A stretch of DNA of 64,000 nt from Limisphaerales bacterium (GCA_965203425.1 OZ241891.1:2031127-2095126), one strand, 5' to 3'. Shown: positions 1-64,000, counted from the stretch's first letter. Translations and numbers: made by a program. The notes: a model not told the origin generated them from the letters alone.

Positions 1-1
1 C

Positions 2-916
2 GCCGAAGGCCTCATAGAACTCGCCACACTGCCGGACGCCGACGTCGTCCTCATCGCCATTGTCGGCATAGATGGATTAAAGCCGGCCCTAGCCGCCATT
101 CGCGCCGGCAAAGACATCGCCGTCGCTTCCAAAGAAATTCTGGTTATGGCCGGCGAAGTCGTCATGCAAGAAGCCAAAAAACACAACGCGCGCGTCTTAG
201 CCGTGGATAGCGAACACTCCGCCATTTTCCAATGCTTGGATGCCAAGCCGAAAGATTCCGTTCGCAAGCTTTGGCTCACTGCCTCCGGCGGCCCTTTTCG
301 AGAAAAGCCAAAAGAAGAATTTCCAAAAATCCAACTCCGCCAAGCCCTCCAACATCCCTCGTGGAAAATGGGCCGTAAAATCACCATTGACTCCGCCACC
401 ATGTTCAACAAAGGGCTCGAAATGATCGAAGCCCGTTGGCTTTTCAACATCGAAATTCCCCGAATCGAAGTCATCGTTCATCCGCAAAGCGTCATTCACT
501 CCATGGTGGAATTCATCGACGGCTCCATCCTTGCCCAGCTTTCCGCGCCGGACATGTGCCTGCCCATTCAATACGCCCTTACTTATCCCAAAAGAATCGG
601 CAGCCGGCGCGTCCAAACGAATTTTGCTCAGATCGCCTCCCTCAGCTTTGAAAAACCCGACTCCGAAAAATTTCCTTCCCTCAACTTGTCCCGTGAGGCC
701 GGTGCCGTCGGCGGCACTCTCCCCGCCGTCCTCAACGCCGCCAACGAAGTTGCCGTTGACGCTTTCTGTAAAGGCAATATCTCCTTTCCACAAATCACCG
801 AAACCGTCGCCCAAACCATGTCTGCGCACAAGCCCGTCCACTCCCCCGGCCTTTGGGAAATTTTGGACGCAGACCAATGGGCTCGATCCGCCGCCGCCCA
901 ACTTATTGCCAACTAG
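2..916 (+). CDS. dxr: 1-deoxy-D-xylulose 5-phosphate reductoisomerase, 5'-truncated by the window edge
   Basis: The frame is open from nt 2 (AEGLIELATLPDADVVLIAIVGIDGLKPALAAIRAGKDIAVASKE...) and runs into track ORF 146..916. Dxr-typical stretches are LAVDSEHSAIFQCL, LTASGGPFR, HPSWKMGRKITIDSATMFNKGLEMIEA and VHPQSVIHSMVEF. Stop is TAG 914-916. Confidence 0.9.
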   Translation, partial: AEGLIELATLPDADVVLIAIVGIDGLKPALAAIRAGKDIAVASKEILVMAGEVVMQEAKKHNARVLAVDSEHSAIFQCLDAKPKDSVRKLWLTASGGPFREKPKEEFPKIQLRQALQHPSWKMGRKITIDSATMFNKGLEMIEARWLFNIEIPRIEVIVHPQSVIHSMVEFIDGSILAQLSAPDMCLPIQYALTYPKRIGSRRVQTNFAQIASLSFEKPDSEKFPSLNLSREAGAVGGTLPAVLNAANEVAVDAFCKGNISFPQITETVAQTMSAHKPVHSPGLWEILDADQWARSAAAQLIAN

Positions 917-965
917 AAAAGAGAAATCCGCGCACGGTCGTGCTAAAAAACCGCTAAAAATCTCC

Positions 966-1400
966 ATGACCATCGAAGAACTCGTCGAGAATTTTGAAAT
1001 TCTAGAAGATTGGGATGACCGCTACGCCTATCTTATGGAACTCGGCCGCAAAATGCCCCCTATGAACGAAAGCGACAAAACCGAAGAAAACCGCGTCAAA
1101 GGTTGTCAGGCCACCGTTTGGCTCAAAGAAACTTTTGTGCCGGGAACTCCGAGCCGAATCGAATTCCTCGCCGATAGCAACTCCCAAATCGTCAAAGGCC
1201 TTATTGCCATGTTGAGGATCCTCTACTCCGGCAAAACGCCGCAAGAAATCCTGGCCATTAACGCCCAAGACATCTTCACTCGCATCGAACTGGATCGACA
1301 TCTTAGTCCCACGCGCAGCACCGGCCTTAACTCCATGGTGCAGAAAATCCGCTCTCTCGCCGAATCCTCTCTTACTAAAATTGCGAATTATAAATTCTGA
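966..1400 (+). CDS. sufE: cysteine desulfuration protein SufE
   Basis: ATG 966 lies inside the over-long track ORF 531..1400. The product starts MTIEELVENFEILEDWDDRYAYLMELG and has the SufE active-site context RVKGCQATVWL. Its ~144 aa is typical SufE size. Confidence 0.85.
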   Translation: MTIEELVENFEILEDWDDRYAYLMELGRKMPPMNESDKTEENRVKGCQATVWLKETFVPGTPSRIEFLADSNSQIVKGLIAMLRILYSGKTPQEILAINAQDIFTRIELDRHLSPTRSTGLNSMVQKIRSLAESSLTKIANYKF

Positions 1401-1612
1401 GATTCGAAGGCGGTTCATGGCTATAAGATTTGCGAGAAAGGATGCATTTTGTTTCGGTTTTTCAAGATCATTGAGATTTAAAAGAAGCGCAAAGTCACTC
1501 TCCACTGCCATTTCGCCGCTGAATAGCGAGCGGTTCGCGTCGCCACTGGTTGCGAATTCTACGGTTTTTGAGGATTGACGGTTGCAGGACGGTTGGGATT
1601 TGGAATTACGAA

Positions 1613-4600
1613 CTAGGAATGCGAACTCTGTTTAAGAGTTTGATCTTTGGCGGGCGGGCAGTTTTTGGCGGATTGGATCTGTTTTTCGTCCTTTTCAATG
1701 AGTTGATAGATTTGGTTGAGAGTGTTCCGGGTGATGGAAACGCCGCTAAGGTCGATGTGTTGCTCAGAGGTTTCGGTTTGGGAAGTTTGGGTTTGGTCGG
1801 ATTCGTAGCGCTTGAGGATTTGGCGGAGAATGGAGAGATTTTGTTTGAGCGGGGCGATTTCGGTTTGGAGGCGGCTCAAAGAGACGTCGGAGGCGGCGGA
1901 AGCAAGGGTTTGAGGCAGTTCGTTTGCCAGAGTGTTTTGAATTTCTTTCAAGGGCGCAGAGAGAGCGGTTAAGTCCGGCAAAGGAGCAAGGGATTCGAAG
2001 CGGCCTTGCAGGGTTTGCTGAATTCTTTGAAGGGCTTCGGCGAAAATGGCAAGCTGGGAAACGATGCGGCCAACGGGATCTGCGGGATCTGCTTGCCCCA
2101 TGATTTGATTCCGGCGGAAGACTTTTTTGATTTCTTCCCAGCGAATTTGGTCGATGTCCGAGAGCCATCCGTTGATTTCTCGAAATTTCAGCAGGTTCGA
2201 TTCCGCGCCGGAAGTAAGCGTTTGGGATTCGCTTTGATAATGATCGATCACCAGTTCTTGCACTTCTTGGTCGTTCATGATGGGCAAGATTTTTTCTGCC
2301 AAGCGGTTCATGTTTCGGTAGGAGCCTTGGAGTTTGAAAGGGGGTTCGGTTCGATAGGCGTCTTGTTGGCTGGCAGAGCGGATGTATTCCTGATTGACGG
2401 CGAGGACGACGTTGCGGACGCGAACGAGTTTGGAAAACACGTTGAGTATTTCGTTGATGGTTTCGACAGAATAGTTTCCCTCAAATTCAGCGCCGTCGCG
2501 CTCTCCGGTTTCAGCGATGCGGATGAAGGTGTGGAGGTCATGCCGGCTTTGGTTGCGCAAGGGGGAGAGAACGGGGTTGGAGGTAAGGGCGTTTTCTAGA
2601 TAGGAAGTTTCGAAGGCGTCTTCGTGATCGCCGATAACGTCGCCAAGGTTGTAAGTGTCGGCTCGGTTGGCCAGCATGTCGGGAACTTTGAACTTTTCTC
2701 CGCTTTCCGTGTAGGGGTTTCCAGCCATAACAACGGCGACTTTGCGTCCGCGCAAGTCGTAGGTTCGGGGTTGGTTGTTCCACACGCCTTCGATGCGCCG
2801 CTGACCGTCGCAGAGGGAGATGAACTTTTGAAGGAATTCCGGATGACAGTGCTGGATGTCGTCGAGGTATATCATCACATTGTCGCCTATCTCAAAGGAG
2901 AAGTTGAGTCGTTGAACTTCGGCGCGAGCGGCGGCATTGATGGCTTCGGCGGGGTCCAAGGAGGTGACCTGATGGCCTAAGGCGGGTCCGTTGATTTTGA
3001 CGAAGGTAATGCCCAGTCGGTGGGCGACGTATTCCATTAATGTAGTTTTGCCGTAGCCAGGCGGGCTAACGAGGAGGAGCAAGCCCATGAGGTCAGTTCG
3101 CTTGCCCGCTCCGGCGCTACCGATTTGCTTGGCCAGATTGTCGCCGATCAAAGGCAGAAACACTTGATCGATCAACCGGTTCCGAACGAAGGAAGTAAGG
3201 ACTCTCGGTTGAAATTCTTCCAGACGCATCGCCTGACGAGCGCTCTGGAGCAAGACTTGTTTCCGTTGCTGATACTGCCGATAAACGGCCGCCTCTTCCG
3301 CATCAAACCGACGCAAGCGCTCTGTAAATTCCAGAAAATCCAAAGTATATCGTCCGTCTTGAATTCGGGGATGCGCTCCGCGAAGTTCTTCGAGAAGAAC
3401 AACGGCGCTTTCGGAGCATACTGGCCGGAGATCTTTCGAAGCGGCGAACTGCACTATAGCTGCTTCATCAATGAATCGATGCTGTTCCGGCCGGCTGGCG
3501 TGCCTCACAAAGCCTCGCACCCAGTCTCGCACTAATTGAAATTCGCGCGCCGGTTCCGGCCTCACCGCCTCGCGAGCGGCGCGGTAATCGTCCCGCAAAC
3601 GGAGGCCTTCCAAGTGTTTCTCAAAGTTCCGGTGAATCTCCTTCGCTTCCCGGCTCACAATAAACGCCTCCTTCGAACAAAGTTGATGAAAGAGATAGAG
3701 CGCCGCTTCGGGAAACCGTTCAGCGGAAAATAAGGGACTCTTTCGATAAAAATCTTCGATCCCCGCCAGCAATGCCTTCACGTATTCCGCTTGCGTTTCT
3801 TCCCCCGGAAAGGCTTGGTTTTTCTCGCCAAAACTGCGAAGTTGCGCTTCCCAAAGGCTTCGTTGCTCTTGGTTCTCCAGCAGTTTCCAGTAAAGGCGAG
3901 CGCAAGCGCGGGCCGTTGGTTGAAAACGCGCCAAGCCAAGACTCCGCCAACAGCCGGCCAACGCGGTCAAGATTCGTTCGCCGTCCGCGTCGTGAACGCC
4001 CTTTTGATACGCCTCCGCATAACGCGGTTCCATGAATGCTTGAACTTGGCTCAAACGTTCGTCCGCCGGCGCTTGAAGATAGTCTTCCACAGAACCGCCT
4101 TCCACAAGACGCAAAAGCATTTGATGCGCCAAATACTCCGCCCGATAAACCGCCTTGTTCTCAGCCAAGCTCTCTTGCTCCCAGACCTCTTTGGTTTTCA
4201 AAAAATCGGGATCCTCCACCGGTTGAAAAAATCGAGTCCCCGTCAAGTGCAAATGCATGCGCCCCTCGCGGTGAATCATCGTCAAGTCCAAAGGCTGAAC
4301 GTTGACCGTAAACTCGTGTTCGCCGAATCGAATCCGATTTTGCCCCTCTACAAACAGCTCGTTTTTGTCGCGCAACTGGCGGACCGCGTCCTCTTGCGCC
4401 GTTTTCAAACGAACCGTTAATTCCTCCGCCTTGACGGAGTCTTCCAACTCGTGGAGTTGTCGAATGAGATCGCGGATCTTCTCGACCATGACGTCGGAGG
4501 CCATGTAGCCGTTGATATCATCCAAGCCGGCCATCCCGGCTAAGCGATTTTGAATTACGTTCAGAATCCGCTCGGCAGACGCCAACAACGCATTGGCCTT

Positions 4601-6901
4601 CTTGTTCCGCGCTTCAACCAGTTGAAGTTTCTTCGATTCAAAGGCTTCGTAAACTTCCGCGCGTTTGTCCGACAGCTGCGTCGTAAACTCGGGAAAATCC
4701 GAGTATTTTCCCTCCAGCTCTTCAATCTGCACGATCAATTTGTTCAAATACTCGTCGCACAAGTTCGGCGTGTTGCAAACGTCCAGATAGTGGAGCCCCG
4801 ACTGCGACAAGAGTTTTAGTTGCGCGTTAAACTGGGACGCGCCTTCAGCCGAAACCAAGCGACTCAATCGATTCTTAAGCGCCGTTTTGGCTTGGTTCAG
4901 CGTCGAATAAATCCGAGTAATCCGCTCAATAATCCGCGTGGATTCAGTGGCGTCCTCAATTTTAAGGTTGCTGACGATATCGATGAGCATTTCCAATTCT
5001 TCGCCCGATTGCTCCACCGCTTCCTGAAGTCGCCTTCCTTCAGAGGTTTTTCTCAATTTTTCCGTCTGCGCCAGCTGCGACTCGATTCGGCTTTGATAAG
5101 GCGCTAACGATTCAGGCCGCATTAGAAAGTCCACACAATGTTGCGACAGAACTTCGGTCTGGGAGGCCACCCGCCCTTCCAATACTTGAATCGCCGGCAA
5201 GTCCGCATAACGCAATTCCTTCAACGACAAGATTTCCCCGCGGGCTTTTCGCAGAGCGCTCAAGCGGCTCACAAACTCGTCGACGCCGGTCGGATCCCTT
5301 TGGGCAATTTTGCGAAGCAACGCCTCTGTTCCATCGCTGACTCGGGCAAACGAGGCTTCGGTTTCCTTCCGAATGCGGCGGACTTTTTCAAACTCGTCAA
5401 TAGCCCGGCTGGCCGTTTCTCGAATATGCTCCAAAGACTCGCGAAGATGAAACGCCTCCGCCTTGTCCACCCAAAAGTAAGTGTCCGCAATATCGCCCGT
5501 CGACCGCACAATATCCACATACAACTCCGCGTAAACCTCCTCTTTGCGAATCCAATTCAAAATATTGCGGCATTCCGCCATGCAACGAACCACGTCCCTA
5601 TTGCCAATCTTATATAAAAAGGATTCTTGATCCGCTTGTTTCTCATACTCGGCCGCGACATAAGGAGTCTGCCAAATTTGAATGGTATGATGTTTCTGCG
5701 CTTCCTCTTCACACTTGAAATAGGCAATCTCTCCATTCTGAAACAGGGAAAAGCCATTGCAAAGGATCGGATTTTCTACAGTTTGAGTAATCAAATTATA
5801 GGACATCAGCACGTAGTCTCCCAACATCCGATTGTAAAAAACATATAAGTAGTCCTCCCCATTGTTGGAAGCCACCAATCGCTCAAACAGCATTTCCGTT
5901 TTGTTGGTATCAAATCGCTTCAGCGCGCCGGTTTGCAAATAGTAGCCGTCGGAAAAAATAATGCCTTGATCTTCGGGAAGCCGCACGCAGGAATGTTCCA
6001 GAGCGTCGATCTTTTCCAATGTCTTTAGCTTGTCGTTAAATACAAAGTACCGAAAGCGCTTTTCTTGAAAGGGCCGAACTTTTAGCAGAATCAAATTGCC
6101 TATATTTGCGTAAAAAATCTCCGCATCGTCCAATGTTTGATCCTCATGCTCAACCGGCTCGGAGTATATGCCCTTGCCGCTTTCGGTGTTGTCTTCCACT
6201 TTGGCGATAAACCGCCCACCTGTGCAGGACACAAAAAGGCGGTCTCCTATGGAAATATGAGGATGGGCGCCGTCTCGGTGAAAATCTCGGTGCGTGCGCC
6301 TCCAGTCACATTCATACTGTTTGGGAAAGGAAAATTCATGATCGCTACGGTTGCCAATATAAGTTAAATCGTCGTCTTTAGCAAGCCACTTGAAGGTCTT
6401 TATATCCGACACTTGCTTCCCTACACGGAATACCATGAATAAAAAAGGACCTATAAAAGAGAATTTTACAAACTTCGTATTCTTGTAATACTTATAGAGA
6501 CTTTTAAAGTCGGCTTCAAACTGCCCCGTTTTCAATAAGTCTGCCGCCGACGCATGAAACCCCCCATCGCGGTATTCGTAGACCGCAAACACGTCCGACA
6601 GCCGGATTTCCGATTTGAGGCCGAAATGAACGTTGTAGCCGAACAGGAAGTGATTTTTCCCCACCGGCACCATATCGCGGGGCACGCAGTTATGTTCCGT
6701 CGTGATGCGCTCGGCTCGGAGTAGCGACAGAGGAATGGAACCGAACACGTTGCGTCGCAAGTCATTCAACTTGGCCAAGCGTTTGGATAATTCCTCGCCT
6801 TGGGCTTTCAAGCGGGCGCGGATGATTTCATAACTGCCGCCCTCCAGCGCAATGTTGTCCAGGGTGGCGACCGCTTCAGGGGAAGTGTCCGAATCCGACA
6901 T
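1613..6901 (-). CDS. 1762-aa protein with a single AAA+ (MoxR/dynein-like) ATPase module; function unknown
   Basis: Uninterrupted 5.3-kb ORF. Walker A is LLLVSPPGYGKTTL (GYGKT at nt 3044-3058, aa 1282-1286). Walker B is VMIYLDDIQH (DD at nt 2858-2863). These are followed by VVMAGNPYTESGEKFKVPDMLANRADTYNL. There is a long helical E/L/R/K/Q-rich middle and an unassigned ~430-aa N-terminal region. The start lies 26 nt downstream of the flotillin stop. Confidence 0.8.
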   Translation of the reverse strand: MSDSDTSPEAVATLDNIALEGGSYEIIRARLKAQGEELSKRLAKLNDLRRNVFGSIPLSLLRAERITTEHNCVPRDMVPVGKNHFLFGYNVHFGLKSEIRLSDVFAVYEYRDGGFHASAADLLKTGQFEADFKSLYKYYKNTKFVKFSFIGPFLFMVFRVGKQVSDIKTFKWLAKDDDLTYIGNRSDHEFSFPKQYECDWRRTHRDFHRDGAHPHISIGDRLFVSCTGGRFIAKVEDNTESGKGIYSEPVEHEDQTLDDAEIFYANIGNLILLKVRPFQEKRFRYFVFNDKLKTLEKIDALEHSCVRLPEDQGIIFSDGYYLQTGALKRFDTNKTEMLFERLVASNNGEDYLYVFYNRMLGDYVLMSYNLITQTVENPILCNGFSLFQNGEIAYFKCEEEAQKHHTIQIWQTPYVAAEYEKQADQESFLYKIGNRDVVRCMAECRNILNWIRKEEVYAELYVDIVRSTGDIADTYFWVDKAEAFHLRESLEHIRETASRAIDEFEKVRRIRKETEASFARVSDGTEALLRKIAQRDPTGVDEFVSRLSALRKARGEILSLKELRYADLPAIQVLEGRVASQTEVLSQHCVDFLMRPESLAPYQSRIESQLAQTEKLRKTSEGRRLQEAVEQSGEELEMLIDIVSNLKIEDATESTRIIERITRIYSTLNQAKTALKNRLSRLVSAEGASQFNAQLKLLSQSGLHYLDVCNTPNLCDEYLNKLIVQIEELEGKYSDFPEFTTQLSDKRAEVYEAFESKKLQLVEARNKKANALLASAERILNVIQNRLAGMAGLDDINGYMASDVMVEKIRDLIRQLHELEDSVKAEELTVRLKTAQEDAVRQLRDKNELFVEGQNRIRFGEHEFTVNVQPLDLTMIHREGRMHLHLTGTRFFQPVEDPDFLKTKEVWEQESLAENKAVYRAEYLAHQMLLRLVEGGSVEDYLQAPADERLSQVQAFMEPRYAEAYQKGVHDADGERILTALAGCWRSLGLARFQPTARACARLYWKLLENQEQRSLWEAQLRSFGEKNQAFPGEETQAEYVKALLAGIEDFYRKSPLFSAERFPEAALYLFHQLCSKEAFIVSREAKEIHRNFEKHLEGLRLRDDYRAAREAVRPEPAREFQLVRDWVRGFVRHASRPEQHRFIDEAAIVQFAASKDLRPVCSESAVVLLEELRGAHPRIQDGRYTLDFLEFTERLRRFDAEEAAVYRQYQQRKQVLLQSARQAMRLEEFQPRVLTSFVRNRLIDQVFLPLIGDNLAKQIGSAGAGKRTDLMGLLLLVSPPGYGKTTLMEYVAHRLGITFVKINGPALGHQVTSLDPAEAINAAARAEVQRLNFSFEIGDNVMIYLDDIQHCHPEFLQKFISLCDGQRRIEGVWNNQPRTYDLRGRKVAVVMAGNPYTESGEKFKVPDMLANRADTYNLGDVIGDHEDAFETSYLENALTSNPVLSPLRNQSRHDLHTFIRIAETGERDGAEFEGNYSVETINEILNVFSKLVRVRNVVLAVNQEYIRSASQQDAYRTEPPFKLQGSYRNMNRLAEKILPIMNDQEVQELVIDHYQSESQTLTSGAESNLLKFREINGWLSDIDQIRWEEIKKVFRRNQIMGQADPADPVGRIVSQLAIFAEALQRIQQTLQGRFESLAPLPDLTALSAPLKEIQNTLANELPQTLASAASDVSLSRLQTEIAPLKQNLSILRQILKRYESDQTQTSQTETSEQHIDLSGVSITRNTLNQIYQLIEKDEKQIQSAKNCPPAKDQTLKQSSHS

Positions 6902-6927
6902 AACGAATTTTCTTCAGAACCTTGAAA

Positions 6928-9018
6928 TCAGGCTTTTGTTTTCGCTGAATGTTCTCCCAAAACTTCGGCGCCGGTTTTTTCCGCCAAGCCCTTGTCGTTG
7001 GCCAACTGAAGTGCCCGTTGCATGGCGGACTTCGCCGTCCCGTCTGTTGTTTCCGCGATCATGCGCAACAGAAGCGCGGAAAGAGAGGTGTTCTTGAGGT
7101 CTTTGCTCGTCAAGCCGAATTGCTTTACCCAAGCCTGAAATTGGGATTGGAAGTATTCGGGGTCCCCGTTGAAAAATGTTTCTTTGACGTCGCTCAGCAC
7201 GCGGCTGTTTCTTACCGCGCGGTCGACGGCTTTGCCCTGCGTAATGGAGGAAACAATTTTGTCGAAGAAAGCTCCTTCGCCGCCTACAATGTCGATTCGC
7301 GCGCTCTTCAAGGCTTCGCCCACAATCTTTGCTTGTTCTTCGGCGATGCCCTTTTGCACGCGGATTGCGGCCATCTCAATTTCCTTGTCTTTATTCAACC
7401 GCAGTTTGAATTCTTCATGCTCGCGACCCACTCCGTCGAACAATTTCATGGCGTCCGCTTTTTCCGTAATGCCCTTTGCTTCGGCGCTGAATTTGAGTTG
7501 CATTACGTTGGCTTCGGCCTCACCTTGTTGCCGAACTGCCTCAGCGCGCGCCTGAGTGACGGACACTTCCGCCATTCCAACGGCGGCCTCATCCGCCGTC
7601 TTGGCTTCGGCGCGAAGTTTCACAGCCTTGGATTCTTTTTCGGCGGTTTTCTCTTCCGCTTCCGCCAGAACTAAAAGTTCTCCCGCCTTCAAATCGCTGG
7701 CTTCCCGATTCGCCTGTGCGGCCGTCAATTGTTGATACTTTTCTTCTTCCGCTTTGAGTTCGGCGGCTTTTTTGGCCGCTTCAGCCGCTTTGATGTCCCG
7801 CACCAGCGCCTCTTCGGCCGTCATCTCGGCGCGGGTGACTACCACTTTCTTTTCTCTATCGGCGGCGGCAAAAGCTTCTACGTCTTTGATTTTCTCCTGT
7901 TCGGCCACCACGGTTTTCTCCAACTCGACGCGTTCGCGGATGACTTCTTGAATGTTTTTCTTTTCAGTTTCGACTGTTTTCTCCTTCTCGATCTGCGCCA
8001 GCGTCACAATCCGTTCCCGCTCGGTGGCTTCCAGCAAGCGGTCTTTTTCCAGCCGCTCGGTTTCGATGGCGTTGGTGCGTTCTTTGTTTTTTTGCGCGAC
8101 GATGATTTGGCGGTTTTTGTTTTCTTCTGAAATCCCGATTTCCTGATCCGAGGCGATGCGGGCTTGCTCCGCCTTCAATCGCTCTTCTTCGCCGACTTTT
8201 TTGGCTTCGGCTTCCTCTCGTGCTTTGATGTTGGCGACTTCGCGTTTCTGCCGCTCTTCGGTTTCCGCCAGTTGTCTCTGCATCTCTAATATGGCCTCGC
8301 GAGCCTCGACGTTTTCCTTGGTAATGGTCTTTTCTTTGTTCTGTTGAATTTCGTTGGCCAGAATCTTCTGATCGGCGGTTAGCTTGGTAATCTTCTTGAT
8401 GCCTTCAGCATCGAGAATGTTGTTTTCATCCAGCTTGGTCAGAGGCGTCTGCTCCAAATAGTCAATGGCCGCATCATCCAACACAAATCCGTTCAAATCC
8501 GTGCCGACCACTTTGAGAATTTCCTCCTTGAATCGCTCTCGTTCGCTATACAAGTCGGTGAAGTCGAACTGTTTGCCGGCGGTTTTTAACGCCTCGGAGA
8601 ACTTGGCGTCAAAAAGCTCCACCAAAGCTTGCTGATCCGAAGCCCGCAAACAGCCAATGGACTGCGCCACCCGCAACACGTCCTCCGCCGTCTTGTTCAC
8701 CCGCACAAAGAAGGCCACCTTAATATCGGCGCGGATGTTGTCCATGCACACTAGGCCGTCTTCGCCGTGCCGATAGATTTCAATTCGTTTGACAGAAATA
8801 TCCATCTCTTCAAATCGATGGATCACCGGCACGACGACAATCCCGCTAAACGAAACCTTAGTGCCGCCGATGCCGTTGCGCACAATGGCTTTGCCCTGCT
8901 CAATCTTCCGATAGCATTTGACTACCAAAAGCGCCACGCCAATAAAAATAACCACCAGCGCAATCACCGCCGTAGCCCCCACCATCTGGGGAAATCCTTG
9001 TCCCAACAATGCTTCCAT
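6928..9018 (-). CDS. flotillin-family (SPFH/band-7) membrane protein, YqiK-like
   Basis: N-terminal TM segment VGATAVIALVVIFIGVALLVV. SPFH-like block KAIVRNGIGGTKVSFSGIVVVPVIHRFEEMDISVKRIEIYRHGEDGLVCMDNIRADIKVAFFVRVN. This is followed by ~400 aa of E/A/K-rich coiled coil. Confidence 0.85.
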   Translation of the reverse strand: MEALLGQGFPQMVGATAVIALVVIFIGVALLVVKCYRKIEQGKAIVRNGIGGTKVSFSGIVVVPVIHRFEEMDISVKRIEIYRHGEDGLVCMDNIRADIKVAFFVRVNKTAEDVLRVAQSIGCLRASDQQALVELFDAKFSEALKTAGKQFDFTDLYSERERFKEEILKVVGTDLNGFVLDDAAIDYLEQTPLTKLDENNILDAEGIKKITKLTADQKILANEIQQNKEKTITKENVEAREAILEMQRQLAETEERQKREVANIKAREEAEAKKVGEEERLKAEQARIASDQEIGISEENKNRQIIVAQKNKERTNAIETERLEKDRLLEATERERIVTLAQIEKEKTVETEKKNIQEVIRERVELEKTVVAEQEKIKDVEAFAAADREKKVVVTRAEMTAEEALVRDIKAAEAAKKAAELKAEEEKYQQLTAAQANREASDLKAGELLVLAEAEEKTAEKESKAVKLRAEAKTADEAAVGMAEVSVTQARAEAVRQQGEAEANVMQLKFSAEAKGITEKADAMKLFDGVGREHEEFKLRLNKDKEIEMAAIRVQKGIAEEQAKIVGEALKSARIDIVGGEGAFFDKIVSSITQGKAVDRAVRNSRVLSDVKETFFNGDPEYFQSQFQAWVKQFGLTSKDLKNTSLSALLLRMIAETTDGTAKSAMQRALQLANDKGLAEKTGAEVLGEHSAKTKA

Positions 9019-9019
9019 A

Positions 9020-9646
9020 TCAGTCTTCCAATTTTTTAATAAAGTATAAGTTCTTCTCCGTATCCTCCGAGTAAATTACCGCGCAATCGCCTTTGCGCAA
9101 AGCTTTCGCCTCATCCGCCGTCCGCACATTAATCTTGATCGGCATTCCCGTTTGCTCTATCTCCGCCTGCCCAGATTGAGCGTCCGCCCGCGAAGTAACG
9201 ACGCGGCATATCTTCCCCAGCAAAGGAACTTCTGCCGGCTCCTCACTACAACGAAATCGCCGAATCAAACAATGCGCCGGCAACACAATCGCTTTGGTCG
9301 CCACTACGCTCACCACAAAATTAGGAATGGCCAGCAATCCCGCCAACCACCACGCGTGGCCCGGATTAAAGTAATAATTCAACAGCATGGCTGACACCCA
9401 CATAAAAACAATCAGCAAACTCACTATCGCCATAAACGGCCCTTCGTCCGCATGAAAAAAACGCGCGGCCACATGCCCCCATCGCCCCCCGCCTTCGCCC
9501 TCCGCGTCAAAATCCAAGTCAAAATCGACCGCATCCACGTCCAACGCCCCGATAATCACCAAAAGCCAATACAGAAACACAAACCCAAACAGCACCGTGA
9601 AGGGCAAATTCACCAACTCAAACGCTTCAGCAATTAATTCCTGCAT
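9020..9646 (-). CDS. NfeD/YqiJ-like (DUF1449-type) inner-membrane protein with C-terminal OB-like domain
   Basis: Start moved to ATG 9646 (MQELIAEAFELVNLPFTVLFGFVFLYWLLVIIGAL); the track ORF begins at 9706. About three hydrophobic helices and an acidic loop DVDAVDFDLDFDAEGEGGG. C-terminal OB-like region GKICRVVTSRADAQSGQAEIEQTGMPIKINVRTADEAKALRKGDCAVIY. The stop lies 1 nt before the flotillin start. Confidence 0.7.
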   Translation of the reverse strand: MQELIAEAFELVNLPFTVLFGFVFLYWLLVIIGALDVDAVDFDLDFDAEGEGGGRWGHVAARFFHADEGPFMAIVSLLIVFMWVSAMLLNYYFNPGHAWWLAGLLAIPNFVVSVVATKAIVLPAHCLIRRFRCSEEPAEVPLLGKICRVVTSRADAQSGQAEIEQTGMPIKINVRTADEAKALRKGDCAVIYSEDTEKNLYFIKKLED

Positions 9647-9928
9647 AACATCCTCCCCGCAAATAAAATGCAAAATGATCCGAGCCAACAAACGCGGCCA
9701 TTGCATCCATAATCAAAAAACATCCGCAACTTGCAAGATTAAACATTGCCTCCCCTCAAAAGCAAATAATTCCCTTACAATCCACTCGTCCGGCTGTAAG
9801 ATCCGCCTTTGCCGAATTCTTGTTGCCGAGCGACCAAAGAATCGAATTCTCTCTTCACCCGCCAATCGTCAAAGAAATCAAGATGGCAACAGCACCCAAT
9901 CTTCTCTCCGCCCCACAAAACCTAAAAG

Positions 9929-11686
9929 CTACTTCACCACAATCCATTCTTCCCCCAGCATATCAACGATTTTCACCGCTACTTTGGCCCCAACGCGAGG
10001 CAGATTGAGCTCATAGCGCCCTCTAATAAAATCGGTCTTCCTCCCCGGCAAATCACTCTCCACAATCCGAAAACACTCCCCATCATAATCGGTGTCCATC
10101 AGCACGCAGTCTATCTGCGCCCGATAATCCCCAACCTGCTCCTCAAACAACGTCCGATCTACCTCCAACCGCGCCAAAATAGTCGGACTAATATAATCCA
10201 CAATCTCCACCAGCGCCTTCTTCCCTTTCTTGCGAATCCGAACATCCGCCTCCGCCGGCCGCTCCGCAATCACTCCGTCCTCTTGTATGTCGCAAATGCG
10301 AATGCGATTGATCGGACTCTTCTCTTGGGCCATCTCCGCAACAATCCCCATCTCCGCGCCGTTGCAAAACACAACAATGTCTCGTATTTCCTCCGGCCGG
10401 TTCTGCGCAATCTCATCTTTGATAATCTGAATGTCCAGCCGGTTCAAAGGCCGGTTCATATCTATAATTTTAGCTAACTTGCCATCCACGACGCCGTCAA
10501 AAAACAAGTCTCCGTTGTCTTTTTGGATGCCGTATTTAGAAATGATGATCTTTTTGAATCCGTTTTGTTTGGTAAAGTCGTAGTTATTGACTCGATAGTG
10601 GATTAGGCCGCGGCCGTTTTGCTTGGCGAGGTCGCCGTTTTTGGAGCGGATGACCTTTTGGATTCGTTTGATAGTAGTTTGGATGGCGCCCTTGTTCAAA
10701 TCGGCAACAATCCAGCGTCTTCCCAGACTCTCGGCAACCGCGGCGGTTGTGCCGCTGCCGCAAAAGCAGTCTAACACAATAGACCCTTCGTTACTCGACG
10801 CCTTGATAATGCGCTCCAACAACGCCTCCGGCTTCTGAGTAGGAAAGTCAAGTCGCTCATGCCCAATATTCAACATTGGGATACGCCAAACACTCGTTAC
10901 TAACTTATCCGTCGTTGTCTTGTACAGTATTTTGCCCTTCTTATCACGCACCACATCTGCCTCTTTGGTCTTAGGGTTAAATACCCGTACCGGTTGTCGC
11001 CGAGGTTTTTCATCGTCAAATGCTTCACGTTGCTCATGCCAGATATAATTACTGCTCTTGGCATAATGCAGAATTAAATCATGCACTTGATGATACTTGC
11101 TTGACTTTGCTTTCAGCCCGGAATTCGGATAGTGCCAAATAACTTCATTTCTAAAACCATCTATTCCAAACACCTCATCCAACAAAAAACGCAAGTGATG
11201 GCTTTTATGCCAATCACAATGCAAGTAAAGACTCCCTTGCTGACTTAACAACTCCCTCAACAATATCAACCGCTCATACATAAACTGCAAATAGTTGTCG
11301 TTCGCCCAAATATCCTCATACTGCGCGCTCTCAATGGCAGTATGCCCCGCCGCCTTCCATTTGGCCGACTGCCCCCGCAACTGCACTTGGCGAACATAGT
11401 CCGCGGCAGAATCAAAGGGCGGATCCCCATAAATCAAATCCACTTTGCCCCGAAACCCGGCAATCAAAAGACAAGACAAGATTTCTTTGTTATCGCCGTG
11501 AAACAATAGATTGTGGCCGCTCTTCACAAACGCATCATAAGACGGCTCAGCGGGCGGCTTTTCCACACCCACAGTCTCGCGCAACTGCGCCGGGAAATGC
11601 TTCACTTTGTCCAAAGGCTTCTTCCCCACCCAATGCAGCATCGGCCGCCCTTTCACCGCAGTAATTCTAACCGTTTTCTTCTTCAT
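9929..11686 (-). CDS. mod: site-specific DNA methyltransferase, beta-class N6A/N4C, Type III Mod-like
   Basis: Motif IV is IYGDPPFDS and motif I is VLDCFCGSGTTAAVAESLGRRWIVADL, in IV->I order. There is a ~250-aa extra C-terminal region. ATG 11684-11686 overlaps the res stop (ATGA); the track ORF starts at 11701. Confidence 0.85.
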   Translation of the reverse strand: MKKKTVRITAVKGRPMLHWVGKKPLDKVKHFPAQLRETVGVEKPPAEPSYDAFVKSGHNLLFHGDNKEILSCLLIAGFRGKVDLIYGDPPFDSAADYVRQVQLRGQSAKWKAAGHTAIESAQYEDIWANDNYLQFMYERLILLRELLSQQGSLYLHCDWHKSHHLRFLLDEVFGIDGFRNEVIWHYPNSGLKAKSSKYHQVHDLILHYAKSSNYIWHEQREAFDDEKPRRQPVRVFNPKTKEADVVRDKKGKILYKTTTDKLVTSVWRIPMLNIGHERLDFPTQKPEALLERIIKASSNEGSIVLDCFCGSGTTAAVAESLGRRWIVADLNKGAIQTTIKRIQKVIRSKNGDLAKQNGRGLIHYRVNNYDFTKQNGFKKIIISKYGIQKDNGDLFFDGVVDGKLAKIIDMNRPLNRLDIQIIKDEIAQNRPEEIRDIVVFCNGAEMGIVAEMAQEKSPINRIRICDIQEDGVIAERPAEADVRIRKKGKKALVEIVDYISPTILARLEVDRTLFEEQVGDYRAQIDCVLMDTDYDGECFRIVESDLPGRKTDFIRGRYELNLPRVGAKVAVKIVDMLGEEWIVVK

Positions 11687-14277
11687 TGTGAGTAAATCCA
11701 ATCGATGATGGGCTTGAGTTTATCCGCTTCTATGGTGCCTGTGGAAGTATAAACGACGTTGTATTTAAATTTATCGGGTTGCATTTTCTGCAAACGCTCC
11801 ACCGCTTTTTTCTTTGTTTCCACTGTTTTGTCGCCGCCCTCGCTTTCTGCTTTGACTTCCACAATATAAAACTCGCCCGTCTTTTTCACAATCACAAAGT
11901 CGGGAAAATATCGATGGTATCGCTTGTCTTCGCCCAAGTATTCGAAATGAAAGTCAGTCTTTCTGGAATCGGTCAAACCGCCCGTAAATAAGAATGCTTC
12001 TACCTCATCGGGGTTTGTGTTAAGCGCAAACAATATGTCCCGAAAGAAAGCGCATTCCGGCTTGCTGTCGAAGTTGTAAGGAGTGTAGTGAAAGCTTAAG
12101 TTATGATTGTCTTTATCTTGTTTATTGTCGATGAGCAGGCCATTCTCTTTCATTTGTTGATGCGTTCTTTCGAGCAGGCGCAAGCGGTGAACGTAAACGC
12201 CGTCTTCGTCCTTTTCAAAAACATCTTTGCCATTTTCATCTTGAAGGCGAATTAGCGCCATTGCTTCGGTAATCTTCTCTTCCACAGTCTTGTAATTCGC
12301 TTGCTGATCTTCCACCTGCTGAAACAAGCTGTATAAGTGGGTGTTTGGCATTTCCCTTTGCGGATATAGATTGTTAAGTTGCTTTAAAATCAGCATGGCC
12401 GGTAGATGGTATTTTGTGGCGATTTTATGCGAGGCGGTGTAACAACTTATTGTTTCCGTTGCGGCGGGCAGTTCTTTTATATTGCCGGTTGGCATTAGAA
12501 TTTGTGTTGGCCCGCTGAAATCCGGGGTGAGAACACTGCGCAGTATTGACGGAGCTTGTTGGGGTTTTGGTGGATTCAACGCAATTTTTTGATTTGGCGG
12601 CTCGGTTCGGACGGCTCGTTTCACCGTGCGGGTAATTTCCAGCTTGGGAAGTTGTGCTTTAACAACTCGCATGGTGACTGTTTCTTTGGGGTTCGAGGCG
12701 GCGGAGAGTCGGATGATGTCGGTTCCAAAGTTTTCTTGCAGTTCTTTGTCTAGAATCTTTGCATTGCCGCGATCCAGAAATATTTTGGCCGGACGCTGGT
12801 TTCCCTGCACTTGCCGCAGACAGCGAGTTGCCGCTTGCAGGACGTAGTTATTGCTCTTTGTTTGCTCTTTGATTAGCGCGCAGGCAAACAAGCTGGGGCA
12901 GTTCCAACCTTCCACGCCTTTACCTATCAATAAAATAATCCGCTTTTGGTGGCCGGGGTTGTTGAGTCGTTTGAACTGGTCCATTTCCTCGGCTTTGGAC
13001 TGCTGTGTATTGACTAATATTTGATCAACACTTTCGCCGATGTTTGCCATGGCTTGTTCAATCAATCGACGAGATTGGGTCAAGTGTTCTTGGGTTTTAA
13101 AATAAAAGGCCATTTTTGCCTTGGCTCCGTTGGGGAGTGAGACGTCTCCGTATTTGTTGAAAAACTCCCGAATGATGTCATTAAAAACCGTTTTCTCTGA
13201 TTGCCCTTTGATATTGTATTGGTGTATTCCGTTACAGAGTTCTTTTAGGATATTGTCTTGTATTCCGTCGCTGAGTCCGTACCAGACGACAACCTCTTTG
13301 AGATGTTCTTTTTTGTAATAAGGCGTTCCGGTTGTGTTGACCACCGCGATGATGGGAGTGTGTTCGTGAATGTAGTTGATGGTTTCGCGCACTCGCTTTA
13401 GTTTGTCAAAAGTGTTGCCGTAAGTGTGATGCGCTTCATCGGAGAAGACGCCGAGGTTGGGCAGACTGGCGATTTTTTGGAGACGACAATTGGCTTGAAG
13501 TTCCTTTTCTCGATAGTCCGTTTCTGTCTGATTGCTTCTTCTTCGGGCGCGCAGGCTAATTTTTTCGGTGTTGGAAACGATCAAGTTGTAACTGCTACGT
13601 TCTTGTGCTTGTATGTCTTTTCGGCTACCCGGATATTCAATTTTTAGATTGGCGGCGAAATCTCGGTTAATGTTGGGAGGGAGAATTTTTTCATAGGGCA
13701 GTCCGCTGATTTCGCGCAGGCTTTCAATGATGGTTGTGCCGGGCGCAAAGACTAAGGCGTTTTTCATAAAGTTGCCTTGGGAATAACGCAGGGACATGGC
13801 AAATTCTGTGGCGATGATTGTTCCAATCAGCGCAGTCTTTCCGGCGCCCATCGTCAAGGCGAGAATGTAACTTGGATAGGGCAGTATTGTGGCTTCGTGC
13901 AAGGCTTGAATTCGTCTTTCTTTGACCCAATTTAGATCGGTTTTGACCTTCTCGATGATGTAGTCTATGGATGCTAATTCTTGGGCGTCTTTTGAGATGG
14001 GAATTTTTAGAGCTTTGAAAAAGTCTTTCTTGTTCTTTGCGTAGTAATGTTTGTATAGGTTTATGACGTGGGGAGTTTGCAGTATGAGGCGGATATACCA
14101 GTATACTTCAAGGGCGAGGAGTTGTGGTTCGCGCAGAAACTTGGGGGTTGGGCTGTCTTTTTGCGTTTCCATTTGGTAGGCGAGGATTTCGCCTATCATC
14201 GGGTATTCTTCGCAAGGGTATCCGCTTTTGCGCCATTGAAGGGCGGATTGTTTCAGGGCTTCGTATAAGATGGGCAT
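11683..14277 (-). CDS. res: Type III restriction enzyme Res-like helicase-nuclease subunit
   Basis: Walker A LTMGAGKTAL, DEAH box VFSDEAHHTYG, motif VI-like QAATRCLRQ. C-terminal PD-(D/E)xK-like motif FPDFVIVKKTGEFYIVEVKAE. Confidence 0.8.
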   Translation of the reverse strand: MPILYEALKQSALQWRKSGYPCEEYPMIGEILAYQMETQKDSPTPKFLREPQLLALEVYWYIRLILQTPHVINLYKHYYAKNKKDFFKALKIPISKDAQELASIDYIIEKVKTDLNWVKERRIQALHEATILPYPSYILALTMGAGKTALIGTIIATEFAMSLRYSQGNFMKNALVFAPGTTIIESLREISGLPYEKILPPNINRDFAANLKIEYPGSRKDIQAQERSSYNLIVSNTEKISLRARRRSNQTETDYREKELQANCRLQKIASLPNLGVFSDEAHHTYGNTFDKLKRVRETINYIHEHTPIIAVVNTTGTPYYKKEHLKEVVVWYGLSDGIQDNILKELCNGIHQYNIKGQSEKTVFNDIIREFFNKYGDVSLPNGAKAKMAFYFKTQEHLTQSRRLIEQAMANIGESVDQILVNTQQSKAEEMDQFKRLNNPGHQKRIILLIGKGVEGWNCPSLFACALIKEQTKSNNYVLQAATRCLRQVQGNQRPAKIFLDRGNAKILDKELQENFGTDIIRLSAASNPKETVTMRVVKAQLPKLEITRTVKRAVRTEPPNQKIALNPPKPQQAPSILRSVLTPDFSGPTQILMPTGNIKELPAATETISCYTASHKIATKYHLPAMLILKQLNNLYPQREMPNTHLYSLFQQVEDQQANYKTVEEKITEAMALIRLQDENGKDVFEKDEDGVYVHRLRLLERTHQQMKENGLLIDNKQDKDNHNLSFHYTPYNFDSKPECAFFRDILFALNTNPDEVEAFLFTGGLTDSRKTDFHFEYLGEDKRYHRYFPDFVIVKKTGEFYIVEVKAESEGGDKTVETKKKAVERLQKMQPDKFKYNVVYTSTGTIEADKLKPIIDWIYSQ

Positions 14278-14362
14278 GGGCGAGGATTGGTAAGAAAATC
14301 AAAGGGGGTTTGTGTTTTTTGTTTTTTGTTTGCGGGGTTGTTGGATTTGTTGAGTGGCCGGT

Positions 14363-15241
14363 TTAGGCAAAATGGGAGCGGTATTGTTTTAATGGAAAGA
14401 ACTTTCCCGGACACGCGGTGGATTGATTGGGCAGGTCTTTGTGTCCCCAAACTTCCTGCCGTCCTCGGAGCAGGCTGATTTGTAGGTAGCGGGTTAGGTT
14501 GTAGAGAGATTTTAGTTGGCGTCCGGTGGGTTGTTTTTTTTCAAAATTGCCGACGAGGCAAATCCCGACTGATATTTCGTTGAGATCTTGACCGTTGACG
14601 TGGCCTCCGTAGATTTGTTTTTTCCAGCGGCGGCCGATTTCGATTTCTCCGTCGTGCGAGCCGGTGCCGTTTCCGATGACGAAGTGATAGGCCAAACCAT
14701 TCTCCATTCTTCGTCTTTCCCTGTGGAATCGATCAAAGCTGGAGGCGTCTCCCACGGTGGTTGCGGAGTGGTGGACGATGATTTTCCGCCAGCGGTTGCG
14801 GTCGACTCTTCTATGTCCAATTTTCCAGCGCAGTGTTTGCGGGAGGCCGGCGGGGATTTGGAGATTTTGGCCGAGGCGAATAATGTCGGAGGAAAGCTGA
14901 TTTTGTCTTTTGAGGTCAGCGACGGAGGTATCGAATTTCTCGGCGACTTTCCAGAGGCTGTCGCCTTTTTGGACTCGGTAGATGTTTTTGGAAGTGGAGA
15001 AGAGGACGTCGTTGGGGCAATATAGGAGTTGGCCGAGGTGAATGGTATCGGAGGAGAGTCGGTTTTGCTTTTTGAGCTCGGCGACGGAGGTGCCGAATTT
15101 CTCGGCGACTTTCCAGAGGCTGTCGCCTTTTTGGACTCGGTAGATGTTTCCGGCGTTGGTGGTGCGGTGCCAACCGGTGAAGGCGAGGCTACCTATGGCG
15201 CTTCCGATGAATTGGCCGAATTGGCGGCGGTTGAATTCCAT
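14363..15241 (-). CDS. peptidoglycan amidase (amidase_2/PGRP-type) with two N-terminal LysM domains
   Basis: Two LysM repeats (IYRVQKGDSLWKVAEKF.TSVA.LK.QN.LSSD). These are followed by IIVHHSATTVGD ... AYHFVIGNG ... GHKD ... CPGKFFP. Confidence 0.85.
   Translation of the reverse strand: MEFNRRQFGQFIGSAIGSLAFTGWHRTTNAGNIYRVQKGDSLWKVAEKFGTSVAELKKQNRLSSDTIHLGQLLYCPNDVLFSTSKNIYRVQKGDSLWKVAEKFDTSVADLKRQNQLSSDIIRLGQNLQIPAGLPQTLRWKIGHRRVDRNRWRKIIVHHSATTVGDASSFDRFHRERRRMENGLAYHFVIGNGTGSHDGEIEIGRRWKKQIYGGHVNGQDLNEISVGICLVGNFEKKQPTGRQLKSLYNLTRYLQISLLRGRQEVWGHKDLPNQSTACPGKFFPLKQYRSHFA
14919..15149. repeat. near-identical ~69-bp direct repeat (period 162 bp) encoding the two LysM cores
   Basis: gcgacggaggt(a/g)(t/c)cgaatttctcggcgactttccagaggctgtcgcctttttggactcggtagatgttt occurs at 14919-14987 and 15081-15149 with 2 mismatches. 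Confidence 0.8.
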
Positions 15242-15292
15242 ACTGACGATGCGGCTTTTCTGTAAAATTCCAAAATCGACGTTCGAGAGAAT

Positions 15293-16252
15293 TTAGCCCA
15301 TGTTGTCTTTATTTTCAAATTGTTTTTGCGTTCGGAGGGAAGTGTTGCGGAGAATGGCGGGCGGAGGATGGGGGATCATTTGCGTTTGGTATAATTTAAA
15401 GAGGGCTTGGGTGCCGTCATTTTCGCCGCCTGAGGCCGTTAGTTTTTCGTACAATTGCTTTGCTAGTTTTAGGCCCGGCAGGTTCAGCTTCATTGTTTCT
15501 GCGGACTCGAGGGCGATTCGCATGTCTTTGAGGAAGTGTTTGATGAAGAATCCGGGGGCGAAGTCTTCTTGCAGGATTCGGGGCGCTAGGTTGGATAATG
15601 CCCAACTTCCCGCCGCTCCGCTTTCGATGCTTTTGAGGACGATGCGCGGATTGAGGCCGGACTTTTTGGCGTAGGCTAAGGCTTCGCAAATCGCCGTCAT
15701 TCCGGAAGCGATGGCTATTTGGTTGCACATTTTTGCGTGTTGGCCGGCGCCGGATCCGCCTTGCAGGGCGATGTTTTCGCCCAGAATCTCAAAGATGGGT
15801 TTGGCTTTTTCAAAAGCGGCGGCATCGCCTCCGACCATGATGGAAAGCCTTGCTTCTTGCGCGCCAATATCGCCGCCGGAAACCGGAGCGTCCAGAACGG
15901 CTACTTTTTTGGATTGGGCTTGTTGGTGAATTTGGACCGCCAAGTCGGGGCTTGAGGTGGTCATGTCAATGGCTATCGTTCCCGGTTTTGCGCGTTCCAG
16001 AATTCCATTTTCGCCAAAATAGACGGATTCCACGTCTCGCGGGAACCCGACTATTGTGATTACAAAGTCGGCTTGGGCGGCGGCGTCTCCGGCCGTGTTT
16101 TGCCAGATTGCGCCTTTATTCAAAAGGTTTTGCGCTTTTTCTTTTGTTCGGTTGTGGACGCAAAGTCGGTAGCCGGCGGCAAGCAGATGTCCCGCCATGC
16201 TCTGCCCCATTACGCCGGTGCCGATAAAACCGATTTGCGCTTTTTGATTCAT
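15293..16252 (-). CDS. NAD(P)-dependent oxidoreductase, 3-hydroxyisobutyrate/6-phosphogluconate dehydrogenase family
   Basis: Start set at ATG 16252 (MNQKAQIGFIGTGVMGQSMAGHLLAAGY, a Rossmann GxGxxG). The upstream part of track ORF 15293..16768 is Arg-rich junk overlapping the peroxiredoxin gene. Confidence 0.85.
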   Translation of the reverse strand: MNQKAQIGFIGTGVMGQSMAGHLLAAGYRLCVHNRTKEKAQNLLNKGAIWQNTAGDAAAQADFVITIVGFPRDVESVYFGENGILERAKPGTIAIDMTTSSPDLAVQIHQQAQSKKVAVLDAPVSGGDIGAQEARLSIMVGGDAAAFEKAKPIFEILGENIALQGGSGAGQHAKMCNQIAIASGMTAICEALAYAKKSGLNPRIVLKSIESGAAGSWALSNLAPRILQEDFAPGFFIKHFLKDMRIALESAETMKLNLPGLKLAKQLYEKLTASGGENDGTQALFKLYQTQMIPHPPPAILRNTSLRTQKQFENKDNMG

Positions 16253-16446
16253 AGCGGTTTGTGTTGCCGAATGGTTTGAGAGTCGAGATAAAATTAAACC
16301 GATTTTAGCTGCTGGGCAAATGTCTCCTTTCAAACGAGGAGTCCCGCTTTTCCGAGTTCGAAACGGCAACGAAGCGCAAGCCGAAACAGTGCGGTTTCGT
16401 TGCTTCCAATGAAACAATGAAAAAGTCCGTCGACGACGGCGGTTGG

Positions 16447-16926
16447 TTATTGGAGTTTTTCGAGCGTCGCTTGAATGGCGGCGAAGTTGGGAAGGTCTTT
16501 GGGCGTTGGAGTTTGTTCTGAATACTGGATGATGCCGTTTTTGTCGATGACGAAGGCCGCCCTCGCGCTCACGGCGCCGAATCCCATCAAGTCGTCCAGC
16601 AAGACTCCGTAATCTTGGGCGGTCTTTTTGTTCAGGTCGCTGGCCAGCGGGATTCCGATGTTTTCTTTTTGCGCCCAAGATTCCTGAGCGAAGGGACTGT
16701 CCACGCTGATGCCGATGACGGCCGCGTTGAGGGTTTTGTATTGTTTCAACCCGGCGGTCACGTCGCACAATTCCTTGGTGCAGACGCCGGTAAACGCCAG
16801 CGGAAAAAACAACAAAACCGTGTTCTTTTGGTCGAGGTTGTCGCTCAGCGACAGATCGATGACTTCTTCGCCGCGTTTTGATTTCAACGAAAATTGGGGG
16901 GCTCTTGTTCCTACTGCAATGGCCAT
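16447..16926 (-). CDS. peroxiredoxin (AhpC/TSA-redoxin family)
   Basis: APQFSLKS..., LLFFPLAFTGVCTKELC (peroxidatic Cys context). Size 159 aa. Confidence 0.85.
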   Translation of the reverse strand: MAIAVGTRAPQFSLKSKRGEEVIDLSLSDNLDQKNTVLLFFPLAFTGVCTKELCDVTAGLKQYKTLNAAVIGISVDSPFAQESWAQKENIGIPLASDLNKKTAQDYGVLLDDLMGFGAVSARAAFVIDKNGIIQYSEQTPTPKDLPNFAAIQATLEKLQ

Positions 16927-17026
16927 AATGTTTGTCTTTCTTTACGATTAGAATTTCAAAAGAAGAATTTATAGGCGGGCGGCCAATTCTTTGTCAAGCT
17001 CCGATTTTTCCTATTTTTCCAAAAAT

Positions 17027-17055
17027 TTGACAGCGTTTGCGCAAACGGCTAGCTT
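17027..17055 (+). promoter_or_regulatory. sigma70-like promoter candidate with a palindromic spacer
   Basis: TTGACA (17027-17032), N17, TAGCTT (17050-17055). The spacer contains the perfect 12-bp palindrome gtttgcgcaaac (17035-17046). Confidence 0.3.
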
Positions 17056-17951
17056 CCTTTCCCGTGCAAATTATTGTGAATGGGGAGCAGATTCATCCCG
17101 ATCTGATTGATCAAGAATTTTGTCAGATAAAATCTTGGCACGAACAGCAAAGCCAAGTGAGCTGTTGCGAACGCGACGATGAATTTCTTGCGCAGGCGAA
17201 GGAAAACGTCATCGGCCGCGTGCTGCTGAGCCAAAAGGCGGAGAGTAGCATGCCGGAGCCAAGCGATGCGGAAATCCATCAAACCATCGAACAAATGAAG
17301 CAAAACTACGAAGGCCAAGCGCCATTCTTCGACCAAACCGGCTTTCGCCCGGACGAAGCGAATCTGCTTCGGCAACAAGCGGCGATCCACGGCAAGGTGG
17401 ACAAGCTTGTCCAAAAGATTTGCGGGGAAGAAACGCCGCCAAAAGAAGAATCCTTGCGCCGATACTACGGCGAAAACATAGAGCGATACACTTCGGATCC
17501 TCGCGTCCGGGCAATGCACATCTACAAATCCCTTCGCCAAACCCAAGACAAAGAAGCCCTCTTTTGGGAGTGTTGCCGGGTGCGGCAAGAACTGGCCGCC
17601 GGAGCGGATTTTGCCGCCGTTGCCGAACGTTTTTCGGACAAACCGAAGGAGGAAGTGGATTTGGGCTGGTTCCAGCGGGGAGAACTCATGGACGAGTTTG
17701 AGTTTGTCACTTTTTCCATGAACGTCGACGAAGTCAGCCCCGTGTTTGCTTCCAGCCACGGATTCCACATTGCCAAAGTCACCGAAAAAGAACCCGCCAC
17801 GCCGCAACCATTTGAAACAGCCAAAGACAAGGTTGCGGAAGACTTTCGCCTCGACCGCCGAAATCAAAAGCTAAAAACCTACGTCGAAAAACTTCGAAGC
17901 GACGCCGACATCCAAGAAATTAAGGACGAGGAAACAGAACAAAAACATTGA
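17037..17951 (+). CDS. parvulin-type peptidyl-prolyl cis-trans isomerase (PpiC/SurA-like)
   Basis: Parvulin block DLGWFQRGELMDEFEFVTFSMNVDEVSPVFASSHGFHIAKV. The start is uncertain: TTG 17037 per the track, while in-frame GTG 17064 (VQIIVNGEQI) is at least as likely. Confidence 0.75.
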   Translation: MRKRLASFPVQIIVNGEQIHPDLIDQEFCQIKSWHEQQSQVSCCERDDEFLAQAKENVIGRVLLSQKAESSMPEPSDAEIHQTIEQMKQNYEGQAPFFDQTGFRPDEANLLRQQAAIHGKVDKLVQKICGEETPPKEESLRRYYGENIERYTSDPRVRAMHIYKSLRQTQDKEALFWECCRVRQELAAGADFAAVAERFSDKPKEEVDLGWFQRGELMDEFEFVTFSMNVDEVSPVFASSHGFHIAKVTEKEPATPQPFETAKDKVAEDFRLDRRNQKLKTYVEKLRSDADIQEIKDEETEQKH

Positions 17952-17994
17952 CCGTTGCGGGACGCCTTCCCAGTATCCGCCTGAAAACGAAAAA

Positions 17995-18594
17995 ATGACG
18001 ACTCTTTCTCCGCTCACTCAATCCTTTTTGCAAGCGATTCAAACCGACTCCCTTCCCTCGCTGGGACCAAATTCCCGTCCCGGCGTCAAAAGCCGCGGCG
18101 AACTCTTGGAACTTGCCGACGCCTTTTGCAAAGCCAACGGCATAGAAGAGAACACTCGGCGTCTTCTACAATCCTCCGCCCTGCTGTGGCACGATGATTT
18201 GAACGGTTCCCACGAAATCTCGCAAAGCATCCAGACGGCCGACGGAAGTTTTCTTCACGGCATCATGCATCGCAGAGAGCCGGACAACAGCAACGCCAAG
18301 TATTGGTTTCGCCGGGTTGGCGATCATCCCAGTTTCCCGGCGCTGGCCGTTGCCGTCTGCGATTTTGCGGCCGCCAATTCGCAATCCCTTGGCGAGAGCG
18401 GCCAAGTCTCCGGCGAATTCGATTTTGTCTCCTCACTAATCCCCAATGGTCGTTGGGACGCCTTTGCCTTTGTGGACGCCTGCCATCGCGCCATGAACCA
18501 AACCGAGTCTCCTTCCGCCTCAGAAATCCAAAAGCCTCTTCAAAAAATTCAGGAGTTAGAGTTCCAAACTTTGCTGAATCATTTTCTCTCCTGA
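17995..18594 (+). CDS. hypothetical protein
   Basis: Clean ATG ORF of 199 aa with normal composition. It contains the conserved-looking stretch FLHGIMHRREPDNSNAKYWFRRVGDHPSF. No family is recognised. Confidence 0.6.
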   Translation: MTTLSPLTQSFLQAIQTDSLPSLGPNSRPGVKSRGELLELADAFCKANGIEENTRRLLQSSALLWHDDLNGSHEISQSIQTADGSFLHGIMHRREPDNSNAKYWFRRVGDHPSFPALAVAVCDFAAANSQSLGESGQVSGEFDFVSSLIPNGRWDAFAFVDACHRAMNQTESPSASEIQKPLQKIQELEFQTLLNHFLS

Positions 18595-18642
18595 GCGATC
18601 CGCGCAATCCCAAAAGATTATGCGATGTCGTCTGATTTCATT

Positions 18643-19965
18643 CTAGTCTTCCTTGCGGATTCCGAGTTTCTTGGCTTTGGCGATGGCTTGCGCCATAGAT
18701 AGATTTCCTTTGAGTTTGTTGCAACGAGTGCAGAGAAGTTGCAGATTTTCTATGTTGTCTTTCCCGCCTTTGGAGCGCGCCACAATATGATCCATTTCCA
18801 TGACATGCGAATCGTATTGCTCCAAACATAATTTGCAAATGCCGTTCTGCTCGGTGTAAAGCGCGCTGAAATGCGTTCGGTAATGCGGAATGTCGCCTAA
18901 ATCAGTTCTGGCGGGTATGTCGTGGCGGATGGTGATGTGGTTGCGCCAGAAGTCGGCGGTGTTTTCGTTGAGTTTGGCGAGCTGGACGAGGACTTGCTTG
19001 CCCGCTTCTTTCTCTCTGTCGATGCCGATCCATTGACGGCCGGCGTTCTCTGCCGCTACCAAAGTCGTCGCGCATCCGCAGAACGGATCTAACACAACAT
19101 CGCCCGGATTGGAACTCGCTAGTATCATCCGCGAGTATAACGCTAACGGCTTCTGCGTCGCCCAACCAGAACGCTCTTTTGCCTGCGAATTGAGAAATGG
19201 AATATCCCAGTTATTTCCCAAAATAGGTTGACGAGCATTCGTTGGAACGATTTTGTCATATCTTTCTGTCTTGATTTTTCCTGCATTGACCGCCGCTTCG
19301 AACTTTGCCTGATTGTAGACGAGCAGTTTCTTCACGCCTTGATCGACGACGGTTTGCCAGCCTCTTTGGAGACGAGTTGAATCTCGCAAATCGGTAAACA
19401 ATCGATTGAAAGTTGGATTGGCTTGATGGTTTTTGACGAAGAAGAGGATGGTGTCGTTCATCGATGGAAACGCCTCGCCTCTCCGTGAGAATCGGTTGTA
19501 ACGCCAGACAATTTCGTTGCGGAAGTTTTGTTGGCCGAAGATGCCGTCGAGGAGGAGGCGCAAGTAGGCGTTGGCGGTGGGGTCGCAGTGGAGGTAGAGG
19601 CTCCCCGTTTCTGTCAGCAGGCGATGGCATTCTATCAGGCGCACGGCCATCATAATCAGGTAGGCTTGCATTTCGGGCGAATGCATGTTGCGGGCGGCGG
19701 CGCAGAGATGATAGAGTTTGGGGTAGCATTCGTTGAGCAGTTCATGCTCTTCTTCGCGGACATCGTCCATCGTCCAGTAATCGTCAAAGCCGGGCTTTCG
19801 CTTGGCTTTGGATTGCGGCGAGCCGAAGGTGTGGTTGAAGCGCTTCTTTTTGTTGAAGGGCGGATCCGCGCAAATCAAGTCGACGGACGCCGAGTTCAGC
19901 CCGCGCATTACTTCGCGATTGTCGCCGATGAAGACGGTTTGGTTTTTGCAGTTGAGTTTACTCAT
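18643..19965 (-). CDS. beta-class DNA methyltransferase fused to a C-terminal HNH nuclease domain
   Basis: Motif IV is ICADPPFNKK and motif I is VLDPFCGCATTLVAAENAGRQWIGIDRE. These are followed by CKLCLEQ...MDHIVARSKGGKDNIENLQLLCTRCNKLKGN (HNH, nt ~18700-18810). The ATG overlaps the cobA-hemD stop as ATGA. Confidence 0.85.
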   Translation of the reverse strand: MSKLNCKNQTVFIGDNREVMRGLNSASVDLICADPPFNKKKRFNHTFGSPQSKAKRKPGFDDYWTMDDVREEEHELLNECYPKLYHLCAAARNMHSPEMQAYLIMMAVRLIECHRLLTETGSLYLHCDPTANAYLRLLLDGIFGQQNFRNEIVWRYNRFSRRGEAFPSMNDTILFFVKNHQANPTFNRLFTDLRDSTRLQRGWQTVVDQGVKKLLVYNQAKFEAAVNAGKIKTERYDKIVPTNARQPILGNNWDIPFLNSQAKERSGWATQKPLALYSRMILASSNPGDVVLDPFCGCATTLVAAENAGRQWIGIDREKEAGKQVLVQLAKLNENTADFWRNHITIRHDIPARTDLGDIPHYRTHFSALYTEQNGICKLCLEQYDSHVMEMDHIVARSKGGKDNIENLQLLCTRCNKLKGNLSMAQAIAKAKKLGIRKED

Positions 19966-21539
19966 TTTAGGTCAGACGAGTCAGACGCATAGTTTAGCAT
20001 GGCCGACGCCAAGCCGTCGATAGTATGTTCGGTTGCTTCTACATTCGGTTGTTCTCCCAGCTCGGCCAATGCTTTGCTGGTTTCCGGGCCGATGGAGGCA
20101 AATTTCAAATGCGGATATTTTGCCTTGAGCCGCGCCAAGGGAAACCGCTTGTGAAAGTGCCGAACGGTCGAGCTGCTGCTGAACGTAATCCAATCGGCGC
20201 CTTCTTCCCACAATCGCGCCGCCGCGCCATTCCTGTCTTCTTCCGGCAATGTTTGATAAACGGGAACGTCGTCGACAATCGCCCTGCGAGCCGTCAGTTC
20301 CCGGGGCAATTCAGGATTGGCAACTTCCGCTCGCGCCAGAAGAATTTTGAGATTTTCAATGCTTTCCACCGCCTCAATGGCCGCAACCAATTCGCTCGTC
20401 AAATACTTCTTCGGCATGGCATCAACGTGCAAATGTATGGCCGCAATCTTCTCGGCGGTTGCCGGCCCTACGGCGGCGATTCGAAGGTTGCCCAATGCGC
20501 GAAGGTCGTCAAAAGCCCGGAAAAAATAATCAAAAAACGCCGTCACTCCGTTCGGGCTGGTAAAAACCAGCCAATCATATTCGCCCAAAGACGCCATTGC
20601 TTCCGCCAGAATTTCTTTTCTTGTTGGCGGATCGATTTTGATTGTTGGGATTTCCAGCACCTCGGCGCCTAGTTCCCGCAAGCGGCAAGAAAGCCGACTG
20701 GCCTGCTCCCGAGTGCGGGTGACAACTGTCCGTTGCCCAAAGAGAGGCCTCTCCTCAAACCAGTTCAGTTTCCGGCGAAGGCCGACCACTTCGCCAATCA
20801 CCGCAATCGCCGGCGCTTGAAAACCCGCTTGCGCCGCTTGGGCGGCGATGTTGTTTAGCGCGCCGGTTAGAACTTGTTGCCGCCCCGTCGTTCCCCAGCG
20901 AACCATTCCCGCCGGAGTCGACGCTTTCATCCCGCAGGCGATCAGCTTTTCCGCAATCCAGGCTATGCGCTCTGTGCCCATCAGAACGATTTTTGTTCCC
21001 GGCATTTTAGCAAAAGCCGCCCAGTCCACTCTCGAAGACGGCTTCGTTGGGTCTTCGTGGCCGGTAACGACGGCAAAGCCGGAGCAGAAGTCTCGATGCG
21101 TAATGGGGATGCCGGCGTAGTTGGCGGCCGCGACAATGGAGGAAACGCCGGGCACCACTTCAAAACGAACGCCCGCCTGCCGCAGCGACTCAGCCTCTTC
21201 GCCACCCCGCCCAAAAACATACGGATCGCCGCCCTTCAACCGCACCACCGTGCGCCCTTGACGGGCTTTCTCCGCCAACAAGCGATTCAACTTCGCCTGC
21301 GGCATTGCGTGCGAGTCGGCCCGTTTGCCCGCGTAAATCAACTCGCAACCCCGAGGCGCCAACCTCAACAAATCAGAATTTACCAGCGCATCGTAAATCA
21401 CCACTTCCGCTCTCCCCAGCAACTCCCCGCCCCGCATCGTCAGCAAGCCCAAGTCTCCCGGCCCCGCTCCCACCAAATAAACTGCGCCTCGCTCGCCCAC
21501 TATCGCTCGAAATATAAAGAGCATTGGAAAACAGCGCAA
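19962..21539 (-). CDS. cobA-hemD: uroporphyrinogen-III C-methyltransferase / uroporphyrinogen-III synthase fusion
   Basis: SUMT motifs [19 protein letters not shown] and [18 protein letters not shown]. The C-terminal ~250 aa are HemD-like. The start could be Met1 (21539) or Met6 (21524). Confidence 0.9.
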
Positions 21540-21580
21540 CGAGAAGCCGCACTCGACCAGCTTTCTTTTCTTTCAAAAGA

Positions 21581-22429
21581 ATGCACAAGAAAACAAGGAA
21601 ACATTCTTCCGTGACTTCGTGGAGACGCTGTGGCAAACTCCTCTTCGTGACCGCCGATGAAGCGCAAAAATGCCTCCAAGCCTACAAAGACGGCCAAGCG
21701 TCCGAATCCGAAACGCTGGCTCGCTTCTTTGCCAGCCCTTTTGCGGAATTAGAATACGCCAAAGTGGACGTTGACCGGGCGCAACGGCAAGGTTTCCCCG
21801 AAGTCATTTTCGGCGCCGGCAAAACTCCCGAGCAAATCATAGGCATCGCAAAAACACTGCGCCAAGCCCGGCAACCCGTGCTCGTTACTCGAGTACAACC
21901 CAAAGCCGCCGCGCAATTCCAAAAAGCCTTTCCAGAAAGCCAACATCACCCGCAAGCGCGCTGCCTCACCCTGACAAGCCAACCTCTCCCCAAAAAGCCC
22001 GGAACTATCGTCGTCGCCTGTGCCGGCACCAGCGACCTTCCCATCGCCGAAGAAGCCTCCCTCACCGCCGACTTCATGGGAAATTGCGTCCAGAAAATCT
22101 ACGACGTCGGCATCGCCGGCTTGCAACGAGTTTTGAGCCAACTCCCCGTCTTGCGCCGGGCCAACGTCCTCATCGTCGTTGCCGGAATGGAAGGCGCCCT
22201 GCCCAGCGTGATTGCCGGCCTCGTGAACAAACCCATCATCGCCGTTCCCACCAGCATCGGCTACGGCGCTCACTTCGGCGGAGTCGCCTCGCTCTTGGCA
22301 ATGCTCAACAGCTGCGGCAGCGGCGTCACCGTCGTCAACATCGACAACGGCTTTGGCGCGGCCTTCTCCGCCAACCAAATCAACCGCCTCCAGAATTCTC
22401 CAACCCAACCACCCCCAACCAAACAATGA
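21581..22429 (+). CDS. larB: nickel-pincer cofactor biosynthesis protein LarB (AIR-carboxylase-like)
   Basis: GFPEVIFGAGKT, VACAGTSDLPIAEEA and VVAGMEGALPSVIAGLVNKPIIAVPTSIGYG. Start taken at ATG 21581 within track ORF 21524..22429. Confidence 0.8.
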   Translation: MHKKTRKHSSVTSWRRCGKLLFVTADEAQKCLQAYKDGQASESETLARFFASPFAELEYAKVDVDRAQRQGFPEVIFGAGKTPEQIIGIAKTLRQARQPVLVTRVQPKAAAQFQKAFPESQHHPQARCLTLTSQPLPKKPGTIVVACAGTSDLPIAEEASLTADFMGNCVQKIYDVGIAGLQRVLSQLPVLRRANVLIVVAGMEGALPSVIAGLVNKPIIAVPTSIGYGAHFGGVASLLAMLNSCGSGVTVVNIDNGFGAAFSANQINRLQNSPTQPPPTKQ

Positions 22430-23721
22430 ATACCCTATACCTTGACTTAATTAGCGGAATTAGCGGCGACATGTTTTTAGGCGCTATGTTAGACCTCGGC
22501 GTTCCCGCAAACTCCCTAAAAACAGAACTCGCCAAACTGAAACTCACAGACCCAGAATCCCCCGCAAACGCAACCGATACATACAAACTACAAATCCGCC
22601 GCCAACAAAAATCCAATATCGAAGGAATCCAATTCGATGTAATCTTAGAAGACCATCCCCACAATCACAAACACCCGCACAATCCTACCCATTCCCACAG
22701 CCACGGCCGAAATTTCTCTCAAATCCAAACCATTATCAACACAAGCACGCTTTCCAATTGGGTCAAAAAAAACGCAATAGAAACCTTTAGCCGCATCGCT
22801 CGCGCCGAAGGCAAAGTCCACGGCATGCCACCGCAAAAAGTCCACTTCCACGAAGTAGGCGCCGTCGATTCTATTGTGGACATTGTAGGCGCCGCCATCG
22901 CACTGGAACTACTAAACAAACCTCGCGTCCTCGCTTCTACTATCACCGAAGGATCAGGCTGGGTACATTGCGCCCACGGAAGGTTTCCCGTGCCAACTAT
23001 GGCCACCTTAGCCATCCTCGGCGAACGCGGCGCCGCCCTCAGCCAATGCAACGAACCCCACGAACTAATCACCCCCACAGGCGCCGCCATCCTCGCCCAA
23101 TTCGCCGAATCCTTCGCCCCCATGCAACAACTAACCCCAACAAAAATCGGTTACGGACTGGGAACCCACAACTGCCAAACCCGCCCCAACGTCTTACGTG
23201 CCATCCTCGGCCAAACACCCGCCCCAACAACACCTTCTCTCAACCACAAAGATAAGCTATGGAACGCCGACATCATCGGCGTCGTAGAATGCAACTTAGA
23301 CGACCTCTCCCCCGAAATCCTCGGCCACATCCTAGAACTAGCCCTTCAAAAAGGCGCATTAGACGCCTTCCACACTCCCGTCTACGGCAAAAAAAACCGC
23401 CCCGCAACCCTGTTCACCATCCTCTGCCCAACTCAAACCATCCAGCAATTCGCCCGCCTCATCCTACAAGAAACTAGCGCCTTTGGCGTCCGCACCTACG
23501 AAACCAAACGCTTCAAACTCCAACAAACCCAATCCATCGTCAATACCCCCTACGGACAAGTCCCCGTCAAAATTGGCCTCCTAGACGGCAAAGCAATCCA
23601 AGCCTCTCCCGAATACGAAGCCTGCAAAACCCTCGCCCTCCAAAACAACGTTCCCCTTCAGAGAATTTTCCAAGCCGCCATCGTCGAAGCACGCAACATT
23701 CCTTCTCCTCACCCGCAATAA
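22426..23721 (+). CDS. larC: nickel insertion protein LarC
   Basis: MNTLYLDLISGISGDMFLGAMLDLG and FHEVGAVDSIVDIVG. His-rich tract HPHNHKHPHNPTHSHSHG. ATG 22426 overlaps the larB TGA (ATGA). Confidence 0.85.
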   Translation: MNTLYLDLISGISGDMFLGAMLDLGVPANSLKTELAKLKLTDPESPANATDTYKLQIRRQQKSNIEGIQFDVILEDHPHNHKHPHNPTHSHSHGRNFSQIQTIINTSTLSNWVKKNAIETFSRIARAEGKVHGMPPQKVHFHEVGAVDSIVDIVGAAIALELLNKPRVLASTITEGSGWVHCAHGRFPVPTMATLAILGERGAALSQCNEPHELITPTGAAILAQFAESFAPMQQLTPTKIGYGLGTHNCQTRPNVLRAILGQTPAPTTPSLNHKDKLWNADIIGVVECNLDDLSPEILGHILELALQKGALDAFHTPVYGKKNRPATLFTILCPTQTIQQFARLILQETSAFGVRTYETKRFKLQQTQSIVNTPYGQVPVKIGLLDGKAIQASPEYEACKTLALQNNVPLQRIFQAAIVEARNIPSPHPQ

Positions 23722-23896
23722 GCCGATAGAAACTTCATCGGCACCGAAGAAAATTGCTTCCTTCCCTATGCCCCCTTCCTCCGGACAGCCAACCCTGAAA
23801 ATTGACTTGGCCTCTCCTTTCTCCTTCCCTTATCCACTGGCTTCCGCTTTCCTATCTCTATCCGCTAAACACCTATTTGGATATAAAACCCATAAT

Positions 23897-24184
23897 ATGA
23901 AGAATGCTATGCCCTTCCTCAAAAAACGCAGCAACCCCATGAACCCCATAAAACCCAACTCCAACTTCTTCCCTCCCAACAACTACCAAGCCCAAACCGC
24001 CCAACTGCTCTACCAAGGCTATACTTGCGAGAAAATCGGAAAACCCTTGGGATTCAAGTCAAAGGCCAAAGTGAGCAATTTCCTCCAAAAATCCACCAAA
24101 ACAAAGCCTTTCGAAAGGCCTTGTCGGAATGGATCCCTGGCAAAAACAGCCAAAAGAACGACAAAACCTGAGAAAAAATGCTAG
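23897..24184 (+). CDS. small basic hypothetical protein
   Basis: ATG 23897 (MKNAMPFLKK...) within track ORF 23768..24184. K-rich, with no recognised motif. The coding status is uncertain. Confidence 0.3.
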   Translation: MKNAMPFLKKRSNPMNPIKPNSNFFPPNNYQAQTAQLLYQGYTCEKIGKPLGFKSKAKVSNFLQKSTKTKPFERPCRNGSLAKTAKRTTKPEKKC

Positions 24185-24324
24185 AAAACGCAAAAAAGTT
24201 CATTTTCTCCAGAACAAAACCTCTCCTTTTTGCTATTACATGACAACACGCGAAGCATGGGAGAAGAAGGCCGCTCAGGCATCCGCGCAAGCTTTTGCTT
24301 GGAGCGGGGAAACCGTGGCGCCGA

Positions 24325-24669
24325 ATGGCTGACAACCGGGCAAACTCAAGAAACTCTGCAGCAAAACCGGCATGGCCATCGCCGCGACAACCATGCTCAC
24401 CGCAGCTGGGGTTGCCGCAACAGGCCAAGGCAGCGGCAGCGGTTGTCCAAAAGGATGGCGATGAATGCAGCTCTGTTACGCCAGATGGAACTAACTCGTC
24501 TTTTAGATGTTGTCCTCCTACCGAAGGTTGCCTGAGGGGTTGGCGAGTGGAGGCTTACTTCACAGGGCGAGGCTGGGTTTGGAAGCAGAAGGCTTGGACT
24601 TGTTGCGATGACGGAGAAATAGGATGGTTTGGGCGAGATAAGGATGGTTGTCCTTCGGATTACGAGTAA
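24325..24669 (+). CDS. small Cys-rich protein; possibly frameshifted, alternative model 24372-24452 plus 24454-24669
   Basis: The C-terminal 70 aa carry 8 Cys (DECSS...FRCCPPTEGC...WTCCDDGE...DGCPSDYE). A signal-peptide-like MAIAATTMLTAAGVAATGQGSGSGCPK lies in the adjacent frame. It ends at a TGA just after an A4 run (24449-24452). Confidence 0.35.
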   Translation: MADNRANSRNSAAKPAWPSPRQPCSPQLGLPQQAKAAAAVVQKDGDECSSVTPDGTNSSFRCCPPTEGCLRGWRVEAYFTGRGWVWKQKAWTCCDDGEIGWFGRDKDGCPSDYE

Positions 24670-25086
24670 AATTGGTTAATCTATCTCGCTAATTCCAAAA
24701 TTATCCAAAAGATATGATTTCCTTGGCAAAATGCGAATTATGTTCCAATTGAACAGGACGACGCTTTCGAGACAAAAGTCAGAGAAACCATTTACTAACA
24801 CAAAGAGGCGCGGTCTCTGACATCTTTACAACGACAATCTTTGGCGAGGGCGACTATCCAATTCATCTACGCGCACTATGACGGCACTTGGGAAAGTTTC
24901 CGCGCCTTTCGCATTCCGCTAAACGCAAAATTGTTGAGCCTGTATAAATCGAATCTGCCGCCGTCTCGCTCAGAATTCGTCAAAGAATCGGAGACAATCA
25001 AAGAGGATCCAATGCTCAGAAAATAGCCCTATATCGCCGAGAGTATCGATTCCTTTGATTCCGCGCTCTTCGACGTTAGTTCTCCT

Positions 25087-25905
25087 ATGGCGGTTTTTGA
25101 AACTTACTGGCGACTGCTAGTTAAGCGAGCGTATTCTCTTGAGGGAAAACTGGAATACTGCAGGCAGTGCTGGCAAAGTTTGGCGCTAGAAAACTTGCCA
25201 CTGAAAATTGACAATATCTCTAAAAGTCACAGCAATCCGCAATTCGTTATGTATCAACGATCTACAAACGCTGTATCCGGAGGCGCTGTTCCCGGTTCGA
25301 GCCTGTCGTTTCGCCCGTCGCTTGACAAATTGCTTGGAAACGGTTCTGTCAAAGCGGCTTATTTAGCTCTTCTGATTCGTGATAATCGCAACGAGAATCC
25401 TTATCCCGTCCATGTGGGATATTATTGGTCTCCGCAGCATAGCAAATGGCTCCCGATGGGGATTCATATAATTGGAGGAGACAAAAAGATTCCATTCGCT
25501 ACTTTTTCTAAGAAGATGGCTCGGCGGACGGTTTGTTTGAACAATTTGAAACAGATTGGCATCGCCAATCTGCTTTATGCCGAAGAAGATTCTCGCGGTT
25601 CTTTTTCTCCTCGGATGGACGGCAACGACTCTGACGTCAACAGGCTGTTCCCGCATTATGTGAGCGACGCGGACTTGTTTCTTTGTCCGTTCACGCGCAA
25701 TGTTGTTCGCACCAATCGCCAGTTCAACTCTAAGACTGGCAATTGGGAATTAGAGGATTTGAGCTATAAAGCGATTCATTCGGGGCATTTTACCGGCGTC
25801 AGTTATATCTATTACGCGTTTATGGGCAAGGGGTCGGTGAAGTATACCGAAGTTCCGTATTATAGAGATGGAAAGAGAATTGATGATTACAAAAGGAAGA
25901 CTTAG
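25087..25905 (+). CDS. hypothetical protein with a DUF1559-like segment but no prepilin leader
   Basis: ARRTVCLNNLKQIGIANLLYAEED resembles the stretch that normally follows the prepilin helix in PVC DUF1559 proteins. No FTLIELL leader is present. The same frame is open upstream to 24799 apart from one TAG (25024-25026). Confidence 0.45.
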   Translation: MAVFETYWRLLVKRAYSLEGKLEYCRQCWQSLALENLPLKIDNISKSHSNPQFVMYQRSTNAVSGGAVPGSSLSFRPSLDKLLGNGSVKAAYLALLIRDNRNENPYPVHVGYYWSPQHSKWLPMGIHIIGGDKKIPFATFSKKMARRTVCLNNLKQIGIANLLYAEEDSRGSFSPRMDGNDSDVNRLFPHYVSDADLFLCPFTRNVVRTNRQFNSKTGNWELEDLSYKAIHSGHFTGVSYIYYAFMGKGSVKYTEVPYYRDGKRIDDYKRKT

Positions 25906-26777
25906 AGGAATGTGGCATCGCATCGGCATCATAACGACGCTTTCGACTTGCGCGGGCAAGTTGCGGGGCCGGCAAACATTTGGCTTTTTGGATAACAATA
26001 GTTGCCCCGTAGTGGTGGGCAGTGACAGCAAGCTGGAGATTGGCCTTAAGGGCGGGTCTTACTTTTACGAGTTGTTAGGCTTGAGGGACGTTCGTTATCG
26101 GGTGATGGCGAAGCAGTATCGTTGGCATCGGTTTGGGCCGGAGTGGGAGTTGTTGCCGAAGAACAAGATGGCGTCGTTGGATTTTTGTGGAGTTTGTGTA
26201 TACGTTGGGGCATCGGTTTAAGGAGTCGTAGGACGATTTGGCAGGAGGCGTTGGGGGTGTGAGGGGAATGAGGGATTGGGTGTTTACAATTATCCAGTCG
26301 CCGGTTGTTGACTGTTGTTTGTTCGTTGTGGATTGCTGAGCATTTTAGCGCTCTTTTTTTATTTTAATCGCGCGAATTCCTTTGTATGAGGCGCCGGCTA
26401 TTGGTTGTTGCGTCTAAGACTTTTGTTTTACTTTTACTATTAATTACTAGATGCGGATTGTTGAGAGGTTTTTCATGTATTGACGAGTCGGTCGTTGCGG
26501 GGTTGTGAGTGTTATGATTTGATGGAGTTTCAGCGGCAGGGGGGAAAGGGAGTTGAGGTTGGGCTTGGGGAGGCGTTGAGGTATGTGGTTCAGATGTTTT
26601 GCGGGGATGTGGAGGGGCTGTTATTGGAGCATGGTCGGGGTTGTGGGTGAGATTAGAGGGTTGGGGGCGGAGAGGGCGTCGATGGTTCATTTGGGTGCGG
26701 GACGATTGGGGGAGTTAGGATTGGGCTGGGAGGTGTTGTTTTTGGTTAAATGGTGTATAGGATTGTGTTTGGAGTTT

Positions 26778-27371
26778 ATGAGTGAATGGAAAATTCGGCC
26801 TCGGGCGGCTGTGTGTCGGGCTTGCGGCGTTTCTTTTTCGGACGGACAGGTTTATCATACGTTGTTGTTTGATGAGCGTCGGGAGTATTCTCGGACGGAT
26901 GTTTGCCAGAGTTGTTGGGATGGGCAGTATGGGCATGGCGCTGTTGACCGCAAGGGGTTTGTTTCTCATTGGCGGGCGAAGTTTTTGTCGCCGCCGCCTT
27001 CGCCGCCGGAGCCTTTGCAAAGGGAGACGGCGGAGTCGGCGTTGAGGAAGTTGGTTGAGTTAAGGGAGCGGCGGCATCGTCCGGCTTGTTTTATTTTGGC
27101 GGCTATGTTGGAGCGGAAGAGGGTTTTGAAGGTTCGGGAGGAAATGCTTCGGGAGGGTTCGCGTGTGTTTGTTTATGAGCATGGGAAGTCGGGAGACGTC
27201 TTTGCGGTTCACGATCCTGAATTGAAGTTGAGGGAGTTGGCGGCGGTGCAGAGGGATGTGGCGGAGTTATTGAGGATCGGTGTGGATGCGTTTTTGGGGG
27301 CGCGGCAAGATGATGGTTTGGCGGAAGAGGGAGCGGATGGAGCGGTTGAAGCGCCGGCGAGAAAGGTCTGA
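26778..27371 (+). CDS. hypothetical protein with an N-terminal 4-Cys zinc-ribbon-like motif
   Basis: ATG 26778 (MSEWKIRPRAAVCRACGVSF...CQSCW). It ends 2 nt before rnc. The upstream part of track ORF 26583..27371 is G-rich non-protein-like sequence. Confidence 0.6.
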   Translation: MSEWKIRPRAAVCRACGVSFSDGQVYHTLLFDERREYSRTDVCQSCWDGQYGHGAVDRKGFVSHWRAKFLSPPPSPPEPLQRETAESALRKLVELRERRHRPACFILAAMLERKRVLKVREEMLREGSRVFVYEHGKSGDVFAVHDPELKLRELAAVQRDVAELLRIGVDAFLGARQDDGLAEEGADGAVEAPARKV

Positions 27372-27373
27372 AA

Positions 27374-28111
27374 ATGGAAGCGAGAGCGGAGAATAGGGAT
27401 GAGTTGGCTCGTTTGGAGGTGGTTCTTGGTTATCGGTTTCAGCGGCGGGAACTTCTTCGACTTGCGTTGACGCATCCTTCGGCTGTTCGGCCGGGTGAGG
27501 GGGATTCCTTGCACAATCAGCGGTTGGAGTTTTTGGGGGATGCGGTGTTGCAGTTGGTGATCACGCATGAGCTTTATGAAAGGTTTGGCGATGCGGGCGA
27601 GGGGTTGCTAACGGCGGCGCGGGCTCGGCTGGTGAATGGTCGGTGTTTGGCGGCGCGGGCCGAGAGTTTGGGATTGGGGCAATATCTCCGAATGGGGCGT
27701 TGCGAGGAAATCAGCGGCGGGCGGGAGCGTCGGTCTATTTTGGGGAACGCTTTTGAGGCAGTGGCGGGGGCTGTGTATTTGGATTCTGGTTTTGTCTCGG
27801 CGCAACGGTGGATTCGACGTTTGTTTCAGGAGGAGTTGAGGAAAATTGAATTGATTCCCAGTTTGGACAATCCGAAGGGCGAGCTCCAAGAGATTCTGCA
27901 ATCCCGCTCTTCTAATCCTCCTCAATATCAAATAGAGTCGGTTTCCGGGCCGGATCACGACCGTTTGTTTGAGTGCGCCGCTTATCACGAAGGACGGGAG
28001 TTGGGACGAGGAATCGGGAAGAGCAAAAAGGAGGCGGAAAGCCGGGCCGCGCTGGAGGCTTTGGCTGTTTTGCGTTTGGAGGGAAAGGGTTCTGTTCCGC
28101 TGTTTGAATGA
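27374..28111 (+). CDS. rnc: ribonuclease III
   Basis: RNase III signature NQRLEFLGDAVL. C-terminal dsRBD-like region GPDHDRLFECAAYHEGRELGRGIGKSKKEAESRAA. Confidence 0.9.
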   Translation: MEARAENRDELARLEVVLGYRFQRRELLRLALTHPSAVRPGEGDSLHNQRLEFLGDAVLQLVITHELYERFGDAGEGLLTAARARLVNGRCLAARAESLGLGQYLRMGRCEEISGGRERRSILGNAFEAVAGAVYLDSGFVSAQRWIRRLFQEELRKIELIPSLDNPKGELQEILQSRSSNPPQYQIESVSGPDHDRLFECAAYHEGRELGRGIGKSKKEAESRAALEALAVLRLEGKGSVPLFE

Positions 28112-28146
28112 TTTTGGCCCGCGCTTATTTTTTCTTTTTCCATTTT

Positions 28147-29064
28147 TCAATTCTGGCGGATTCGGGGGTCTATGCGCCGGTAGGAGATGTCCACGAGGAT
28201 GTTGAGGAAGATTAAGAGAAACGCGTAAACCATGGCCAGTCCGACGATCATTGGATAGTCGCGGCTGAGCGAGCTTTGGATGAGGAAGACGCCGATGCCG
28301 GGGATTTGAAACAGGTTCTCGACGACAAACGAGCCTGTGAGCAAGTCCGCAAGCAAGGGGCCTGAGTAAGAAACGACGGGAAGCAGGCCAATCGGCAGAA
28401 CGTGGCGGATGAGGATGGTTGTTTCTCGAAGGCCTTTGGCGCGGGCGGCGACAATGAACTCCGATTGAAGCGTCGATTGAATTCCTTGATGAGCGAGGCG
28501 CGCCACATGGCCGGAATAGTAAATGCCCAAAGTGGCGACCGGCAGGAGAAAGTGGGCTGGCGAATCCAAGAGCGCCACCGGCAACCAACGGAGTTTGACG
28601 GCGAAGACCATGATCAGGATGGGTCCGACAACCAGCGCGGGAATGCAGATTGCGAGCATAGAGGCCGCATCCGCAAATAGCTGCGTTCCCTTGTGTTTTG
28701 CGGTTGCCGAAAGACAACCTAAGGGAACGCCCCAGCATACGCTAAAAACGAAGGCCAACCCGCCCAGCCAGAGAGAAATAGGAAGGCCTTGGGCAATGAC
28801 GTCGTTGACCGAATGGTTGCGGTGTTTGAGGGAGTTGCCAAAATCGCCTTGGGTTAACTGCCTTAGGTAGTTTAGGTATTGTTTCCATAAAGGAGCGTCG
28901 AGCAGGTATTTTTCGCGGAGAAGTCGTTCGGCTTCGGGCGAGGCTAATTCTCGTTCGCGGTCAAAGGGACCGCCGGGCGCCAGCCGAACCAGCATGAACG
29001 CAAGCAGGCTTACGATCAGCAACAGCGGAAAAATTCCAAGAAGTCTGCGCAGAAAAAAGTTCAT
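28147..29064 (-). CDS. ABC transporter permease, OppB/DppB-type
   Basis: Typical N-terminus FFLRRLLGIFPLLLIVSLLAFMLVRLAPGGPF, multiple TM segments, 305 aa. 4-nt overlap with the upstream SBP gene. Confidence 0.9.
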   Translation of the reverse strand: MNFFLRRLLGIFPLLLIVSLLAFMLVRLAPGGPFDRERELASPEAERLLREKYLLDAPLWKQYLNYLRQLTQGDFGNSLKHRNHSVNDVIAQGLPISLWLGGLAFVFSVCWGVPLGCLSATAKHKGTQLFADAASMLAICIPALVVGPILIMVFAVKLRWLPVALLDSPAHFLLPVATLGIYYSGHVARLAHQGIQSTLQSEFIVAARAKGLRETTILIRHVLPIGLLPVVSYSGPLLADLLTGSFVVENLFQIPGIGVFLIQSSLSRDYPMIVGLAMVYAFLLIFLNILVDISYRRIDPRIRQN

Positions 29065-30659
29065 TCTTCAATCCCGGAAAAAGTGCGCCCAATGAGCCGA
29101 ATCGGGTGTTCCGCTCGGACGTTGGGCTGAATTCCGATGATTTGGTTCGGGTTGTAGCATTCCATAGTCGCATAAAAGTAGAGGGGAATGATAGGAACTT
29201 CCCGTTCCACCAGGATTTCTTCGGCTTGCCGGAACCGTTGCATTCGGGTTGGCATTGTAACTTCAGAGTTAGCCTGTTCCAAAAACGCGTCATAAGCGGA
29301 GTGCTTCCATCCGGTTCGGTTGTTGCCGTTGTGCGATGCAAACACTTCGAGGAAGGTTTGGGGATCCAGATAGTCTCCCAACCAACTGCTGCGTGAAACA
29401 CCGTAGCGCAACTCCCGCTGGTCTTGCAGGTAGGCCTTCCATTCCAGTTGCCGAAGATTAGTTTTGACGCCGAGGTTTTCCCTCCACATGGACTGAATTT
29501 CCACCGCAATTTGCTCGTTCAGTTTGGAGCTGTTAAAGAGATAATCGATGGGAGGGAAGCCTTTTCCATTGGGGAAGCCGGCGTCTTTTAGCAACTCCTT
29601 TGCCGCCGCCGGATCGTAAGCCAAACCTTCGGCAGATTCATAGCCCGGAACTCCGGGCGGCACCAAATGACGGGCAATGCGTTCTCCTGCGCCCGTGATT
29701 TTCTCAACAATGCGTTGCCTGCGAATGGAAAGCGACAGCGCCCGGCGGACGCGCGAGTCTTGAAACGGCGCTTGATCAGTGTTGATTCGGAGAAAGTAAG
29801 TGCCGAAAAAATCCGCCAGGTGAAAGTCCGGACGATGACGAAGAATCCGTACAAGTTCCGTCGGAATCAACTCTCTGTCCCAAATAATGTCCGCGGCGCC
29901 GGTTTCATAAAGGTTGAGAGCGGCGCCGGGATGACTGGTGGGAAGGATGTCGACAATGTCCGAAACCACGTTGTCTCGATCCCAGTAGTTGGAATTTTTG
30001 GCCAGCCGAACGCGATCATTGAGCCGCCAAAAATCCAGCGTGTAGGCGCCGCTAACGGGAATGCCGGATTGCAACAGCCAGCGGTCGCCATGCCGTTCAA
30101 TCAGTTTCTGAGGAACAACCGCCAAAGTTGGAAACGCACAAATATCAAGAAAATAAGGCGTCGCTTGGTTGAGAGAAACCACCAGCGCCAAAGGCGATTC
30201 GACCCGAAGGCCGACTTTGTCAAAACTCGCAATCTCGCCGCGGTGAAACGCCTTCGCCCGGCGGACGCAGTAAAGAATACCTGCGTATTCGCACGCGCTT
30301 GCCGGTTCCAGCACCCGGCGCCACGAATAAAGAACGTCTTCCGCCGTCAAAGCCGTGCCGTCAGACCAGCGAAGCCCTTCGCGCAGATAGAAGCGATATT
30401 CCCTGCCGTCTTCATGGATACTCCACCACTCGGCTAATCCCGGCTCCGGCTTGCCAACGCCGTTTCGCCGAGTCAATCCTTCAAACAGCGAAGAGACAAT
30501 GCGGCCGTCGGCTTGCCCGTTGATGATGACGGGGTCCAGCGATTCGGGTTCTTTGCCGTTGATGATCACTAAGTCGGCCGGCGGAAGAGACATCGGCCCG
30601 CAAGCGGTGGCAACCGTCGTCAAGGCCGCCAAGGCCAGCGTTTGCGCTCGAAAAGTCAT
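29061..30659 (-). CDS. ABC transporter substrate-binding protein, family 5 (oligopeptide/dipeptide type), probable lipoprotein
   Basis: Start set at ATG 30659 (MTFRAQTLALAALTTVATAC, a signal/lipobox-like sequence). The body is family-5 SBP-like. The ATG overlaps the TGA of the HNH endonuclease gene (ATGA at 30656-30659). Confidence 0.85.
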   Translation of the reverse strand: MTFRAQTLALAALTTVATACGPMSLPPADLVIINGKEPESLDPVIINGQADGRIVSSLFEGLTRRNGVGKPEPGLAEWWSIHEDGREYRFYLREGLRWSDGTALTAEDVLYSWRRVLEPASACEYAGILYCVRRAKAFHRGEIASFDKVGLRVESPLALVVSLNQATPYFLDICAFPTLAVVPQKLIERHGDRWLLQSGIPVSGAYTLDFWRLNDRVRLAKNSNYWDRDNVVSDIVDILPTSHPGAALNLYETGAADIIWDRELIPTELVRILRHRPDFHLADFFGTYFLRINTDQAPFQDSRVRRALSLSIRRQRIVEKITGAGERIARHLVPPGVPGYESAEGLAYDPAAAKELLKDAGFPNGKGFPPIDYLFNSSKLNEQIAVEIQSMWRENLGVKTNLRQLEWKAYLQDQRELRYGVSRSSWLGDYLDPQTFLEVFASHNGNNRTGWKHSAYDAFLEQANSEVTMPTRMQRFRQAEEILVEREVPIIPLYFYATMECYNPNQIIGIQPNVRAEHPIRLIGRTFSGIEE

Positions 30660-31423
30660 ATGAGTTTTCCTCTCTTCGTTTCTTGCTCCCTTTTCTCCCG
30701 CATCCACTTTTCTATTTTGTCAATCACCTCATCATCCGCCCGACGAACCGGCCTAACGCCGGCTACGGTGCTGGGGCTTCCTTGTCCGTCAAAAGTAAAA
30801 TCTCCGCGCGAAGTTCTGTTACACCACCTGCATTGGGGAATAATATTTCCCGCTTCTAGATTTTTGTTTGGATCCATATGGCATTTTTCCAGAACCTCCA
30901 CTTTATACGTAGAATCAAACCGATGATACTCTCCTACCTTTGTGCCGCATGAAGCGCAAGTGTTGTTGTATTGTTTCAATATCTCTTCCCAATCACCTTC
31001 CGCCACTGCCGCCCTTCTTTGTAAAGTGGAATGCGGAAAAGACCGCTCGGTTGTCACTAATACATGGCAACCTTCCGGGTTATAGTATTCTTTTCCATCC
31101 ACTTGAACGGAATCTCCTCTGTTCAATATAAACCAGCCGCCTTGTGTTTTTAGATGTCGAACTTGTTGGTCGGTTGCCGATTTTCCCCGCAGTTTCTGTA
31201 TCAAAAGCGCAATATCGTCCTTGTGAACTGCCTTGCCCGCAAAGTGTTTTAGAATTGTCAGTTGATGCCATTTAGAAGTTCCTTTCTTCGGGAGTGTAAT
31301 TCCTGAATGTTTTAAATAGTTTTCCCAATCTGACTGAATTTCTTCAAACACGGCATATAATGTTTCTTTATCAATGGAAAGAACTTCTTCAGTTGGCACT
31401 CTTTCAAAGTAGTTTTTGTTCAT
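30656..31423 (-). CDS. HNH-type (beta-beta-alpha-Me) restriction endonuclease candidate
   Basis: CASCGTKVGEY...EKCHMDPNKNLEAGNIIPQCRWCN. It sits immediately downstream of, and overlaps, a DNA methyltransferase gene. Start set at ATG 31423 (MNKNYFERV). Confidence 0.7.
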   Translation of the reverse strand: MNKNYFERVPTEEVLSIDKETLYAVFEEIQSDWENYLKHSGITLPKKGTSKWHQLTILKHFAGKAVHKDDIALLIQKLRGKSATDQQVRHLKTQGGWFILNRGDSVQVDGKEYYNPEGCHVLVTTERSFPHSTLQRRAAVAEGDWEEILKQYNNTCASCGTKVGEYHRFDSTYKVEVLEKCHMDPNKNLEAGNIIPQCRWCNRTSRGDFTFDGQGSPSTVAGVRPVRRADDEVIDKIEKWMREKREQETKRGKLI

Positions 31424-32342
31424 CGCGAATTCTCTTTGCGGCAATGGCGGCATAATCAGGATCGATTTCAAATCCTATAAACCTGCGATTGTCTTGAAGC
31501 GCGGCCACTGCGGTAGTTCCGCTGCCTGTGAAGGGGTCTAATACAATTTGACCTTCTAGGGTAAACAGTCGGATTAGCTGCCGCATCACCGGCACTGGTT
31601 TGACGGTGATATGTCCTAACGCGTTTCCTTTTTTGGGTTTGGGACATTCCAAGATGGTACCGGGGAATCCATTGCCGAGGATGGATTGGTCGGGGGACAT
31701 CAAACCGGTTTTATGTTTGAGCCAGTTTTCGACAAAGGTTCCTTCTCGCGGCTTTTGCGCTAGCAGGATTGGCTCGAATTGCGGTTTTAGTTGAGGCGTT
31801 TTCTTTCCCGCAATTTCTTTGGCGATGCGGTTCTTTTCTGAATCGCTAATTTTCATTTTGCGGACAAAGTGATCTTGGGAAAACGCCTTTGCCTGGCCTT
31901 CGTATTTCCATGCGAGCATGTCCCGAATTTCAAAGCCCGCTTCATCCAAAGCGTCGCCAATGGCGTAGGCCAATCTTGCTTGGCTGAACATAGCGACGAA
32001 TCCGCCGGGTTTGAGAACTCGATGCAACGCCTTGCCGATTTCCAAAATAAATTCGCGCAGCCGTTTTGCTTGGCTCTTGTCGAACTTCATTCCCGCGGGC
32101 AATCCGCCAATCACTCCCGGCTTTACTCTTCGATTCAATTTGGATTTGTCCCAGTCTGTTCCCATTCCGTCCAGAAAATACGGCGGGTCCGTGGCCGCAA
32201 AATGCACAGATTCGGCGGGGATTTTGCGCATTCCCGGCAAGCAATTTTCACTGCGAATGCCAAATCGTTGGCTTTCAGGTTGCTTCGTTTTTTGGATAGA
32301 AACTGGCATCCTGTTTTCTGTTCGAGGGAGCCGGTAGAACAA
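31404..32342 (-). CDS. DNA methyltransferase, beta-class N6A/N4C (Type II-like)
   Basis: Motif IV is FAATDPPYFLDG and motif I is VLDPFTGSGTTAVAALQDNRRFIGFEID. An alternative start is MPVSIQ (32309). Confidence 0.85.
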   Translation of the reverse strand: MFYRLPRTENRMPVSIQKTKQPESQRFGIRSENCLPGMRKIPAESVHFAATDPPYFLDGMGTDWDKSKLNRRVKPGVIGGLPAGMKFDKSQAKRLREFILEIGKALHRVLKPGGFVAMFSQARLAYAIGDALDEAGFEIRDMLAWKYEGQAKAFSQDHFVRKMKISDSEKNRIAKEIAGKKTPQLKPQFEPILLAQKPREGTFVENWLKHKTGLMSPDQSILGNGFPGTILECPKPKKGNALGHITVKPVPVMRQLIRLFTLEGQIVLDPFTGSGTTAVAALQDNRRFIGFEIDPDYAAIAAKRIRDEQKLL

Positions 32343-32371
32343 GCAAAAACCGCGGAGTGATTTCTGGCTCG

Positions 32372-32866
32372 CTAATTGCTGGGATTGGGCGATTCGGCCG
32401 GTGTTTCTTGCGGCGGCGGAGTCGTTTCGGGAGTGGGGGCAGAGCCTGTTTCTTCCGGCGTTTCCAGTGGCTCGGCGGTGGAAGCGTTTGGCGGGTTGGC
32501 GTTGCCTTCTTCCAAAGCCGAATTTTCTGAATCGGCACCGGGGGCAACTGCGGGTTCGTTAGTGGTTTCGGCCGCTTGACGAGCCGCTTCTTGATTGATT
32601 AGGCGGTCTTCCTTGCCCAGATAGGTGTTCAAAGCGGACAGTGCCAACGCAAGTCCCAGGAAAATTCCGGCGCAGTATTTTGTAATTTGCGCCAGCGGAG
32701 TGCTGGCTCCGGCGCCAAAGATTGCTTCGGCGGTTCCGCCGCCGAAAGCAAGTCCCGCCCCGGCGTCTTTTTTGGGAAGCTGCGCGAGGATTAGGAACAC
32801 GAGCAAGATGCAAACGCCGACCAGAACGGCCGTGAAAAGAACGATGATTAGAGGGAGAAAAGACAT
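32372..32866 (-). CDS. secG: preprotein translocase subunit SecG with an extended P/E/T/A-rich C-terminus
   Basis: MSFLPLIIVLFTAVLVGVCILLVFLILAQLPKKDAGAGLAFGGG plus a second TM segment (YCAGIFLGLALALSAL). Confidence 0.8.
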   Translation of the reverse strand: MSFLPLIIVLFTAVLVGVCILLVFLILAQLPKKDAGAGLAFGGGTAEAIFGAGASTPLAQITKYCAGIFLGLALALSALNTYLGKEDRLINQEAARQAAETTNEPAVAPGADSENSALEEGNANPPNASTAEPLETPEETGSAPTPETTPPPQETPAESPNPSN

Positions 32867-32874
32867 AACAAAAA

Positions 32875-33639
32875 CTAAACTGAGTTAAAGACAATATCAG
32901 TAAAACTGCGAACGTCAAGAGACGCGCCGCCAACCAGAGCGCCATCCACATCAGGTTGGCTCATCAACTCCCGGGCGTTGCCGGGTTTGACGCTGCCGCC
33001 GTATTGTATTCGAATTTGCCGAGCAATCGAGCCTCCGTAAGTCGCCGACAGCCGGCCGCGAAGGAAGGCGTGAACTTCCTGCGCTTGCTCTGAAGAAGCC
33101 GTTTTCCCCGTGCCGATGGCCCAAACGGGTTCGTAGGCGAGGATGGTTTCTTGAACTTGCGCGGAGGCAAGTCCTGCAAGGCTTCCGGCGAGTTGTTCGT
33201 TGACGACGGCTTCGGTCTGTCCGCTCTCCCGTTGTTCCAAAGTTTCTCCAATGCAGACGATGGGTTTGATGTTGGCGGCGTGAGCGGCAGCGGCCTTTTG
33301 GGCGATGAGATCGTTGGTTTCTTTTTGGTATTGGCGTCTTTCGGAGTGTCCCAAAATGACGTATCGAACGAGGAATTCTTTGAGGAATTCAGCGGCAATT
33401 TCGCCGGTGCGGGCGCCGGCGCCGTGTTCGCTCATGTTTTGCGCACCGAGTCGGAGGTTGGAGTCAATGATTTCTTGGGAAACTTCGCTGAGGGCGGTAA
33501 ATGGCGGACAAACGACAATATCCACTTCCTTCACTTGGCCGAGATTTCGTTTGAGTCCGCGGACAAGGTCCAAAGCTTCGGCAACGGTTTTGTTCATTTT
33601 CCAATTGCCGACGATGATGAGTTTGCGGTCTTTTTCCAT
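32875..33639 (-). CDS. tpiA: triose-phosphate isomerase
   Basis: IIVGNWKMN, ILGHSERR and AYEPVWAIGTGKTAS. Confidence 0.92.
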   Translation of the reverse strand: MEKDRKLIIVGNWKMNKTVAEALDLVRGLKRNLGQVKEVDIVVCPPFTALSEVSQEIIDSNLRLGAQNMSEHGAGARTGEIAAEFLKEFLVRYVILGHSERRQYQKETNDLIAQKAAAAHAANIKPIVCIGETLEQRESGQTEAVVNEQLAGSLAGLASAQVQETILAYEPVWAIGTGKTASSEQAQEVHAFLRGRLSATYGGSIARQIRIQYGGSVKPGNARELMSQPDVDGALVGGASLDVRSFTDIVFNSV

Positions 33640-34133
33640 TATGCGTTGGGTGGTTTGCGGCTCGAAACGAGTTTACGCGTCGTTTTTGAATTATTTGAAA
33701 ACAGCGAGAGGCAATTGCCCCCGCCGTGTGTCGATACACACCTGATTATGCAATTACCTAATTGGGAGATCTGTAATTCCTTTCTAGTTTTGCTCTTAGC
33801 ATCTTCATTTCTTTCCGCCTGCTCAAATAAACCCAAAGATAGACAAACACACGGCCAAAAGATGATTGACAGGGAAGCCAGCCCGATGCGATCTTGAATG
33901 TGTAGCTCTCGTTTCATGATCAGCAACTCGATGGTTGTTTCCTTGTCCTCGTTATCCAACAGTTCAGGATACTCCCGTTTGTAGTATTCCCAAAACTTCT
34001 TGTCATTTGCTTCGGTAGGTTTGACTCTAGCCGCTTTCAAGGATTCCTGCCATTCTCTGTCAAACTCTGCCTGCCTTCGATTCTGTTCAGCCATGCGTCT
34101 GGCATCGTCCCATGCTTTGTTTGATGCTTTCAT
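33639..34133 (-). CDS. hypothetical protein with one central TM segment
   Basis: 164-aa ORF with a charged N-terminal half and the TM segment LASLSIIFWPCVCLSLGLF. Its TAA overlaps the tpiA ATG (TAATG) and its ATG overlaps the upstream ORF stop (ATGA). The C-terminal third looks non-protein-like. Confidence 0.4.
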   Translation of the reverse strand: MKASNKAWDDARRMAEQNRRQAEFDREWQESLKAARVKPTEANDKKFWEYYKREYPELLDNEDKETTIELLIMKRELHIQDRIGLASLSIIFWPCVCLSLGLFEQAERNEDAKSKTRKELQISQLGNCIIRCVSTHGGGNCLSLFSNNSKTTRKLVSSRKPPNA

Positions 34134-34312
34134 CCGTCCTCCTTCCTAATCTCTTCGGTCCAAGTCTTTGGCATCCAATTAGGTTTGTAATTATGGCACT
34201 TCTGAAGTCGTCGAAGTTTCCTGTAGTCTTCGTTTACCCAATCCCAAAGCAATCCAATCAGGATGGTAAATATAATGAACACACCCGCCACAATTATTAT
34301 TGACTCCGCCAT
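34130..34312 (-). CDS. small (60 aa) N-terminally membrane-anchored hypothetical protein
   Basis: MAESIIIVAGVFIIFTILIGLLWDW followed by a basic tail. It starts on the nucleotide right after the pgk stop codon. Confidence 0.4.
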   Translation of the reverse strand: MAESIIIVAGVFIIFTILIGLLWDWVNEDYRKLRRLQKCHNYKPNWMPKTWTEEIRKEDG

Positions 34313-35602
34313 TTACACACTCTCCTTTTCTTCTGCATGGCGACGCTCCTCAAAGCGTTTCTGCTTGTTGATTTCGGGAATGGCGGCGATACCGGGCAGG
34401 TCTTTGCCTTCTAGAAATTCAAGACTGGCGCCGCCGCCGGTGCTCATGAATGTGATTTGATCAGCAAGTCCGGCGCGGTTGACGGCCTTAACGCTGTCTC
34501 CGCCGCCAACGATGCTTTTTGCGCCATTGGTTTTGGTGGATTCGGCCACGGCCTTGGCGATGGCAAAGGTGCCAGCGGCAAAACGCTTGTCCTCAAAAAT
34601 ACCCACCGGCCCGTTCCATAGAATGGTTTTGGCTCGAGCGATTTCTGCGGCGTAGGTGGCAACCGTGTTGGTGCCGATGTCCACGCCTTCTTCGGAGTCG
34701 GGAATGTTGGGCTCGTTGTTGCACCGCAGGTTTTGGAAGGAACGGCCATTGGCGGAAACAACGGGAGTCGCCACCGTGGTGTCGGAGGGAAGAAGGAGAC
34801 GGACGCCTCGTGCCTTGGCTTTTTCCATTGCGGCTCTGGCCACGTCCGTTTTGTCCGATTCGACCAGCGATTTTCCAACGCTGCGTCCTTTGGCCAGCTG
34901 GAAAGTATAAGCCATGGCGCCGCCAATAAGCAAGACGTCCGCTTTTTCGATCAAACGGTCGATAACGGCAATTTTGTCCGAGACCTTGGCGCCGCCCAGA
35001 ATCACGACGAAGGGACGGGAGGGTTGTTCGAGTTCCTCTCCCAAAAACTTTATCTCGCGCTCCATTAAAAGACCGGCGGCACAAATGCCTCCCCGTTTGC
35101 TGACGACTTCGGCTACTCCTTGAATGGAGGCATGCGCGCGGTGGGAGGCCCCGAAGGCGTCATTCACATAGGCCTCGGCCGGCGCGGCGAGTTGAGCGGA
35201 AAAATCGGGATCGTTCGCCTCTTCTTCGGCGTAATAGCGAAGGTTTTCAAGCAACAAAACGTCGCCGGGCAACAACGCTGCCGCTGTCTTCTCCACCTTC
35301 TCGCCGACGCAGTCGTCCACAAACGCCACCGGGCGGGCGATCATGTCAGCCAGTTTCCCAGCCACCGGGCGAAGAGACAAAGCCGCCACTCGCCGCCCTT
35401 TCGGCCTTCCCAAATGCGCGGCCAAGAGTATCTTGGCGCCTTGCGCGATCAAGCGGTCCAGCGTGGGCAGGGTGGACTCGATTCGCGTGGCGTCGTTGAT
35501 GATCATCCGCCCATTCTCCTCCTCCATAGGCACGTTGTAGTCCACTCGAAGAAGAACTCGTTTCCCGCCGAAATCGACATCTTTGATCGAAAGCTTTGTC
35601 AT
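34313..35602 (-). CDS. pgk: phosphoglycerate kinase
   Basis: Start set at ATG 35602 (MTKLSIKDVDFGGKRVLLRVDYNVPM). Motifs ILLAAHLGRPKG, FVVILGGAKVSDKI and STGGGASLEFLEG. There is a ~20-aa C-terminal extension. Confidence 0.92.
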   Translation of the reverse strand: MTKLSIKDVDFGGKRVLLRVDYNVPMEEENGRMIINDATRIESTLPTLDRLIAQGAKILLAAHLGRPKGRRVAALSLRPVAGKLADMIARPVAFVDDCVGEKVEKTAAALLPGDVLLLENLRYYAEEEANDPDFSAQLAAPAEAYVNDAFGASHRAHASIQGVAEVVSKRGGICAAGLLMEREIKFLGEELEQPSRPFVVILGGAKVSDKIAVIDRLIEKADVLLIGGAMAYTFQLAKGRSVGKSLVESDKTDVARAAMEKAKARGVRLLLPSDTTVATPVVSANGRSFQNLRCNNEPNIPDSEEGVDIGTNTVATYAAEIARAKTILWNGPVGIFEDKRFAAGTFAIAKAVAESTKTNGAKSIVGGGDSVKAVNRAGLADQITFMSTGGGASLEFLEGKDLPGIAAIPEINKQKRFEERRHAEEKESV

Positions 35603-35937
35603 ATCCAAAAAAACAGAACGCAAAGCATAGCGAAGAAAAACGTTGAGGTCAAAGAGATTTTGAGGCGAGTCCGTCAAAATTTTTGAGACTGCCTAACGCC
35701 TCCCCCGCAAAGCCATTCCAACCCGCTGTGACTCCACGAACAGGCATCGGCGGATTTGTGGAATTGATTGCTTAACACCTGCCGATGCAAAAGAGAATCG
35801 TTTTTCCATTCCTTAGACGCGTCCACAGGTTTGGGAATCGACTCCTTATTTGTTGCCGCTTCAAAAGAATTGTTTCTTATTCATTAGCTGTCAAAGGTTG
35901 TTTGTTTATTGATTTTTTCTGGATCTGAATTTAGTAG

Positions 35938-36060
35938 TATGCGTCTGTCTTTTGCCCGCGCGTTTATAGGATTGGTAAAACGAAAACTATTGCGACGGAT
36001 TCGGTTATTAGTGCGTTTCGTGGATGACAAGATCGAATCGCATATTAAAAGAAAAGCATG
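35938..36060 (+). CDS. candidate 40-aa highly basic small ORF (may instead be part of a non-coding transcript)
   Basis: MRLSFARAFIGLVKRKLLRRIRLLVRFVDDKIESHIKRKA. A good intrinsic terminator follows 22 nt downstream. No RBS was evaluated. Confidence 0.2.
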
Positions 36061-36082
36061 AGATTTTGATTTGGCTTTCTTC

Positions 36083-36110
36083 TCCGCTGGGTTCTTATTC
36101 CAGCGGTTTT
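36083..36110 (+). terminator. rho-independent terminator candidate
   Basis: Stem ccgctgg (36083-36089), 9-nt loop, stem ccagcgg (36099-36105), then ttttt (36106-36110) followed by a-tttt. Confidence 0.5.
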
Positions 36111-36159
36111 TATTTTCTTCGCATTTTTTACTCGATGACGACTTAGTCGTCAGACAGTG

Positions 36160-37029
36160 ATGGAGACGGTTATGAAGTTCCTGTTTATTACTCCGCCGGT
36201 GGTAACTTGTTTGTCACTCTTCCGTAGGCAAGCGTTTACGTTGATCGAGTTGCTGGTCGTCATTGCCATTCTTTTGCCTGCTCTTTCAAGGGCAAAATCG
36301 ACGACTCACAAAGCGGTTTGCCTTAGCAACTAGCGGCAAATTGGGATTGCTCGGCAACTGTACGCGAACGACAACGATGGCTTTTTGATTCCGTTTCGGT
36401 TGTCGGAATTGCGGGGTTCTTGGGGCGTTGTTCTTTGCGCTCAGTATTTGGGCGCAAATACGAATCTTTTTGATTGTCCGGCGGAGAAGCGAATTCCTCG
36501 CTTAGTGTCTATGGGCAAGGTTCGGCCCGGTTGGTGGGGTTGGGGCTATCAACAAAACGCTATTGGTATACATGACAACAAAGGGAATCGCTATGGAACT
36601 GAGGACGATCCCCACTGGGGGATATCAGGGTCTACTTATTTCGGTTCTCTTCGGGAGTCTGTTGTGGTTTCACCTTCGCGCATGGTTGTGCAAGCCGATG
36701 GCTCTTCCTTTGGAATGGATTTTCAACGTAGTTCTCCAGAATTGCGGGTTATTGGGGCTTTTGGTTGTCCTTTGGTTTTTCGTTTTCCGCCTTTGGTTTC
36801 TGAGCGGGGTACTCTGGTAACCGTGGCTCGTCGTCATTCTGGGCAAGTGAATATTTTGTTTGCGGATGGCCATGTTGGATCGGAGACTCTGCATCAAATG
36901 CTTTATCCATCGGTGGAGAATTGGACGCGGTTCAATTATGACAATCGGCAGCATTGGCGGGATTCGGAGATGCCTTCTGCTTCCGGTTGGCAACCTCCGA
37001 CGCCTTGGGATGAACTGGTGGATTTTTGA
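36160..37029 (+). pseudogene. DUF1559-type prepilin-like protein gene, disrupted by an in-frame TAG and a shortened leader helix
   Basis: The frame reads METVMKF...[53 protein letters not shown]..., with TAG at 36331-36333. The prepilin methylation motif [12 protein letters not shown] is present, but the hydrophobic helix is ~7 aa shorter than usual. The C-terminal motif HSGQVNILFADGHV is present. Confidence 0.7.
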
Positions 37030-37135
37030 TGGCGGTTCTGGCATCTGCGCCCATTCTCGACAAGGAGGATTTTTATGAGGCAACCAAGGAAACCGGCGCT
37101 TGCAGACGGCGCGAAGGTAATGTAGAGTTTTGGTT

Positions 37136-38233
37136 ATGGAAAGTGATCAACCGCCTAATGTTCCCCGCGTTCGGCTTGTCCAAACTGCTTCTTCCTCTTC
37201 TCGGGGGCGGGGATGGTTTTTTTTCAGCCTCGTTCTCTTAATTCTTTTGGGCCTAACTTGGCTGGGCATTCTTGGAGGCGTAGGCGACGATCTTGCGTTG
37301 AAGGGAACTTCCGCCGACGGCCTTTGGAAGGAAACCGTTGTCAGAGATAATGCATCCACCAACCGGGTCAAAGTCGCGCTTATTGAGGCGGACGGGATCA
37401 TTTCCAGTCTGTCCTTGTCTTCGAGTGGAGGAGGGATGGCGTCATCTATTAAACGCCAGTTGCAATTGGCTGCGGAGGACGAAAACGTAGAAGGCGTGCT
37501 GTTGCGGATTGATTCGCCGGGGGGCGAGGTTCTTGCTTCGGACGACATTTACCGCGAGATTGAACGATTTCAGAGGGAAACGGGGAAACCCGTTGTAGCG
37601 TCGATGTCCGGGCTGGCGGCTTCTGGCGGTTATTACATCGCGGCGCCGTGCCGCTGGATCGTAGCCAATCCATTAACCATTACGGGAAGCATCGGAGTAA
37701 TCTTGCACAGCTACAACTATCGCGGCCTGCTAGACAAAGTCGGCGTCCAACCCCAAGTGTTCAAAAGCGGACGATTCAAAGACATGCTCAGCGGAGAAAA
37801 GCCGCCCGGCGAAATCCTGCCGGAAACCCGGGAAATGTTCCAAGCGATGATTGACGAGGCTTTTGATCGTTTCAAGGAAGTTATCCGCGAAGGCAGATCG
37901 TGGGCGCAAAGCCAAAACAACGGCGCCGGCAAGGCTTTGTCAAGGGATTGGGAAACTTACGCCGATGGCAGAATTTTGTCGGGAAAGCAAGCCTTCGAAT
38001 TCGGTTTTGTGGACGAATTGGGCAACTTCGACAAGGCAAGCGAGCGAATGGAGGAAATTCTCGGCGTCCAAGGCTTCTACCTCATCCAATATCAACGGCA
38101 TCTTGGACTGGGCGATTTTCTTCAGCTTTTCGGCAGTGCGGATTCCAACCGAATCGAAGTGGACCTTGGTTTTGACTTTTCGCAAATCCAGGCTGGCCGG
38201 TTGTATTTTCTCGCCCCGAACTATCTTCACTAA
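37136..38233 (+). CDS. sppA: signal peptide peptidase SppA (36K type)
   Basis: SGLAASGGYYIAAPCRWIVANPLTITGSIGV and an N-terminal TM segment. ATG 37136 chosen; the track ORF starts at TTG 37130. Confidence 0.88.
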   Translation: MESDQPPNVPRVRLVQTASSSSRGRGWFFFSLVLLILLGLTWLGILGGVGDDLALKGTSADGLWKETVVRDNASTNRVKVALIEADGIISSLSLSSSGGGMASSIKRQLQLAAEDENVEGVLLRIDSPGGEVLASDDIYREIERFQRETGKPVVASMSGLAASGGYYIAAPCRWIVANPLTITGSIGVILHSYNYRGLLDKVGVQPQVFKSGRFKDMLSGEKPPGEILPETREMFQAMIDEAFDRFKEVIREGRSWAQSQNNGAGKALSRDWETYADGRILSGKQAFEFGFVDELGNFDKASERMEEILGVQGFYLIQYQRHLGLGDFLQLFGSADSNRIEVDLGFDFSQIQAGRLYFLAPNYLH

Positions 38234-38251
38234 TAGAAGCAGTCTTTCTCT

Positions 38252-39412
38252 ATGAACCGGAACGCTGTTGATTCTGCAACCGCAGTATCCGCACTGCTCC
38301 TTGTGGCAGACAGCGAACGCAATGCGGACATGCTCTACGCCACCGGCCTCTTCATTCCCGATCCCTTTATCTATTTGAAAAACAACCAAACTGTTCATTT
38401 AGTCTTGAGCGATTTGGAAATGGATCGAGCGGCAAAACACCTTCCTGACGCAACCATTCACTCTTTTTCCAAACTGCGGGGACAAACAGCGCAATCCGGC
38501 ATTCCCAACCCAAACATCGGTCACGTCGCCGGCCGCCTCATGAACAAACTCGGTATCAGCCAAGTGCGAGTTCCCGCAAACTTTCCCTTTGGCATCGCTG
38601 AAATCATTCGGGAAACTTGGCCGGACATTTCCCTTTCGCCCGACCGCCTCTTTCCGGAGCGCGCCGTAAAATCGCCGGCGGAAGTTCGCAAGATTCAAGA
38701 GATTCTGCGCTTGACCCAAGAGGAATTGCGTGCCGGGATTTCCTTAATCCGAAACGCCGAGATCAAAAAAGACAGACAGCTTTGGCATCAAGATCGTCCC
38801 TTGACTTCGGAAAAAGTTCGCGCCGCCATCCATGCAACCATCAGCTCATTTGGCGGACTTCCTAGCAACACCATCGTGGCCGGCGGCAGCCAAGCCTGCG
38901 ATCCGCACGAACGAGGAAGCGGGCCGTTGAAAGCGCATTCGCCCATCATTATCGACGTATTTCCCCGATCGGAAGCCACCGGTTACTTCGGAGACTTGAC
39001 CCGAACCGTCGTCAAAGGCCGCGCCTCGGAGTCCATCCGCAGAATTTACCAAAGCGTTCTGCAAGCGCAACAAACCGCGCTGAACGCAATCCGCTCCGGC
39101 GCAAAAGCGCGAAAAGTTCACGAAGCCATCCAAGGCGCCTTCGAATCTTCGGGCTACAAAACCGAACGGCGCAATCACCACATGCAAGGCTTCTTTCACG
39201 GAACCGGCCACGGTCTTGGATTGGAGCTGCACGAAGCGCCCAACATCGGGACAAGCTCTCTGGACATCCTCCAAACAGGAAACGTCGTCACCGTGGAACC
39301 CGGCCTTTACTACTCCGAAATCGGCGGCGTCCGCATTGAAGACGTCGCGCTGATCCAAGAGAATGGACATCCTCGCTCGCTCACTGATTTTGAAAAAACA
39401 CTGGAACTCTAA
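38252..39412 (+). CDS. M24-family Xaa-Pro aminopeptidase/dipeptidase
   Basis: HGTGHGLGLELHEAP, VTVEPGLY and VRIEDV. Confidence 0.85.
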   Translation: MNRNAVDSATAVSALLLVADSERNADMLYATGLFIPDPFIYLKNNQTVHLVLSDLEMDRAAKHLPDATIHSFSKLRGQTAQSGIPNPNIGHVAGRLMNKLGISQVRVPANFPFGIAEIIRETWPDISLSPDRLFPERAVKSPAEVRKIQEILRLTQEELRAGISLIRNAEIKKDRQLWHQDRPLTSEKVRAAIHATISSFGGLPSNTIVAGGSQACDPHERGSGPLKAHSPIIIDVFPRSEATGYFGDLTRTVVKGRASESIRRIYQSVLQAQQTALNAIRSGAKARKVHEAIQGAFESSGYKTERRNHHMQGFFHGTGHGLGLELHEAPNIGTSSLDILQTGNVVTVEPGLYYSEIGGVRIEDVALIQENGHPRSLTDFEKTLEL

Positions 39413-39431
39413 ACCTTCCCCAATCCACCTT

Positions 39432-39746
39432 ATGCAACCTATGGACGTCCAAGTGATTGGAAACAGCCTCGTCATCAAATGGGACGACCAAAAAGAAAGC
39501 TTTATCCCGCTCCAATCCCTGCGCCGTTCTTGTCCCTGCGCAAGTTGCCAAGGAGAAAAAGACATCATGGGCAACGTCTACCAACGCGCTCCAAAACCCT
39601 TGACGCCCGAAGCGTTCGCCTTGATCCGCCTGACAAAAGTAGGCGGTTACGCTCTTCGGCCAACTTGGGCTGATGGACACAACACCGGTTTGTTTTCCTT
39701 TGATTACCTGCGCCAGCTGGCAGAAGCCGATGAAAAATCCAGATAA
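39432..39746 (+). CDS. DUF971 (gamma-butyrobetaine hydroxylase N-terminal-like) protein
   Basis: ATG 39432. LVIKWDDQKESFIPLQSLRRSCPCASCQGE and LRPTWADGHNTGLFSFDYL. Confidence 0.75.
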   Translation: MQPMDVQVIGNSLVIKWDDQKESFIPLQSLRRSCPCASCQGEKDIMGNVYQRAPKPLTPEAFALIRLTKVGGYALRPTWADGHNTGLFSFDYLRQLAEADEKSR

Positions 39747-39827
39747 CAACCTTCTAGAAATTCGCAAGCGTAGATCGCCGGCGAAAGAAACACCAAGTCG
39801 TTACCCGATTTATAAATTTGCATTGCG

Positions 39828-40277
39828 TTATATTTTCCCTCGAAAAGAAACGTAGTCGTCCACGTCCAAGAGGTCGAACCAAGTAATAATATCATCCCGG
39901 CCGGGCGCGATGCGTTCTTGAATCGCATTGAAGAATTTCCGTGACTCGACGTCCGAAGGCGCCCGCCGCATTTCTGACTCAGACCACGATTCAACCTCCG
40001 CCCAGCAACGTGGTTGAGACGTTGATTTGCGAACCCAATGCAAAATCAACTCATCCGACTTTCCTGTCGCTAGTTGATTCATCAACGAGTTGGGACGGAT
40101 GCCGGTAAAGCCAAAAAACCGGCGGTCCAAAGGAGAACTGAACTGATAGGCGCCGTTTTTCCCGGCAATGGTCGCCCGTCCCTTATCCAGCAAGCGCGGC
40201 AAAATCACATACCCTCCCAAGCGCACTCGAGGACTTCGAGGCGGCGCCTTTGTCAAATCTGGTCCCGTGATAACCAT
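39828..40277 (-). CDS. DUF5069-like protein
   Basis: PRSPRVRLGGYVILPRLLDKGRATIAGKNGAYQFSSPLDRRFFGFTGI matches my memory of the DUF5069 N-terminal pattern. Confidence 0.65.
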   Translation of the reverse strand: MVITGPDLTKAPPRSPRVRLGGYVILPRLLDKGRATIAGKNGAYQFSSPLDRRFFGFTGIRPNSLMNQLATGKSDELILHWVRKSTSQPRCWAEVESWSESEMRRAPSDVESRKFFNAIQERIAPGRDDIITWFDLLDVDDYVSFRGKI

Positions 40278-40396
40278 AAATGAATAACGTCACTTTTGAA
40301 CGCTACAAGATTAACCAACGTCACAAGCAACTATCTCTTCTTCCGCTCGCTTTCCCGCCGCGCCAATCTTTCCAATCGTTTATTCATCTCTTATCC

Positions 40397-40597
40397 TTAC
40401 ATGGTAATTCGAATCTCCGTTCCACATTGAAAACACTGCACCAACTTGCGGTCATTCCATAATTCTTGCGGATGATACCTAAGGCAGTTATAGCCTGTTA
40501 CCATGGGTTTAGTCTCGATTTTTCGATGCCACTTTTCATGCAATATATCCATGGCCTTTTGCCGGCATGCTTTCAGATCGCAGTTAGGGCATTTCAT
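40397..40597 (-). CDS. small CxxC...CxxC zinc-ribbon-like ORF
   Basis: MKCPNCDL...VQCFQCGTE. It overlaps by 14 nt a 28-aa ORF (40584-40670) that carries another CPKC knuckle. Confidence 0.35.
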   Translation of the reverse strand: MKCPNCDLKACRQKAMDILHEKWHRKIETKPMVTGYNCLRYHPQELWNDRKLVQCFQCGTEIRITM

Positions 40598-40734
40598 ATA
40601 AGGGGACGTACTGCGATCTATTCTCGTCCTTGCACTTCGGGCATTGATAAACCTTCTCCTTCTCGTTCATGAGATTCTCGATCTTTCTTTTTACAAAAGC
40701 TGCCGCGAGAAAGCTCTTTTGTCGCCGTTTTTCC

Positions 40735-41898
40735 TTACTTGAGCTCGATCTTGGAAGTTGTGAATTCCAGCCGTCCGTCTATTTCAGCCACGGTTCCCTC
40801 AGCGACAATGGAAGCAGTGCCTTGGCAAAGATGACGGTGGAACTTTTTGCTGACGCTGTTTTGATCCAAAATATAAAGAACATCCTTCCCGTCTGTGGAA
40901 ACGCGGATTGCATTTTGGCACACCCGGCTTTTGCTCAGCTCACATTTTAGGCAAAGCCCGACGCCTTCCAGCTTCTTGGACTCCTGCACTTCCAATTTTA
41001 TCGCCGTAAAGATCGGCCGGCCTTTTTCCCGCAACAATAAATCTCCCACGGCGATGATGTTCGCGGTTGAGGTGCAGACGTTTTTATGGAAATCCTTGCT
41101 CAGGTCATTATCGGCGAACAGATAAATCCACTCTTTGCCGTCTTTGACGAGCTTCACGGCGTTTTGGCATTGGGCAGTCTCTCCCAACTCGCACTTGGCG
41201 CACATGCCCAAGCCCTTGATCGTTGTTTTCTGAACGGTCTTTTCTTCTGGCTTTTTCGCTTTTTCAGGCTTGGCCGCTTTGGGCTTGGCCGCCGCCGGTG
41301 CCTTTGCTTTTGCCAGCTCAATCTTGGACGGCGTCAACTTCTTGACGCCCGCAAACTCCGCCACTGCGCTAATCTTCCCGGAAACCACGACGGCGGCAGT
41401 CTTTTGGCAAATCTGCTCGTGAAACGCTTTGCTGACGTCGTTATCCGTAAGGATGTAAAGAACTTGCTGGCCCTCTTCCAGCGCGCGGACACCGTTCTGA
41501 CAGGCGGGAGTCAAATCCAAAGCGCACTTCAAACAAAGCCCTTCGCCCTTGACCACTTCCTCCTTGCGCAAACTCAACTTGCTTGCGGTAAAAACCTTCT
41601 TGCCTCCGGCTTCTTGGAAAACGCCGACCGCCGAAATGTCGGCACTTCCCGTGCAAATGTTTTTGTGAAACGCCTTGCTGACGGCGTTGGCCGTCAGAAG
41701 ATAAATCACTTCCTTGCCGTCGACGCTCACCTTAATGGCGTTTTGACACGAATCCGTCTGCCCCAGCGCGCACTTGGCGCAAAGCCCGACGCCGTTAAGC
41801 GTCACCGATTCTTCCGCAACCGCCCGCAACGAAGAGACGCCGCACAACAAGAGAATCACTCCCAAAAATCCAGTCCACTTTTTCATCATCAAAACCAA
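40735..41898 (-). CDS. secreted protein built from four ~85-95-aa Cys-motif repeats
   Basis: Signal peptide MKKWTGFLGVILLLCGVSSLRA. The unit G.G.C.KC.L....CQN.....(DG.E..Y.L..N..SK.FH...C) occurs four times. An AKAKAPAAAKPKAAKPEKAKKPEE linker lies between repeats 2 and 3. Confidence 0.8.
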   Translation of the reverse strand: MVLMMKKWTGFLGVILLLCGVSSLRAVAEESVTLNGVGLCAKCALGQTDSCQNAIKVSVDGKEVIYLLTANAVSKAFHKNICTGSADISAVGVFQEAGGKKVFTASKLSLRKEEVVKGEGLCLKCALDLTPACQNGVRALEEGQQVLYILTDNDVSKAFHEQICQKTAAVVVSGKISAVAEFAGVKKLTPSKIELAKAKAPAAAKPKAAKPEKAKKPEEKTVQKTTIKGLGMCAKCELGETAQCQNAVKLVKDGKEWIYLFADNDLSKDFHKNVCTSTANIIAVGDLLLREKGRPIFTAIKLEVQESKKLEGVGLCLKCELSKSRVCQNAIRVSTDGKDVLYILDQNSVSKKFHRHLCQGTASIVAEGTVAEIDGRLEFTTSKIELK

Positions 41899-42199
41899 TT
41901 CAACAGTTTATTCCTTCCAACTCTGTGCAACCCTGATGCCAACCGCCCAGCAACGGCGCAACACCGCAAGTATCAGGCGAAGAATCAAGACGCCGCCTTT
42001 TGTAGCCGTTATCCACACTCTTTGCAACCCTATTTTGCGGAAACTTTACACAAATTCGCCCGCGCACGAAATCCACCCTCCAAAATCCAGCCAAAACAGC
42101 GGCAAACCGCCAGCACAAAACGCGGCGCATTCCGCAAGTTCAACGCGCTTCGCAGTTCTTATTTTGGATTTGCCTAACAATTCCGGTAAACTCAATTGC

Positions 42200-42947
42200 A
42201 TGGAACGCTGGCGCCTTTTCTTTCTTTTAACGGTGGCATTTTTTCTATTTTCGGAAGCCACCTCTTTGAAAATCACCGACGCTGAAACCGGCAACTTGGA
42301 ACGACCGACGAGCAACTTCATCAGGATCGGAAATCTCGGAAACAACAATCAAACAGCCGCCGCCTCATTGACGACCGGCGTTCATCCGCTCGGCTATCGA
42401 TTGAATCAAGTGATTCTCAAAATGGGCATCGGCACGGCGGTTTTGCCTTTTTCCGTTTCCCCGCCAACTTCCAATATAGCGCTTTTCCATTCATCGCCTT
42501 CCGGACCCTGCGCATTGCGGGCAACACCTTCGCAAGTGCCTTGTCGAGCGGCGATTCCCCCAAGTCGGCGGGACAATATGCTTACCGATCACCTACAAAC
42601 GTTATTTTAGCGCCGAATACAACTTACTACATAGTCGATTCCGCGCCGGACGGATTTCAGAACACTTTTTCAATTGGTCGCTCACTGCCGATCCTTTGGA
42701 AACTGTATCGGAAAACGGATGGAGCCTCGGCGAGTTGTATTCCAACGCCAATGTGCTGGGACGCGGCTAGATTATAGGCGCTGGTTACCCTCAGTTTCGG
42801 GTGGACGCCGTTCCAATATCCGGCATTCTTGGCATCGCAATAAACGAAGGCAAAGTTACAATTAAGTTTGCCGGAACGCTTTATTCTCCGAATAGTGTAA
42901 AAGGCCCCTATACGCCGGTGTCAAGCGCAATAGAAAAAGAGCGCTAA
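42200..42947 (+). pseudogene. decayed gene for a signal-peptide protein (at least two frame changes plus one in-frame TAG)
   Basis: It starts with MERWRLFFLLTVAFFLFSEA.... Protein-like reading then moves to a second frame (PFIAFRTLRIAGNTF...AGQYAYRSPTNVILAPNTTYYIVDSAPDGFQNTFSIG). It then moves to a third frame (SLTADPLETVSENGWSLGELYSNANVLGRG). TAG 42768-42770 is followed in-frame by IIGAGYPQFRVDAVPISG...EKER and TAA 42945-42947. Confidence 0.6.
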
Positions 42948-43060
42948 GATCCTTCTTCCGTGTTTGCCGTAGTAGATATGAGAACGGCGCAATTCTATAT
43001 CGCGCGTTGAGTTTTTAAGAGCAAGACAAAAGGCCAAGCGTTTGCGCCGTGGGAGAAGAT

Positions 43061-44557
43061 TTACGGGGAATCTCCCAACTGCGCCTGTAGGGTGAACAAA
43101 CGCTGTTTAAGTTCTCGAATAATATTATCTCCTCTCACCTCGTCGTAACGGTTTCTATTTTCATGCGGATCTTCAGTCAAATCATAGAACTCCCATCGTT
43201 TGTCTTCCGCAACATTAGAAAGTCCGTCAAAATAAATTAGTTTTCTTGTTTTCGTTCGAATGCCAAAATGCGCGGGCCGCCATTCGCTGTTTTCAAAATA
43301 ACGATAATACATCGCATCCCGCCAGTCCGCCGGGGTTTGACCGCGAAGATTCGCTCGGAAACTTCGCCCCTGCATAGAAGCGGGAATGCCCGCGCCGGCG
43401 TAGTCCAGAAACGTCGAGGCAAAGTCAATGTTCAGAATGACGTCGTCTACCGTGGTCCCTGCGGCGATCTCTTTTGGATATCGAATGACAAAAGGCATTC
43501 GCAAACTCTCCTCAAGCATAAACCGTTTGTCGAAATAGTTGTGCTCTCCTAAAAAATAACCTTGGTCGCTTGTATAAATCAAGATGGTGTTCTTTGTTAA
43601 TTTATGGCGATCCAAGTAATCTAGGATTCGCCCGACGTTCTCATCAATCGCCGCCCCGCAACGAAGAAAGTCTTTGATAAATTTTTGGTAAGTCTCTTGT
43701 CGAACGATTGCCGGATCTTCAGAGGACAACACAAGCCTGCCGTCGCCGTGGTTTCCCGCCGAGGTCATTCGCTCCGTCAAGATTTCTAAAGGCCAACCAG
43801 GAATTCGACTATTGGCCGGCCCCGTAGTTCCCATAAGAGAAGACGGCTCGGGGATTTTTACATTCTTATATAAAGAATTGTATCTTGGAGGAAACTGCCA
43901 CGGCGCATGCGTGGCTTTGAAGTGAAGCATCAAACAAAAGGGTTTAGAGGCATCGCGGCGATCCAGCCATGCCAGCGCTTTCTCTGTGAACACGTCCGCG
44001 GAGTAAGATCCTTTCTGTGCCTTGCCTGAGTTCATTTTCATTTCATACATCACCGGTTCCCGGTAACGCCCTTGCCCTTTGATGATATTCCAATAGTTGA
44101 ATCCCGAAGGCGCTTCTTTCAAATGCCATTTGCCGATCAAAGCGGTTTGATAGCCGGTTTGTTGAAGCCGTTTGGCAACGTTGTCAGCCTTGCTCGGCAA
44201 GGCGTCGCGGAGAGTTTTCACACCATTCCTATGGCTATACTGTCCGGTCAAAATGCTCGCTCGGCTGGGCACGCATATTGAGTTGACGCAGAAGCAGTTT
44301 TTCAAAAGAGCGCCTTCGCTTGCCAAGCGGTCGATGTTGGGCGTTTTCGCATAATCCGCCAACCGCCCGCCATAACATGACCAAGCCTGGCTGGTATGAT
44401 CGTCCGCCATGATGAAAAGAATGTTCGGGCGGCTCGCTTCCCCGTCAGCCGACACGATTCCCATGCATCCGCAGAGTATCGCCGTCAACCAATGGCGTTT
44501 GCATTCCCACGAAATCAGCGCCGCCGTTTCTTCAAAAAAACTCTGCAACTTTTTCAT
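43061..44557 (-). CDS. sulfatase (formylglycine-dependent arylsulfatase family)
   Basis: PNILFIMADDH and CVPSRASILTGQY (the CxPxR FGly motif). N-terminal signal/TM segment. Confidence 0.9.
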   Translation of the reverse strand: MKKLQSFFEETAALISWECKRHWLTAILCGCMGIVSADGEASRPNILFIMADDHTSQAWSCYGGRLADYAKTPNIDRLASEGALLKNCFCVNSICVPSRASILTGQYSHRNGVKTLRDALPSKADNVAKRLQQTGYQTALIGKWHLKEAPSGFNYWNIIKGQGRYREPVMYEMKMNSGKAQKGSYSADVFTEKALAWLDRRDASKPFCLMLHFKATHAPWQFPPRYNSLYKNVKIPEPSSLMGTTGPANSRIPGWPLEILTERMTSAGNHGDGRLVLSSEDPAIVRQETYQKFIKDFLRCGAAIDENVGRILDYLDRHKLTKNTILIYTSDQGYFLGEHNYFDKRFMLEESLRMPFVIRYPKEIAAGTTVDDVILNIDFASTFLDYAGAGIPASMQGRSFRANLRGQTPADWRDAMYYRYFENSEWRPAHFGIRTKTRKLIYFDGLSNVAEDKRWEFYDLTEDPHENRNRYDEVRGDNIIRELKQRLFTLQAQLGDSP

Positions 44558-44865
44558 AAAAATAAGGATCGCTGGAGGAATCCTGCCTCACTTCCAGGCC
44601 TCGGGCAAGATTAAACTTTTGTTGACGATGTCATTTTTCAAAAAAGTTTGACTGCGTCCGGCCTTGTTTCTCTTTCAATGCGAATAAGAAACTAGGGGTT
44701 GCGGGTTGGCCGAGCAATTCTCAGAATTCTCAGCGATGTTCTTTATCCATACTGGATGGACGGTCGGGACTCTTTTCGCGCCAACACGAATTCGGTGCTG
44801 TTGTGTTAGCGTAGCAAAAAGTCTTGCGGAAAGAGGAGGATTGGCAGCTTAATCAATAATTTCGT

Positions 44866-45633
44866 ATGAACATTGTAAAATTTTGTGTTTTTGTTTGCGT
44901 TTGTTTCTGTTTGTGGATGAGGAACGATGGCGGCGTTGTATGGGGGCAGGAGACAACGGACGGAGCCGTCGACGATTCCAAGGCGAAGACGCTTTATACT
45001 TACAAAGAGGTTCCCGATCCGGACGGGATTGGGAAGTTTTACTTTGGGCGGGAAATTGCTCAAGTGATGGGGCATTTGGGCGCGGGTTGGTTGGAGCGAA
45101 GTTCGCGGGAAGCGGAAGAAGCGCCGTCAAAATTGATGAATGCGTTAGCACTCAGACCGGGAATGGCGGTGGCGGACATTGGCGCGGGAAGCGGTTTTTT
45201 TACACGGAGGATTGCGCGGCGCATTGGAGCGAGTGGAATAGTCTACGCCGTGGATATTCAGCCTGAGATGTTAAAGATTCTCAAAGCCAACATGGAAAGG
45301 CGGGAGTTGACGAATTATCGCCTCGTGCAAGGCACGGAAAAGGATCCGAAACTGGCCGAAGGGTCGGTGGATTTGGCAATTTTGGTTGATGTTTATCATG
45401 AGTTTGCTTTTCCGCACGAGATGATGATCGCGATTCGAAAAGCGTTGAAGCCGGGCGGCCGGGTTGTGTTGGTGGAATATCGGGGGGAAGACGACTGGGT
45501 GCCGATCAAGCCACTCCATAAGATGACCCAATCACAAGTGAAAAAGGAAGCGGCGGCGCAAGGGTTTAAGTGGATAGAGACTTTGGATGTATTGCCGAGG
45601 CAGCATATTCTCGTTTTTGGAAAAAAGGAATAG
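44866..45633 (+). CDS. class I SAM-dependent methyltransferase with an N-terminal signal-like segment
   Basis: VADIGAGSGFFTRRIA and GIVYAVDIQPEML. Hydrophobic N-terminus MNIVKFCVFVCVCFCLW. Confidence 0.8.
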   Translation: MNIVKFCVFVCVCFCLWMRNDGGVVWGQETTDGAVDDSKAKTLYTYKEVPDPDGIGKFYFGREIAQVMGHLGAGWLERSSREAEEAPSKLMNALALRPGMAVADIGAGSGFFTRRIARRIGASGIVYAVDIQPEMLKILKANMERRELTNYRLVQGTEKDPKLAEGSVDLAILVDVYHEFAFPHEMMIAIRKALKPGGRVVLVEYRGEDDWVPIKPLHKMTQSQVKKEAAAQGFKWIETLDVLPRQHILVFGKKE

Positions 45634-45659
45634 TCGTCTTGTCCAAAGAAAGCGCTTTT

Positions 45660-46976
<1,317 letters not shown>

Positions 46977-47063
46977 TTATAGACTGCCTTTGCGTTGAGT
47001 CAAGCATTTCCACTCGGTGCTTTCTCTAGAGAATTTTTTCCTCTTTTAAGTTAAAAGGAAGCA

Positions 47064-47753
47064 GTGAATTCGGCGATCATTGTTGCGGCGGGCAAAGGAA
47101 CTCGAATGGGAAAATCCTCAGACAAATTGTTTCTTGAGGCCAAAGGAAAGCCGATCATCGCGCATACGTGGAAATGTTTGGATCAATCGCCCGCCCTTGA
47201 TGAAATCATCATGGTTATCCGCCCAGAGCAAGAAGCGGCGTTTCGCCAAACGGCTCGCTGGATCGGGGCAAAGAAACCCTTTCAATTGGTGCGCGGAGGC
47301 GCAAGACGCCAAGATTCCGTGATGCGAGGATTAGAGACGACGAACAAATCGGCTTGTTTGGTCGCCGTTCACGACGGCGCAAGGCCCTGCGTCTCCGATC
47401 GAATTCTTGCGAACTGCTTCGCAGAGGCCGGACGTTGGGGCGCCGCCATTGCCGCCGCAAAAGTGACGGATACTTTGAAGGAGGCCGACGACAAGCAAAG
47501 AATTTACCGAAATGTGGACCGCGCGCGGCTTTGGGCGGCGCAGACGCCGCAGGTCTTTCGCCGTGAAATTCTTATGCGAGCACTGCGATACGCGCAAGAA
47601 ACCGGAGCGCAGATCACGGACGAAGCGGCGTCTTGCGAATTGATTGGGCAACCGGTCATTCTCGTGGAAAACCACGATCCCAACCCGAAAGTGACCGTCG
47701 AAGCGGATTTGCCGTTTGTCGAGTGGTTGCTCTCTCGAAAATCTCAAGAATGA
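47064..47753 (+). CDS. ispD: 2-C-methyl-D-erythritol 4-phosphate cytidylyltransferase
   Basis: AIIVAAGKGTRMG, VAVHDGARP and TPQVFR. GTG start at 47064. Confidence 0.9.
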   Translation: MNSAIIVAAGKGTRMGKSSDKLFLEAKGKPIIAHTWKCLDQSPALDEIIMVIRPEQEAAFRQTARWIGAKKPFQLVRGGARRQDSVMRGLETTNKSACLVAVHDGARPCVSDRILANCFAEAGRWGAAIAAAKVTDTLKEADDKQRIYRNVDRARLWAAQTPQVFRREILMRALRYAQETGAQITDEAASCELIGQPVILVENHDPNPKVTVEADLPFVEWLLSRKSQE

Positions 47754-49144
47754 ATCTTGCCATGGATCGCAAAACGGATTATTTTCTTCGGCAGTCAACG
47801 CAGTTTTTAAGAACCATGAATGCCGCCAAACGATGCATCCTCTTTTCCTCCATTTCCGCAATTCTGGCCCTGAACCTCCTCTTCGGAGCGCTTACCTACC
47901 AAGACTCGGCCAAAGCGGGAACCGAAGACTATCCTTATGAAAATCTGGAAGTCTTCGCCCACGTGCTAGAACAAGTTCGGGAAAAGTACGTCGACAAGGA
48001 AGGGCTGACGTACAAGTCCCTGATCCAAAGCGCCTTGAAGGGGATGCTGACTTCGCTGGACCCGCACAGCGAGTTTATGAATCCTACAAAATACGAGGAA
48101 CTTCGCAAAGACACCGAAGGCGCTTTCGGCGGAGTGGGGATTGTGATTGAACTCCGGGATGATTTTCTCACCGTCGTCGCGCCGATAGACGGCACGCCGG
48201 CAGCCCGCGCGGGCGTGCTTTCGGGCGACCGCATCGTCAAAATTGAAGGCAGAAACTCCAAACGCGCAACCATCCAAGACGCCGCCCAAAGACTCCGCGG
48301 CAAACCCGGAACCGACGTCGCAGTCACAATCTTCCGCCCCAGCAACGGCACTACCAAAGAAATCCGACTTACCCGAGCCGTCATCAAAATCCGAACCATC
48401 AAGGACATTCACGGCCGTCCGGACTTCGAATTGAGCGAAGATGGTATCGGCTACATTCGAATTATTCAATTCGGCGAGAAAACCAGCGACGATCTTCAAG
48501 AAGCCATCGACCGGCTCACCGAACAAAACATGGAAGCGCTCATCCTCGACCTTCGCGGCAACCCCGGAGGCTTGCTGGATCAAGCCGTGGAAGTTTCTGA
48601 AAAGTTCATCCAACCGGGACAACTGGTCGTTTCCATGCGAGGGCAAAAACCTTCCACGCCCTCTGTGCGTCGCGCGCGGGCAAAGAATCCGCTGCTCGAC
48701 GTTCCCATGGTTGTGTTGGTCAACCGCGGCAGCGCCAGCGCTTCCGAAATCGTGGCCGGTTGCCTCCAAGACTGGAAGCGGGCCATCATCGTCGGCGAAA
48801 AAACCTTCGGCAAAGGATCCGTCCAAAGCATCTTGCAACAACCCGACGGCTCGGCGCTCCGCCTCACCACCGCAGAATACTACACCCCAAACAAAAGAAC
48901 CATTCACAAGCAAGGCATTGTCCCCGACATTCTCGTCCCCATTTCTTCCGAAGACATGGAAGCCCTCTACTACCAACAATACCCGGGAGGAGTCGACAAC
49001 CTCTCCCATCTCTCCGAAGAACAACGAAAAAAAATCCGCTACGCCCGAGACGAACAACTCGACCGCGCGCGGGACATCCTAAACGGAATCCGCCTTTATC
49101 AACAGCGCGTCAAAAACTCGGCCGACAAAATCGCCAAAAAATAA
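47750..49144 (+). CDS. ctpA: S41 carboxy-terminal processing peptidase
   Basis: ATG 47750 overlaps the ispD TGA (ATGA). PDZ region, then LILDLRGNPGGLLDQAVEV, VVLVNRGSASASEIVAG and GEKTFGKGSVQ. Confidence 0.88.
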   Translation: MNLAMDRKTDYFLRQSTQFLRTMNAAKRCILFSSISAILALNLLFGALTYQDSAKAGTEDYPYENLEVFAHVLEQVREKYVDKEGLTYKSLIQSALKGMLTSLDPHSEFMNPTKYEELRKDTEGAFGGVGIVIELRDDFLTVVAPIDGTPAARAGVLSGDRIVKIEGRNSKRATIQDAAQRLRGKPGTDVAVTIFRPSNGTTKEIRLTRAVIKIRTIKDIHGRPDFELSEDGIGYIRIIQFGEKTSDDLQEAIDRLTEQNMEALILDLRGNPGGLLDQAVEVSEKFIQPGQLVVSMRGQKPSTPSVRRARAKNPLLDVPMVVLVNRGSASASEIVAGCLQDWKRAIIVGEKTFGKGSVQSILQQPDGSALRLTTAEYYTPNKRTIHKQGIVPDILVPISSEDMEALYYQQYPGGVDNLSHLSEEQRKKIRYARDEQLDRARDILNGIRLYQQRVKNSADKIAKK

Positions 49145-49191
49145 CCAACCGACAAAGCCCACCTCCACATCAGACTCAACCCAGTCGCAGA

Positions 49192-50235
49192 TTGAACCTG
49201 CTTGCCTTCGAAACCAGTTGCGACGAAACCAGCGTCGCCGTTCTCCGGGACAATCGCATCGTTGCCAACACGGTCGCCTCGCAAATCAAAACCCACGCCG
49301 CCTACGGCGGAATCGTCCCCGAACTAGCCGCCCGACAACACCTCCAAAACATTCGCCCCATCCTCCAAACAGCCCTGGTCCAAGCCAAACTCTCTCCAGC
49401 TGATCTGAACGCCGTCGCCGCCACGCAAGGTCCAGGACTGCCTCCATCTCTAATGATTGGATTCCGCGTCGCCCAAGGCTTTGCCTTCGCCCTCAACCTT
49501 CCCTTCCTCAATCTTCATCATCACGAAGCCCACCTATACTCCCCGTGGATTTCCGGCAACCCGCCGCGCGTCGAATTCGAAAAATTTCGACCCAACATCT
49601 CCTTGATTGTCAGCGGAGGACACACCCTGCTCGTGCGCGTTGATGCGCCATTGCGCCACAAAGTGCTGGGAAACACACTCGATGACGCCGCCGGAGAATG
49701 CTTTGACAAAACCGCCAAACTCATCGGCCTATCCTACCCCGGCGGCCCAGAAATAGATCGACTCGCCGCCGAAGGAAACCCCAACGCCTTCCCATTTCCG
49801 CGCCCGATGCTACAAGAAAACAGCCACCACTTCAGCTTCAGCGGCCTCAAAACCGCCGTGCGCTACTTCCTAAAAAAACACCCGGAAACCCTGCAAAACA
49901 GCCAATCCATTCGCGACCTCTGCGCCAGCATCCAAACAGCTATCGTCGAAGTTTTGGTAGCGAAAACCATTCGCGCCGCCGAAAAATGCCCCCAAAACAC
50001 TATAACCGCTTCCGGCGGCGTAGCCTGCAATTCCAGCCTGCGTTCCGCCCTCCGCAAAGCCTGCGATCAAAAAGGACTCTCCCTCCGCCTCGCAATGCCC
50101 CACTTATGCACCGACAACGCCGGAATGGTAGCCGCGCTAGCCGCATGGCATCTCAAAGCCGGCCTGGCAAAACCCGTCAACGACCAAGACATCCAACCAA
50201 ACCAGCCATTAACTACCTCAAACACAACTTCCTAA
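49192..50235 (+). CDS. tsaD: tRNA N6-adenosine threonylcarbamoyltransferase
   Basis: TTG 49192 gives (M)NLLAFETSCDETSVAV. Further motifs GGIVPELAARQH and GGVACNSSLR. The upstream part of track ORF 48760..50235 is an out-of-context overlap with ctpA. Confidence 0.88.
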   Translation: MNLLAFETSCDETSVAVLRDNRIVANTVASQIKTHAAYGGIVPELAARQHLQNIRPILQTALVQAKLSPADLNAVAATQGPGLPPSLMIGFRVAQGFAFALNLPFLNLHHHEAHLYSPWISGNPPRVEFEKFRPNISLIVSGGHTLLVRVDAPLRHKVLGNTLDDAAGECFDKTAKLIGLSYPGGPEIDRLAAEGNPNAFPFPRPMLQENSHHFSFSGLKTAVRYFLKKHPETLQNSQSIRDLCASIQTAIVEVLVAKTIRAAEKCPQNTITASGGVACNSSLRSALRKACDQKGLSLRLAMPHLCTDNAGMVAALAAWHLKAGLAKPVNDQDIQPNQPLTTSNTTS

Positions 50236-50279
50236 AACTATCATCACAATTTACATCACACAAACCAACTCCACTTCAA

Positions 50280-50317
50280 CAAAAAAGCCAATTCCAAAGA
50301 AAGGAAGGGAATTGGCT
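50280..50317 (-). terminator. rho-independent terminator (minus strand) after the 305-aa gene; may also serve tsaD
   Basis: Perfect 10-bp stem agccaattcc (50286-50295) / ggaattggct (50308-50317) with a 12-nt loop. On the minus strand the hairpin is followed by TTTTTT (complement of 50280-50285). Confidence 0.7.
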
Positions 50318-50350
50318 TTGGCTAGGTTTCAGTTTATTAGTTTTGCGGTG

Positions 50351-51268
50351 TTATTTCATTAGCAAAGGATCGCCGGGCTTGAGATCCTTTTCGTAGTCAT
50401 GCTTGTAGGCAAAGCTACCTTGATATTGCATGAACTCTTCCTCCGGAATTTCAACCAAGATTCGATCTCTGATCTCAAAGGCAGTCTCCATATGCATTAA
50501 TTCTTCCCCCGGCAACAGGCGTTTTCCAGCTAACATATTGCCTGCAATAGCTTCATGAGCTCTATTAGCTTTTTCTTGCCATGTGCTATATCCGCGCTCG
50601 TTGAAAGTGATGCCACTCGCCCTACCCTCCGGATCCTCCTCCGCTTTAATTGATCGTTCATAGTAAGCCTTTATTGCAGTATAGACATTACCAATACGTT
50701 CTGGATTATTCCCGTAGCCATATTCTTCCATGATATTGACCAACATTTCAAAGCCTCTGGTGTAGCGCAAAGGATTCTCGTAAAAACGCCTGATGAAACC
50801 ATGCCGCGCCACGGCAAACATCATCTTTTCTTCGTCTTCATCCCTGACATTCCACTTCTCGCCTTGCGGCGGAACATAAACCAACTCAGGGTGATAAGTT
50901 GGCTCGAAGGGAAAGTTTTCCACCCATTCCTTTCGATCTTCCCAATACTCTCGCTCCGCTTTTTCTTTGGCTGCCTTGGCAGCGGCTTTGGCGGCTAGTT
51001 CTTGCTTATACTCCTCCGCTAGTCGAGCAATCCTCGCTTCTTCTGCGGCAGATTCTTCGTTGGCTTGTCGCCAAGCTTCGGCGGCCGCTTGCAGTTGATC
51101 TTGTTGACTCCTCTGCTCTGCGCTTCGTTCGTTAGGCTCTAGAGAAGTTTCCTCTTCTTCCATTACTTCTACAGCCGGTTCCAATTCGACTGTTGTTCCT
51201 TTCTTCTTTCCCCCGAAGACTAGCAACAGGGCAACAATGGCGCACATCCCGGCGCCTAAGTATATCAT
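50351..51268 (-). CDS. hypothetical membrane-anchored protein (TM + acidic/coiled-coil linker + unknown globular domain)
   Basis: MIYLGAGMCAIVALLLVFGG, then an E-rich and AAKAAAKAAKEKAERE segment, then a ~190-aa domain with no motif I recognise. Confidence 0.65.
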   Translation of the reverse strand: MIYLGAGMCAIVALLLVFGGKKKGTTVELEPAVEVMEEEETSLEPNERSAEQRSQQDQLQAAAEAWRQANEESAAEEARIARLAEEYKQELAAKAAAKAAKEKAEREYWEDRKEWVENFPFEPTYHPELVYVPPQGEKWNVRDEDEEKMMFAVARHGFIRRFYENPLRYTRGFEMLVNIMEEYGYGNNPERIGNVYTAIKAYYERSIKAEEDPEGRASGITFNERGYSTWQEKANRAHEAIAGNMLAGKRLLPGEELMHMETAFEIRDRILVEIPEEEFMQYQGSFAYKHDYEKDLKPGDPLLMK

Positions 51269-51298
51269 CCACTTGTCGTTTATTCTCTAGTTTCCTTT

Positions 51299-51682
51299 CT
51301 ATTCCGTTGTGCTGGGAACATTATTTGCTTGTCCCGGCTGATCAAACTTGATCTCTTCAATCTGATACTCTTCGCTCACTTTTTCCTTGTAGTAAGTTTT
51401 TTCCATGACCACCCGGTTAGTCATACCGGGCCAAGTGTGAAATTCGTACATATCGAGGTCCCATTCTCTATTGGGAAACTGGCTTTCAAAACCAATCATC
51501 CGCAGCTTTTTAAACCGTCCCTTCACGTCGTGTTTTACCGCTCGGCGCTCAGCGGCGCCTTTCGCGTCCATGTCGATGACTCGCTGGTTGTCTCCCAAAG
51601 TAAAACGAATGCCGTGTTGCTTTACCAAGTGGGATTGATTGAAGTCGCAGGTGACTTTTATCGTCAATAACGGAATCTTCAT
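51299..51682 (-). CDS. hypothetical protein (127 aa)
   Basis: Start set at ATG 51682 (MKIPLLTIKVTCDF...). It lies 30 nt upstream of the 305-aa gene on the same strand. No motif recognised. Confidence 0.5.
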   Translation of the reverse strand: MKIPLLTIKVTCDFNQSHLVKQHGIRFTLGDNQRVIDMDAKGAAERRAVKHDVKGRFKKLRMIGFESQFPNREWDLDMYEFHTWPGMTNRVVMEKTYYKEKVSEEYQIEEIKFDQPGQANNVPSTTE

Positions 51683-52099
51683 GAGCAATCTCTGTTGAGT
51701 TTGATCTCTTCTTTCGTTCTTGCAATCGCATTCTTGTCGTTCGACAAGCAAATCATGATCCCAATGGCATCGGGCCGTTGATATCGTTTGGCGGCCGCAA
51801 AACGCGAGAAATCCCCACTTGTTCCTCTATGGCATCTATTGAGAAGATTGAAGCGGTTGTCCATCGATGGCAAGAGGCGGCACAAATCTAAACGATCTGG
51901 GGATCCTGCTTTTTCGCAATTCTTGGGAACTTTTTCTTTTTCTTTTGCGCTGATGATGTTTTCTGATTTTTCACGGTGGCGTTGGATTTTGCGAGCGATT
52001 GTTTGGGAAGGGTCTTTTTAGTGGGCGCAATTGGGAATTGGACGCAAAAAATCTCTTGTTTTTCTTAAATTTCTAAAGTAGTCTGTCTGGTTGTTTGGG

Positions 52100-55000
52100 A
52101 TGATGATTTATACGCAGGCTGGTTGGTTTCGGCAGTTTCGTGGAGTCGCGGGGTTGTTGGGGGGTTGTCTGTTGGGAATGTTTGTCTGGGGAGAGGATGC
52201 ATTGTCTCTGCAGAGCGCGGCAAGTTTGGAGTCAAGATTTGAAGATCGGATTTATCCTTTGCTGTTGCGCGGCGGCGAGGTTGGTTGCGTTGGTTGCCAT
52301 GATGAAGGCACAAGCGCGGACCTCGTTTTTATTGGAGATTCGCGGGATGACTTTCGGATGTTGCTTGCCAACGGTTATTTTGATGTTTCGCGGACGGATG
52401 GATTGTTGGATCGTTTGGAGGCAGAAAATCCAAAGCGCCGGATGCCCAAAGGGAAAGAGGCAAGACCGTGGTCGCCCGAGGAGATTGAATTGTTGCGAGC
52501 CTTTGCGCAGGAAGTTGAGGCGGTTTCCGGCGGTGAATTGAAGGACGAAGGCTTCCCGCCGGAATTATTGGCGCCGTATCGCGGCGAAGGAAAAAGGCAG
52601 GCGGACACGCAGTTTCTGACTTGGACGCAGTTGAAGGGAAAGGTAGAGGCGATATTTGGCGACGACTGGGTGCGGAACGGCGTGGATTTGTTTCGGGCGA
52701 ATGTTGCTCTTTTTGGCGGCGCGGATTTTGAGAATCGCTTTAATGAATCCAGCCGGGCGACTGTGGGCTATTTGACGACTTTGGAGCAAATGGCGCGAGA
52801 TGTGGCCGAGCGCGCTTATGTTTCCCGATCAGGACCCTTTGCCGGCGAGGATTTCTGGGGGTTGCGGGATGCGAATTGGGAAGCGGCGGTTGGTTATTTG
52901 TATGAGCGCGTTCTTTTGCGGGCGCCGACGGATCGGGAAATCGAAGCGGCCGAACAGATTTTTGCTGATTTGAAGGCGAGGGAAAGCGAGATTTCTGGGC
53001 GCGGTTATGATTTGGTTTTTGCTTTGGAAGTGACGGACGAATCCACCGGACTGCGTTCTGTCCAGACTATGAATCTGCCGGTGACTGCCGACGGTTTGCC
53101 GATTAACCAGCAGTTTCTGAATCAGGAAATTCCGGAAAATGCCGAAGAAAAGAATCTCGCTTGGCAGAAGCTGGACGACGTGTTTTTTCTTCGCGCTGAC
53201 GCTTTGGGGCAGAGCTTGATCATTCACACACAGGAGACAGACGCGCCGGTTTCCTTTGCCGGATTGTTGTTGGAGCATGTGGATGGGGACACGGTGGAAT
53301 GGATCGATGTTGGAGATGAGCGCGTTCAGTTCGAGGGCGGTTGGAAGATCTCGGAAAGAGATGGGCGTTGGAGCGCGGAGGAAGAATCCGATGCGGCGGA
53401 AGGCACGCATATTCAAGTGCCGTTGTCGCCGGAATTCGACGGAAACTATCGTTTAAGTTTGTATTGGCGTCCTCGTGATTTTGCGGCGCGGGAAGTGTTG
53501 GTAGAAGTGCGTCACAGCGGTGAAGAAGGCTCGATGGCCAACAAATCCGTGGGACCCATTTTGCAAGGCGGCCTAGTGCGCTACACTTTTGATGGGCGGA
53601 AAGACACAGTTCCGTTTGTGGAATTGGAGCCGGTCTTTCGTTTTGGCAATTCTGGTTATGTGGAAATCAACAATCGCGACACCATAAGGAAGGTCGCCGT
53701 TGGTCCCATGGTTTTTTTGGAGACTTCCAACGGGCAAGAGTTTGAAGTGAATACCAAAGAAGCGGAAGGATTCGGCGACTGGTCTCCGTTCAAGGCGGTT
53801 TCTTTTGGCGCCTACAATCATCGAGGCACTCGTGTGGAAGACAAAAACCAACGAAAAGGCGAGTTGTTTTTGCGCTATTTTCCCAAAATTCGATCTAAAG
53901 ACGGCTGGTTGCCTGATGCGTTTTACCGTTTTCGAATTTATTATCCGGGGAAACGAGATCACGAGCCTCGAACGCCGATGGCCGTCCGCGCGGAGGCCTC
54001 TTCGCCTTTGATTCGGCTGAGCAAGCCGTTGCGCGTTCAGGCCGGCACTCGGGCAAAGTTGGACGCTTCGAAATCCTTCACAATCCAAGGGGGCCGGTTG
54101 CGCTATCAATGGAGGCAATTGTCCGGGGCGCCAATAGAAGAGCGGATGGACGGGGAGCTCTTGTCGTTTGAAGTGCCGCGTCAAGACGCTGAATTCCAAG
54201 GCTGGCTGGCTTTGACACAGGCAATGATGAGGCACCCAGATTTTCTTTTTACCCGGGCGCCGGCGCTGGATTGGGTTGCCGAAGAAACCGATCGGTGGCG
54301 ATTGTTACTGTCTCGCTTGGCATTAGACCTTGCGGGGCGGGCGCCGACTAAAGATGAGTTGCGCCGATTTCTCAGCAACTGGAACTGGGAAGAAGCGGTA
54401 GACTACTATTTGGCTTCTGAGGATTTCCGGAGGTTTTACTATCATCGAATTCGGCTTTATCTAGAAAGCCAAGGCACAGAGAGCCAAGATGAGCCGGTGC
54501 GGTTGTGGTGCTATGTAGCGTTTCACAACCGACCCTTCCAAGAGATTTTGACTGGGAACTACACTGTGGACGGCGCTATGAACCGAAGAGAGAGGCCCGG
54601 TTACCATGGCAATACCGGCGTGTTGACAACCGCCGGATTTATCGAAGGAAAGCCCGGCTTGCCTCACTACAACTACGCCGCGCAAGTGAGCATGTTGTTT
54701 CTGGGCTACCGTTACGAAGTGCCGATGGAGATCGTGGAACAGCGGGAAGGCACGACTCCATTAGGCACTACCGATCCAAACTCGACTTGCTATAGCTGCC
54801 ATAAAATCCTCACCCCCCTCGCTTTTCAAAGAAATTTCTGGGATGATTCGGGAAAGTTTCGGATTCACGATGAGTACGGTTTGCCTATTGAGGCCAGTGA
54901 TCATAATCTAGTGGCGGACTACCCCTTCAAGGGAGAAGGGCTGGAAGCCTTTGCGTTTCAAGCGGTCCGGAAAGAAAGATTCATTCGCACTATAATGGAC

Positions 55001-55198
55001 ACTCACTTCAACTTTCTATTTGGACGGATGATGCGTTACCGAACCGATGAACGGATGCTGTACAAACAGCTATGGGATCGCGTGCATCAGGATAGCTTTA
55101 CCATCAAAGGTTTGCTAAAAGCGCTGGTGATGAATTCCGCTTACTTTGAAGAGGAAAAGTCGTCTGCGCAAATAGAAGAAAAGAACGTTAAAAACTAA
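52100..55198 (+). CDS. large secreted PVC-type protein with two CxxCH motifs (PSCyt/DUF1549-1553 or DUF1585-1595-like)
   Basis: N-terminal signal-like GVAGLLGGCLLGMFVWG. First motif is GCVGCHDEG near the N-terminus. Second is STCYSCHKILTPLAFQRNFWDDSGKFR near the C-terminus. 1032-1035 aa; ATG 52100 or TTG 52091. Confidence 0.75.
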   Translation: MMIYTQAGWFRQFRGVAGLLGGCLLGMFVWGEDALSLQSAASLESRFEDRIYPLLLRGGEVGCVGCHDEGTSADLVFIGDSRDDFRMLLANGYFDVSRTDGLLDRLEAENPKRRMPKGKEARPWSPEEIELLRAFAQEVEAVSGGELKDEGFPPELLAPYRGEGKRQADTQFLTWTQLKGKVEAIFGDDWVRNGVDLFRANVALFGGADFENRFNESSRATVGYLTTLEQMARDVAERAYVSRSGPFAGEDFWGLRDANWEAAVGYLYERVLLRAPTDREIEAAEQIFADLKARESEISGRGYDLVFALEVTDESTGLRSVQTMNLPVTADGLPINQQFLNQEIPENAEEKNLAWQKLDDVFFLRADALGQSLIIHTQETDAPVSFAGLLLEHVDGDTVEWIDVGDERVQFEGGWKISERDGRWSAEEESDAAEGTHIQVPLSPEFDGNYRLSLYWRPRDFAAREVLVEVRHSGEEGSMANKSVGPILQGGLVRYTFDGRKDTVPFVELEPVFRFGNSGYVEINNRDTIRKVAVGPMVFLETSNGQEFEVNTKEAEGFGDWSPFKAVSFGAYNHRGTRVEDKNQRKGELFLRYFPKIRSKDGWLPDAFYRFRIYYPGKRDHEPRTPMAVRAEASSPLIRLSKPLRVQAGTRAKLDASKSFTIQGGRLRYQWRQLSGAPIEERMDGELLSFEVPRQDAEFQGWLALTQAMMRHPDFLFTRAPALDWVAEETDRWRLLLSRLALDLAGRAPTKDELRRFLSNWNWEEAVDYYLASEDFRRFYYHRIRLYLESQGTESQDEPVRLWCYVAFHNRPFQEILTGNYTVDGAMNRRERPGYHGNTGVLTTAGFIEGKPGLPHYNYAAQVSMLFLGYRYEVPMEIVEQREGTTPLGTTDPNSTCYSCHKILTPLAFQRNFWDDSGKFRIHDEYGLPIEASDHNLVADYPFKGEGLEAFAFQAVRKERFIRTIMDTHFNFLFGRMMRYRTDERMLYKQLWDRVHQDSFTIKGLLKALVMNSAYFEEEKSSAQIEEKNVKN

Positions 55199-55215
55199 CT
55201 AATTATATCACTATC

Positions 55216-55998
55216 ATGTTTGGCGCAATCATTGGTGATATTGTCGGCTCTCGATTCGAGTTTAACAACATCAAGAGCAAGGAGTTCGAATTCTTTCATG
55301 AGAAGTGCTCTTTTACTGACGACACGGTATGCACTGCGGCCGTAGCGGATATTTTGCTACACAATCTGGATCCAGCTCCTGCGTTGCAAAAATTTTGTCG
55401 AGACTATCAAGATTTTCCGAGTGGTGGTTATGGAGCAATGTTTTTCCATTGGGTATTCGGGAGTGAGAATCCGGAACCTTACGGGAGTTTTGGCAACGGG
55501 GCGGCGATGCGAGTGTCGCCGGCGGCGTTTTTGAATCGGCATAACAATCTTGAGGACGCGCTTGCCGCCGCAGAGCGGGTAACCACTATCACTCACAATC
55601 ATGAAGAAGGCATTAAGGGATCCAAATCTGCAACGCATGCAATTTGGCTTGCGTTTAACGGCCGTTCGGCACCGGCTATTCGAGAGACGATTGCTCAAGA
55701 ATACGGCTACGACTTGTCCGGAACGGTGGATGAGATTCGGCCGAACTACGAATTTAACGAAACTTGTCAGGGCACGGTTCCCGAGGGCATTATTTGCGCC
55801 CTTGAGTCCGAAAGTTATGAGGATGCGGTGCGCAACGCTATTTCCATTGGGGGAGACTCGGACACACTCGGCGCCATTGCGGGGTCGATTGCCGAAGCTT
55901 TGCACGGCGTTGAAGAGAGCTTTATCCAAACCGCTTGCGACCAATATCTGGACGAGAGGATCGTCGGCATAATGCGAGAAATGTATTTCCGAAAGTAA
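55216..55998 (+). CDS. ADP-ribosylglycohydrolase family protein
   Basis: MFGAIIGDIVGSRFEF, FGNGAAMRVSPAAF and GGDSDTLGAIAGSIAEA (ARH family signatures). Confidence 0.8.
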   Translation: MFGAIIGDIVGSRFEFNNIKSKEFEFFHEKCSFTDDTVCTAAVADILLHNLDPAPALQKFCRDYQDFPSGGYGAMFFHWVFGSENPEPYGSFGNGAAMRVSPAAFLNRHNNLEDALAAAERVTTITHNHEEGIKGSKSATHAIWLAFNGRSAPAIRETIAQEYGYDLSGTVDEIRPNYEFNETCQGTVPEGIICALESESYEDAVRNAISIGGDSDTLGAIAGSIAEALHGVEESFIQTACDQYLDERIVGIMREMYFRK

Positions 55999-56029
55999 AC
56001 GGTTTTTATAGAGGAAACAAAAAGGTGAA

Positions 56030-57760
56030 ATGATGAATGCGATTCAACCATGCCAAGTGGATGAGCGGGTGACGGTAAAATCTGAGGAAAAAAGGCTGGC
56101 CACGTTGCCGCGCCGAAGTTTTCTGCGGCGGGCAGGTCTCAGTTTTGGGGCGCTGACTTGCGCGGACTTTCTTCGTTACTTTGCCGCGTATGGAGCGCCT
56201 CGGGACGACCGCGCGGATCGCTTGGCGAGCGGCGCGTTTCAAGCCAACGAGAATCCTCGCTTTTTAACTTATTGGTATTTAGAGGGAGGTTGGTGCGGCT
56301 ATGACATGTTCAACCCCGTGATGACTGCCAACAACATTCACAAACGGTTGGATCGTATTAGCGACGAGCGCTACCGAGTGCTCCGTTGGGGCGATGAAGA
56401 TTATACGATCTACCAGCAGGGGAACATCCGTTACGGTTACTTAGCCCGCGCCGGCAAAGACCTCTTCGACGATATGGCGGTGATCAGCTCGATGCATACC
56501 GGATCCGGTCATTCCCGCGACCGTCTGAAAGTGCATATGGGACACTACAATCTGCGGCAATCCGAAGAGCGGGAAGAAGACGAGCGTTCAGTGATGCAGG
56601 CTTTTGCCGAAGTGTTCGGCCAGCGATTTGTGTTGCCGAGTTTATCGTGGCATTGGTGGTTGTCGGATGGCGAACTTAACGAAGTGCAATATCGAGGTAA
56701 GCGGGGCTACTATCATGGATTGGGGCCCGTTCACGCCCATACAATCTATGCCGGCACGCCGGCCAAACTGAAGAAGATGATCCAACAGATGCGGCAAGGT
56801 TCTGAAAACGCCATCAACCAGGTAATTGAAGGATTTTTGGACCGCGCTCATTCCGCTTTCTTATCGGATGAAAATTTGGAGTCGGTAAAAAGCTACTATT
56901 CCGCTCGGGAGATTTACAGGCAGCTGAATGAACGAGGTCGTTCCTTAGATCCTCAGGATATTTCGAATTTGTTTGAGGATCCGGAGTTGCGGGAAGCCTT
57001 CAAAGTGCGCCGAGAGGACGAGCTGACAACTTACCGCAGCGTGAATGGGAACAAAGCGCGAAGCAAGTTTTCCCCCAACGTCAACGTGCAGGCGATGATG
57101 AGTTTTGAAATGATGCGGGCGGGGCTTTCCTGCGGGTTTTTCATTGAGTCCAGAGATGTGCGGCGTTTTGACTCCCACCATACCCGCAAAAACCTTTGGA
57201 CGAGGGACGGGCGGACTCCAAGAGGAATGCCCGATCAAACACGGATGATGGCCGAAGACCTTTGGGAGCCGTTGCGCGCCTATGTGGACAAGTTAAAAAC
57301 GACGGAGTATCGCAATACTGGACGCTCTTACTTCGACTTGACAAACATCGTGATCACCTCTGAATTCGGCCGCTCGCTTCACGGCAACGTCGACGGCATT
57401 CTCCAAAAAAACATTTCCGAGCAGGAAAAGACCAAACAGATTAACGGGCAAGACATCTGCGCTCATTGGAAGGTGACTTCGTGCGCGTTTCTTGGAGGCA
57501 ATGTAAAGCCGAACACACAATTTGGCGGAGTCGGGGAAGAGACTTTGATGGCAATTCCCATCCTTCCAGACGGAACTTTGGATCCCAACTACGATCCCGT
57601 CACCGGCAAACTGGGGAAGGAACAGCGAGCGCATCCCGAATCCTTTATCCCGAATCACGGGGATATTTATGCCACGGCCTTGGCGCTCAGCGGCATCAAT
57701 CCCAAAGGACGAGGACGCAATCAACGGCCCGCTTTGTCGTTTGTATTGCGCAAAGGATAG
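56030..57760 (+). CDS. Tat-signal DUF1501-like (sulfatase-fold-like) protein
   Basis: RRSFLRRAGLSFGALTC twin-arginine-type leader. SSMHTGSGHSRDR and VITSEFGRSLHGN resemble DUF1501 motifs from memory. 576 aa is longer than typical. Confidence 0.65.
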   Translation: MMNAIQPCQVDERVTVKSEEKRLATLPRRSFLRRAGLSFGALTCADFLRYFAAYGAPRDDRADRLASGAFQANENPRFLTYWYLEGGWCGYDMFNPVMTANNIHKRLDRISDERYRVLRWGDEDYTIYQQGNIRYGYLARAGKDLFDDMAVISSMHTGSGHSRDRLKVHMGHYNLRQSEEREEDERSVMQAFAEVFGQRFVLPSLSWHWWLSDGELNEVQYRGKRGYYHGLGPVHAHTIYAGTPAKLKKMIQQMRQGSENAINQVIEGFLDRAHSAFLSDENLESVKSYYSAREIYRQLNERGRSLDPQDISNLFEDPELREAFKVRREDELTTYRSVNGNKARSKFSPNVNVQAMMSFEMMRAGLSCGFFIESRDVRRFDSHHTRKNLWTRDGRTPRGMPDQTRMMAEDLWEPLRAYVDKLKTTEYRNTGRSYFDLTNIVITSEFGRSLHGNVDGILQKNISEQEKTKQINGQDICAHWKVTSCAFLGGNVKPNTQFGGVGEETLMAIPILPDGTLDPNYDPVTGKLGKEQRAHPESFIPNHGDIYATALALSGINPKGRGRNQRPALSFVLRKG

Positions 57761-57787
57761 CCGAATTCGCGAACGCCTTTTCTTTTC

Positions 57788-58717
57788 ATGGCCGGCAATG
57801 GGCAGTTAGCGAGTTGGAAAAGAGGACGGATCCGAGTCTCTTTCGCCTTTGGCGTGGCGATGTTTGCAATGTCCTCTATCTTTGTAGGGACGCATCTGGC
57901 TCGCGCCGCCGCGTTTGACCGCGAGGAAATTCACGGCATTCCCTTTGTTCACATCCCAGCCGGTCGGTTTGTGATGGGATCCACTCAAGAAAACCAACTG
58001 CTTTTGGAAGAAAAAGGATGGTGGAATCGTTTCCTTTCCGTTGAACAGCCCGCCCATCTAGTTGTCATTCGCCGCTCTTTTTGGATTGGCCAAACCGAAG
58101 TCACCCAAGCCCAGTGGAAGCGCGTCATGGGAAAGCCTCATGCCCAAGTCTCCTTTGAAGGAGATGATCGGCCGGTGGATTCTGTGAGTTATCGCGACGC
58201 GCAGCAATTCCTCAAAGCGATCAATCAACTTGGGACAAGGCGTTTCCGATTGCCCACCGAAGCGGAGTGGGAGTATTGCTGTCGGGCGGGCGGTTGGGGA
58301 TTGTTTCTGGTTGGAGAGGGCGGAGGCTTGGTCGAGGACAAAACCTTAGGCGCTTATTGCTGGATGAAAAGCAATTCCGGCGGCGGCACTCAACCGGTAG
58401 CCGCCAAAAAACCGAATGCTTGGGGATTGCACGATATGTTGGGAAACGTGTGGGAATGGTGCGGTGACTTTTACGGCCGCGAAGTTTATCGGCATCGTCG
58501 CAACGGGGCGACGGATCCGATTCGTCAATCGCCTTTCCCGGAACGGGTCATAAGAGGCGGCAGTTGGTTTTTGCCCATCGAATATCAACGAGCCTCCTTG
58601 CGAAGCGGCAGGCGAGAGGAAGAAAGAAGCACTTATGTCGGCTTCCGCCTAGTGTGCGAAATCCTCAATGGTGAAGTTGACGAAAAAGAATCCTCGCCGG
58701 CAGACGCGAATTTGTGA
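57788..58717 (+). CDS. formylglycine-generating-enzyme (FGE/SUMF1) family protein
   Basis: FVHIPAGRFVMGS, AWGLHDMLGNVWEWCGDFY, RGGSWF and YVGFRLV. Confidence 0.85.
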   Translation: MAGNGQLASWKRGRIRVSFAFGVAMFAMSSIFVGTHLARAAAFDREEIHGIPFVHIPAGRFVMGSTQENQLLLEEKGWWNRFLSVEQPAHLVVIRRSFWIGQTEVTQAQWKRVMGKPHAQVSFEGDDRPVDSVSYRDAQQFLKAINQLGTRRFRLPTEAEWEYCCRAGGWGLFLVGEGGGLVEDKTLGAYCWMKSNSGGGTQPVAAKKPNAWGLHDMLGNVWEWCGDFYGREVYRHRRNGATDPIRQSPFPERVIRGGSWFLPIEYQRASLRSGRREEERSTYVGFRLVCEILNGEVDEKESSPADANL

Positions 58718-58823
58718 GGATTCCAATTCATTTTGCCCGCCCCCAAATCAGAAGATGCAGACAGACTTTCCCCAACGGACGTATTCAAGTTATTGGATTT
58801 GCGGGCAGTTCGCCTCAAGCCGT

Positions 58824-59315
58824 TCATCCGACGGTAGAAGCCGGCGGGAAGGCGCATTCGCTGGGAAAGCCTTGTTGTCGAAGCGCTTCGTAGAGGACTA
58901 TGGCGGCGCAGTTAGCCAAGTTCAGCGATCGGGCGGCGGGATGGAACATCGGAATGCGGATCCAGCAGTCCGGGTATTGCGCAAGCAACTTTGGCGGCAG
59001 GCCGGCGGATTCTCGGCCAAAGAGGAGAAAGTCTTCGGCGGCGTATTGGACTTCGGCGTAGTGTTTGGCCCCTGCGGATTCGATGAACCAAAACCGTCCC
59101 CGTCTGCCTTGGGTTGTGTGAAAGGATTGCCAGTTGTCCCATCGATGCCACGAAACTTGTTGCCAATAATCCATTCCAGCGCGTTGCAGGCGTTTGTCGT
59201 TCATCTGGAATCCGAGCGGTTCGACGAGGTGAAGCGAGGTTTTTGTCGCCGCGCAGAGTCGGGCGATATTCCCAGTGTCGGGAGGAATTTCGGGTTCGAT
59301 CAAGACGACGCGCAT
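58824..59315 (-). CDS. trmL: tRNA (cytidine/uridine-2'-O)-methyltransferase TrmL (SpoU family)
   Basis: MRVVLIEPEIPPDTGNIARLCAATKTSLHLVEPLGF and LLFGRESAGLP. Confidence 0.88.
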   Translation of the reverse strand: MRVVLIEPEIPPDTGNIARLCAATKTSLHLVEPLGFQMNDKRLQRAGMDYWQQVSWHRWDNWQSFHTTQGRRGRFWFIESAGAKHYAEVQYAAEDFLLFGRESAGLPPKLLAQYPDCWIRIPMFHPAARSLNLANCAAIVLYEALRQQGFPSECAFPPASTVG

Positions 59316-59524
59316 TGGGCGGATTATCAGGCGTCGGCTTTTTCAAAGCGAATAAAAAAGTCTTCCCCATCGCGGTTTGGACAAGCCTGCACAATCCTTG
59401 GATTACCGAGGTTTTTTCACCGGATTCAAAATTCCAGTGGGTCGTCAATTTTCCGTGGTTGCCAAGCAAAGAGAAGGCAGTATATTGCGCTCGACGCCAA
59501 GCGCAATGGCAGACGGCGCGCATT

Positions 59525-60967
59525 ATGCAGATATTGAATTTTATTTTTATCCTTTTGGAAGTTCTAGCGCTTTTCAACTTGCTCATCATCGTGCATGAGC
59601 TGGGACACTTTTGGGCGGCGAAATGGCGGGGGTTGCACGTGGAGCGATTCGGGATTTGGTTTGGCAAGCCGCTTTGGGAGCGGACTTATGGCGGAGTAAA
59701 GTATTCGTTGGGGTGCATCCCGGCGGGCGGTTTTGTGGCTCTGCCGCAACTGGCGCCGATGGAGGCTTTGGAAGGGGAAAGCGAAGTGAAGTACGCGGAC
59801 TTGCCCAAGATTAAGGCGATGGACAAGATCATCGTTGCCTTTGCCGGTCCCTTGTTCAGCTTCGGTCTGGCGATTTTGATTGCCTGCATTGTTTGGGGTA
59901 TCGGCCGACCAGTAAGCCAAACGGAAACCACAACAGTGGTGGGTTATGTGTTTCCGGAATCGCCGGCCGAGCAAGCGGGCATTCTTCCCGGTGACAAGAT
60001 TCTGGAAGTCGACGGGAGGCCAGTGGAGCGATGGACAGGTATCGGTAATGCGGTCACTTGGCGAATCGTGAGCAGTGTCGGAGAAACGATAGCCATCAAA
60101 GTGGATCGCGACGGAGAGACCAAAGAATTAGCTGCCACGCCTACCCGTGAGGAGACTAAGGCCTGGGAACGCGCAAGCCTGAGGCAAATCAAGATGCTTC
60201 CGCTACAGACGCCCATCGTCGCCGGAGTGCAAAAGAATAGTCCGGCTGAGCGAGCGGGGATTCAAGTCAACGACATCATCGCCGCCGTGAATTCGATCAA
60301 ACTCTATAATCCGCGGAGATTAAGCCGTTACATTCAAGATAATCCGGACATCGATATGGTCTTGGATATTGTCCGTGATGATAAGCCGATCCAAGTAAAG
60401 CTTCGGCCGGAGATGCCGGTTTATCCGGAAGACTACGAAGAAGAGAAACGGGTGATGATCGGTGTTGCGTGGGATTTGTCGGGCGATATTACCATTGCTC
60501 ATCCCGGCCCGTGGGAGCAAGTTCAGGCAAGTGTGATGGCGATGGTGAACACTTTTGACGCCTTGTTAACGAGAAAGTCGGACATTGGGGCGCAGCATTT
60601 GAGCGGGCCCATTGGGATCATGCGGATCTACTATCTCCTGTTTGAGAGTGAATTTGGTTGGCGTCTGGCTTTGTGGTTTAGCGTGTTGCTTAATGTCAAT
60701 TTGGCGATTTTGAATCTGTTGCCCATTCCGGTTCTAGACGGCGGCCATATTGTGATGGCCGCAACAGAAGGCCTGTTCCGTCGGCCCATACCCTATTGGA
60801 TTCTCAATTCTGTCCAGAACATATGCGCCTTGTTAATCATCGGTTACATGCTCTACATTACCTTTTTCGACGTTCAAGATTTGCGCACGGAGAAAACCTC
60901 CAAGATTTATTTTGCCGCTCCTGAGGCCGAGTCCGATCCCGCAATGGAACCCACCCGCTCTCCGTAA
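59525..60967 (+). CDS. rseP: RIP zinc metalloprotease RseP
   Basis: ATG 59525 (MQILNFIFILLEVLALFNLLIIVHELGHFWAAK). PDZ regions are present, plus NLLPIPVLDGGH. Confidence 0.9.
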   Translation: MQILNFIFILLEVLALFNLLIIVHELGHFWAAKWRGLHVERFGIWFGKPLWERTYGGVKYSLGCIPAGGFVALPQLAPMEALEGESEVKYADLPKIKAMDKIIVAFAGPLFSFGLAILIACIVWGIGRPVSQTETTTVVGYVFPESPAEQAGILPGDKILEVDGRPVERWTGIGNAVTWRIVSSVGETIAIKVDRDGETKELAATPTREETKAWERASLRQIKMLPLQTPIVAGVQKNSPAERAGIQVNDIIAAVNSIKLYNPRRLSRYIQDNPDIDMVLDIVRDDKPIQVKLRPEMPVYPEDYEEEKRVMIGVAWDLSGDITIAHPGPWEQVQASVMAMVNTFDALLTRKSDIGAQHLSGPIGIMRIYYLLFESEFGWRLALWFSVLLNVNLAILNLLPIPVLDGGHIVMAATEGLFRRPIPYWILNSVQNICALLIIGYMLYITFFDVQDLRTEKTSKIYFAAPEAESDPAMEPTRSP

Positions 60968-60972
60968 TCTCA

Positions 60973-62778
60973 ATGCGCTATTGTTCTTCTTTTTATCGCT
61001 TTTGTCGGAGGAAGACTCGCGAGGTGGTCGTTGGCGATCCGTCCAACGGCGGCGTCATTATCGGCGGCGATCATCCAGTCGTGCGGCAGTCCATGCTCAC
61101 TTGCGACACTTTGGACACGGAAACCTGCGTGCGGCAAACTCAGGACTTGGCAAAGGCGGGTTGCCAGCTTGTGCGCATTACGGCGCAAACCGTGCGGCAC
61201 GCCGCAAACCTAAAACACATCGTCTCCCGGCTTCGATCCGAAGGATGTCCGACGCCGATTGTGGCGGACATTCACTTCAAACCCGAAGCCGCTATGGAGG
61301 CGGCGAAATGGGTGGAGGCGGTGCGGATCAATCCGGGAAATTACGCGGATAGCAAAAAATTCGCAGTGCGAGAATATACGGACGCCGAGTATGCCGAGGA
61401 GATTGCGCGATTGGAGGCGAAGTTTACTCCTTTGGTGAAGCGTTGCAAAGACTTGGGTCGGGCGATGCGAATTGGCGTCAATCATGGTTCGTTGAGCGAT
61501 CGAATCATGAACCGTTTTGGCGACACTCCGCTGGGGATGGTAGAGAGCGCGTTGGAGTTTGCCCGAATCGCCCGCAGTTTGAATTTTCACAACTTCAAAT
61601 TCTCGATGAAGTCCAGCAATCCAAAAGTGATGATCGAATGCTATCGTCTTTTGGCGGCGCGGTTGGAAGACTTGGGAGCGGATTGGAATTATCCACTCCA
61701 CTTGGGCGTGACTGAGGCAGGAGACGGAGAGGACGGCCGCATCAAAAGCGCCGTCGGAATTGGCTCGCTTCTCTGCGATGGTTTGGGAGATACGATTCGG
61801 GTTTCGTTGACCGAAGATTCGCCCAAGGAAATCGCCGTCTGCAACGATCTGTTGGCAGAAATTCCAGAATTGACTTCGGCAGAAGCGCCGGCGTTTGACC
61901 TTCAAGCGAGTTATGATCCGTTCGCCTATCGACGCCGCACAACGCCTGAAATTGAGTTGGCGGAAAATATTGCCGCAGGAGCGGATCAACCCATTCGAGT
62001 CGTGGTCACTCAATCTAATTGGGAAACAATCGCGCCGAAGATTCGCCCCTTTGACGACGTCCGACCAGAGGCGGTCTATGAAGATTTAAATCTTTTGGAA
62101 GTTGATCCTCGCCGAGAGTTTGCCGTGCAGTGCGATGCGCAGTTGACGACGGTTGCCGACGGAGTGGAATTGCCGGCGATTCCAGCCTTTCGGCTTCTTG
62201 CCGCCAAGATTCGAAGGCTTGGATGGGACAATCCGATTCTGTTAAAAGACACTCTGCTCCCTCCTGATCCGCCGTTGCATTCCCGGATTGCGTTGTTGCG
62301 TAGCTCGACGATTATCGGGTCGTTGTTGGCGGACGGCATTGGCGACGCCGTTATGATTCGCAACGAGGCCAATCCTGCCGCGTCGCTGCGTCTCGCCTAC
62401 AACATTCTTCAAGCGGCGGGCTGTCGTTCGTTCAAAACCGACTACGTGGCATGCCCTTCTTGCGGCCGAACGCTTTTTGACCTCCAAGCTGTCACCGCCA
62501 AAATCCGCCGCCGAACCGAGCATCTCAAAGGCGTGAAAATCGCCGTGATGGGGTGCATTGTCAACGGACCGGGAGAAATGGCCGATGCGGATTTTGGATA
62601 CGTGGGCGGCGCTCCCGGAAAGATCAACCTTTATGTTGGAAAAAAAGCGGTGAAGTTTCACATCCCCGAAGCGGAGGCCGTAGAGCGCTTAATTGACCTC
62701 ATCCGTGAACATGGCAAGTGGCGAGAGGCGAAGCCGAACTCAATGAAAGAGGCGCAAACAGCGGCCGTTTTTTCGTAA
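60973..62778 (+). CDS. ispG: 4-hydroxy-3-methylbut-2-en-1-yl diphosphate synthase, long form with insert domain
   Basis: VVVGDPSNGGVIIGGDHPVVRQSM, VRINPGNY and CPSCGRT...MGCIVNGPGEMADADFGYVGG. 601 aa. Confidence 0.9.
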   Translation: MRYCSSFYRFCRRKTREVVVGDPSNGGVIIGGDHPVVRQSMLTCDTLDTETCVRQTQDLAKAGCQLVRITAQTVRHAANLKHIVSRLRSEGCPTPIVADIHFKPEAAMEAAKWVEAVRINPGNYADSKKFAVREYTDAEYAEEIARLEAKFTPLVKRCKDLGRAMRIGVNHGSLSDRIMNRFGDTPLGMVESALEFARIARSLNFHNFKFSMKSSNPKVMIECYRLLAARLEDLGADWNYPLHLGVTEAGDGEDGRIKSAVGIGSLLCDGLGDTIRVSLTEDSPKEIAVCNDLLAEIPELTSAEAPAFDLQASYDPFAYRRRTTPEIELAENIAAGADQPIRVVVTQSNWETIAPKIRPFDDVRPEAVYEDLNLLEVDPRREFAVQCDAQLTTVADGVELPAIPAFRLLAAKIRRLGWDNPILLKDTLLPPDPPLHSRIALLRSSTIIGSLLADGIGDAVMIRNEANPAASLRLAYNILQAAGCRSFKTDYVACPSCGRTLFDLQAVTAKIRRRTEHLKGVKIAVMGCIVNGPGEMADADFGYVGGAPGKINLYVGKKAVKFHIPEAEAVERLIDLIREHGKWREAKPNSMKEAQTAAVFS

Positions 62779-62934
62779 AACCTTTTCAAAGTGTTTACTT
62801 TCTTGAACCTCTTGCCTATGAGTTTCGCCATTTCCCTTCGATTTTTCCGTCGCATATTTATTGGAAGAAAAGAATGATTGCCTTTTTTAGCGGATTGGAC
62901 ATTCTTTCCGGAGTTCCTTAAATTTATTTCAGTT

Positions 62935-64000
62935 ATGTTGAAAAATAAAACTTCTTCTTTGGCAAGTTCTCGGCGGCAATTCCTTCGCCGGGCGACGGGC
63001 GCCTCAGCGGCAGTGTTGGGTTTTCCCCAAATTGTGCCGTCCTCCGTGTTAGGATTGCAGGGTGCGGTGGCGCCGAGCAATCGGATTGCAATTGGGATCA
63101 TTGGTACCGGAAATCAGGGAACCAATGACATGAGACAATTCTTGGGAGATTCGCGAGTGCAAGTCCTAGCAGTCTGCGACGTAAACAAAAAAGGCGCGGG
63201 CTATTGGAATGGAAAAATCGCCGGACGAGACCCAGCGCGGGAAATTGCCGAAGCGCATTATGCGGAAAAATCAGACTCCGGTCGTTATCGGGGATGCGCC
63301 AGCTATCGAGATTTTCGGGACTTGCTGGATCGTCCGGACATCGATGCAGTGGAAATCGCCACTCCCGACCATTGGCACGCCATTCCAACCATCCTGGCCG
63401 CCAAAGCAGGCAAAGACGTTTACTGCCAAAAACCCCTCTCGCTGACAATCGTCGAAGGCCGGGCAATGAGCGACGCAATAAAACGTCACAAACGAGTGTT
63501 CCAAACGGGAAGCCAGCAACGTTCGGACAAACGCTTCCGACACGGTTGCGAATTAGTGCGAAACGGGCGAATCGGAAAACTCCTCGAAGTAGAGTGCGGA
63601 TTGCCCGGAGGACGCCCGGACATCGGCAAAAACGGAGACCGCAAGGCGCCGGAGCCCGTTCCTGCAGGATTTGACTACGACTTCTGGTTGGGGCCGGCGC
63701 CCCACGCCCTTTATGCGCCAGCACGAGTGGGCGTAAACTTCCGCTGGAATTACGATTACTCCGGAGGTCAACTCACAGACTGGGGCGGACATCACCCAGA
63801 CATCGCCCAATGGGGAATGGGAACCACGCACACCGGCCCCGTCAAAATCAAGAACGCCAAAGGCGTCTGGCCGGAGGACCCCTTGTGGAACACGGCGACC
63901 GAATACTCCTTCGAAGCCCACTATCGCTCCGGCGTAGTGATGAAAATTTCAGACAAATTCCGCATGGGCGTCACCTTCAAAGGCACAGACGGTTGGGTTT
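62935..64000 (+). CDS. Gfo/Idh/MocA-family oxidoreductase with Tat-type signal, 3'-truncated by the window edge
   Basis: Not in the ORF track because no stop falls in the window. I translated it by hand from ATG 62935: MLKNKTSSLASSRRQFLRRATGASAAVLGFPQ...IAIGIIGTGNQGTND...DAVEIATPDHWH...YCQKPLS. The frame is open to nt 63999. Confidence 0.85.
   Translation, partial: MLKNKTSSLASSRRQFLRRATGASAAVLGFPQIVPSSVLGLQGAVAPSNRIAIGIIGTGNQGTNDMRQFLGDSRVQVLAVCDVNKKGAGYWNGKIAGRDPAREIAEAHYAEKSDSGRYRGCASYRDFRDLLDRPDIDAVEIATPDHWHAIPTILAAKAGKDVYCQKPLSLTIVEGRAMSDAIKRHKRVFQTGSQQRSDKRFRHGCELVRNGRIGKLLEVECGLPGGRPDIGKNGDRKAPEPVPAGFDYDFWLGPAPHALYAPARVGVNFRWNYDYSGGQLTDWGGHHPDIAQWGMGTTHTGPVKIKNAKGVWPEDPLWNTATEYSFEAHYRSGVVMKISDKFRMGVTFKGTDGWV

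Follow-up and report, generated by a model that had tools for sequence, protein, structure and literature searches.

A conserved YqiJ-flotillin-AAA+ ATPase module in a Limisphaerales bacterium, with a gene context that points to envelope stress

The mechanism of bacterial flotillins is unsettled; for most of them the sole partner is a small NfeD protein, and mutant phenotypes are mild. Three minus-strand genes in a 64,000-nucleotide stretch of Limisphaerales DNA (hereafter, the window) raise the question of whether a flotillin can have a dedicated ATP-driven partner, and in which process such a set of genes would work. An earlier note, made from the sequence alone, had described an NfeD-like protein, a flotillin, and a giant AAA+ protein as an operon with no assigned function, and had suggested a role in phage defense or envelope stress. 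ORF calls bore out the coordinates, strand, and spacing given there. The genes encode, in order, a YqiJ/NfeD-like protein (positions 9020 to 9646; 208 aa from Met21), a flotillin/YqiK-like SPFH protein (6928 to 9018; 696 aa), and a giant AAA+ ATPase (1613 to 6901; 1,762 aa), all on the minus strand, with spacers of 1 nt (9019) and 26 nt (6902 to 6927). The longest ORF of the first gene extends to 9706 (228 aa), and its start is most likely Met21 (ATG at 9646 to 9644), because a GGAGGA Shine-Dalgarno sequence lies at 9656 to 9651 and homologues of ∼208 aa align from this residue. With this start, the gap between the first gene and the mod gene upstream (stop codon at 9929 to 9931) is 282 nt, close to the ∼280 nt estimated before. 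A promoter for the triad is presumed in this minus-strand region (9647 to 9928) because of the gap itself; a consensus scan of the region found no sigma-70 consensus on the minus strand, and consensus scans for promoters and terminators gave no more sites than in shuffled sequence. Two ORFs on the 3′ side of the ATPase gene (1002 to 1511 and 197 to 973) were judged to lie outside the system; L001, a near-identical relative of the window, is the only other locus in which they are conserved, and they have no family matches.

Comparison across genomes showed that the three genes are one conserved module. Linkage of the ATPase to the flotillin is near-obligatory: of the 58 ATPase loci whose upstream DNA extends for 3 kb or more, 57 have a flotillin-like gene upstream on the same strand, and in 51 of these 57 it is preceded by a YqiJ-like gene. 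The triad was found in ten phyla, with loci in Verrucomicrobiota, Planctomycetota, Desulfobacterota, Bacteroidota, Clostridia, Omnitrophota, and Kiritimatiellota and also in Pseudomonadota, Actinomycetota, and Deinococcota. Hence, the giant AAA+ protein is a dedicated partner of the flotillin/YqiJ pair, as had been suggested, and the synteny across phyla by which that suggestion was to be checked held. The YqiJ and flotillin genes are separated by a median of 12 nt (16 of 53 pairs overlap or are at most 1 nt apart), and the flotillin and ATPase genes by a median of 122 nt. Furthermore, the pairwise identities of the ATPases and of the flotillins covary (r = 0.72). The exceptions were few. One locus, L011, has an intact ATPase gene and no flotillin gene within 10 kb, and the YqiJ-like gene was not detected in one verrucomicrobial subclade. 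Small ORFs between the flotillin and ATPase genes in Bacteroidota were considered as a fourth gene and rejected; they encode DMP19, DUF3784, or unknown proteins, differing by locus.

The first gene product is a predicted small inner-membrane protein of the YqiJ/NfeD type with a putative C-terminal OB-like region. A TM scan found about three hydrophobic segments, and the protein contains an acidic D-x-D loop, DVDAVDFDLDFDAEGE. The profile of its family (A3) aligned by hhalign with residues 4 to 196 of Escherichia coli YqiJ (95.5% probability, E = 1.4e-8), and the alignment extends through residues 139 to 196 of YqiJ, where YqiJ_OB occupies residues 139 to 198. Of the features attributed to this protein in the earlier note, the TM segments and the acidic loop were recovered, and the putative OB-like domain corresponds to the stretch aligned with YqiJ_OB. 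Two homologues, P0253 (31.8 bits) and P0256 (25.9 bits), pass the Pfam YqiJ_N cutoff of 23; the window protein gave no direct match in Pfam (even at E ≤ 10), NCBIfam, or PADLOC and no PDB match in single-sequence and profile searches.

The second gene product is, by profile comparison, a divergent SPFH protein of the flotillin/YqiK type (COG2268) and a putative scaffold protein. A single N-terminal hydrophobic segment (residues 7 to 40 in the TM scan) forms the predicted anchor and is followed by an SPFH domain (∼40 to 200), long predicted helices (205 to 366 and 381 to 525), and a conserved, family-specific C terminus (∼530 to 696). Its family profile (A2) aligned with E. coli YqiK at 99.9% probability (hhalign; E = 1.5e-34, 31% identity, 401 columns), covering YqiK residues 7 to 422, including Band_7 at 39 to 192. 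The orthologue on megaplasmid pQBR103 matches Pfam Band_7 directly (E = 9e-11), and relatives are labeled "flotillin family protein" or "YqiK" in the source annotations. The window protein itself had no match in Pfam (even at E ≤ 10), NCBIfam, or PADLOC, and sequence and profile searches of the PDB returned a sole match, the coiled coil of QmcA (E = 0.027). Because the window proteins have no direct family matches, the NfeD and SPFH labels derive solely from profile-profile comparison with E. coli YqiJ and YqiK. Pfam Flot (PF15975) matched weakly in 3 of 20 relatives (best E = 0.004) and not in the window protein. The predicted long helices amount to ∼320 aa and are rich in E, A, and K, the fraction of E/K/A/Q/R being 0.5 to 0.7 across residues 201 to 500. 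Thus, the hydrophobic segment, the YqiK alignment, and the helix-rich composition agree with the TM segment, SPFH domain, and E/A/K coiled coil that had been read in this gene. The AF2 monomer model is poor (pLDDT 60, pTM 0.22) and places two helices of ∼160 and ∼145 aa in this region with low confidence; a Foldseek search with it gave chance helical matches only, and the model was set aside as evidence.

The first two genes resemble the E. coli yqiJ-yqiK and Bacillus subtilis yuaF-floT pairs, which are homologous, have the same gene order, and are tightly spaced. However, E. coli has no third gene. Compared to YqiK, the window flotillin has a longer coiled coil, its C-terminal 220 aa did not align with the YqiK C terminus (3% probability), and it is too divergent for Pfam Band_7 or Flot. 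Depending on the locus, the coiled coil is 313 to 430 aa long, and the indels are mostly steps of 11 residues or multiples of these.

The third gene product has a single AAA+ module and no TM segment in the TM scan, which means that it is predicted to be soluble. Its Pfam matches are DUF3686 (E = 8e-177), DUF7902 (E = 8e-24), AAA (E = 8e-8), and AAA_5 (E = 5e-7). A family search found no peptidase or protease family and no DNA-binding, nuclease, or helicase domain, in line with the earlier description of an apparently nonprotease ATPase. More than 4,192 homologues were found. The DUF3686 domain (5474 to 6793, residues 37 to 476) has 732 representative clusters in an exhaustive search; among the full-length matches listed, it is always N-terminal in proteins of ∼1,600 to 1,900 aa with one architecture. 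Ravi et al. (PMC11237479) describe this region as a beta-propeller; a PDB profile search with the ATPase found no propeller and no solved relatives beyond the P-loop. Another part of the ATPase is an arm (4328 to 5683, residues 407 to 858) that includes DUF7902 (4865 to 5110, residues 598 to 679) and is helical or coiled coil by sequence character. The length of this arm is constant: between the conserved motifs IQIWQTPY and FGxHxFxVN, it measures 452 aa (range, 450 to 454) in 56 of 56 loci, at ∼50% identity. The AAA+ module (2222 to 3214, approximately residues 1230 to 1560; like the other domains, on the minus strand) carries Walker A, Walker B, and sensor 1. The Walker A motif GYGKTT (K1285, nt 3047 to 3049), Walker B D1347-D1348, sensor-1 N1395, and R1413 do not vary across the 12 diverse homologues compared, and the length of 1,762 aa and the single AAA+ module reported earlier both stood.

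In the AF2 model of residues 841 to 1762 (pLDDT 79.5, pTM 0.66), the best Foldseek matches of the AAA+ module are CbbQ (6l1q; E = 6e-5, TMt 0.53), NorQ, and RuvB, and a beta-hairpin lies after Walker B and before sensor 1 (model strands 529 to 534 and 537 to 542). Reading of the sequence showed no aromatic pore-loop-1 motif in the module. Because its similarity to known clades is generic only (E of ∼1e-4), threading and clamping cannot be told apart from the module.

How might these three proteins work together? [quoted passage not shown] The ATPase ring, with six rigid arms of fixed length tipped by DUF3686, would most likely dock on the flotillin assembly, and the family-specific C-terminal region of the flotillin is the candidate docking site. 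ATP hydrolysis may then power remodeling of the scaffold, whether its assembly, opening, or dismantling, or the processing of client proteins that the scaffold holds. The physical interaction between ATPase and flotillin, the docking site, the direction of remodeling, and the physiological trigger are those that we infer from the data above. A more specific version is put forward tentatively, as less likely to be right than wrong: the DUF3686 ATPase would be a dedicated flotillin-cage machine, in which six rigid arms of ∼452 residues set how far the N-terminal domains stand from the AAA+ ring, and these domains grip the family-specific cap at the flotillin C terminus so that the cage is opened, loaded, or dismantled upon membrane damage. 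If so, this ATPase would be the first ATP-driven remodeler of an SPFH scaffold besides FtsH, and bacterial flotillins would have a defined reaction cycle that depends on energy and is open to reconstitution. It is unlikely that the two coiled coils are simply paired side by side as a "ruler," because the flotillin varies in length, the arm is fixed, and the two lengths show no correlation (Spearman, −0.02).

One alternative, built on the HflKC-FtsH analogy of the earlier note, is that the flotillin/YqiJ cage surrounds the AAA+ hexamer in the way that HflK/C surrounds FtsH and controls which membrane-protein substrates reach it. The likeness is that an SPFH scaffold is paired with an AAA+ machine, and the gene linkage reported here is as tight as for any SPFH partner. 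The long predicted flotillin helices (∼160 and ∼145 aa) would also give a tall wall. However, the window ATPase is soluble, has neither a TM anchor nor an M41 protease domain, is three times the size of FtsH, and has only the AAA+ fold in common with it. In addition, HflK/C lies on the periplasmic side, and flotillins of the YqiK type lie on the cytoplasmic side. Pairs of SPFH and NfeD proteins do make closed cages in the cytoplasm (QmcA-YbbJ, cited in PMC13086221), but six 196-kDa subunits, each with a 452-aa arm, would be a very large cargo to enclose. Moreover, the wall ranges from 313 to 430 aa across lineages and the dimensions of the ATPase are fixed, which is not what a tight fit predicts. 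Enclosure is considered unlikely. For the favored reading, a scaffold with a dedicated ATP-driven partner, a related case is Staphylococcus aureus FloA-NfeD, which stabilizes unfolded proteins without ATP (as cited in PMC13086221).

The gene context of the triad points to envelope stress, not phage defense. Most neighbors are housekeeping genes, and the families that recur among 150 immediate neighbors are PspA (11), CesT_Tir_1 (6), PLDc_2 (3), and DUF4178 (2). In Bacteroidota loci, PspA/IM30 (E = 6e-41) and CesT_Tir_1 genes lie directly upstream on the same strand, next to a divergent HTH regulator, and on pQBR103, yjfKLMC-like genes lie 5′ of the triad. Because the only recurrent neighbors are PspA/IM30, CesT-like, yjfKLMC-like, and PLD genes, the triad probably works in the handling of membrane stress, which fits the envelope-stress role that had been raised. 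This operon type has been described before. Ravi et al. (2024, mSystems, PMC11237479, section 19 and Table S3) reported an operon of CesT/Tir, PspA, YqiJ/YuaF, band-7/flotillin, and beta-propeller/coiled-coil/AAA+ genes (for example, Dokdonia donghaensis ANH61663.1), together with an "abbreviated" form lacking PspA, and predicted from comparative genomics only a role in PspA-linked membrane dynamics. The claim that the operon had no assigned function thus overstated its novelty. The window genes have the same three architectures in the same order, codirectional and adjacent, and the Bacteroidota loci reproduce the full operon (divergent HTH, CesT_Tir_1, PspA, YqiJ-like, flotillin-like, ATPase). 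Unlike the full form, the window lacks the CesT/Tir-PspA dyad and represents the abbreviated form: neither a PspA-like ORF (searched with an HMM built from 14 locus PspAs) nor CesT was found in the 64 kb. In the loci sampled, linkage to PspA is confined to Bacteroidota.

A role in defense, in which the triad would sense infection at the membrane and abort it as part of a defense island with a type III-like restriction-modification (R-M) system, fared worse and is very unlikely. It was suggested by the position of the triad directly downstream of mod and res in the window, and the patchy distribution of the triad, with apparent horizontal transfer and copies on megaplasmids, would suit it, as would a few loci with neighbors that match defense models such as Ssp/Dnd and MzaA. 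However, R-M genes adjoin the triad only in the window and in L001. The best matches in PADLOC-DB 2.0 were TRIP13 (E = 0.005) and mad8 (E = 0.017), both to the P-loop of the ATPase only, and the first two genes had none. Across the 150 neighbors, defense matches were sporadic, with no consistent partner. Several of these matches are also generic domains; a good example of this is "DrmC" (count of 3) beside PLDc_2 (count of 3). Finally, no phage record encoding the ATPase was found.

The weakest alternative, that the large protein is a RuvB-like repair ATPase acting on DNA with incidental membrane neighbors, is extremely improbable: it draws on Pfam and NCBI descriptions ("ATPase involved in DNA repair" and "DNA repair ATPase"), on weak RuvB_N matches, and on RuvB among the Foldseek matches, but the RuvB similarity covers ∼45 residues around the P-loop at E of ∼1e-4 to 1e-3, far below family thresholds, the domains expected of such an enzyme were missing from the family search described above, the linkage to two membrane proteins is near-obligatory, and no paper supporting the name was found. 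The database name "DNA repair ATPase" is widespread, but nothing that supports it was found, a point of relevance to annotation.

With the scaffold-and-partner reading still preferred, two known groups of AAA+ proteins bear comparison with the ATPase. First, it resembles the MoxR family (CbbQ, NorQ, and RavA) in that AAA_5 is its best Pfam subtype besides generic AAA, its best structural matches are CbbQ and NorQ, its motif pattern after Walker B is alike, and some sources name it "MoxR-like ATPase." However, the similarity is weak (E of ∼1e-4, 12 to 14% identity); the AAA_5 match (30.1 bits versus a cutoff of 22) spans only 126 residues, and RuvB is as close in fold as CbbQ and NorQ. In addition, MoxR proteins, at ∼300 aa, have neither the DUF3686 domain nor the arm. 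No VWA family was present among the 25 most frequent families of the 150 neighbors or in the window operon. Second, remodeling by ESCRT-III/Vps4 and PspA offers a parallel, a membrane-bound polymer and a cytoplasmic AAA+ protein that could recycle it, and in Bacteroidota the triad is operonically linked to PspA, an ESCRT-III relative. The differences are that the invariant partner of the ATPase is a flotillin, not PspA, that the ATPase has no MIT domain, and that MoxR and RuvB came out ahead of Vps4 when folds were compared.

The value of the finding is limited because the operon type has already been published as a computational prediction. The fixed-length ATPase arm and the quantized flotillin coiled coil appear to be new; the account of Ravi et al. 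(PMC11237479) contains neither of these, nor the linkage frequency. The SPFH-NfeD operon classification of Hinderhofer et al. (2009) does not contain the word "ATPase." No literature was found on DUF3686, on PF12458, or on a "DNA repair ATPase" together with flotillin, and no experimental work on any triad member was found in the literature searched. A study of Shewanella SO1376/SO1377 was set aside, as its subject is a yqiJK pair of two genes with a terminator after it and not the triad. A flotillin family coupled near-obligatorily to a large ATPase with invariant catalytic residues provides a concrete handle on flotillin mechanism, and tractable organisms that have the triad include Pseudomonas fluorescens SBW25 (on megaplasmid pQBR103, locus tags PQBR_RS00460-00470), Proteus mirabilis, Streptomyces, Hymenobacter, and Dokdonia.

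Of 58 loci with at least 3 kb of upstream sequence (80 loci were retrieved), 57 have a co-directional flotillin-like gene upstream of the large ATPase, and in 51 of these 57 a YqiJ-like gene lies ahead of the flotillin-like gene. Such loci were found in Verrucomicrobiota, Planctomycetota, Desulfobacterota, Bacteroidota, Clostridia, Omnitrophota, and Kiritimatiellota. Further triads occur in annotated records from Pseudomonadota (pQBR103), Actinomycetota (Streptomyces), and Deinococcota, where both upstream genes match the YqiJ-like and flotillin-like HMMs built in this analysis. The proposal of the earlier note, that the ATPase is a dedicated partner of a flotillin/YqiJ pair, thus holds as synteny across many phyla. 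The ATPase family has more than 4192 matches and is present in at least 597 species of the genome collection. The YqiJ-flotillin spacer has a median of 12 nt (overlapping or ≤1 nt in 16 of 53) and the flotillin-ATPase spacer a median of 122 nt. Between pairs of loci, ATPase identity rises and falls with flotillin identity (r = 0.72, not independent of phylogeny), as expected for co-inherited partners. The only clear exception to the flotillin linkage was L011, a Desulfobacteraceae MAG locus in which the 1865-aa ATPase is intact and the 10 kb flanking it on each side contain neither a flotillin-like nor a YqiJ-like gene. In a verrucomicrobial subclade (L018, L020, L024, L026, L034, L042, and L070), a YqiJ-like gene was undetectable by BLAST or HMM; the flotillin and ATPase are kept, and the flotillin-like gene, directly upstream of the ATPase, is longer (716 to 810 aa) and more divergent (∼36 to 44% identity). 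The ATPase gene of L050 seems to have an interrupted reading frame.

In the window, the minus-strand triad consists of the YqiJ-like gene 1 (9020-9706; longest ORF, 228 aa), the flotillin-like gene 2 (6928-9018; 696 aa), and the ATPase, gene 3 (1613-6901; 1762 aa). The ORF map reproduced all three genes as first described, with spacers of 1 nt (gene 1/gene 2) and 26 nt (gene 2/gene 3), and the feature is real. Gene 1 most likely starts at Met21 (ATG, 9646-9644), judging from a GGAGGA Shine-Dalgarno sequence 5 nt upstream and from its ∼208-aa homologues, whose alignment begins at this residue. This start leaves a gap of 282 nt to mod, in line with the ∼280 nt reported before. Consensus promoter and terminator scans of the triad region were uninformative; therefore, probable co-transcription rests on the spacing and on the arrangement conserved across genomes.

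No Pfam, NCBIfam, or PADLOC model matched genes 1 and 2, and PDB sequence searches gave no identification, so the NfeD/YqiJ and flotillin labels needed profile-profile comparison, which recovered both. The gene 2 family (18 sequences) matched E. coli YqiK with 99.9% probability (E = 1.5e-34) over 401 columns at 31% identity; the alignment extends from the membrane anchor through Band_7 (YqiK 39-192) and over a large part of the coiled coil. The gene 1 family matched E. coli YqiJ with 95.5% probability (E = 1.4e-8), covering both YqiJ_N and YqiJ_OB. Two gene 1 homologues exceed the Pfam YqiJ_N threshold, and the pQBR103 orthologue of gene 2 matches Band_7 directly. Within the gene 2 family, the C-terminal part is well conserved (motifs HEEFKL, IDIVGGE, FFNGDP, and FGL) and did not align with the YqiK C terminus. 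The Flot domain is barely detectable in this family, and the AF2 model of gene 2 was too poor for use.

Among 150 immediate neighbors at ∼40 loci, the recurrent Pfam families were PspA_IM30 (11), CesT_Tir_1 (6), PLDc_2 (3), and DUF4178 (2); the remainder were housekeeping genes. The Bacteroidota order is a divergent HTH regulator, CesT-like, PspA, YqiJ-like, flotillin-like, and ATPase. This is the same operon as the Dokdonia donghaensis example in Table S3 of Ravi et al. 2024 (PMC11237479; bioRxiv 2020), whose section 19 describes a full operon of CesT/Tir-PspA plus three proteins, including a YqiJ/YuaF 3TM protein. Small ORFs may intervene before the ATPase in Bacteroidota (e.g., L017 8621-9250, L033 9236-9985, and L080 7874-9774); these ORFs vary between loci, and their products include a DMP19-like protein, a membrane protein with DUF3784, and unknowns. 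On the P. fluorescens SBW25 megaplasmid pQBR103 (86395-103371), DUF2491, DUF350, DUF1190, and glutathionylspermidine-synthase-family genes precede the triad on the same strand, and an MvaT/MvaU-type nucleoid protein gene follows it. The four preceding genes are of the yjfKLMC type, tied by Ravi et al. to PspA (yjfJ-family) operons (PMC11237479). No PspA was found in the 64-kb window.

The phage-defense lead of the earlier note drew on the type III-like restriction-modification pair (9929-14277) upstream of the triad. The mod gene (9929-11701) encodes an N6/N4 methyltransferase (N6_N4_Mtase; best PADLOC model, type III MTase, E = 1.6e-60) and overlaps by 19 nt with res (11683-14277), a restriction subunit that has a ResIII helicase region and, at its C terminus, weakly matches a TnsA-like endonuclease; no PADLOC restriction model matched res. 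However, an anti-phage role is poorly supported. First, among the retrieved loci the pair adjoins the triad only in the window and in L001, a 94% identical Limisphaerales MAG locus. Second, PADLOC matches among the 150 neighbors were scattered and in part to generic domains. Third, no phage-borne ATPase copy was found. Together with the Psp-related context, this makes envelope stress or membrane maintenance the better-supported role.

The ATPase carries DUF3686 (residues 37-476; Pfam E = 8e-177), DUF7902 (598-679), and a single AAA+ module (∼1275-1400). Walker A K1285, Walker B D1347 and D1348, N1395, and R1413 are invariant. Among the full-length matches listed, DUF3686 is found essentially only at the N terminus of proteins of ∼1600 to 1900 aa; in some homologues (P0026, P0032, P0045, P0048, P0057, and P0088), ankyrin, TPR, or HEAT repeats precede it. 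The AF2 model of residues 841-1762 was good (pLDDT 79.5), shows a beta-hairpin ahead of sensor 1, and has as its closest solved folds the MoxR-type ATPases CbbQ and NorQ, and RuvB, each only at E ∼1e-4. No aromatic pore-loop motif was visible in the sequence. A DNA-repair function, as in the database name "DNA repair ATPase," is poorly supported: the RuvB sequence similarity is confined to ∼45 residues at the P-loop, and nothing was found in support of the name.

The ATPase arm (residues 407-858; window 4328-5683), from IQIWQTPY to FGxHxFxVN (residue 859), is 452 aa long and ranges only from 450 to 454 aa in 56 loci from many phyla despite only ∼50% identity, which suggests a strict geometric constraint. 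The flotillin coiled-coil region (residues 188-534; window 7417-8457) varies from 313 to 430 aa among orthologues in L001-L080, mostly in steps of 11 residues (313/324/335/346, 353/364/375/386, and 419/430), consistent with register-preserving indels in a hendecad coiled coil. The two lengths do not correlate, which argues against side-by-side pairing of both coiled coils and, weakly, against snug enclosure of the ATPase in a cage.

The gene linkage, the identity of each protein, and the genomic context are results of this analysis. In the best-supported model, the YqiJ-like protein and the flotillin-like protein would form a membrane scaffold facing the cytoplasm, and the soluble ATPase would be its dedicated ATP-dependent partner; within a Psp-type response to membrane stress, the ATPase would remodel this scaffold or the clients of the scaffold. 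We infer a physical ATPase-scaffold contact, a docking site, for which the family-specific flotillin C-terminal region is a candidate, and a trigger. The analogy drawn earlier with HflKC-FtsH holds for an SPFH scaffold plus AAA+ protein, but the triad ATPase has neither a membrane anchor (no TM segment) nor a protease. The 2024 description reduces the novelty of an operon first noted as having no assigned function. Since no experimental paper on the ATPase was found in the literature searched, the window triad adds a new case to a system that is known from computational description and has a predicted function; the fixed-length arm and quantized flotillin coiled coil appear to be new details. 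With so widespread a flotillin-ATPase module, flotillin function could become experimentally tractable.

Immediately downstream of the ATPase are two minus-strand ORFs, 197-973 (258 aa) and 1002-1511 (169 aa), with no family matches and relatives only in the near-identical L001. A 491-aa minus-strand ORF with a GTG start (15293-16768) has 3-hydroxyisobutyrate/tartronate-semialdehyde-reductase-like domains starting only at residue ∼175; either the ORF was called too long or the protein carries an additional, unassigned N-terminal region.
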